A stretch of 64,000 nucleotides of DNA from Macrostomum lignano (lineage: Eukaryota): positions 426,568 to 490,567 of the forward strand of contig NIVC01000655.1 of NCBI GenBank assembly GCA_002269645.1. Reading direction: 5' to 3'. Below, one piece after another: positions 1-64,000 of the stretch. Position numbers and translations under genes: made by a program. The notes under the pieces are model-generated. The model was not told where the DNA came from, searched no databases, and saw only the letters and a list, made by a program, of their open reading frames with translations. Every line of letters begins with the position of its first letter. Positions within the stretch are counted from its first letter, which is position 1.

Positions 1-43
1 TATGAAAAATCCACATGGAATCCATATCATTTTTTTCACTGGG
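1..43 (-). mobile_element. Terminus of a CCCAGTG-TIR DNA transposon extending upstream of the window
   Basis: 1-43 is the exact reverse complement of 4713-4755 (CCCAGTGAAAAAAATGATATGGATTCCATGTGGATTTTTCATA). Confidence 0.8.
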
Positions 44-440
44 GAGAGAGACGAAGAGAATGACGCAGCGTTGAATAGGGTGAAACTTGTCAGGTGCACA
101 TGCGCTGCACAATGGCTGTTTAAGCTAGTGGCTGAGAAGAGAAGAGAAGAGAACTGAGCCTGGAGCCTCCTTGCCCAGAAGAATCCTTCTCGCCAAGTGT
201 ACAGAAAAGCTGCTCTGCTGTAGCCCGCATACTGCATAGTCTCAAGGCCTTGCCAACCAAGTCTGGGCCTGCCTATATTGCAGCCCTTGGTATAGAGAGA
301 TAGGGAGGGAGAGAGGGAGAGACAGGCGGGGGCTGAGGGGCAGGCAGTGCGCTGTTGTCAAGGCCGCAGTACGCTGGGGTTAGAAACTGTGCAGGTAAAG
401 AGCGAACTTGGGGCTGATGTGCCCACCCCACCGCGTCGGT

Positions 441-450
441 CCATAGCAAC
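441..450 (+). promoter_or_regulatory. RFX X-box half-site upstream of CFAP45
   Basis: CCATAGCAAC matches the strong CCATRGCAAC half of the RFX motif, about 170 bp upstream of the ATG of a motile-cilia gene. The left half is degenerate. Confidence 0.5.
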
Positions 451-618
451 GGAGTTTGAAGGCGGCCAGTTTAAAGCGACTCAAACGAGCCATTTATTTA
501 CCCTGCAAGGCCCAGAAAGAGATTGAAATTCTGCTGCAAATTAACGAGGCAGGTAAAAGCAATTCAAACTTGAAGCAGCGAAAGCAGCAGATCAGAAAGG
601 AACAAAATCCAACAAGAG

Positions 619-2855
619 ATGCCGTCAAGCAGCGCTCTGTCCCAATCCTCCGGTGGTCGCCGGGCCCAGCAGCAGCGCTACCGGACCATCTGCCCGCACT
701 CCACAGTCGACGAGAGTCTGTTCGGCGAGCCCCATCGGGTCACTCAGCGCAAAGATCACCAGAAGCAACAGCAGGCGTCCGGTGGGGACGCCATCGAACG
801 AGAGGCCGCCCAACGTCAGGCGCGTCGCCGTCAGCGTCTGAGCGGCAGCCCGCCTCGGGAGCGCGTCCAGGTGGTGACCAAAGACCTCATACGTGACCTG
901 ATCGTGCCGCACGAGGATCCGAGTGGCAACTCGCTGGTGCTGCCGTTCTCCGAGTACCTGCGCATTAAGGCCAAGAGCCGCTTCTCGACCGAGGAGGAGC
1001 GCGAGGCGCAGCACCAGGCCGCCAAGAGGCACGAGGAGGAGGAGCAGGACGCCGTGATGCAGCGCAAGAACAAATTCAAGCAGCTGGACGTGAGCAGGAA
1101 GAAGAGCGAGAAGCTCACGGATCTGGAGGAGGAGGCCAAGGAGAAGGCGGAGCACCTGCTGCAGAAGGCGATGCTGCAGCGTCAGGAGCAGGAGGACGAG
1201 ATCAAGCGGCTCAACGAGCTCATTCTCAATGCCAAATGCCACGCCATCCGCGACGCCCAGATTCTCGAGCGCGAGGAGATGGGCCGCGAACTACGCGACG
1301 AGGAGGTGCGTCTGGACGAGATGATGGAGATCGACAGGCGCAACGCCATCCGCATCCAGGAGGAGATCGAGAAGAAGCGGCGCGAGAACGAAATGGTCGG
1401 CGCCTCGAAGATTGTGGAGCAGATTCACGAGAACGAGCAGGACAAACTGCTCGAACTCGAGCGCAAAGATCAGGAGAACGTGGCCATGGCCAAGTACCTG
1501 GAGCGCCTGATGGAGGAAGAGAAGGTGAAGCTGGAGCGGAAGCGAGCTGAGCAGGACCGGTTGAGAGAGGAACTCAACAAAGCCAACGAAGAAATCATGA
1601 AGCGCAGGGAGGTCGTGAAGGTCCAGGAGAAGGCCCTGGAGGAGAAGGTGCTGCAGTTCCAGCGCGACAAAGCCGAAAGGGAGGCCGCCTACGAGGCGGA
1701 GCAGGAACGAATCAAGGCCGAGAAGGAAAAGGAGGTGGCCCGACTCCGCGCTATGCAGGAGCGGGCGAGCGACGAGCAGGCTGAGCGGGACGCGCTGAGG
1801 GCGAAGCGGGCGGCTGAGGCAGCCGAACGCGAGTGGCGCCGCAAGGAGGCCGAGGAGGCCCTGAAGAGGAAAGAAGTGGAGGCCGACCTGCAGGTGAGTT
1901 TTTCACTTCACTTTAGTTGTTCAGTTGTTATAGGATGTTTAATCCCCCCGTCCCTAAACTCGTTCCCGTCACAAACCCTCAGAACCCCAGCCCCGCCACA
2001 GCCTACACCCCGGAATTTCTACCCCAGCCCCGCCACAGCCTACACCCCAGAATTCCTACCCCAGCCCCGTCACAGCCAGCCCCCTCAGAACTCCTACTCC
2101 AGCCCCGCCACAGCCTACACCCCAGAATTCCTACCCCAGCCCCGTCACAGCCAGCCCCTTCAGAACTCCTACCCCAGCCCCGCCACAGCCTACACCCCAG
2201 AATTCCTACCCCAGCTTCGTCACAGCCAATCCCTCAGAACTCCTACCCCAGCCCCGCCACAGCCAACCCCCCAGAACTACTAGACCCGGCCTCGACACAG
2301 TTAACCCTGCCCCTTCCCTGCCACAGACAACCCCAAGAAGTCCTCTCCCAGACCCGCCATAATCAACTCCCGAACTCCGAATCCCAGCCCCGTCACAGCC
2401 AACCCCCCGGACTCCTACCCAGCCCAGCTTAACCGCGCCCCAACCTGTGACCTGCACACTCCCAGGAGGCCCGGGCGGCTCAGCTGTCCCAGAAGCAGCA
2501 CTTCTTGGCGGCGCAGGCGGCTCGCGAGCGCGCGGAATTCGAGCGAGTCCTGAAAGCCCAGAAGGAGCTGATTGAGAAGGACAAGCGTGAAGAGGCCGAT
2601 CACGACGTTCGCCGGAGAAAATACAACGACGAAATCCGTCGCCAGATTCAGCAGAAGGAGCGCGAAAAGATCCAGGAGCGCAACGCATTCTTCGAGGAGG
2701 CAGTTAAGACCGATGAGGAGGCCAGACTGCGCAGGATGCGGCTTGAGGAGGCCAAGAATCGCAAATTGGCCGAACTGCGCGCGGCCGGCATCCCGGAGAA
2801 ATACCTGGCCCAGGTGGAGCGCAAGATTCACCAGCCGCAGCACGTTTCCTCGTGA
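619..2855 (+). CDS. CFAP45: Cilia- and flagella-associated protein 45 (CCDC19), about 554 aa, 2 exons
   Basis: join(619..1893,2466..2855); donor CAG|GTGAGT, acceptor CTCCCAG|, phase 0. Long E/K/R-rich coiled coil with EIKRLNELILNAKCHAIRDAQILE and AARERAEFERVLKAQKELIEKD, typical of the CFAP45 family. Confidence 0.93.
1975..2440. repeat. C-rich minisatellite in the CFAP45 intron
   Basis: Tandem variants of CCCCAGCCCCGCCACAGCCTACACCCCAGAATTCCTA (about 37-38 bp). Confidence 0.85.
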
Positions 2856-3721
2856 ACAGAACAAAATAATATTAATTTGTAATTTTGTAGTAGCAGGGGT
2901 TTGGCTTACAAAACATATTGGGAATTTTTATGTCTCCTGATGCTGTTCCCGTTCTCTTTCCTCCGTGTCTCTTAGCCCCGTCGTCCGATTCTGTCCGTCC
3001 CGGAGTTTTTTAATAAAAAAAATTCTATCGTTTTGTTATAATACGAACTATAACGAACTATAGACGCATTATAACAAAAATGGTTGCTTTGCTTGTCATA
3101 ATAAAAAATTCAATTTTCATTCACTTTATAAGCATTGGTCTTTGAAGTGAAAAATCTGTTGAAAACTTTGTCACGAAATAATAATTTAAATCTACGGGAT
3201 TTCTTAAAATGCGTATTATTTTAAACAAAATTTCCGTATTGGTCTGATTTGGATCATTTATTTGTACTTTTTCCGCCGAAACTGAAGCGTCAACAAATTT
3301 TAATAAAGGAAGCAAGTTTAGAAAACTTTCATGCTTCGCCCCTGTTAAGTTCTCAAGCTCTTGAGTTGAGTACCGAATAACTCATTGGCCAGGAAAAGGA
3401 AATTAAAGTTAATTTCAACGTTCGAATTTCGTAGTAGTGATTGCCTTATCGTGATCTTGTATTGTTGTCAGAAGTTTCTTCTACCAGTTGCAAAATTCAT
3501 TTTTTACAATCCCACTAACGTCTGGCCTTAAAATTGTGAACCCAAAGTAAATTTTTATTGCCACAGAGCCTTATAATACTCGTATATGAAATCCCAGCTC
3601 TTACTGCGTCTTATCAAACAGCAAAGCAAACCAATTGTACATGCGTAGAATGAAGTTAAACAAATATATGAATTTTGTTCTGAAGCCATAAATCTTTTCG
3701 ATTTTACGTTGCAATTCTCTT

Positions 3722-4378
3722 CAGTGAATTCGGGCGATTCTCATGAGTGAATTCTGGGCGATTCTCATGAGTGAATTCGGGCGATTCTCATGAGTGAATT
3801 CGGGCGAATCTCATGAGTGAATTCTGGGCGATTCTCATGAGTGAATTCGGGCGATTCTCATGAGTGAATTCGGGCGAATCTCATGAGTGAATTCTGGGCG
3901 ATTCTCATGAGTGAATTCTGGGCGATTCTCATGAGTGAATTCGGGCGATTCTCATGAGTGAATTCGGGCGAATCTCATGAGTGAATTCGGGCGAATCTAA
4001 TGAGTGAATTCTGAGCGATTCTCATGAGTGAATTCGGGCGATTCTCATGAGTGAATTCTGGGCGATTCTCATGAGTGAATTCTGGGCGAATCTCATGAGT
4101 GAATTCTGGGCGATTCTCGTGAGTGAATTCGGGCGATTCTCATGAGTGAATTCGGGCGATTCTCATGAGTGAATTCTGGGCGAATCTCATGAGTGAATTC
4201 TGGGCGATTCTCGTGAGTGAATTCGGGCGATTCTCATGAGTGAATTCGGGCGATTCTCATGAGTGAATTCTGGGCGATTCTCATGAGTGAATTCTGGGCG
4301 ATTCTCATGAGTGAATTCCGGGCGATTCTCACGAGTGAATTCCGGGCGATTCTCATGAGTGAATTCCGGGCGATTTTC
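3722..4378. repeat. 24/25-bp minisatellite
   Basis: Tandem CTCATGAGTGAATTC(T)GGGCGATT. Confidence 0.95.
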
Positions 4379-4712
4379 ATGGATGGATTGGGGGAGAGAG
4401 TCACAGCAATGTCAAATACCGGGTATTTGCCCCTCAAAAGACCCTTTTGAGAATTTTCACAGCATGGGAATACTATGTATGTAGTTATTTTCAAGTTCAA
4501 ATTAGGTCAACTCTCGAAACAGATCATGCTGAATGTGCATCGTAAATCTTAGGTTAAGCTTCGGCTTTTGAGAATCCTAGCTTTTAAGGGATTTAACTCG
4601 CAACAGATGAGGAAAGCTGCATTGAGTTCTTGCAGATTTGTGACTCCGAGGTGGTAATCAAGAGTTTCTTAAAACACTATGGGTAGTGAAGTAACTTGGC
4701 TCAAGTCACAAA

Positions 4713-7700
4713 CCCAGTGAAAAAAATGATATGGATTCCATGTGGATTTTTCATATGAAATCCATATGTGCATTTGTCTCCGTCCATCCATGTGGAATCA
4801 AGATATGGATTCCACATGGAAGATCCACATGGAAGTAATTATGTATTTCACATAGAATCCACATTGTCATTGAGTAAGCAGCCATTATACTGGTTGCCAT
4901 AATAAATTGTTGCATCCTAAATCTCAAAATAATACCAGATCTCAAAATTTCATACAAACCCCAGATCTCAATACCATATAAAAGAAACTGAAACACAGAT
5001 AAAACATTAGCTATAGCCAAAAATATTTCTGCACAAAAATATATTCAAAAAGGATGTATCAATAAGTAAGGTGTATTTATGTACAGTAGTGAGTCACTAG
5101 CACACAAAGAATAAACACACTGATGTAGATATTGATATCTTTAGAGTTGCGCTGCGCATATGATATAATATATAATTTGAAATTGACATTGTCAATAGCA
5201 TTAATTAATTAACAATAATATAATGCACCAAAATTAGAACAGTCAGAAACATGCTGCTGCCAATCGCCAGAATGCTGCTTCTTCAGGTCAGGTGAGCAAC
5301 CTTAGAAAAGAAAGGGGTTAAATTACAGAATTTTATAACAGATTGATAATAGATTTTGTAATAGATTTTGATAGATTTTGATCTTATAACAGATTTTGAT
5401 GACAGAAAAAATCAGTTTATAACTAAAACTTACCATTGCTTCACAAAAGGTAGCATTCGAGATATTAAATTCCAATTCCAAGTAGCTTTGCATGCTTCTT
5501 CAAAGGCAAGACCAAGGTGACATCCAAGTTTGAGGATGGGCCATGTAATGTTAGGCATGCATGAAATAGAAAAATAATTGTTGCCAATTAAGATTGATAG
5601 ATAATATTGATATAATTCATAAAACTAATTTAAGGATGAATACTTAATAAAGTTTATTTTAAAATTAACTAGGCCTAAGTCCTAGGTTTATTTTTTAAGC
5701 GCAAAGTGTGCCAGGGGTTAGCGAAATGGGCAGCAATGCCTCCTCGCTGTTTCCGGATGCACAGAGCCCCCTGCAGCTAAGTCAAGTAAGTCAAGTGCAC
5801 CCTAAATCTTAAAATTGTACCTTGAAAACTGAAATTAAAAAGTTGATACAGTTAAGTTGCGATCTCATTACCTATTTTTATGTTGAAGCCTTATTTGCAT
5901 TGCCTTTATATAAGAAAAAAAAGAAACTGCATTCTAAGCCTTAAAATCATAAAACCCTAAAAGTGAGCATAGGGTATGATTTTGCACCTTGTCTCTAGCA
6001 AAAAAGAAAACCCTACCTAAGTCAATCAATAAAATAAAATAAATAAAATTAAAATCATAAGTATAAAAATAATTAATATATGTTTCTATAAATTTAATTT
6101 TTTATTTTAAAATTGATTTGAGACTATAAAGTATATAGGCAAAGCAATGCGTTTTTCATATTTGCAGGCCTAGTATGACTAAAAGGGGGGCCGTAGCCAA
6201 GTGGTAGCGCAGCTGCTCTGGTGTGCCAGCGACCCAAGCTTGAATCCAAGTGCAGTCATATTAATTTGGGGCTGAATTGGAATCTCAGCTTGGCTCTCTG
6301 CTCATGCAATTAATGGCCTTGAGAGCCAACCCCCCAAGGCACAGTGAAGTATACATGCCTAACGATAAATAAAGCTAGGGCCGCTGTACATTCCTATGTG
6401 AGTGTGCTTGCATACATATCCAAATACTTGTGTGCCTGCTCAGGGGAGTCGGCGGAATGGGCAGCAATGCCTCTTGCCAGTTGTGTGCCTATGTCGCTTA
6501 AAGTGTGCCAGGGTGCACACAACCCCCTGCCTCTAATAAAAAAGTAGTATAATCAAACATTAGGCCTAGGCCTAACCTAAGCCTAAATAGCTATGCCCTA
6601 TGGCTTAAAATTAAATTCTGGATTTGGCCTAAATCAGATCAAATTTACAATAATCATTCTTTATTTTTATTAGCAACCTTAGGGATCTGCTAGGCTAGCT
6701 ATGCCAAAAGCAAGTTGCAAGTGTAATTGCAAAGAATTATTTATTATAATTAATAATATTGTTTTTAAAAATGCAACAAGTCCAAAAGATGCTAACAGAC
6801 TTTTTTGAAGAAAATCATAAATTAATTGATTTTTAACATATTAACTAGATTGACTAGTCACAATTCACAAAGTCAAGCTAGTCCTAACCTTAATTAAAAT
6901 AGAAGGACCTAAATTGATAGTTATAGCAGGCCTAGCTTAAAATACACCTATTAAGCATATATATAAATAGATAGGACTAATAGGTAGGACTAAGAGGAAA
7001 TTATGAACTTCTAAAGGCCTATTTAAGTTAAAAAAATGAGTAGGCCCTAGCCAATCTATGGACATGGCCATGGGATTCCTAGAAATTGGAGGCCTAGGCC
7101 TAAATAAATTTATCATGGATTTTACCAAAAGTATTAGGCCTATCTATGATAAAATACTGATTTATCTAATTTCTAATCTCATGGAGGCTATGGCCTGATA
7201 AGTTATTGCCTATAGGCTAGGTCTACTAAAATTTTTAAGGTGCTTAAATAGCCATAAACAAGGCAATTTATCTTTCAAGGCCTTGAATCAAAACATTGAC
7301 GAATATAAAATAAAATAAATTTAATTTTAAAAAGCACGAAGCGTTTTTTATTGTTCACTTCTATTTTGTCTATTTTAACAAACAGTGTCTTATTTGCCGA
7401 TTATAATTTAGCTTTAAGATATTAATTATTACTTTAAAACATATAAATATAATAATGAATTATAGTAATTTCCTAAAAATGTCTGAATGTGGTGTATCAC
7501 AGTTTTTTACCGAAGTGGATTCCATGTTGAATCAATATACGCTTATTTCTCATGAATTCCTTGTAAAATCCACATCAACATTTGGACAGTAAAAATAAAA
7601 AAATAATGCATAAAAAATACTTTGCATACCATTATGACATCTTTAAGTTAATAATTTGCAAAAAATAAAGAAACATTTAAATTCCACATGGCCACGTGGA

Positions 7701-7735
7701 ACCCACGTGGAATCCATGAATCATTTTTCACTGGG
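4713..7735 (+). mobile_element. Non-autonomous TIR DNA transposon, probably CACTA/CMC-type
   Basis: Starts CCCAGTGAAAAA, ends TTTTTCACTGGG; AAA on both flanks (candidate 3-bp TSD); subterminal CCACATGG/CCATGTGG/CCACGTGG repeats at both ends; no transposase ORF. Superfamily assignment is inference. Confidence 0.7.
6186..6543 (+). mobile_element. tRNA-derived SINE nested in the CCCAGTG element
   Basis: Head GGGGCCGTAGCCAAGTGGTAGCGC (A box) and GCTTGAATCC (degenerate B box), A-rich tail; colinear with the copy at 35328-35691. Confidence 0.85.
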
Positions 7736-7947
7736 AAAGAGATAATTATACATAGCGAGTTATACTTAGCCCTGTTTAGGTTCCTTTGCTCAAGAGCAAG
7801 CATGGATAAGAGTAACAATTATGAAGTTTAGTGAGTCCTTTTTTAGCCAAGCAGTGCTTGATTATATACTTTAGCATAGCCAGTAGGACAGACCAAGGGC
7901 AAACCGACAGACGGGAAGATACAGAATGGAGACGGGGGCGTTTCAAA

Positions 7948-8822
7948 AGCTCGAAACCTCACAACCACAAGCTCGAAACCCCACAATCGCAAGCTCAAAA
8001 CCTCACATTCTCAAGCTCGAAACATCACAATCTCAAGCTTGAAACCTCACAATCTCAAGCTCGAAACATCACAATCTCAAGCTTGAAACATCACAATCTC
8101 AAGCTCGAAACGTCACAATCTCAAGCTCGAAACATCACAATCACAAGCTCGAAACGTCACAATCTCAAGCTCGAAACATCACAACCACAACGAATAAATG
8201 TCACAACCACAACGAAGAAACGTCACAACCACAACGAAGAAACGTCACAATCTCAAGCTCGAAACGTCACGATCTCAAGCTCGAAACGTCACAATCTCAA
8301 GCTCGAAACGTCACAATCACAAGCTCGAAACTTCACAACCACAAGCTCGAAACGTCACAATCTCAAGCTCGAAACGTCACAACCACAACGAAGAAACGTC
8401 ACAATCAAGAAACGTCACAATCAAGAAACGTCACAACCACAACGAAGAAACGTCACAACAACAACGAAGAAACGTCACAACCACAACGAAGAAACGTCAC
8501 AACCACAACGAAGAAACGTCACAACCACAACGAAGAAATGTCACAACCACAACGAAGAAACGTCACAACCACAACGAAGAAACGTCACAATCTGAAGCTC
8601 GAAACCCCACAATCGCAAGCTCGAAACATCACAATCTCAAGCTCGAAACATCACAATCTCAAGCTTGAAACATCACAATCTCAAGCTCGAAACGTCACAA
8701 TCTCAAGCTCGAAACGTCACAATCACAAGCTCGAAACTTCACAACCACAAGCTCGAAACGTCACAATCTCAAGCTCGAAACGTCACAACCACAACGAAGA
8801 AACGTCACAAGCTCGAAATTCA
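7948..8822. repeat. 22-bp minisatellite with two unit types
   Basis: Interspersed TCACAATCTCAAGCTCGAAACG and TCACAACCACAACGAAGAAACG units. Confidence 0.9.
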
Positions 8823-9767
8823 CAATCGTGGAAAACCATAGAATAGTCTTGTCGGCTGACAGTTTAAAATGAATTCGATAATGTGAAATTTGAGCTTGTC
8901 TGTCAGCGACCGAACCGAGACAGACAAAGCATTCCGACTGAAAACGGACACAAAATGAAGCAACAAGGACGCCAGCTAGCAGGTTCCGACAAAAAGAGTA
9001 AAGAGAAAAGTTGGTTTGCAGTCTTTTGGAATTCAATTCGCATTAAAATGAAAATGCAGAGCTAAAAGAAGCCGTGCAGCATGCAGTTGCACCAGTCACC
9101 CTTAATAACAGTTAAATGAGGCATGGGTAAGTAGGCAAGGAAGGGAAGCGAGGGCACCTGTCGATCTGGCCAGGCAAGCAAGATTTCGCTTCAAACAGCA
9201 AGAAAATGAGCACGAACCACGAGCAAGCCCGCTCAGTGTAATTCCGATTCCTGACTTTGTTTCGGAAAATTACCTTGGGTCATCATCGATTGGATTATTT
9301 GTTTTCTCAGCAGCGCACTGCTCGTTCGTGTGCGAAAATCCTCGCCGTTGTCTCTTCATGGACAGTTCCGATTCAGACAAAGAAATCGCCGCGGTAAGGT
9401 GAGCTTGCACACAGCTGCTCAAATGATTCTGCGGGAAATTTCTTCGTTAAACGTGAGCTGGCATGCTTTACTGTTTAGGCAGCAGGCGATCGTCCTCCTT
9501 GTAAGACGATAGCCAATGTGGCGAAAATAAAAGCAGACAGATGCTTGCTTGATCCTGGCATTTTCTACTCGACTTGAGCAAGAAGGCAAGATAAATACCC
9601 TTATTTCATGTTAGTTATGCTTTCAGTATATTAAATCAACTTAAGAGCAAATATGTATCTATTTTTACGCAACTTCCTACTAGAAGTAATAGAAACACAA
9701 AAGTAATAAATACAGTGGTTTAGATTGCGTATTTGTCGCAACTGCTGGTGTTGAGAGTAAACAAGCA

Positions 9768-10042
9768 AGATCGGGATTCCCTAAACTTAATTTCAAGATT
9801 TCCACAAATTCAAGATCGGGATTCCCCAAACTCAAGATTGTGATTCCTTAAAATCATGATCGGCATTTCCCCACCTCAAGATCGGGATTTCCCCAAACTC
9901 AAGATCGGGATTCCCTAAACTCAAGATCGGGATTTCCCCAAACTCAAGATCGGGATTTCCCCAAACTCAAGATCGGGATTTCCCCAAACTCAAGATCGGG
10001 ATTCCCTAAACTCAAGATCGGGATTCCCCAAACTCAAGACAG
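9768..10042. repeat. 22/23-bp minisatellite
   Basis: Tandem TCAAGATCGGGATT(T)CCCCAAAC. Confidence 0.9.
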
Positions 10043-10092
10043 GAATTCCATAAAATCCAAAAAGTCCGTAACATAAGCGAGTTAAAAAGTGG

Positions 10093-11593
10093 CTACTTAT
10101 CGCCCCCATTCAGTTTGTCGCTTTCACTGTCAGAGAAAATCCCTTTTAAAGGATAGTTGGGATCTTCAGTCGGATCAAAGCTGACTGACTGACTGAAACG
10201 CAGGCATCGCGGCTTCATCTGCTGCTCGTTGGCAACCTTTCTAACCAGGGCCTCGCGGTCCAGGCCATAGACGGTGAGGTTTTTGGAGTTGAAATTCTCC
10301 GCATTGTCGGACTCCGAGGGCTTCGGCGCACATGTTTTCTGCCGTTTAACAGGTGACAATTTTCGCTCATCAACAGGCGACGGCTTGTACAGTTCTTTGA
10401 GGCGTGCCTCCGACTCTTCCACCGTTTCAAATCGATCTTTAAGTTTGGCCAATTCCAACAGTCTGTCAACAGCTGCTTGGCCACCAGAACCGGCGGTGCG
10501 ATCGATGCTGAATATTAACGGCGGCACTGTGGACATCAGCATGCGCTGGTGCAGCTGGCTTCTGAAATGTCGATAAATTTGTCGATAGAAGCGTCGATAA
10601 ATATGTCGATAAAAATGCCAATAAATAAGTTGACAGAATTGTCGATAAATATGTCGATAGAAGTGCTGGTAAATTTGTCGATAGAAGCGTCGACAAATAT
10701 ATGGACATAATTGTCGATAAATATGTCGGTAGAAATGTCGATAAATATGTCGGTAGAAATGTCGATAAATATGTCGGTAGAAATGTCGATAAATATGTCG
10801 GTAGAAATGTCGATAAATATGTCGGTAGAAATGTCGATAAATATGTCGGTAGAAATGTCGATAAATATGTTCATAGAAGTATCGATAAATATGTCAATAG
10901 AAGAGTCGATACATGCCACTAAATATGTATCTTTTGTGTCGAAAAAAAGTCGCTAAACGTGTCGATAGACATGACTAAAGACACAAATACTGAAGCAGAG
11001 CAAAGCAATTAAAGCAAACGCACCGAATTTCCGACGCATTGGAAAGCAGAGCGGCGTCAATCTCGGAGTCCAGTTCGGGACTGCCTGTTGTCATCCAACT
11101 GACTTGCACCTTGGTCAGGTTGATGTCCATTCTCACCTGAATAAAATAGGAGATAGGTAGCCGTATCTTCAAAGGCATAAACTGAGGATCTGGGAGGCTG
11201 GCCCAGCAACTGAGGATCTGGGAGGCTGGCTTAGCAACTGAGGATCTTGGGAGGTTGGCCCAGCAACTGATACTCTGGGGACAGCGAGTTTCACACCTTG
11301 CTAATCTGAACACTCTGCAAGCAGCGACCAACGCAGCCGGAGATGAAGACCTCCTGCAGGGCATTCCTCAGCATGCTGGACAGCACAATGCTGCGCTTCT
11401 CCTTCTGCAAATTGACCGGTCGGTTGCGCAAAGCCGCCTTCTCCATGTCTGACTTGTCTTTCCGCTGCTTCTTCCGCTCCAGCCACTGGTGGTCTTCGAA
11501 CCAGGGGTGCCTGCAGTTCACAGCGGTGCTGGATTTGAATATTATCTGTGTCTATCTATCTATCTATTTATCTATTTGTCTATCTATCTATCC

Positions 11594-11628
<35 letters not shown>

Positions 11629-12057
11629 CATCTATCTGTCTATCCATCTATCTGTCTATCCATCTATCCATCTATCTGTCTATCTATCTATCTAGCTATC
11701 TGCCTATCCATGCTTGGGCGCAACCTAGGGATTCACCCGGCCGTTTCTATTGGCAACACACACATGTAAGTCGCTATTGGACAGAATAGTAGTCACGTGA
11801 CTGCTCTCAGCCAATAGCGACTTACATGTGTGTGTTGCCAATAGAAACGGCCGGGTGAATCCCTAGGTTGCGCATGTATCTGCCTATCAATCTATCTTAT
11901 GAATTCACTTATCAATTTACACTTACTTTTTAACAGATGACAACTGGCGCGCACAACCGCTGACGCCAAGCGCCTTGCAGAACACCGCAGTAGCAGCGCA
12001 TGCAGAAGGCACGGATTGCAGCAAGTGCCGATAGAAACTTGTCAAAGTATAATGAGA
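10093..12057 (-). CDS. RBFA: Mitochondrial ribosome-binding factor A, 4 exons, about 315 aa; no genomic ATG found
   Basis: complement(join(10093..10561,11024..11136,11297..11528,11927..12057)); GT-AG junctions with consistent phases 2/0/2. Spliced product: SHYTLTSFYRHLLQS...GCARQLSSVKNTAVNCRHPW...LSSMLRNALQEVF...VQISKVRMDINLTKVQVSW...QRMLMSTVPPLIFSIDR...AAVDRLLELA, matching the RbfA domain pattern plus a likely targeting peptide. The exon-2 acceptor was chosen for frame. Confidence 0.82.
10568..10915. repeat. 24-bp minisatellite in RBFA intron 3
   Basis: Tandem TGTCGATAAATATGTCGGTAGAAA. Confidence 0.92.
11181..11270. repeat. 28-bp minisatellite in RBFA intron 2
   Basis: ACTGAGGATCTGGGAGGCTGGCCCAGCA, about 3 copies; same unit as 17030-17260. 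Confidence 0.85.
11550..11710. repeat. (TCTA)n microsatellite
   Basis: Direct reading; in RBFA intron 1. Confidence 0.95.
11718..11873. mobile_element. 156-bp palindromic MITE-like element
   Basis: Perfect 63-bp inverted arms (11718-11780 and 11811-11873) around a 30-bp spacer containing AGTCACGTGACT. Confidence 0.75.
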
Positions 12058-12171
12058 CTGCAAGACAGGTAAATAAATATACGTGTAGAAAAAATTATTG
12101 TACTATCTGCAATAAGTTAAAGATAAGATAAGATAAAAACGACGACAGGTAAAGATAACGTTCAGGTGAGA

Positions 12172-12385
12172 TAAGTCCGGCCAGCAGATAATTGGCAGGT
12201 GAGATAACAGTCAGGCTGGCAGATAATTGGCAGGTGAGATAACAGTCAGGCTAGCAGATAATTGGCAGGTGAGATAACAGTCAGGCCAGCAGATAATTGG
12301 CAGGTGAAATAACAGTCAGGCCAGCAGATAATTGGCAGGTGAGATAACAGTCAGGCCAGCAGATAATTCGCAGGTGAGATAAGAT
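12172..12385. repeat. 35-bp minisatellite
   Basis: Tandem CAGATAATTGGCAGGTGAGATAACAGTCAGGCCAG. Confidence 0.9.
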
Positions 12386-12871
12386 TAATCAGCTGGAAAG
12401 GAGTTAGCCTTCTAAGAACAAAAATGGGTAATTTGGCTTATTTTTAAATATTCTGAACAGAATCTGAGTCTGTGGGCTCAGGGCAAGATTATATTCTTAA
12501 TTAAAATATGCTATTCAAATTATGTATTGGTTTGAAAACTTGATGGAAACCTAATTAATAGCACCATTGGATTAGTGTAAACGCTGCTCAATCAATTACA
12601 AACAGAAGCTAAAAATAACAATTTTAAATCGCATGCATAATCAAAAAATGAATAATTTCAATTTTACAAAATATTGAGGCAAGTAATGCTTAGGGAAATT
12701 ACTCAGGCACATTGTTGCAACACACGAAATGCAGACAGGATTATCAAAACCCAGTAAAATTAATTTGAGTCAAATAAATAAAACACAAAAATATTGATCA
12801 ATTTGCAGTAAAATTAATCTGATTAGATTTTTAGAGTATTGAGAACTACCTACCTATTACTAAGGAAATTT

Positions 12872-13392
12872 AATAACTGCCAAACAGCTACTTCCGATAT
12901 GCTAACAACTGCCAAACAGCTACTTCCGGTATGCTAACAACTGCCAAACAGCTACTTCCGGTATGCTAACAACTGCCAAACAGCTACTTCCGATATGCTA
13001 ACAACTGCCAAATAGCTATTTCTGGTAGGCTAATAACTGCCAAACAACTACTTCCGATCGCTAATAACTGCCAAACAGCTACTTCCGATCGCTAATAACT
13101 GCCAAACAGCTACTTCCGATCGCTAATAACTGCCAAACAGCTACTTCCAATCGCTAATAACTGCCAAAAAGCTACTTCCGATCGCTAATAACTGCCAAAC
13201 AGCTACTTCCGGTATGCTAATAACTGCCAAACAGCTACTTCCGATCGCTAATAACTGCCAAACAACTACTTCCGATCGCTAATAACTGCCAAACAGCTAC
13301 TTCCGATCGCTAATAACTTCCAAACAACTACTTCCCATCGCTAATAACTGCCAAACAGCTACTTCCGGTATGCTAATAACTGCCAAACAGCT
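12872..13392. repeat. 31/32-bp minisatellite
   Basis: Tandem GCTAATAACTGCCAAACAGCTACTTCCGATC. Confidence 0.92.
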
Positions 13393-13515
13393 TTTAATGG
13401 CATTTTAATTAGAATGATGCATTCAATTGATGAATGTTTGAAACCATTCTGTACTATAAAATTGCACAGAAAATGAATAATCAATCATTGAAAACCAGTA
13501 GATCCATTGTACACA

Positions 13516-16500
13516 TCAAACTGGCTTAGAAGAAAAGTCCATAGTTAGCAGATGAGCCGGTATAGCGCCGCTGTCGCCATTCAACGGCGTCATTGGCAAC
13601 GTGGACGCCGAGGGGGCGGCATGGGTCGGCGAAGAAGAGGAGGAACTTCCGGTGCCAAAAAAGCGTTGGAAACTGCAAATAATAACAGCAATATATTAGC
13701 GATGATAAAAATGTGCCAACACAACCTTCCTGATAAAGCATTATAAATGTAAAGTTAAAAACTACTGTAAAAAGTGTAAAAACTACTGTAAGAAGGCCAA
13801 TAAATACCGAAATTTTTCAAGAGTTACGCTCGTAATTTATGTTTATAATGATCTGTATCTGTACCTGAGCTGTCCATTCAGGTAGAGCAGCCCTTCTACC
13901 CACCCCCTTATCTCAGGTAGAGCAGCCCTTCTACCCACCCCCTTATCTCAGGTAGAGCAGCCCTTCTACCCACCCCCTTATCTCAGGTAGAGCAGCCCTT
14001 CTACCCACTCCCTTATTTCAGGTAGAGCAGCCCTCCTACCCACTCCCTTATTTCAGGTAGAGCAGCCCTTCTACCCACTCCCTTATCTCAGGTAGAGCAG
14101 CCCTTCTACCCACTCCCTTATTTCAGGTAGAGCAGCCCTTCTACCCACTCCCTTATCTCAGGTAGAGCAACCCTTCTACCCACTCCCTTATCTCAGGTAG
14201 AGCAGCCCTTCTACCCACTCCCTTATCTCAGGTAGAGCAGCCCTTCTACCCACTCCCTTATTTCAGGTAGAGCAGCCCTTCTACCCACTCCCTTATCTCA
14301 GGTAGAGCAGCCCTTCTACCCACCCCCTTATCTCAGGTAGAGCAGCCCTTCTACCCACCCCCTTATCTCAGGTAGAGCAGCCCTTCTACCCACCCCCTTA
14401 TCTCAGGTAGAGCAGCCCTTCTACCCACCCCCTTATCTCAGGTAGAGCAGCCCTTCTACCCTCCCTAATCTCAGGTAGAGCAGCCCTTCTACCCTCCCTA
14501 ATCTCAGGTAGAGCAGCCCTTCTACCCTCCCTAATCTCAGATAGAGCAGCCCTTCTACCCTCCCTAATCTCAGGTAGAGCAGCCCTTCTACCCTCCATAA
14601 TCTCAGGTAAAGCAGCCCTTCTATCCCTAGTGACATAAAAACAAGAGTGATAATTAGAACTCGAATTCATCAATAAAAAATATCATTTATTAAAAGACGG
14701 CGACTAACTACTGCTCACCTACTGAAATGCAACAGATATTTTATTTATAAAAATGGAAACTTTAAGAAGTGTATTCGGTATTAAAAAAGTAACAGTAAAA
14801 AATTATTAAGTTACTGGCAACAGTTAAAAATTGTTTCACACAATAGAAAGACCGGCCAAGAAAGTGGCAGTGCTAAAAATGCTAAGACTATAAAATCACA
14901 CAACAAACAAGCGTGGTAAAAATTTCACAACTAAAAAATTATTCGTCAAAAAAAGTACATAGAAACTTAGGCCCAACTTCGGCGACGCCTTAATCTCCTG
15001 CGCAGGTGGCAAATCAGGCGCACTATTCTGCAATAAGAATTAGTTAATTAATAGTAATAAACTTATTCGATACATATCGGTATAGCGAAATCATGTACGA
15101 AAGTATTGGTCCGTATTGTTGATTTTTGAAACTCTAGTAGCGTAATAGTTATTAAAATCATATTTGTGATCAAATTAAAATAGATTTTGAATTTGGCCAC
15201 TTTTAGAATATTTCGATACATATCGGCAAAAACTAAAATTAATTATATTTTATAATAATATAATAATATAATTATAATAATAAAAGATTATTTATAGCGT
15301 TTTTCGACACATATCGGCTAAAATTTAATAAATTGATCAATAAATATTCCTCCAAACATTTTGGCTAAAAAGTATCATTTATACTCTTTTTCGATACATA
15401 TCGGCTAAAATAAGAACGATCATTTATCAATTTAACTAATTAAGACTGAAATACCGGTCAGAGAGAAGAGCTTTAGCATAGTGTGATGATAAGCATTAAA
15501 ATTCGAACGGAAAGTTTTTCAAATAAAATTGCTCATCATACTACTTAACACAATTTTGTATTAGCAAATAAATACTTACAAGTATTTAATGCCTAAATCG
15601 CTGCTGTTGCTCTTTTGATTAGAAGCATCTCCGTTTAAACCGCCGCCGTCATTTTTTTCGGCGCCCGACGCTTTGCAATCGCGTTGCGCAGGCGCCGGCG
15701 AGGCTTGAGTAGACGTTAAACCGACGCCGGGGTCCCCTCCTAGTAACGGAGCAGACGGTAAAGCTTGATAGAAACTTTGCGACGAAATCACTTCGAAACC
15801 GGATAGCGGCGTCGAATTCGATGGATCCTCCTCGATAGAGGATGTCTGCCGTGCAGCGCCCTGGCGGTAAGCCTCTGCTAGTTCCTCTTCTGCTTCTAAT
15901 AGGCGAGCTTTGAGTTCGTTTCGCTCGGCTAGGACGGCCCGAAGCTCGGCCAGGGTGAAACGAGGCCGGTTTGGATCGAGAGAGTTCGAAGATGCGTCTG
16001 AAACCTGCTGCTGCTGCTCCCACTGCTTCTGCTGCTGTTGTTGCTGCTGCTGCTGCTTCTGCTGCTGTTGTTGCTGAGGCTGCTGTGGCGAAAAAGACAG
16101 TTGGCTCAATGGGGAGGCCTGCAAAGTGTTCGTTAAGACTATCACATATTATATATAAATATGTATTTTATAGTATTTGCGGTTTTAGAGCATGAGTGAG
16201 ATGGATGGATTGAAATATTAAAGAACAAAAAATGAATGAAATTATAATTAGGGCAGCAAAGATCAAAGAATGAATGAGATTATAATTGGGGCAGCAAAGA
16301 TCAAAGAATGAATGAGATTATAATTGGGGCAGCAAAGATCAAAGAATGAATGAGATTATAATTGGGGCAGCAAAGATCAAAGAATGAATGAGATTATAAT
16401 TGGGGCAGCAAAGATCAAAGAATGAATGAGATTATAATTGGGGCGGCAAAGATCAAAGAATGAATGAGATTATAATTAGGGCGGCAAAGATCAAAAGGCA

Positions 16501-17584
16501 AGTAGCGCAAGCGCACTCACAGCCATATCGGCATCTCCGCGATGCAGTTCAGGCTGACAGTCGCTGCTGTCAGAGTCGGATCGACCATCACAGAGTTTAT
16601 CTTCCAAATCGCCCACGCCACCGCCGCCGCCGCCGTGCACAGACTTGCTAAGCCGCTTCATCAGATCGGCATTGAGGCTGGCTAGGCGGTCACTCTGAGC
16701 TTGCAGGGCCTCGCAGTCGGCCCGGCTGTTGGCCAGTTCGCGCCTCAGAATTCGAGTCTCGTCGCGCTGGGCGTTTAGCGCCGATTTCAGCCTGGCAACG
16801 ATGAGCATCTGCTGCTGTTGTTGACGCTGCTGGACAGGCGATGAGGTTGCGGAACCGGCCGACTGCTCGGAGGCCGAGGATGAGTTCCCTCGGCGAGCTT
16901 CGCTTAGCGCCTGTTTGAGACTGCTGTTCTCTTCGCGAAGGTGCTGCAGCTCGCGGCGCCACTCCTGATCGGCCTGGGAGATGAGGAATATTCTCTTTGG
17001 GTGATTCAGAATGCCAGAATACCTGTCTGGGGATCTGGGAGGCTGGCCCAGCAACTGAGGATATGAGAGGCTGGCCCAGCAACTGAGCGATCTGGGAGGC
17101 TGGCCCAGCAACTGAGGATATGGGAGACTGGCCCAGCAACTGAGCGATCTGAGAGGCTGGCTCAGCAACTGAGGATCTGGGAGGCTGGCCCAGCAACTGG
17201 GGATCTGGGAGGCTCGCCCAGCAATTGAGGATTTGGGAGGCTGGCCCAGCAACTGGGGATCATGCACTTAGTGTGTAAACGCCGAGAGAAGACACTCACC
17301 TGCTCCATTTCCCTCTCAAAGCGGCCCCTATCAGTGAGGCGGGCAGCCCTCTCCAGCTCCAGCTTATCAATGCGCTGCTGCAATAGCACTGCCTCATCAG
17401 CCGCAGCCTCAGCCCTACTAGTGAGCAATTCCAGATTCTCCAGAGCTGAAATCACTTTAGGCATCAGGCCTGACAAGGATTCTGGCCCATGCTGATCAAT
17501 GAGTATTTCAAACTCTTTGCCAATGACTGACGCCAAGTCATAGACATCAGTGATTGATTGGATATTAGGCTTGGATAGTGGCAT
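13516..17584 (-). CDS. RILPL1: RILP-like protein (RH1 and RH2 domains), about 477 aa, 4 exons
   Basis: complement(join(13516..13672,15580..16118,16521..16973,17300..17584)); GT-AG, phases 0/0/2. RH1: DVYDLASVIGKEFEILIDQHG..LMPKVISALENLE; RH2: DPNRPRFTLAELRAVLAERNELKARL; C-terminal GIKYFFQRFF resembles the family GIKRLFSFF motif. Exact paralog identity (RILP/RILPL1/RILPL2) unresolved. Confidence 0.85.
13878..14620. repeat. 35/33-bp minisatellite in RILP-like intron 3
   Basis: Tandem TCTCAGGTAGAGCAGCCCTTCTACCCACTCCCTTA, shifting to a 33-bp variant after about 14450. Confidence 0.93.
16232..16497. repeat. 38-bp minisatellite in RILP-like intron 2
   Basis: Tandem GAATGAATGAGATTATAATTGGGGCAGCAAAGATCAAA. 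Confidence 0.92.
17030..17260. repeat. 28-bp minisatellite in RILP-like intron 1
   Basis: Tandem ACTGAGGATCTGGGAGGCTGGCCCAGCA. Confidence 0.9.
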
Positions 17585-18519
17585 TGTAATCTGTAAATTT
17601 TTAAAACTTTACAGAAAAAAACAGTTAAGTCTTTTATTGAGGCTAGTGGAAAACTTTGCTAGATAAATGATCAATATAATGAATAAAATTCAAGCAAAGA
17701 TTAATCAATATAGATATTCAGTAAATACTAGTAAACTCTCTATAAACTAGCTTAACACTAAACACTTGATACTAATCTTCCTAAACACAATTTTTTTTAG
17801 ATTTTTAATAACCCATCTGTTGATCATCTATTAAACAATGGAAAAAAACATCATCCATTTAAAAAAATTTTGCCACCTATTAAAATATGCTGATTGGAAA
17901 ATAGCTAAAATTGAAATTGTCTTTCTATTTTAATGTAGAAATATAATGGGTAGCCATATTTTTTAAAAAATATTGTTGTGTTAGACAATATAAACATACA
18001 AAAATGGTATCTCACTATAATTTTTATGACTTGCAAACATTATTTTTATTATGAAAATAAGCTTCACAATGTATAACTAAATTTTTTTTCAAAAAGTCTT
18101 GTCTGCCAATAGAAAAAAAGCAGTAGATAATTTGACTATATTTTAGTCTAACAAATAAAATTTCTAACAATGTTTTTAACAAATGAAAAAAGTAAGACAA
18201 TTATTGCTATTGCCATATTAAATTTTTGTTAATGATAATAATTTTATAAGTAACATTTATTAAGCACTATGCGATATATTTACTTTAAGTTTAATATAAA
18301 ACTAGACTAAGAAATAGCCAAGTTTAAGCATAGGCCTACTTGAATAGGTAGACCCTTAACAACTCACATTTGAACTCACATTTGTTCATGGGCAAAATTT
18401 ACCTGGTCCTATTGTCTATAGATGGCAAATATTGGTAAGAAAAAGCTTAGCATACAAATCTCAATCAATAGGCAAATCTGAGACTCAATAGGGCCTAGGC
18501 AATACAATATATTTGTAGG

Positions 18520-18715
18520 CAGTGGCGCAACCAGGGGGGGGGCGGGGGGGGGAGGGCAGTCGCCTCCCCTTAGGCAGAGACCCAAAAAAATCGAAGGGGG
18601 GACCAAGCAAATTTTCGCCAAAAACAGAGCCACCTCTCCGCCCCCCCCTCCCGCCTCCCGGGACTTTACCTTCCAGAATCCGCCCCCCCTCAAAAAATTT
18701 CTGGTTGTGCTACCG
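18520..18715. mobile_element. hAT-type MITE, 196 bp
   Basis: TIR CAGTGGCGCAACCAG vs CGGTAGCACAACCAG (12/15); 8-bp TSD TTTGTAGG on both sides. Confidence 0.88.
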
Positions 18716-19213
18716 TTTGTAGGCAATTCTCATGCTCTTGCTTATTGTTATATATAGCACAAAATTTTGCTTTTAGTTTTGGTAACAAATAATAAATTAA
18801 TACTTAGTAACTTAGTCAATTAATGTCAATGAATTTTTATTACACAGTTAAGTAGATTGTTATGTTATGATTTATGAATATGGATATTCTTGCTTAGCCT
18901 TTTAAAACAAAACATAATACTAAAAACTAGGCCAATATAGATACTAGGCTTAGTCATTTTGTTAATAATAACTTTATTAAATAACATAGGCATAGGCCTA
19001 TAATTATTATTTATTACCCATGAACCCAACAGGCAACATACATCATATGCCCATACATTTGCTTTGGACTCCAATTACAGCATGAAAACATTTTGGTTGG
19101 GGGTATTCATTGTAGCATGGAGATATGCAGCAAGGCATAGGCGCATAGTGTAAGCCCTAGTGTAGTAGTAGTAGTATAAAGCTCAGTCTCATAATAGTAT
19201 CGCCTATATAACC

Positions 19214-19228
19214 GTAACACACGGTAAC
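19214..19228. promoter_or_regulatory. Candidate X-box between the divergent RILP-like and EFCAB7 genes
   Basis: GTAACACACGGTAAC; one mismatch from GTNRCCN(0-3)RGYAAC. Confidence 0.3.
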
Positions 19229-19627
19229 TACGAGAGAAACGTCACAGGCTTTGCACACCGGCTTGATTTAAATATGTAAAAAGTTTCTAAGTAAAACAAA
19301 GTGTTGTCTCTTCAAAAAACATTTCTTGAAAATAGACTAAGTGTATGCATTCGCGTTTATATAAAGTTGATGAAACAAAGGAAAAGAATCAGTTTTACGA
19401 TACTATATATGATCTGGTAAATAACTTATTTTCAGTTTATTAAAATGAATTTCTTTTTGCATTCTTGTCATCCTGCTCGTAAATATAGAAAATGGAGAAG
19501 TGATTCACTATTTCACTTATTCAGGTGAATGTGTTAAAAGCCTGGTTAAAGATTAAAATTATTTTTTTATTACAACTAGAAATATTTTAGAAATTTAACT
19601 TTTTAGAAATATACTTAAAGCTGTTTC

Positions 19628-19824
19628 CATGGGCGGCGGGAGCTTGCGGCACCGGGGGCACGTGCCCCCCCCCCCCCCCCCCCCAGAAAATGAGTCCACG
19701 TGGTAACTTTTAGTGCTTTTTCTTATTTTAGGCTCTGATTAGCAGCTTATAAAGGTACCTGTGCCCCCTTGCCCTGTGCCCGGTGCCCCCCCCCCCCCTA
19801 AAATATTAGGCTCCGCCGTCCCTG
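19628..19824. mobile_element. hAT-type MITE, 197 bp
   Basis: Imperfect TIR CATGGGCGGCGG vs CAGGGACGGCGG; 8-bp TSD GCTGTTTC on both sides. Confidence 0.88.
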
Positions 19825-20234
19825 GCTGTTTCAAAAAGCAGACTTCGTGATTAGAATCGTTGGAAATTCCTAATCCGTTTGTATTGTTACTGAAAACATG
19901 GCTATATTGTGATATTTTATTTCTGAAAAGAAACCTTTCAAAACTATATTACTAAGTGCTAAATATATGCGTTTCTGATACTTTGAACTTTGAGCTAAAA
20001 TACTTAATGCACTTATACATAGCTTTAAGAAAAGCATAAGAAAATATCAAATAATTGTTTAACAAATTTTAAATCAGTTTCTTGATTGCAGATTGAAAAT
20101 GTCTGACATAAAGCTGAAATAATCCTAGAAAAGTTTTTCTTATTTAGGCCAGCCAATCAATTTCATTGTGTTCTTTAATGGCGTTAAATTTTAATTACAG
20201 CATTAAATTAAAGCTTCTATGCTCTAACTGTTTT

Positions 20235-36701
<16,467 letters not shown>

Positions 36702-36903
36702 GGAGTTTGACAGACAATTATTAAGGACAGAGATGAAACCTAATATAATACAGAAAGTTTACATGCATGCATAAGGTGGAATGCGAGCCTGAATCTAGCT
36801 TGTATTTTCACTCCTGTTTGACTTTAACGATATGTATAATACTTTCTGTTTGTTCATGGCCTTTGTTTTCGATCCAAGGACTATACTCAACTAGAAGGAC
36901 GTG

Positions 36904-37344
36904 AAACCTCGTTTCTTGGGATATAGGAAGTTTTCATTTTTATCAACACAAAAACTGCATGTTTTTTCTTTCGATAGGAGGCCGACCCAAAGTTCATCTT
37001 TTGATATTTTGTGACTTTTCTATAGCTCTATTAGTATTCAGTAAGCTTTACTAATAACTAATAACCAATGGCACGGCTCAGTTCATTGGTTTTATTAATA
37101 TATTTTTTTCATTCTTACCTGACTGTGTCAGAGAGTCATGATAATATAAATAGAATAAAAAATGAATATAAAGTCATTAATATCAATAGAGCTCAAAAAG
37201 ACACATAAAAGATAAACATTCGCTCTGCCTCCTATCGAAAGCAATAACAATTTATGTGCTGAAAAAATGATAACTTCTTATCTCCGTAGTGTATTTTTTG
37301 ATCGGAAAAATTAGCCTTCTAACTTTTTCCAAGAAACGAGGTTT
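36904..37344. mobile_element. Possible MITE
   Basis: 16-bp inverted pair AAACCTCGTTTCTTGG (36904-36919) and CCAAGAAACGAGGTTT (37329-37344); true ends and TSD not resolved. Confidence 0.35.
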
Positions 37345-37792
37345 TGAGTTGTCCCGTGGTGGTAATTCCACCTGACACATCATGAAAAAGTTTGCAACTA
37401 CTTTTAAGTAATACATATATGTGTAACGCACAAAACGTACAGTGCAAATCAACTTAAATACTAACTTTACTAATTTTAAATAATGCAGTTTATTTAAACC
37501 TAATATCAGTCGTATAAAAATTCACAAAATATAATTGTTCGCGTTCACAGCTCAAAATGTGACTTTTGAATGTAAAAATATTGTCACTTTCTATGTAATA
37601 AATTCTTAATTGATCTTTGTTAAATTTGAGCAATACTCGTCAAACCTTATCACCTGCAGTACACTGGTGTACTTTTAATTCAACAGCTTTCAAAAGTGCC
37701 GTACCTGTGTGCAAAAATGCTTGAGCATGTACTTGTAGTTAATGTTAAGTGAAATCGGCACTACGAGCATATTTGACGAATAATCTATCAAC

Positions 37793-38835
37793 CCTCACCT
37801 GATAATCCATCACCATCTCACCTGATAATCCATCACCCTCACCTGATAATCCATTACCCTCACCTGATAATCCATCACCATCTCACCTGATAATCCATCA
37901 CCCTCACCTGATAATCCATCACCATCTCACCTGATAATCCATCACCATCTCACCTGATAATCCATCACCATCTCACCTGATAATCCATCACCATCTCACC
38001 TGATAATCCATCACCCTCACCTGATAATCCATCACCCTCACCTGATAATCCATCACCCTCACCTGATAATCCATTACCCTCACCTGATAATCCATCACCA
38101 TCTCACCTGATAATCCATCACCCTCACCTGATAATCCATCACCATCTCACCTGATAATCCATCACCATCTCACCTGATAATCCATCACCATCTCACCTGA
38201 TAATCCATCACCATCTCACCTGATAATCCATCACCCTCACCTGATAATCCATCACCCTCACCTGATAATCCATCACCCTCACCTGATAATCCATTACCCT
38301 CACCTGATAATCCATCACCATCTCACCTGATAATCCATCACCCTCACCTGATAATCCATCACCATCTCACCTGATAATCCATCACCATCTCACCTGATAA
38401 TCCATCACCCTCACCTGATAATCCATCACCCTCACCTGATAATCCATCACCCTCACCTGATAATCCATCACCCTCACCTGATAATCCATTACCCTCACCT
38501 GATAATCCATCACCCTCACCTGATAATCCATCACCCTCACCTGATAATCCATCACCCTCACCTGATAATCCATTACCCTCACCTGATAATCCATCACCAT
38601 CTCACCTGATAATCCATCACCCTCACCTGATAATCCATCACCCTCACATGATAATCCATCACCATCTCACCTGATAATCCATCACCCTCACCTGATAATC
38701 CATCACCCTCACCTGATAATCCATCACCCTCACCTGATAATCCATTACCCTCACCTGATAATCCATCACCCTCACTTGATAATACATTACCCTCACTTGA
38801 TAATACATTACCCTCACTTGATAATCCATCACCCT
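37793..38835. repeat. 21/23-bp minisatellite
   Basis: Tandem TCACCTGATAATCCATCACCC with a CCATC variant. Confidence 0.96.
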
Positions 38836-39251
38836 TATCTGATTTCTACGCTTTAAAAAACGCATAGCGCTGAAAGAGTCCTAGCTATTTCCGGAGAGCA
38901 TACTCTCGCCGACGCCTTCAGCAATTTTTTGATCCCCTGCAAGCTGAAAAGGCCAAAAAATTCAGTGAATAACAGAAATAATGCATAGAACAAAAGTTTA
39001 CATAGACACACCTTGCAATAGATAGTTCAAAAATATATATTTTAGCCTTCAATTGTGTCAAGCCACAAAACCTATCGAATTTATAAAACAAAAAAACGGC
39101 TATTTCAATAGTCTATGAGCTGATAATTTATACAAAATCTATCAAAGAAGCCAACTTTGATGCTAATTTATATCGGTTTATAACAGCGAACAAACATAAT
39201 TATCAACTTTCAAGGCTGTAAACAATCCAGGTAATCAAAGGCGTGCTTCAT

Positions 39252-42200
39252 TCACGACTGGTCGTCTTTGCTCACAACCTGAGCAGCATCGGCCATCACC
39301 TGATCAAGGAGGCCCTCGGCAACGCTGGCGGCCCTATCCGAGGTGAACGTCAACTCGCGCGGGTCGCCGCCGCGCGTGTTGCGCGCTAATTATTGCGCGA
39401 TTGCGTCAATTCGCGCCGAATCATTGTCGCCGGCTTTTGAAGACGAAGAGCCCTCGAGATCGCTGGAATTGCGGCTGCCCAGATGTTCGCTGGCTCTGCA
39501 TAGGCGGGTTGGTTTTTATTGACTCGTTTTATTGTTGGGCCTCACTCAGTGTCCTTTAGCTGAGCATCCATCCACCTCACTCCGCGCTTACCACAGCCAA
39601 TCCGGTTGATTCTTTTCATCGATATTTCTCTCCCAAAGCATCCACCTCACTCCACGATTACTATAGCCAATCCGGTTGATTCTTTTCATCCATATTTCTC
39701 TCCCAGAGCATCCACCTCACTCCACGCTTACTACAGCCAATCCGGTTGATTCTTTTTATCGATATTTCTCTCATAGAGCATTTACCTCACTCCACGCTAA
39801 CCCCCAGTCAATACGGTTGTTTCTTTACATCGATATTTCTCTCCCAGAGCATCCACCTCACTCCAAGAGTACTGCAGTTAGGCATTCACTCACCTATCAA
39901 GCGCTCGTCGCACCAATCGAACAGCCAGTTGATGCACAGCGCTATTGTACACAGCCTGACTCAGAGACTGCTCAACTAGCCGCTCTGATAGGGCCATGAG
40001 CTCCTTCTCAATGCCTTCGTAAGTGTCCTCAGAGGCGATCATGTGCTGCGCCAGCTGATGTGTGGCATCAGACGATCCGCCAGCAGGCTTCGTCTGCTTC
40101 TGCCGACTGCCCGAGTCGTCTAGCAGTCTCAGCGGCTGCTGCTGGGCCAGCGGCCGTCTAGAAGCTCCGCTGACGCCGCCGCTGCCGCCTGCTGGCACCT
40201 TCGGCCGGCCAACAACGCGACCAGCCGAGCCGGGGAAGTGCCGAACTCGAGGCACGCGGGACGAAGCGCTGAACAGCTGGCGGAGGGCCTGGTTGTCGTT
40301 GTCCCAGGAGTCGCAGCCTTGCGCAGAGAGATTGTTAAGTAATTATTAGTTTCTTAGTCAGTTATTATTATCACACCATGTGTGATTATTAGAGTTCACA
40401 CCCTCCCATGTGTGACTATTAGAGTTCACACCCTCCCATGTGTGATTATTAGAGTTCACACCCTCCCATGTGTGATTATTAGAGTTCATACCCTCCCATG
40501 TGTGACTATTAGAGTTCACACCCTCCCATGTGTGATTATTAGAGTTCATACCCTCCCATGTGTGATTATTAGAGTTAACACCCTCCCATGTGTGCTTATT
40601 AAAGTTCACACCCTCCCCATCTGTGATTATTAGAGTTCACACCCTTCCTATGTGTGATTATTAGAGTTCATACCCTCCCATGTGTGATTATTAGAGTTCA
40701 TACCCTCCCATGTGTGACTATTAGAGTTCACACCCTCCCATGTGTGATTATTAGAGTTCATACCCTCCCATGTGTGACTATTAGAGTTCATACCCTCCCA
40801 TGTGTGATTATTAGAGTTCATACCCTCCCATGTGTGATTATTAGAGTTCATACCCTCCCATGTGTGATTATTAGAGTTAACACCCTCCCCATGTGTGATT
40901 ATTAGAGTTCACACCCTTCCCATGTGTGATTATTAGAGTTCATACCCTCCCATGTGTGATTATTAGAGTTCACACCCTCCCATGTGTGATTATTAGAGTT
41001 CATACCCTCCCATGTGTGATTATTAGAGTTCACACCCTCCCATGTGTGATTATTAGAGTTCACACCCTCCCATGTGTGATTATTAGAGTTCATACCCTCC
41101 CATGTGTGATTATTAGAGTTCATACCCTCCCATGTGTGATTATTAGAGTTCATACCCTCCCATTTGTGACTATTAGAGTTCACACCCTCCCCATCTGTGA
41201 TTATTAGAGTTCACACCCTTCCCATGTGTGATTATTAGAGTTCACACCCTTCCTATGTGTGATTATTAGAGTTCACACCCTTCCCATGTGTGATTATTAG
41301 AGTTCACACCCTCCCATGTGTGATTATTAGAGTTCACACCCTCCCATGTGTGATTATTAGAGTTCACATCCTCCCATGTGTGATTATTAGAGTTCACACC
41401 CTCCCATGTGTGATTATTAGAGTTAACACCCTCCCATGTGTGATTATTAGAGTTCACACCCTTCCCATGTGTGATTATTAGAGTTCACACCCTCCCATGT
41501 GTGATTATTAGAGTTCACACCCTCCCATGTGTGATTATTAGAGTTCACATCCTCCCATGTGTGATTATTAGAGTTCACACCCTTCCCATGTGTGATTATT
41601 AGAGTTCACACCCTCCCATGTGTGATTATTAGAGTTCACACCCTTCCCATGTGTGATTATTAGAGTTCACACCCTCCCATGTGTGATTATTAGAGTTCAC
41701 ACCCTTCCCATGTGTGATTATTAGAGTTCACACCCTCCCATGTGTGATTATTAGAGTTCACACCCTTCCCATGTGTGATTATTAGAGTTCACACCCTTCC
41801 CATGTGTGATTATTAGAGTTCACACCCTCCCATGTGTGACTATTAGAGTTCATACCCTCCCATGTGTGATTATTAGAGTTCACATCCTCCCATGTGTGAT
41901 TATTAGAGTTCATACCCTCCCATGTGTGACTATTAGAGTTCATACCCTCCCATGTGTGATTATTAGAGTTCACACCCTCCCATGTGCGATTATTAGAGTT
42001 CACACCCTCCCATATGTGATTATTAGAGTTGCAAATCGTGTTAAAGACATTATGAAATTTTCTCAAGAGTCTGACCTAATGTATGTAAATCTACTTGTTG
42101 TAAAATTAAAGAAATCATGCGATTTAGACACTCTACATTTGTACTATGTGTAGTTATTAAAAAGTTAGGCCTTCAGAAAAAACATGTCAACCTCAATTAT

Positions 42201-43263
42201 TCAAGGCCTTTGTAAAGTTGTAACCGATTTTTTTATGAGTAAAGGTAAAAAGCTTTTTTCCAAGCTAATTAAATTAGATAACAGACTGCGTCGCAATTTT
42301 ACCTGTGTATGAGTACTTACCGAGTTTTCGACGATTCTCAAAATATCTCAGCATTACCTCGTTGACATTGAGCTGAAATTGTTAATTTGGTAAACAGGGT
42401 ATTGTGCAATACCTACTATGTATTACAATGTGAATGGAATATAGTTGAAAAAATGAATAATCTTCGGAGTATTGTTAAATACGATAGCATAGAACGAGAA
42501 TTGGCTAGAATTGGGTAGATTTGGGTGGAATCGGGTAGAATTGGGTGGAATCGGGTAGAATCGGGTAGAATTGGGTAGAATTGGATAGAATCGGATAGAA
42601 TTAGGTAAAATCGAGTAGAATTGGTTAGAATCGGGTAGAATCGGGTAGAATTGGGTAGAATCGGGTAAAATTAGGTAGAATCGGGTAGAATCGGGTAGAA
42701 TTGGGTAGAATCGGATAAAATTAGGTAGAATCGGGTAGAATCGGGTAGAATTTGGTAGAATCGGGTAGAGTTGGGTAGATTCGGAAAGAATCGGGTAGAA
42801 TTGGGTAGAATCGGGTATAAACGGGTAGAACCGGCTATAAACGGATAGAATTGGGTAGAATTGGGTAAAATCAGGTAGAAATCGGGTAGAATTGGGTAGA
42901 CTCGGGTATACGCTCGGAATTGGATAGAATTGGGTAGAATCGGGTAGAATCGGGTAGAATTGGGTAGAATCGGATAGAATTAGGTAAAATCAAGTAGAAT
43001 TGGGTAGAATCGGGTAGAATTGGGTAGAATTGGGTAGACTAGGGTAGAATTGGGTAGACTAGGGTAGAATTGGTTAGAATCGGGCAGAATCGGGTAGAAT
43101 CGGGTAGAATTGTATTGAATAGATCGATAGGGTGCAATCTGCATCCCAAACTTACCTTTCCAACATCGCCAGCCTGCACGAGAATCAGTTCGTCTAACAA
43201 TTCGGCCTTATCCTCAGTTCCCTCGTCGTCCCACTGCTCTATGAAGGTTTGGGATTCTGACAT
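39252..43263 (-). CDS. Uncharacterised protein with AKAP-like amphipathic helices; 229 aa to an in-frame TAA, 275 aa if read through
   Basis: complement(join(39252..39495,39894..40317,42321..42372,43156..43263)); donors GTAAGT, GTAAGT, GTGAGT with consistent phases 0/1/2. TAA at 39390-39392, then 45 open codons to TGA. AKAP resemblance is inference from helix patterns such as LSERLVEQSLSQAV. Confidence 0.72.
39562..39865. repeat. About 70-bp tandem repeat in intron 3 of the uncharacterised gene
   Basis: Recurrent CATCCACCTCACTCCAC..AGCCAATCCGGTTGATTCTTTT..GATATTTCTCTCCCAGAG. Confidence 0.8.
40372..42030. repeat. 30/31-bp minisatellite in intron 2 of the uncharacterised gene
   Basis: Tandem CATGTGTGATTATTAGAGTTCACACCCTCC. 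Confidence 0.97.
42503..43110. repeat. 10-bp minisatellite in intron 1 of the uncharacterised gene
   Basis: Tandem GGGTAGAATT/GGGTAGAATC. Confidence 0.93.
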
Positions 43264-43419
43264 AGTAGCTAAATGCTTGCTTTCAGACACTTGTCTTGGG
43301 AATTTAGTTTTCTATGGTATTTTAGAATTCTTAGAGGTTTAAACGTAGATTACTGCGAAGCTCTATCTATCTATATGAATCTAGTGCTAAATGGAGGGGG
43401 TGGCTATAGCGGCATATTT

Positions 43420-43433
43420 GTTGCCATGACAAC
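43420..43433. promoter_or_regulatory. Near-perfect RFX X-box
   Basis: GTTGCCATGACAAC, one mismatch from the palindrome GTTGCCATGGCAAC, about 157 bp upstream of the minus-strand ATG at 43263. Confidence 0.75.
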
Positions 43434-43989
43434 TAGTCATATACGCTTCTCCCTTCTCTTCTCTACGTACTGCAAGTGTACGGTCAGTTTTAAAATCTAC
43501 AATGTACAGTGTATTGTACTGCTGTACGCCTTTAGGTTACTGTACAAGACCAGAATGCAGACACTAAGCCTCTCTCTGTCTCTTTGTATGCTCTGTTCCA
43601 CGTAAAAATACTTAGAATTGAAAATGTCTATTAAGATAGAAAATAATCTTTTAAGTGATGTGACAACAGCTTTTTTGCTGCACATGTTAACCGCTAATTT
43701 TAAAAGTAGCTATATGTTCCAAATGTTGAGAGCGAGACTAAAGTTATCAAGCAAGAGATGTGATTCTAACCTTGAAAACAGACGAATCCATCCAGCTCTT
43801 TCAAAATCAGGTTTCCGACTAGAAGGACCTAGAGCTGACCTACCAACCACATTTGAGCTCTGTCTCAATTCTAGAAGTCACAGCAGCCGATAAAAATGAC
43901 GCTCCTGTGGGACTGGACTGGATCGCAGTGACCATGCAGGGACAGAGCTAGAGGGACTTTTCAGCAGGGGTTTCTCTTGCAAGGGAATA

Positions 43990-44235
43990 CTATGTCTGCC
44001 CTCGCTTTTACCGACGACATTGCCCTGGTGTGCGGAGGACCCTTCGGCCGCTCAGTCTAGCCTCAACAGAATCTGGGAGGAAGGCGCCAGAGTCCAGCCT
44101 CGAAGTGAAAACCCGCAAGACCGAGGTGCTTCACACGTCAAACCTAAACGGCGACGAAATTTCTTCCTGCTCGGATTTCCGCTACCTCGGCTCGCTGGTG
44201 GTCTCTCCGGGTGACATCGTCACCGACCGCCTGGG
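43990..44235 (+). mobile_element. Degraded non-LTR retrotransposon reverse transcriptase fragment
   Basis: LAFTDDIALV (YADD-type motif), AAQSSLNRI, KTRKTEVL and FRYLGS spread over shifted frames. Confidence 0.75.
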
Positions 44236-45860
44236 GAGCTGCTCGGCGATGGGAACTGCTCCTGACTACGCACCCTGTCCATATCCAGAGACAAGTCGAT
44301 TAGGGTTTGATCGAGCTAAGAAAACCGAAAGGTGGAGTTTCGAGCACGAAAAACCAGCGATAGAGTAAATCCTACTAATAGGCTTTAAATACATATGTAT
44401 ATCTATACATGTATAGTAATATAGCTTTTGAATTGTTTTAGTTGTATTTTACACATGATCTCCAATTTTTGCTTTTAATACTGTGTACATATGTAGCTCT
44501 GCATGACTCTGAGTACAACTGCACTTTTGTATTCAGTTATTTTTCGCTCATACTCAAGTTAAGTGCTGCAAGTTGATATAAATCTCAACAAATCATGTTT
44601 CATTAACTGCTACAATTCGTATAATTTAGTGTATAAATTTAATTTATTATAAGTGCGATTCGACATGTAGTGTACCGATCAGCGTATAATTATCAACAAA
44701 AGAGCGGCAGAATTTCAGAACTTTAGTACCAATGAGCAACGATGTAGAGCTACAAAAGTACATTTGCATATTATGCATGGGTCCGTAATTATACTTCCAA
44801 TCAATTAGCTAGTTTTTATTGCTTTTTTGCCCAAAGCCACGACACGGAGCCATGCCATGAAACTCAGCGTACTCTCTTTAGCACTAGGCATTTGACTTAA
44901 ACTATCAAACGTATTGAATTAAAAATTTATTCACTTTAGACACACTATGAAATAGTAATTTTTATTCCATCACGAAAGTAATTTTATAGAGTTTGTTAAG
45001 TTTAACTGATAATTTTAAATGCACGCGATTGATATTTTCTGGACTCATTATCGAACCGAACGAACCAAAACCAACAATCAAAACAAACTATAAGATTGCT
45101 ACTTTATCCTTATAAATTATATTATACTTAGGCCAATAGAGCCTATTATTATTAAATTTAGGTCCAATTGCTTAGTACTAGTAATAGTAATTATTGAAAT
45201 CATAAAAATCATTGCTTAATATACTATTTTTATAGGCCTAGATAATCACCATTAAAATTTGCCTCTTATAATTTTTTATACTTCAATAATTCTATTCAAA
45301 TAGAACATATTAGCAAACAAAATAACCATGCACTGTATATATAGAATAGGTTGGTCATTGGCTCTTTAAAAAATTGTTAAATCCATTTAGCCTATATTCT
45401 AAATCTAAAAGATATTATTTTTATAAGGAATTCTTGCATGCTAAAAGTACTAAGGCCTAGGCTAGGCAGTCATACTATGATCTATATCTTATACACTGCT
45501 ATATAATACTATAATAAGAAACTTACACTGATTTATTTTATAGCAGGCGCGGATCCAGGAATTTCTTGAAAGGGGCGGGCAACTTTTTTCATACTCTCAA
45601 GTTATAAGTATTAACTGGCAGAAGCAATCATTTAAGTACAAGTATAATAACAATATGAAAATATTTTCAATAGGTTATAGCAGAAAATTGTATGAGAATA
45701 TTAGAAAATGAATAAGTTTAAGTAATGCAACACAACAAATAAAACAGCAAGTACTTAGATTGTAGATTCAAGTTTTTATAATTAATAAGCAATGTCATGC
45801 GGTTAACAAAAATCAAGCCGGCGGTTTTTGGTATCATATTGATCAACCACCTCTTCACAA

Positions 45861-48800
45861 TCACTTGGAACTTTCGTGAATATATGCCATGGCAAGACCA
45901 AAGAGACGTTCTTTGGTCATGGTTGAGTGTAGGTATGTCTTCAGAAGCCAAAGGTGGCTGAAGGCATGCTTACCAGTGGCAGTTGTCACTGGGATAGTGG
46001 CAAAGATTTGGAGCAAAGTCTGCATGTTTTGGAATGTTGGATCGTTGCCTAGGTCCAACAGAGTGGCTGTCATTGTATTTGGCAAATTAAAGCCTTTCGA
46101 CTTGGCCTTCTTCCATTTGCAAGTCCACAGGAGAAACTCTCCCTCAACTGTGTCCATGTCACTGAGAAACAAGCTGTAAAACTCCACAGCACCACAAATC
46201 TTCTCAAAGCCATAGCTGATGGCAAAAGTTGGAACAATTGCACACAGCTGCAATACCTGGGCTTCATGCGAGACAAATCAGCTTTTTAGTCTAATAACAG
46301 TATCCAGATACGCATAGAACACAGCCCGACGGTAGTAGTCTGAAGTAGTTTCAGCAGGTACGTTAGTATGGTTGCACTGACGACCACACAGCCTAGGCAT
46401 TCTTATCTTATCACCTAGAAGCAGCTCAGCCTCAGCAAACCAATTTCTGTATTCATTGTCATCATTGCGCCATTCTAATTGTGCTATTATGCTGTAGACA
46501 GTCTCAACACACTTTAGCAGGTCAATGCTTGAGTCCTGCAGGGCAACAACAACTAGTGATATAATTGCCAAGACCTTGCGCAGGACAATGAATGGCAAGT
46601 AAAATGACAAATCTTCTAGTGCTTCAAGGTGACAACGAGCTTTGTACCCATTCTGCTCAGCTGGCCAGGTGCCAATCTCTTCCAGTGCAGGCAGTATGGC
46701 TTTGAACAGTCCAGCAAAAATTGCTACTGAATTGTGGCACTCTACCCAATGTCAATGTGTTTCACAGTACTTCTGCAAGCGCGAATGAGTGGCATTCGCG
46801 TACACTTCTTCTATGTATCGCTTGAGTATAGCTGCTTGCTTGGGTGAGTTGTTGAAAAACTTTGATATTTCATTGATGGCAGTGATAACGCAATCAATTT
46901 CACTGACATTGCCACACTTAGCTAAAGCAAGGTTGAAGCAGTGACAGCTGCAGTGCATATACGATGCTAGTGGGGCTTCATCTCGAACTGCCTTTTGGAC
47001 ACCATTGAGCTCGCCAGACATTGCAGCTGCACCATCATCGCCTTGACCAACAAGATGTTGCAGCTGAAGGCCAAGACTTTTGATGAAGTTAATAATCTGG
47101 GCAGCCAATCCTTTGCCAGTCAGATCTTGAGCAAGTTCAAAGCCAACAAACATCTTGGTAATCACTTTGTCCCAAGGAAAGAAGTACTGCAAGCAGTAAA
47201 TGATCTGTTCAAGATTGGCACAATCCGTTGTCTCGTCAGCAATGATTCTGTAATTAAGGTTGCGTAAGAAGCTATGAAGAAATTTAAAATTGCAAAAATG
47301 TGCTCACCCGCTCAGGTGATTGATGGCTGTAATCTCAGATAAGCCTGATATATTCTATCAGCTCTTATATATTTATTTTAAAATTGTAAAAGATACCAAA
47401 TAAATTATAACTTATAAATAAAACAATGCTTCCCATATCTGCTAGGATCCTTTCTAGAGTACATTGCTTGAGGCAGTCAATCAGGCTGTTCTGTGTGATT
47501 TTTGATAAATAAGTTGCACGGCGAGAACAGCTTTCAATGTGTTGCTTCAAGATGTCATTGCTGCAGTTTGCCTAAGTTGGATAAAATAATAATGGAACTA
47601 TTGCTTCATAAATGCATGTACAATGATAAATGTGCATACTACATGTACTTGACAAATTATTTTTCTACTGTCTACTTCGTCTATTGACTCATGTATGTAC
47701 ATAGATACTTATTGAGTACTTGATCAAGGCCCGAAAAAGGCCTTCATTTGATGAATGATCATTCAAATTGAGTTGGTCATCATCACGGTGTCCGCAGAAT
47801 GGCAGTCCATTGCTAGCTAGAAATTTGACTGCATCTACAATCTGCACAAGCTGCAGCCAGTTGGCAGCATGCTGGCGCTCAGCTTCAGTGTTCAGCTGTG
47901 ATATAACTTCTATGCTTGGGTCTTGTGCAGTAACTTTGGCAGCTTTGTACTACTCGTATTTAAAAACAAAAGGAAAATGAAAATATTCCCTATAGGAAAA
48001 AGTTGTAAATCCGCGGATGGCGTCCGGCGCACTTTTGAAATTTTTCTAAAGCGCAGCGCGTGCACAGGTGCGCAGTGCCTGCGCGCGCTGCCTTTTCTTG
48101 TTGGCTGCTGCTCTAGCAAAAACATATGCATGGAAAGGGGTCATCTAATACCTCTGTGGAAGGGGCCTATACACATATAATTTATAAAGCTTAGAGATGT
48201 TCCGAAATTTCAATTTGAATTTTCCAAAATTAGAATTTTTATTAAGAGCAAATTTCAATTTCGAATAAAATTAGAAGTCAAAATTTGGAAGCGTCTAAAA
48301 AATCGCTAAATATATACTAATTTCTGCTACATATATATGTATTTCATTTTGCATAAGCAGTAAATCGAATGTAAAAAGTGAGTATTGGTCATACTAAACT
48401 TTGTTTTTCTGCATTTTGATTTTGGAAAATTTCAATTTTGAGTTTGGAAAGTAAACAAATTTTGATTTCGATGAAACTGCTCTTTTGGGATATCTCTAAT
48501 AATCCTAAAGCGTGGGAAAATAATTTGACTTTATTATAAAGCATGCATCCGTGGGTTTTTAACATTTATTCCAATAGGGAAAATATTGCTTATATTTACT
48601 GAAATAAAATTATTATATATCTATTTCTTTGACTTTGTCATCTGCCAGTCTGCTCTGTACACTGCACTTACCTTTCTCTCAGACTCGAGGTGCATTGGAA
48701 GTACATTGTGGCTGACAAGAAATGCAGATTAGTCTCCTACCAGCTTATCAAATTTTGTAAAAGCTGCACTAGTCAGGGCTCCTACAGGAATGCTTTGTAC

Positions 48801-49409
48801 TGCTGTAGGTCCAAACACAATGCAGTAGAGACAGAACAGACCTTGGTATTTCTCTGAGTAAGCTAACCACAGATATGTCTTGAAGTAGAACACAGTTGGC
48901 CTTCAAAGGTACTTTCCCTTGACTGTACCTGGGAATTTGTAGGTCTCGCAGTCTGGCTTCTAGTACCTTTCAACCAAGTCTACGAGTTCACGTGGACTCA
49001 AATTAGCCAGCAGAACACAGCTTGAGCTTGACCCACAAAGAAGGTCAAAAGCCTTCCCAAAATTGTCACAGGGATGATCCGTCTGTATAGCAGAAACAGT
49101 GTCTCCACTGGATGCCTGGCTTGTCAGCAACAGTGAGGGCACAGAAAGTTGAGCCTCACGAGACACCTCTTGTATTTGACAAGGGTTGTCATTGATGCTG
49201 CTACTTTCGGTTTCAGCTGCATCTGCATGAACATTGTTGTTGTCCAAGCTAGTTTCAAGACGTGGTTGCTTAGACAAGCGTGGAAAAAATGAATCAATTT
49301 GAGTCAGTGTTCGGAGCGTGGAGCAAATTTGCGCTTGGCACAAAAATGGCTCGGACAGGCGCAAATCCACGAATTCTGAAGCCATGGTGCAAATTTTTTG
49401 GCTCCTCAA
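45861..49409 (-). pseudogene. hAT transposase pseudogene
   Basis: ORF fragments 48960-49409, 47365-47550, 46752-47192, 46278-46610, 45861-46253 in different frames, with in-frame stops. Confidence 0.85.
47988..48579. mobile_element. 592-bp MITE nested in the hAT element
   Basis: Imperfect TIRs CCCTATAGGA..CCGCGGATG and CCCTATTGGA..CCACGGATG; 8-bp TSD AAAATATT on both sides. Confidence 0.8.
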
Positions 49410-51787
49410 TGGCGCGAATCTTCAAGCCCTATTTCATCTAATTGCCTATACGCACAGCAAATTTTGCTGCTTTTTTCTACTTGTCTGTCACTTCTGTGTT
49501 TATTAAAATTTCCAAAACTTTGTGTAAACCATGTTTGTAGCCTGCACACCAAACTTTTTGAATCCAAAAGCGGAAGAACTGACTGACTCTTTAATGCTGA
49601 ACTGACTCCTGCGTTGAGACTTCAGAGTAGGCCTACACGCTAGTGCACTACTTTTGCAGTTGCACAACGCAACGTTGTTACAATTTGTTGGGTGGTTTAT
49701 TCTCTAATATTAGTATGCAAGGCAAGTCAGTGCTGTTTTCCGGTACAATATATCGCCTATTCTACTGTGTGCTACGCAATGTAGTCAGGCACATGTTTAG
49801 GATGTGGGTTAAATGATGGAGTCCTTGCCTGCAATCATTTTTGCGTTTTTCCAGCTGTGGATTTATTTTTGTTTATGTAAAATGCACTGCAGAAATTAGT
49901 ACAGGAACTTAGGCACTGAAAATACTTTTAAGGGCTAATCTTTGAACACTACCAGGATTTACCTGTTGTTTTCAGTAGACTACGCCCCTCGGCATACTCA
50001 TAGGTGCAAAAATTTACCCCAGGCGCAAAAAATTGCAGGACCCCCCGCTCCAAACACTGATTTGAGTCGACTTTCTTGTGATATAACTATACTATAAAAA
50101 AACTAAACTGTAATAAAGACAAGATAACAAGACCCAACTGACCCAGTATAGAGCTTTTGTATGAGATTAAAGAGTGTTTGCGACCAAATATAGTGTTTAG
50201 TGTTTGTATGATACTGTTCATTATTTTATTATCCATGTACATTTGTACTCACTTATTTACCACACCCCTCTACCCCTCAGATTTGGGACTGCGCCATGCT
50301 GCTCTAGGGCAGAGACTTCTAAAGATAACAGGTCTCTGTCTGAGCCCTGTCCCTGCCCCAAGTAGGAACCAACCCCAAGGCCCAAGCCCTTTCTTTACTT
50401 AGAAGGGGGCCAAAGGCCAAGGCATGTGAAGTCTGTCTGCTTTTTCTATTGTTTGCCACTCATCCAACTCATTTCCCCAGACGAAGGATCAGGCAATAAG
50501 GCTCAATGTACATAGCCAATGTACAGTGTTTTGGAAGCCTTCTCTGTATCCCTGCGAGTGGAGAGGCGTGGAAATGAGAGTTTAGCGAGATATTCCAACT
50601 ACATGTACTGTCCTCTATATAGACAAGTTGCAGCAGTTAAACAAGGATGGCAATTGGCAAATCAAGGCGATATGGGATGGTTTGTAAAAATAGCAAAAAA
50701 TTAATGAATAACAGGTCTCTGTCTGAGCCCTGCCCCTGCCCCGAGTAAGAACCCACCCCAAGGCCCAAGCCCTTTCTTTACTTAGAAGGGGCCAAAGGCC
50801 AAGAGCAGAATTTTTTCGAGGCAGCTGAGGGTGGGAGGCCATGGCCCCCTTGGCCCCCCCCCCCCAGGATCCACCACTGTTTTATAGATTTTTTATTATG
50901 TAGATTGGGCCTATTTCTATTATATATTAGGTTTAAAAGGCCTAGGCTTAATTTATTTTATATATTTCATTTAGTAATATATTAGTTTTAGGTCTTATAG
51001 TCTGGGTCGTATTATGCTTTTATTGGAAAATTAAAGCTTTTCATAGATTTATATCATTTAGACTTAAGTTACAGGGTATTGTCAATAAAGTCCTTTGTAT
51101 ATTATTTAAATATTTTTTACAAATTAGTATTTTTTCTTATAGTGATCTTTGAAACAAACTTTTATATTTTATATGCTATTTATTTTAGGAATCTCATTTT
51201 TAATACATGTTAGAATTTTTAGAAAAATGCTTATAGCCTTGAGAGTCAGTGGAATCAAGTTTTAGCCCTATGGTCTAGACTCTGTCAGGATACCATAGAG
51301 CCAAATTCCTGAGTATCTTTTCTCAATCCATTGTAAGAATAGCATTATATCAAAGCTCTATATAGTAGCTATATGGATAGATCCAATGGTTCAAGGATGG
51401 CCAGTCCACTGTAAATGCCTAGCCATGCTCTGGCCAATGTTGCACATTGGGTGACAAGACATCCTATCAATGGGTGATAGCCCTGCTGGACTTGGATGCT
51501 CATCTGACAGTTTTAGAGTTGTCTGATTGATTGAAAATTTTCAAGTATAGCTAACTAATTTCCCATTAATTTTCATAACTTAGTTATATCTGTTATACCT
51601 ATATAACAGTTGGTTGTGACATGCTTGACTCCTGTAATATTACAGTCCCATTGATTTTTGAATATACACCTGAATGTTGTTTTTTTTAATGTGAACATTT
51701 GCCATATTTCTGATTTCTGATTTATAGAAAGTCAAAGTTAATTGTGGAATTAAAAAAACGTTACTAGCATCAAATTAATACACATAA

Positions 51788-54700
51788 ATGTCTGCCACAA
51801 GCAGCATTGTTGAGGCTGTAATAGATGAGCATGACGTCTGCGATGGCGGTCCAGAGGCCAAGAAGGTGAAGCTGAACTCGGCTAATGCAGAAGAGAAAGC
51901 AGCTAATCTTGATGGTAACAAACCAGCTGATAAAGAGCTTGAGCCATTATCCAATGGCAATAACGGCAGTCATAGCGTTGCTAATGGCAACGGGGTAACA
52001 ACAGTTTCCAAGCTGGCAGAATCAGCCGAGAAGGACTCTAAAGAAGAAGAAGAATCCAAGCAACCAGGCGACAAAGCGGTTGCCAATGATGCAGCAGAGG
52101 CAGAAACTGTCGAAGCTCCAGACGATTCTAGCCCAGGCGAAGTGCTGTGGTGCGGCACCACCAAGTGGCAATTGTTGCACGATAAGAAAGCCAAACTACC
52201 AAATTTGTTCTCGCCGCATCGGATGGAGAGCTTAATTGGAGTTCGGATTAGCAAAGTGTTCAGCGGTACGGCCGCTTGTCACGTTGTATTAGTGACAGTT
52301 GAAGGTCAAGCGCTTACATTCGGTCGCAATCAGCTGGGGCAGCTGGGCGTTGGAGACAAGGTCACCTCAGTTCAAGCTCGACCAGTTGAAGCTCTGCGCA
52401 ATATTCGCGTAGTCTCGGCCGCCTGCGGCAGGTCGCACACATTGTTTTTAACTTCGCGCGGTGAAGTGTTCGCCTGCGGTGACAACCGGTCTGGCCAGCT
52501 GGGAATTGGGTCCGTAGCCAATGGCAAAGACACTGGCGTGCCAACGCCTAAACCCATGGCTATGCCAACTGTTGGTAGCAGGCGTATTGCTCAGGTTGAA
52601 GCTGGGGGAGATTTCTCACTGCTGATTGATAGCTCCGGTATGATGTTCACCTGCGGCCATCCAGAGAATGGACAACTGGGGCACGGCTCCGACAGCCAGT
52701 ACTTTGAGGTGCGTGTGCTCAGGCTTATCAGTTAACTACTTAATTGGTTTCTTTGAGTACTATAAGCATGCTGTGGAGATTTTAAAAGTCTAACTGGGAT
52801 TATTGGAAATCATTGTAGTCAACTTGAAATTATTAGGGATTATCATTAGTCTACCCGGGATTATTAAGGATCATTGTGTTTAACTGGGATTATTGGGGAT
52901 CATTGTTGTCCACCTGGGATTATTGGGGATCATCTTTGTCCACCTGGGATTATTGGGGATCATTTTTGTCCACCTGAGATTATTGGGGATCATCTTTGTC
53001 CACCTGGGATTATTTGGGATCATCTTTGTCCACCTGGGATTATTGGGGATCATTGTTGTCCACCTGGGATTATTGGTGATCATTGTTGTCCACCTGGGAT
53101 TATTTGGGATCATTGTTGTCCACCTGGGATTATTGGGGATCATTGTTGTCCACCTGGGATTATTTGGGATCATTGTTGTCCACCTGGGATTATTGGGGAT
53201 CATTGTTGTCTAAACATGGGTTCCCCACTTTTTAGTTTACCTGAACTCTTAGGGAGTTATATAATACCCCACCTGTACTCACCCAACTCCAGGGCACAAA
53301 GCTGGTCCACAAGATGGAATCCCGCCCAGCGCCTATCGTGTCATTTTTACGTGAAGAGGAAGGCCGCGGTGGCCGGCCTGGTGCCAAATCCGTGATCGAA
53401 GGCGTCCGCGTGATAGCGGCGAGCTGCGGTCCGAGCCACTGCGCGTGCCTGGATTCCGAGGGTCGCCTATGGACTTGGGGATTCGGTGGCTACGGCCGTC
53501 TTGGCCATAATTCTACGCGCAATGAGCTGCGGCCAAGGCTAGTGAATTATTTCAGCAACACTAGGCAGTGCGTGGATCGGGTGAGCTGCGGCGGCGCCTA
53601 CACTATTGCCACTACGGCTCCGGCGAATTCCTCTGCGCCACCAGTCACCTATCTGTGGGGACAGCAGAAAAGCTCCGGCGAGGCTAATATGTATCCGAAG
53701 GTGAGACTGCATGTTCAACTGTTCTTTTCGATACATATCGGCAGTGAAGCTAGATTTTGTGGAGGGTGGGATCAGAGACAGCGGAGGGTGGGATCACAGA
53801 CAGGGAGGGTGGGATCACAGGCAGGGGAGGGTGGGATCACAGACAGGGGAGGGTGGGATCACAGACAGGGGAGGGTGGGATCACAGACAGGGGAGGGTGG
53901 GATCACAGACAGGGGAGGGTGGGATCACAGACGGGAGGGTGGGATCACAGATAGTGGAGGGTGGGATCACAGACAGCGGAGGGTGGGATCACAGATAGTG
54001 GAGGGTGGGATCACAGACAGCGGAGGGTGGGATCACAGACAGGGGAGGGTGGGATCACAGACACGGGAGGTTGGGATCACAGACACGGGAGGGTGGGATC
54101 ACAGATAGTGGAGGGTGGGATCACAGACAGCGGAGGGTGGGATCACAGACAGGGGAAGGTGGGATCACAGACAGGGGAGGGTGGGATCACAGACAGGGGA
54201 GGGTGGGATCACAGACGGGAGGGTGGGATCACAGACAGGGGAGGGTGGGATCACAGACGGGAGGGTGGGATCACAGATAGTGGAGGGTGGGATCACAGAC
54301 AGCGGAGGGTGGGATCACAGATAGTGGAGGGTGGGATCACAGACAGCGGAGGGTGGGATCACAGACAGGGGAGGGTGGGATCACAGACACGGGAGGTTGG
54401 GATCACAGACACGGGAGGGTGGGATCACAGATAGTGGAGGGTGGGATCACAGACAGCGGAGGGTGGGATCACAGACAGGGGAAGGTGGGATCACAGACAG
54501 GGGAGGGTGGGATCACAGACAGGGGAGGGTGGGATCACAGACGGGAGGGTGGGATCACAGACGGGAGGGTGGGATCACAGACAGGGGAGGGTGGGATCAC
54601 AGACGGGAGGGTGGGATCACAGATAGGGAGGGTGGGATCACAGACAAAAATGGATCATATTTGGTAATATTGTCACCCTTTAAGCCTTTAAATTTTCCCA

Positions 54701-55107
54701 ATGAATATTTCACCTATCGGTACACAGTTTATGCCTATGGTTTTGATTTTTATATTAATATTTAAATATATTTTTCTATACATATCGTCTCTCCCCCATA
54801 ATCCAAGGCTCTCATGGACCTGAGCGGCTGGTCGGTTCGCCGACTGTCGGCCGGCAATCGCAGCTGCGCTGTGCTGGCCGACACCAGCTGCATCACCTGG
54901 GGCCCGTCGCCTACATTTGGCGAACTGGGCCACGGCGACATGGTGAAGTCATCAGCCAGGCCAATGGTCTGCAAAGCACTCGAACGAGTTCGCGTTGCCG
55001 AAGTTGCTATGGGCTACGCGCAGTGCGTATTTCTGGTCCCGTTAAAATCCGACGGCAGCGATGCCGAAGAGAAACTGGGCAAATATCCGGTTTGTCGGGA
55101 CAAGTGA
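51788..55107 (+). CDS. RCC2: Protein RCC2 (TD-60) homolog, about 542 aa, 3 exons
   Basis: join(51788..52708,53293..53700,54808..55107), phase 0, GT-AG. RCC1 repeats with RCC2-diagnostic CGHPENGQLGH, WGFGGYGRLGH, MYPK|ALMDLSGW, TWGPSPTFGELGHG and VAMGY. Confidence 0.95.
52792..53210. repeat. 30-bp minisatellite in RCC2 intron 1
   Basis: Tandem GGGATTATTGGGGATCATTGTTGTCCACCT. Confidence 0.95.
53758..54645. repeat. G-rich minisatellite in RCC2 intron 2
   Basis: Tandem GGAGGGTGGGATCACAGAC with AGGG, AGC and other short spacers. Confidence 0.95.
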
Positions 55108-55764
55108 ATTCTAATTTGTTTTTTTTCAAAAAAGACAAACTCTGATCTAAAGTTTTTTGTTAAATTTTCGTATCATACTACTTACCTACTGAATTTGCTG
55201 TATACCGCAAATTTTTCATATTTTCTAGCTGCGGTTTTGATAAAAAACTATTCATAATTTTGAAGACGCCGATATGTATCGAAAAACAAATCTGTCAACA
55301 TGGCAGTAGTATGTAGGGCTTTTTAAATACCTTTTTCCAAGTAAAGCGTAAGCTTATTTTTGTATGAAAGTTTTTTGCAACTCCTTTTTTGCCGAACTGT
55401 TTACCGGTTGTTCGTTTTCTTTGTTATTTACTGATTAAAACGAGTAAAAAAATCATAATTAAATATACTAATGTGCGCTTCTAACGGCATTTATACTTTT
55501 CTTTGTAATCACAAACGCGAATCTTTGTTTTACTAGTTTTTTTCGCAATTTGTAAGATAAAGTATATTTGTTACGATGTGCAATAATATCTGCTATTATT
55601 TCTCCTCTCAATTTTTTTTGGTACTTTGGCGCTTTTCTCATAATCCCCTTCAGTGTATTCCCTGTGCACTGAATCGGGTGTTTTCTGCTATTTATAATTC
55701 CCTTGTATTTTTAATGCATGGTGTATCAAATATGTCACTGCGATTATTGCCGATTTTAATGTAA

Positions 55765-56117
55765 TTGTCCTCCCTTAATCAGGGGTTCATTGTCCTCCCT
55801 TAATCAGGGGTTCATTGTCCTCCTTAATCAGGGGATCATTGTCCTCCCTTAATCAGGGGATCATTGTCCTCCCTTAATCAGGGGATCATTGTCCTCCTTA
55901 ATCAGGGGATCATTGTCCTCACTTAATCAGGGGATCATTGTCCTCCCTTAATCAGGGGATCATTGTCCTCCCTTAATCAGGGGATCATTGTCCTCACTTA
56001 ATCAGGGGATCATTGTCCTCCCTTAATCAGGGGATCATTGTCCTCACTTAATCAGGGGATCATTGTCCTCACTTAATAAGGGGATCATTGTCCTCACTTA
56101 ATCAGGGGATCATTGTC
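55765..56117. repeat. 24/25-bp minisatellite
   Basis: Tandem ATTGTCCTCCCTTAATCAGGGGATC. Confidence 0.94.
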
Positions 56118-56767
56118 TCTTTTAGGGTCACTCCAAGTCTGGCCTTATTTTTTCTTTCTCGCTCGACGCAGTCTCTGCCAGTTTTCTAGCAAACAAAGTT
56201 AAATGACACCATATCTTTCGTGATCATGTTTACAATAACGGTAATAAAATTCTAGTTGGCTACTATTATCAAGCTGTAGCACTGTATTAATATAAATTTA
56301 ATTTTTGCAATTAAGTTTTCTGTATTTATTTGCTGTATAATATCATGCGGCCCAGAAGCACTTCTATTTTTTTAGAGTTAATAGTCTCTAAATCATTGGA
56401 TGTATATTAATTAGCAACATTTCCCTAATATTTCTACTTATGTAGTAGCTGATAGAGGCTATTAGCTCGTAATTATTCCAAACTTTTCCATCCGTATATA
56501 TTATTGCTGTCTACAGTAGTACTTATTTAATCATTCTGCTATTATTCTTGCGTATACTAAAGTACCCTGGTATTTATTTATTTATTGTTTAAAAGTTGAA
56601 ACTAATCGGAAAGTTTTGCACTTTCTTTTTGGTATGCTCGTCTAAAAATAATAATATAATATGCAAGTATTGCAACTATTTGCTTCTGCGCAACACTTAT
56701 TATTAACTGATGTACTGCATTAATGCGTTGGTGTTTCCTTGCATTTTTATTCACAATCAATTATCAC

Positions 56768-57590
56768 GGACAGGGGAGGGTGGGATCACACAGTGCAGGG
56801 TGGGTTCACACAGACAGTGCAGGGTGGGTTCACACAGACAGTGCAGGGTGGGATCACACTGGCAGTACAGGGTGGGATCACACTGGCAGTACAGGGTGGG
56901 ATCACACTGGCAGTACAGGGTGGGTTCACACAGACAGTGCAGGGTGGGATCACACTGGCAGTACAGGGTGGGATCACACAGACAGTGCAGGGTGCGATCA
57001 CACTGGCAGTACAGGGTGGGATCACACTGGCAGTACAGGGTGGGATCACACAGACAGTGCAGGGTGGGATCACACTGGCAGTACAGGGTGGGATCACACT
57101 GGCAGTACAGGGTGGGTTCACACAGACAGTGCAGGGTGGGATCACACTGGCAGTACAGGGTGGGATCACACTGGCAGTACAGGGAGGGATCACACTGGCA
57201 GTACAGGGTGGGATCACACAGACAGTGCAGGGTGGGATCACACTGGCAGTACAGGGTGGGATCACACTGGCAGTACAGGGTGGGTTCACACAGACAGTGC
57301 AGGGTGGGATCACACTGGCAGTACAGGGTGGGATCACACTGGCAGTACAGGGAGGGATCACACTGGCAGTACAGGGTGGGATCACACAGACAGTGCAGGG
57401 TGGGATCACACTGGCAGTACAGGGTGGGATCACACTGGCAGTACAGGGTGGGATCACACTGGCAGTACAGGGTGGGATCACACTGGCAGTGCAGGGTGGG
57501 ATCACACTGGCAGTACAGGGTAGAATCACATGGACAGTACAGGGCGGAATCACACTGGTAGTACAGGGTGGAATCACACATAAAGGAGGT
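56768..57590. repeat. 24-bp minisatellite related to the RCC2 intron 2 repeat
   Basis: Tandem GGGTGGGATCACACTGGCAGTACA and GGGTGGGATCACACAGACAGTGCA. Confidence 0.95.
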
Positions 57591-57934
57591 CGGGGTCACT
57601 CACACAGGAAAGTGTGATCCCACAAATAATAGTTGCATCAGCAGGCACCCAAATACCCCTTTCTATATTCCTCCCTTATTGGCCGTCTGCTAGTTTCTCT
57701 GTGCGAACAGCCAAAAATATCCCCTAAAGCAGTTCTCTGCGCTGGTTCAACATTGGTCGCAGGTGCACCATTTTCTTGCGATGGAATTTCAAAAAAGCAG
57801 TTCTTTTGCTTTTTCTGTTGTGTCCTGCAGCTGTCGATGCGCTAGTAGGGCGGCTTGTGTTTGGTCCAGCAGCTTTCTCCATCAAGTTGCTAACTGCCCC
57901 GACTCCGGGAGCCCAGGATGACTTTTTTGGATTT

Positions 57935-59620
57935 GCCTGTTTTTCCCATCCTTTCTGTGTGTCTTTCCCATCCTTTCTGTGTGTCTTTCCCATCCTTTCT
58001 GTGTGTCTTTCCTATCCTTTCTGTGTGTCTTTCCCACCCTTTCTGTGTGTCTTTCCCACCCTTTCTGTGTGTCTTTCCCACCCTTTCTGTGTGTCTTTCC
58101 CACCCTTTCTGTGTGTCTTTCCCATCCTTTCTGTGTGTCTTTCCCACCCTTTCTGTGTGTCTTTCCCACCCTTTCTGTTTGTCTTTCCCATCCTTTCTGT
58201 GTGTCTTTCCCACCCTTTCTGTGTGTCTTTCCCACCCTTTCTGTTTGTCTTTCCCATCCTTTCTGTGTGTCTTTCCCACCCTTTCTGTGTGTCTTTCCCA
58301 CCCTTTCTGTGTGTCTTTCCCATCCTTTCTGTGTGTCTTTCCCACCCTTTCTGTGTGCCTTTCCCACCCTTTCTGTTTGTCTTTCCCATCCTTTCTGTGT
58401 GTCTTTCCCACCCTTTCTGTGTGTCTTTCCCATCCTTTCTGTGTGTCTTTCCCACCCTTTCTGTGTGTCTTTCCCACCCTTTCTGTTTGTCTTTCCCATC
58501 CTTTCTGTGTGTCTTTCCCACCCTTTCTGTGTGTCTTTCCCACCCTTTCTGTGTGTCTTTCCCACCCTTTCTGTTTGTCTTTCCCACCCTTTCTGTGTGT
58601 CTTTCCCACCCTTTCTGTGTGTCTTTCCCATCCTTTCTGTGTGTCTTTCCCACCCTTTCTGTGTGTCTTTCCCATCCTTTCTGTGTGTCTTTCCCATCCT
58701 TTCTGTGTGTCTTTCCTACCCTTTCTGTGTGTCTTTCCCACCCTTTCTGTTTGTCTTTCCCACCCTTTCTGTGTGTCTTTCCCACCCTTTCTGTGTGTCT
58801 TTCCCACCCTTTCTGTGTGTCTTTCCCACCCTTTCTGTGTGTCTTTCCCATCCTTTCTGTTTGTCTTTCCCATCCTTTCTGTGTGTCTTTCCCACCCTTT
58901 CTGTGTGTCTTTCCCACCCTTTCTGTGTGTCTTTCCCATCCTTTCTGTGTGTCTTTCCCACCCTTTCTGTGTGTCTTTCCCACCCTTTCTGTTTGTCTTT
59001 CCCATCCTTTCTGTGTGTCTTTCCCACCCTTTCTGTGTGTCTTTCCCACCCTTTCTGTTTGTCTTTCCCATCCTTTCTGTGTGTCTTTCCCACCCTTTCT
59101 GTGTGTCTTTCCCACCCTTTCTGTGTGTCTTTCCCATCCTTTCTGTGTGTCTTTCCCACCCTTTCTGTGTGTCTTTCCCATCCTTTCTGTGTGTCTTTCC
59201 CATCCTTTCTGTGTGTCTTTCCCACCCTTTCTGTGTGTCTTTCCCACCCTTTCTGTTTGTCTTTCCCATCCTTTCTGTGTGTCTTTCCCACCCTTTCTGT
59301 GTGTCTTTCCCACCCTTTCTGTTTGTCTTTCCCATCCTTTCTGTGTGTCTTTCCCACCCTTTCTGTGTGTCTTTCCCATCCTTTCTGTGTGTCTTTCCCA
59401 CCCTTTCTGTGTGCCTTTCCCACCCTTTCTGTTTGTCTTTCCCATCCTTTCTGTGTGTCTTTCCCACCCTTTCTGTGTGTCTTTCCCACCCTTTCTGTGT
59501 GTCTTTCCCACCCTTTCTGTTTGTCTTTCCCATCCTTTCTGTGTGTCTTTCCCACCCTTTCTGTGTGCCTTTCCCATCCTTTCTGTGTCTTTCCCACCCT
59601 TTCTGTGTGCCTTTCCCACC
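57935..59620. repeat. 22-bp minisatellite
   Basis: Tandem TTCCCACCCTTTCTGTGTGTCT. Confidence 0.97.
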
Positions 59621-60253
59621 CCTATTCATTGGCATTCGCAGCCGAAGGCACTACAAATAATAAAAAGCTTGTGATGGTTGCAATAATTATAGTTATAAGC
59701 ATAGCTCAGGTAAAAAAATGATCACTATTATTGGCACAGCGAGACCGGAACTTCTATTACCTTTCATCTACATATATGTGGATGAAGGAACCGGATGCAG
59801 GGCTAGAAAAGATCCGCCCTGATCCAAAGATTGCGGAGGGTGGTGGTGGTTTGCGCCTCACCCCTCAAGCAGTCGCGGGGCAAGAGAAATGATTGAGCAG
59901 GCTGGCGCGTGGACTCTGCACTACCTCAGATGATGTGCCCAGAGCTGCTCTGGCAATGAGATACGGACCTATTGGGGTGCATGGGCGGATAGGGTGTGCG
60001 GTGTTAGACCGAATTATTGAGACTGACCTGGATGCTAACAGAGCTATATGGGCCCTTCACCTGTCTGTCTGACTGTCATATGCGCGCCTTATGCAAGGGA
60101 ATAGTGTCATAGCTAAAATCCTCTCGGCGCACTGGATGGTCACGTTCTCTGCTGCACTTGAGAAAGCGTGAATTTGGAATTCGAATATTAAAACGAATAT
60201 GTCACGCGTAGGATGTAGTTTAGCGCCTATATAGCCTTGCTGCATCCACTGGT

Positions 60254-60254
<1 letters not shown>

Positions 60255-60305
<51 letters not shown>

Positions 60306-60336
60306 TATAGATAGAAAGATAGATAGATAGATAGAT

Positions 60337-60388
<52 letters not shown>

Positions 60389-60449
60389 GGATAGATAGAT
60401 AAGATAGATAGATGGATAGATAGATAGATAGATAGATGGATAGATAGAT

Positions 60450-60512
<63 letters not shown>

Positions 60513-60513
60513 G

Positions 60514-60576
<63 letters not shown>

Positions 60577-60577
60577 C
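60255..60577. repeat. (GATA)n microsatellite
   Basis: Direct reading; a shorter tract at about 60708-60748. Confidence 0.97.
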
Positions 60578-60706
60578 AAAAGGCAGTTTCAAACTGCAAA
60601 CCACACACACGGAAATATTGAAGAACGTTAGTTGTCGAATATTCAGAAACCAATATTTCGGCCCTTTCGACCAATCTATCTATTTCGACCAATATTCTAT
60701 ATATCT

Positions 60707-60747
<41 letters not shown>

Positions 60748-61362
60748 AGAGCCGCATCCACCTCCATGCCTTTTGCGGAAGCCCCACAAGTAGTAAGTCT
60801 CAAAATTTCTCGCTCTTGTGAAGGATTACCAATGCTGATGATGGGGGAATTTATGGGACAAGAATCAAGCAAAAAATCCTCTCCATCTCACAGGGCTCCA
60901 CTCTAATCCTTTGGACAAAAAAGATCCACTGTCTCGGGCTTGTGCACCCTCCCCCAAGCGCTTTCTCGGGTTGGCTCGATCTCATGCAGTCTGGCTTCAG
61001 TGATCAATATCGAATTGACAGATTAGCATCGTATTAGTAGCAATCGTAGATTTTCGAGTGTAGCTGTGTATGAGTAATTATGTTATTCTCTGTTGTATTC
61101 ATGCGCGTTGTGCCTGCGGGTTTGTGTTGTTAAAACAATCGCAGGGAGTCGGGTGGCTTGCCGGACAGCAGCTCGTGACATTCTCCTGCTGTGTAATTGG
61201 GCAAAGGGTTCACTTGGAATACTGTGATGCGTGTGCTGCATACAATCAGATTTTGTAAGCTTTTGTAGGACAGGCTGAGGCCTGCACTGAGATTCTCGGC
61301 TGCGGTGGCTGTGTCAGATGCCTGGGGATTCAGCATCTCATTGGATCTACTTTTTTGTCTCT

Positions 61363-62985
61363 CTTCCTTCTCCTCTCTCATCTCTCTCCTCTCCTCTCCT
61401 CTCCTCTCCTCTCTCCCCTCTCCTCCCTCTCCTCCCTCTCCTCTCCTCTCCTCTCCTCTCCTCTCCTCCCCTCTCCTCCCTCTCCTCTCCTCTCCTCTCC
61501 TCCTCTCACCTCCCCACTTTTCCTCTCCTCTCCTCTCCTCTCCTCTCCTCTCCTCTCCTCCCCTCTCCTCCCTCCTCTCCTCTCCTCTCCTCCTCTCACC
61601 TCCCCACTTTTCCTCTCCTCTCCTCTCCTCTCCTCTCCTCCCCTCTCCTCCCCTCTCCTCTCCTCTCCTCCTCTCACCTCCCCACTTTTCCTCCCTCTCC
61701 TCTCCTCTCCTCTCTCCCCTCCCTCTCCTCTCCTCTCCTCTCCTCTCCTCTCCTCTCTCCCCCCCCTCTCCTCTCCTCTCCTCCCCTCCCCTCTCCTCTC
61801 CTCTCCTCTCCTCTCCTCTCCTCCCCTCCCCTCTCCTCTCCTCCCCTCCCCTCTCCTCTCCTCTCCTCCCCTCCCCTCTCCTCTCCTCTCCTCTCCTCTC
61901 TCTCCTCCCCTCCCCCTCTCTCCTCTCCTCTCCTCTCCTCTCCTCTCCTCTCCTCTCCTCCCCTCTCCTCTCCTCTCCTCTCCTCTCCTCTCCTCTCCTC
62001 CCCTCCCCTCTCCTCTCCTCTCCTCCCTCCCCTCTCCTCTCCTCTCCTCTCCTCTCCTCCCCTCCCCTCTCCTCTCCTCTCCTCTCCTCTCCTCCCCTCC
62101 CCTCTCCCTCTCTCCTCCCTCCCTCTCCTCTCCTCTCCTCCCCTCTCCTCTCCTCCCTCTCCTCTCCCTCCTCCCCCCCTCCCCTCTCCTCTCCTCCCCT
62201 CCCCTCTCCTCTCCTCTCCTCTCCTCTCCTCTCCTCCCCTCCCTCTCCTCTCCTTTCCTCTCCTCTCCTCTCCTCTCCTCTCCTCTCCTCTCCTCCCCTC
62301 CCCTCTCCTCTCCTCTCTCCGTCTCCTCTCCTCTCCTCTCCTCTCCTCTCCTCTCCTCCCCCCTCTCCTCTCCTTTCCTCTCTCCTCTCTCCTCTCCTCT
62401 CCTCTCCTCTTCTCTCCTCTCCTCTTCTCTCCTCTCCTCCCCTCCCCTCTCCTCTCCTTTCCTCTCCTCCCTCCTCTCCTCTCCTCTCCTCTCCTCCCTC
62501 CCCTCCTCTCCTCTCTTCCTCTCCTCTCCTCCCCTCCCCTCTCCTCTCCTCTCCTCTCCTCTCCCCTCTCCTCTCCTTTCCTCTCCTCTCCTCTCCTCTC
62601 CTCTCCTCTCCTCTCCTCCCTCCCTCTCCTCTCCTCTCCTCTCCTCTCCTCCCTCCCTCCCTCTCCTCTCCTCTCCTCTCCTCTCCTCTCCTCTCCTCTC
62701 CTCCCCTCCCCTCCTCTCCTCTCCTCTCCTCTCCTCTCCTCCCCTCCCTCTCCTCTCCTCTCCTCTCCTCCCCTCCCCTCTCCTCTCCTCTCCTCTTCTC
62801 TCCTCCTCTCTCTCCTCTCCTCTCCTCCCTCTCTCTCCTCTCCTCTCCTCCCCTCTCCCTCTCCTCTCCTCTCCTCTCCTCCCCTCCCCTCTCCTCTCCT
62901 CTCCTCTTCTCTCCTCTCCTCTCCTCTCTCTCCTCTCCTCTTCTTCCTCTCCTCTCCTCCCCTCTCCTCTCCTCTCCTCTTTACC
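61363..62985. repeat. (CTCCT)n polypyrimidine tract
   Basis: About 1.6 kb almost exclusively C/T. Confidence 0.97.
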
Positions 62986-63651
62986 TAAAATACCAGTAGT
63001 CAGTTTGGACAGCCGGGCTGCAGCACTTTACAGAAATAGGAGGTGAAGTTGGGCACAGAGGAAAGAAGGCTTATCAGTTTTGTTGGTTGTTAAGAAAAGA
63101 AAATGTCTCAATATACAATTTGGAAAATGAGTAGTCTCGCCTAAAAAGTAATAAAGGCTAAAGTTATTGAATCTCAGAAACCAAGGTGAACAAATCTACC
63201 AATCTATATAAGGCAGCAGTCCAGAGTACAGTAGAGCTAAATCAAAACCTTAATAGTTAATCCACTAAGATCCCAATTAAGTGAACCAGTAGGCCAGACC
63301 CCAGGAAGGGATGATCCCTCGGAATTTATCCTTAGATTATGCTGCTTGAACACATCTTACTGTCTGGCACCCCTGGCTACCTCTGTTCTCTCCTGCTGAC
63401 TGTAAGACCTCTGCTAACTAATTAGCCATGTACCAGATTTGCTAGCATGCAGTCAACGACAGTACTATTTTTGGATCAGACTGATTGATTTATTACCCAT
63501 TGCGTACGTATATTACACAGATATGAATGTATACGTACGCTTAATAAGTATTAGGATATAGGGTGGACATGCAGAAGAACACTTGGTTTCGTGTTGTCAT
63601 GCATTGGGGAGTCTCAGAGATTTGAAGTCTAGAGCTGAGTTGAGAAGTAAC

Positions 63652-64000
63652 AGAGGAGAGAAGAGGAGAGGAGGGAGAGGAGAGAGGAGTAGAAGAGAAG
63701 AGGGAGGAGGGGGAGGGAGGAGAGAGAGGATGGGAGAGGAGAGGGGAGAGGAGAGAAGAAGAGGAGGGGAGAGGAGAGGGGAGGAGAAGAGAGGAGAGGA
63801 GAGGAAGGAGAGGAGAGGAGAGGAGAGGAGAGAGGGGAGAGGAGAGGATAGAAGAGAGAGGAGAGGAGAGGAGGAGAGGAGAGGGGAGAAGAAGAGAGGA
63901 GGAGAGGAGGGAGAGGAGAGAGAGGAGAGGAGAGGATAGAAGAGGAGAGGAGAGGAGAGGAAGAAGGAGAGGAGAGAGAGAAGAGGAGAGGAGAGAGTAG
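63652..64000. repeat. (AGGAG)n polypurine tract, runs off the window
   Basis: Direct reading; complementary to the 61363-62985 tract. Confidence 0.95.

What the first reader, a model, noticed from the sequence alone, without database searches (positions are those of the whole stretch)
10093..13672. RBFA lacks a genomic start codon: candidate operon with spliced-leader-supplied AUG
Seen: the first RBFA exon begins right after a clean acceptor (TTTACCTGTCTTGCAG|TCT CAT TAT, 12057) in phase 0 with no in-frame ATG until well into exon 2, which would delete the basic, hydroxylated targeting peptide. The 1.46 kb to the co-oriented RILP-like stop is AT-rich DNA and minisatellites with no obvious ATG exon. 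Established: flatworm spliced leaders end in AUG and this AUG can initiate translation; trans-splicing resolves polycistronic transcripts. Inference: RILP-like and RBFA form an operon, and SL addition creates MSHYTLTSFYRHLLQS.
Basis: partly seen in the sequence, partly recalled or inferred. Interest (0 to 1): 0.82.

Follow-up and report, generated by a model that had tools for sequence, protein, structure and literature searches.

The report
Spliced-leader start codon for flatworm RBFA
In the flatworm Macrostomum lignano, the mitochondrial ribosome-assembly gene RBFA has no start codon of its own and almost certainly takes it from the trans-spliced leader, a mechanism already documented in flatworms, so this is a clean but ordinary example.

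Summary
The window is the last 64 kb of Macrostomum lignano contig NIVC01000655.1. RBFA lies on the minus strand in four exons. Exon 1 starts at 12057, directly after a TTGCAG acceptor. An in-frame TAG lies 15 codons upstream, and the first in-frame genomic ATG is codon 66, in exon 2.

Exon 1 is really coding. Its lysine/tryptophan motif (K28, K44, W47) is conserved in human mitochondrial RBFA and in other orthologues, all of which begin with their own Met further upstream.

The M. lignano spliced leader ends in ...TTGCATG. Its acceptor motif, [T/C]TNCAG, fits this site. Joining the leader here puts its AUG in frame as the first AUG of a 309-codon ORF.

GenBank annotates all three genomic copies as 5'-partial. 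One copy starts exactly at the acceptor.

The upstream RILP-like gene also appears to be trans-spliced. It carries the same transcriptional-unit prefix as RBFA (Mlig000198 g2 and g3). It ends 1458 bp upstream, or 716 bp once tandem repeats are subtracted, which is inside the published operon threshold of 1 kb.

I saw no SL-containing read, so SL addition and the polycistronic precursor remain inferred.

The mechanism has been known since Cheng et al. 2006. This is a new member of a known kind, of low interest.

The parts
12058..12085 (-). Pyrimidine-rich tract and TTGCAG acceptor; proposed SL trans-splice site of RBFA
   Evidence: Read directly from the sequence. Fits the M. lignano SL-acceptor motif [T/C]TNCAG (PMC8629364). 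Identical in copy L003; retained, with changes in the pyrimidine tract, in the diverged paralogue L002.
12103..12105 (-). In-frame TAG 15 codons upstream of the acceptor; closes the frame in unspliced RNA
11927..12057 (-). RBFA exon 1 (131 nt, SHYTLTSFYRHLLQ...SSVKK); no in-frame ATG
   Evidence: K28 and K44 are invariant and W47 nearly invariant in the orthologue alignment. Human mt-RBFA aligns from residue 25.
11297..11510 (-). RBFA exon 2; holds the first in-frame genomic ATG (codon 66, 11446-11444, context gacATGg)
11024..11136 (-). RBFA exon 3 (core of the RBFA domain)
10093..10561 (-). RBFA exon 4 and TAG stop (10095-10093)
   Evidence: The CDS range 12045-10093 equals GenBank PAA79056.1.
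12058..13515 (-). 1458-bp spacer between the RILP-like stop and the RBFA acceptor; proposed intercistronic RNA/outron
   Evidence: 36.8% GC; no credible ATG exon.
12163..12382 (.). 35-bp minisatellite (6.3 copies) inside the spacer
12871..13392 (.). 31-bp minisatellite (16.6 copies) inside the spacer, starting right after the ATTAAA signals
13393..13409 (-). Two ATTAAA hexamers (13409-13404, 13398-13393), about 110-120 nt after the RILP-like stop; likely poly(A) signals of the upstream cistron
   Evidence: the function is inferred
13516..13672 (-). Last exon of the RILP-like gene (..FFQRFFGTGSSS...SSKPV, TGA 13518-13516)
   Evidence: matches GenBank PAA79057.1
13516..17590 (-). RILP-like gene (RH1 + RILP domains). 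Exons 17590/17584-17300, 16973-16521, 16118-15580, 13672-13516. Preceded by a TTACAG acceptor at 17596-17591.
   Evidence: The paralogue protein starts ITMPLSK, the first codon after the AG.

Best explanation
RBFA in M. lignano is an SL-dependent ORF.

1. The pre-mRNA carries an unpaired 3' splice site (TTGCAG, 12063-12058).
2. The spliceosome joins the 35-nt spliced leader (...CAATTTATTGCAUG) to exon 1 at 12057.
3. The terminal AUG of the leader becomes codon 1. Translation gives MSHYTLTSFYRHLLQS..., a 309-residue mitochondrial-type RBFA with a basic, acid-free, Ser/Thr-rich N-terminal presequence.
4. The RNA that is trans-spliced is most likely a polycistronic precursor. It starts upstream of the RILP-like gene (itself trans-spliced at 17590) and runs through the repeat-filled 1.46-kb spacer. 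3'-end formation at the ATTAAA signals and SL addition then separate the two cistrons.

Shown here: the gene model, the absence of a genomic start codon, that exon 1 is coding, the phase match with the SL AUG, the fit to the acceptor motif, and the annotation facts.

Inferred: SL addition at this site, use of the SL AUG by ribosomes, mitochondrial import, and the common precursor.

My confidence is about 0.85 for the SL-supplied AUG and about 0.6-0.65 for the operon. The figure given below is for the SL-AUG claim.
For: - Species and SL: the protein is 100% identical to M. lignano PAA79056.1. The SL ends in ATG and the SL acceptor motif is [T/C]TNCAG (PMC8629364).
- No genomic start codon: in-frame TAG at 12105-12103, first in-frame ATG at codon 66.
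- Exon 1 is coding:
  - Human mt-RBFA (7PNX chain a) aligns over query 25-199 and chain 33-207, E = 7e-09.
  - Seven orthologues align from query positions 13-46.
  - K28 and K44 are invariant and W47 nearly invariant. Every orthologue starts with its own Met 35-70 residues before the motif.
- On the SL-joined mRNA the SL AUG is the first AUG and opens a 309-codon ORF.
- Annotation, from a pipeline that trims the SL and cuts at SL peaks (PMC5730564):
  - All three RBFA copies are marked 'partial'.
  - PAA82023.1 begins SHYS..., exactly at the acceptor.
- Operon:
  - Locus tags are Mlig000198g2 (RILP-like) and g3 (RBFA) on this contig, and Mlig018635g1 and g3 on a second contig.
  - Synteny is conserved in three copies.
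  - The spacer is 1458 bp minus 742 bp of tandem repeats, leaving 716 bp. This is under the 1-kb repeat-adjusted rule.
- Precedent:
[quoted passage not shown] 2006, as cited in PMC9851317).
  - Macrostomum annotators treat the SL ATG as a start codon (PMC10468722).
Against: - No SL-containing read or cDNA for this gene was available. The exact MSHYT... protein is not in the protein collection.
- The annotated CDS on this very contig starts 12 nt inside exon 1 (LTSFY, 12045), not at the acceptor. I cannot explain this.
- The SL AUG sits in a weak Kozak context (ttgcAUGu) and Met66 in a strong one (gacAUGg), so some leaky scanning is plausible.
- On the operon:
  - 716 bp is well above the roughly 100-bp mode of M. 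lignano intercistronic spacers.
  - On the third contig the two genes carry different unit prefixes (Mlig023722 and Mlig018635).
  - My reading of the locus-tag prefix as 'same transcriptional unit' could not be controlled against the neighbouring genes.
- The three copies are too similar for conservation to separate signal from neutral sequence: the spacer is 96% identical, the exons 97-99%.
Confidence: 0.85

Rival explanations
1. RBFA is trans-spliced and uses the SL AUG, but it is transcribed from its own promoter inside the 1.46-kb AT-rich spacer. It would be a monocistronic gene with an outron, not an operon with RILP-like.
For: - About 60% of SL trans-spliced M. lignano genes are not in operons.
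- The spacer, at 716 bp without repeats, is far from the roughly 100-bp intercistronic mode.
- The non-repeat spacer is 28.9% GC, like promoter or intergenic DNA.
- On contig NIVC01000501.1 the two genes carry different unit prefixes.
Against: - The genes share a transcriptional-unit prefix with consecutive gene numbers on two contigs.
- The published operon criterion is met.
- PMC8629364 notes that assembled units tend to split in repeat-rich intercistronic regions. That would explain the third contig.
Confidence: 0.3
2. A cis-spliced upstream exon with a genomic ATG, in the spacer or further upstream, joins the acceptor at 12057 and supplies the start codon.
For: - Eight ATG..|GT phase-0 mini-exons can be drawn in the spacer.
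- RILP-like exons 1 and 2 also end in phase 0, so an in-frame cis junction is formally possible.
- Parasitic flatworms often share acceptors between cis- and trans-splicing (PMC12582326).
Against: - None of the eight candidates has the GT[G/A]AG donor, and all are 15 codons or shorter.
- The longest is frameshifted into a stop in paralogue L002, which still keeps an intact RBFA ORF.
- The RNA-based annotation found no such exon in any of three copies and left the CDS 5'-partial.
Confidence: 0.05
3. Translation mainly starts at the first genomic ATG (Met66, 11446-11444), by leaky scanning or on RNA that is not trans-spliced. The product is a 243-residue RBFA without the N-terminal extension, and exon 1 is effectively 5' UTR.
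For: - Met66 has a strong context (G at -3, G at +4), while the SL AUG has U at -3 and U at +4.
- The Pfam RBFA domain (residues 87-177) would be intact.
Against: - Residues 25-65 are homologous to the N-terminal part of human mitochondrial RBFA and other orthologues.
- The frame is open from the acceptor onwards, and there are no indels in exon 1 between paralogues.
- An out-of-frame AUG at 12001 would intercept scanning ribosomes.
- The product would lack the presequence-like segment expected of a mitochondrial factor.
Confidence: 0.07
4. Non-AUG initiation inside exon 1, for example at the TTG (codon 5) where the GenBank CDS on this contig begins, without any contribution from the SL.
For: - GenBank PAA79056.1 begins at LTSFY (12045).
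- Near-cognate initiation exists in trans-splicing animals (PMC9851317).
Against: - The GenBank record is flagged 'partial', so it is not a claimed start.
- The paralogue record begins four codons earlier, at the acceptor.
- On an SL-joined mRNA an AUG precedes this codon in frame.
Confidence: 0.03

Closest known systems
Flatworm SL 3'-terminal AUG used as initiator methionine (Cheng, Cohen, Ndegwa & Davis 2006, J Biol Chem 281:733; 'slORFs' of PMC9851317)
   Same: The SL ends in AUG. The acceptor is in phase, so that AUG opens the ORF. There is no genomic in-frame AUG upstream of conserved coding sequence.
   Different: That work was done in Schistosoma mansoni with cDNAs and translation assays. 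Here the species is the free-living M. lignano, the gene is RBFA, and no RNA or protein data were seen. The Met supplied heads a presumed mitochondrial presequence.
M. lignano SL trans-splicing and operons (Wudarski et al. 2017, PMC5730564; Ustyantsev & Berezikov 2021, PMC8629364)
   Same: Same species and same SL. The acceptor fits [T/C]TNCAG. Both genes are co-oriented and trans-spliced, with a repeat-adjusted spacer under 1 kb and repeats inflating the raw distance. The annotation is already split into genes g2 and g3 of one unit.
   Different: The spacer (716 bp adjusted) lies in the upper tail, not at the roughly 100-bp mode. Those papers do not discuss this locus or SL-AUG-dependent ORFs.
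C. elegans operons (SL2-resolved)
   Same: A polycistronic precursor is resolved by 3'-end formation of the upstream gene together with SL addition to the downstream one.
   Different: M. lignano has a single SL with no SL1/SL2 specialisation. The nematode SLs do not end in AUG and do not donate the start codon. Nematode spacers are about 100 nt.
Human mitochondrial RBFA (PDB 7PNX chain a and related mt-SSU assembly intermediates)
   Same: The proteins are collinear (query 25-199 to human 33-207, E = 7e-09). They share the N-terminal KKxxW[FY]E motif, the RBFA/KH-like domain and a C-terminal extension.
   Different: Identity is only about 25-30%. The human gene has its own genomic ATG.

Membership tests
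SL trans-spliced gene of M. lignano | [quoted passage not shown] | tested here: met
   TTGCAG at 12063-12058; motif from PMC8629364.
SL trans-spliced gene of M. lignano | No upstream cis donor paired with that acceptor | tested here: inconclusive
   No spacer candidate has a GT[G/A]AG donor, and the best one is broken in a paralogue. Distant donors, such as RILP-like exons 1 and 2, cannot be excluded from DNA alone.
SL trans-spliced gene of M. lignano | RNA reads or cDNAs carrying the SL joined to the exon | not testable with these tools
   No M. lignano RNA data were reachable. Proxy: the 5'-partial GenBank CDS of paralogue PAA82023.1 starts at the first base after the AG, from a pipeline that cuts at SL peaks.
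SL-AUG-dependent ORF (Cheng et al. 2006 class) | The species' SL ends in AUG | tested here: met
   CGGTCTCTTACTGCGAAGACTCAATTTATTGCATG (PMC8629364). PMC10468722 calls the final ATG a translation start codon.
SL-AUG-dependent ORF (Cheng et al. 2006 class) | The SL AUG is in frame with the main ORF, with no stop between | tested here: met
   The SL-joined mRNA has its first AUG in frame 0 and a 309-codon ORF.
SL-AUG-dependent ORF (Cheng et al. 2006 class) | No genomic in-frame AUG upstream of conserved coding sequence | tested here: met
   TAG at 12105-12103 and first ATG at codon 66. Conserved K28/K44/W47 lie upstream of Met66.
SL-AUG-dependent ORF (Cheng et al. 2006 class) | Translation shown to start at the SL AUG | not testable with these tools
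   Needs ribosome profiling, N-terminal proteomics or a reporter assay.
M. lignano operon (criterion of PMC8629364) | Adjacent, co-oriented genes with no opposite-strand gene between them | tested here: met
   RILP-like then RBFA on the same strand in three genomic copies.
M. lignano operon (criterion of PMC8629364) | Repeat-adjusted intergenic distance under 1 kb | tested here: met
   1458 bp minus 220 bp and 522 bp of tandem repeats leaves 716 bp. Only tandem repeats were subtracted; transposon masking was not done.
M. lignano operon (criterion of PMC8629364) | A precursor RNA spanning both genes | not testable with these tools
   Indirect only: shared unit prefix Mlig000198 (g2, g3) and Mlig018635 (g1, g3). 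The naming control failed.
Ribosome-binding factor A, mitochondrial type | RBFA domain above the Pfam gathering score | tested here: met
   PF02033, 40.2 bits against 34.7, residues 87-177.
Ribosome-binding factor A, mitochondrial type | Homology to experimentally characterised mitochondrial RBFA, including the N-terminal extension | tested here: met
   7PNX chain a, E = 7e-09, query 25-199.
Ribosome-binding factor A, mitochondrial type | N-terminal mitochondrial presequence | tested here: inconclusive
   The composition fits: no acidic residue in 1-49, 5 K/R, 3 H, 10 S/T. The helical hydrophobic moment peaks at 0.43 over residues 4-21. No dedicated predictor was available.

The most novel reading that the evidence does not exclude
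SL trans-splicing might act as a localisation switch for RBFA. Only SL-joined mRNA read from the weak-context SL AUG would yield the presequence-bearing mitochondrial form. Leaky scanning to the strong-context Met66, or RNA that is not trans-spliced, would yield an N-terminally truncated non-mitochondrial RBFA. One gene would then give two compartments, with the ratio set by RNA processing and start-site choice.
Probability: 0.08. Interest if true: 0.5.

Novelty: new member of a known kind. Interest (0 to 1): 0.2.

Why it matters
The main value is practical. Gene models in trans-splicing flatworms that look 5'-truncated ('partial' in GenBank) can be complete once the SL's AUG is added. For organelle proteins, the missing Met decides whether targeting predictors see the presequence.

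This locus is a tidy teaching case. The protein is conserved, collinear with its human counterpart, and has no possible genomic start codon.

It does not open a new question. SL-AUG initiation has been documented in flatworms since 2006. In M. lignano about 30-39% of genes are trans-spliced and about 15% lie in operons.

Tried and rejected
- Rfam scan of the whole window: no hits, so no SL RNA gene or other known RNA is here.
- Search for an SL-like sequence in the window (18-mer, up to 3 mismatches): none, so the ATG is not supplied by a genomic copy of the SL.
- Exact look-up of the SL-initiated protein MSHYT...GDK: not in the collection. Only GenBank and UniRef genome-derived models exist for this gene, with no transcript-derived entries.
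- Locus tags searched in the supplements of PMC8629364, PMC5816591 and PMC5730564, and in all full texts: nothing found.
- Control on what the 'MligNNNNNN' prefix means, using the neighbouring genes. My reconstructed 554-aa neighbour was not found by exact look-up. The EF-hand neighbour returned only a UniRef entry without a locus tag.
- Bacterial-type promoter/terminator scan of the spacer: not meaningful for a metazoan.
- Cheng et al. 2006 itself is not held, so it is cited through PMC9851317, PMC12582326 and PMC5832876.
- Paralogue comparison to find conserved islands in the spacer: the copies are too similar (96% against 97-99%) to discriminate. It did show a frameshift in the best cis-exon candidate.
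- Pseudogene reading: rejected. The ORF is intact in the window and in L002, although the L003 copy carries a 5-nt gap in exon 4.

Full report
**Identity of the sequence.** The spliced minus-strand ORF in the flagged interval is 100% identical to GenBank PAA79056.1. That record is 'hypothetical protein BOX15_Mlig000198g3, partial' from Macrostomum lignano. The locus recovered from GCA_002269645.1 (NIVC01000655.1, 426660-448612) is identical to the window in reverse orientation. The window is therefore the last 64 kb of that contig, and window coordinate + 426567 gives the record coordinate.

**The observation.**
- RBFA has four exons on the minus strand: 12057-11927, 11510-11297, 11136-11024 and 10561-10093. 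The splice sites are canonical and the reading frame is 308 codons.
- Pfam RBFA (PF02033) is matched above the gathering score at residues 87-177.
- Exon 1 begins immediately after ...tttacctgtcTTGCAG (12063-12058).
- In the same frame there is a TAG 15 codons upstream (12105-12103), with no ATG between it and the acceptor.
- The first in-frame ATG is codon 66, in exon 2 (11446-11444). The only ATG in exon 1 (12001) is out of frame.

**Is exon 1 coding?** This is the point on which the finding rests.
- An open stretch of 65 codons is only mildly unlikely by chance: P about 0.06 with its own composition, 0.014 with spacer composition.
- Homology is the stronger evidence. Human mitochondrial RBFA (PDB 7PNX chain a) aligns collinearly, query 25-199 to chain 33-207, E = 7e-09. 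The alignment includes SVKKHPWFED against KTKKKVWYES.
- An exhaustive HMMER search found 27 relatives. Seven of them align from query positions 13-46.
- In a ten-sequence alignment K28 and K44 are invariant and W47 is nearly so. Every orthologue starts with its own Met 35-70 residues before that motif.
- Translation must therefore start upstream of residue 28, inside or before exon 1. The genome offers no ATG there.
- Residues 1-49 contain no acidic residue, 5 Lys/Arg, 3 His and 10 Ser/Thr. That composition fits a mitochondrial presequence, but I had no dedicated predictor.

**The spliced leader.**
- M. lignano has one 35-nt SL, CGGTCTCTTACTGCGAAGACTCAATTTATTGCATG. The motif enriched at its acceptors is [T/C]TNCAG (PMC8629364). 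The RBFA site is TTGCAG.
- Joining the SL to 12057 makes the SL's AUG the first AUG of the mRNA, in frame with a 309-codon ORF.
- There is no copy of the SL in the window.
- The published annotation was produced by trimming the SL from reads and transcripts, mapping the SL sites, cutting 'transcriptional units' at those sites, and calling ORFs with TransDecoder (PMC5730564).
- That procedure turns an SL-AUG-dependent ORF into a 5'-partial CDS, which is what GenBank shows for all three genomic copies of RBFA.
- In the diverged paralogue (NIVC01000501.1, PAA82023.1) the CDS begins SHYS..., at the first base after the AG.
- On the window's own contig the CDS begins 12 nt further in (LTSFY, 12045). 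I cannot explain that offset.

**Cis-exon alternative.**
- The spacer allows eight ATG..|GT mini-exons that would end in phase 0. All are 15 codons or shorter and none has the species' GT[G/A]AG donor.
- The longest (12712-12668) picks up a 1-nt insertion and a premature stop in the paralogue L002, whose RBFA ORF is nevertheless intact.
- RILP-like exons 1 and 2 also end in phase 0. A cis junction from them is formally possible but is not annotated in any copy.

**The operon.**
- The upstream gene (17590-13516, minus strand) has four exons and encodes a 477-residue RILP-like protein with RH1 and RILP domains. It equals GenBank PAA79057.1, BOX15_Mlig000198g2.
- Its first exon begins ATTACAATG right after a TTACAG acceptor (17596-17591). 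The paralogue's annotated protein begins ITMPLSK, again the first codon after the AG. This gene therefore also looks trans-spliced, with the SL AUG in frame two codons before its own ATG.
- The two genes carry the same unit prefix and consecutive gene numbers on this contig (Mlig000198 g2 and g3) and on NIVC01000500.1 (Mlig018635 g1 and g3). On NIVC01000501.1 the prefixes differ.
- Prefixes were given to clusters of transcriptional units at 95% identity, and the two genes are unrelated in sequence. A shared prefix therefore implies that at least one assembled unit spans both. I could not confirm this reading with the neighbouring genes.
- The spacer is 1458 bp. Of this, 742 bp are two minisatellites (12163-12382 and 12871-13392), which leaves 716 bp at 28.9% GC.
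- Two ATTAAA hexamers sit about 110-120 nt after the RILP-like stop, just before the first minisatellite.
- Ustyantsev & Berezikov call a pair an operon when the repeat-adjusted distance between trans-spliced genes is under 1 kb. They also note that repeats inflate intercistronic distances and cause assembled units to split. The pair qualifies, though it is far from the roughly 100-bp mode.
- Synteny (EF-hand gene | RILP-like | RBFA | 554-aa gene) is the same in all three copies.

**What is known already.**
- All reported flatworm SLs end in AUG (PMC12582326).
- Cheng et al. 2006 showed that this AUG can serve as initiator. It is in frame in 28% of trans-spliced S. mansoni transcripts, and more than 40 cDNAs need it (as summarised in PMC9851317; also cited in PMC5832876).
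- In Macrostomum, Wiberg et al. kept the SL's final ATG on reads and label it a translation start codon (PMC10468722).
- In M. lignano 30-39% of genes are trans-spliced and about 15% lie in operons.

**Verdict.** No RNA evidence could be reached with these tools, so SL addition, use of the SL AUG and the precursor remain inferences. The decisive data already exist publicly (SL-read tracks and RNA-seq). This is a new member of a known kind, of low interest. Its use is as a reminder that 'partial' flatworm gene models may be complete once the leader's AUG is added. One open point is whether Met66, which sits in a much better Kozak context than the SL AUG, gives a second, untargeted isoform.

Noticed in passing
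window 17582-17596 (minus strand): The RILP-like gene starts ATTACAATG right after a TTACAG acceptor. An added SL would put its AUG in frame two codons before the genomic ATG (MITMPLSK). A paralogue's GenBank protein begins ITMPLSK. Both cistrons of the pair therefore have the SL AUG in frame.
   Followed up: partly
window ~14967-15028 (minus strand): An alternative terminal exon of the RILP-like gene (ttattgcag|AATAGTGCGC..., encoding ..IVRLICHLRRRLRRRRSWA*). The GenBank models of both paralogues use it, but the window's own model uses the exon at 13672-13516. This is likely alternative 3' exon use.
   Followed up: partly
window 11718-11780 and 11811-11873: A perfect 63-nt inverted repeat with a 30-nt spacer inside RBFA intron 1. 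It looks like a foldback or MITE-like insertion.
   Followed up: no
window 11180-11270 and 17027-17261: The same 28-bp minisatellite unit (CTGAGGATCTGGGAGGCTGGCCCAGCAA) occurs in RBFA intron 2 and in RILP-like intron 1. Nearly every intron and spacer of this locus holds a tandem array of its own: 9766-10039, 10564-10911, 11551-11701, 13878-14623 and 16220-16495.
   Followed up: no
L003 (NIVC01000500.1) 11480-11943: This near-identical copy of RBFA has a 5-nt gap in exon 4. GenBank annotates it as a truncated 210-aa product ending KELYKPC. It is either an assembly error or a decaying duplicate in this hidden-polyploid genome.
   Followed up: partly
window 9500-10092 (minus strand): There is no AATAAA or ATTAAA within 590 nt downstream of the RBFA stop. 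A 22/45-bp minisatellite begins 54 nt after the stop, so the RBFA 3' end is undefined from the sequence.
   Followed up: no
window 12045 versus 12057: The GenBank CDS of RBFA on this contig begins 12 nt inside exon 1 (LTSFY). On the diverged paralogue L002 it begins at the acceptor (SHYS); copy L003 also begins LTSFY. The RILP-like CDS shows a similar 3-nt offset (TMPLSK against ITMPLSK). This may be an artefact of SL trimming or multi-mapping, but it is unexplained.
   Followed up: no
window 619-2855 (plus strand): A convergent downstream gene encodes a 554-aa Glu/Arg/Lys-rich coiled-coil protein. My single-intron reconstruction (intron 1894-2465) is not an exact match to any protein in the collection, so the annotated splicing differs from it.
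   Followed up: partly
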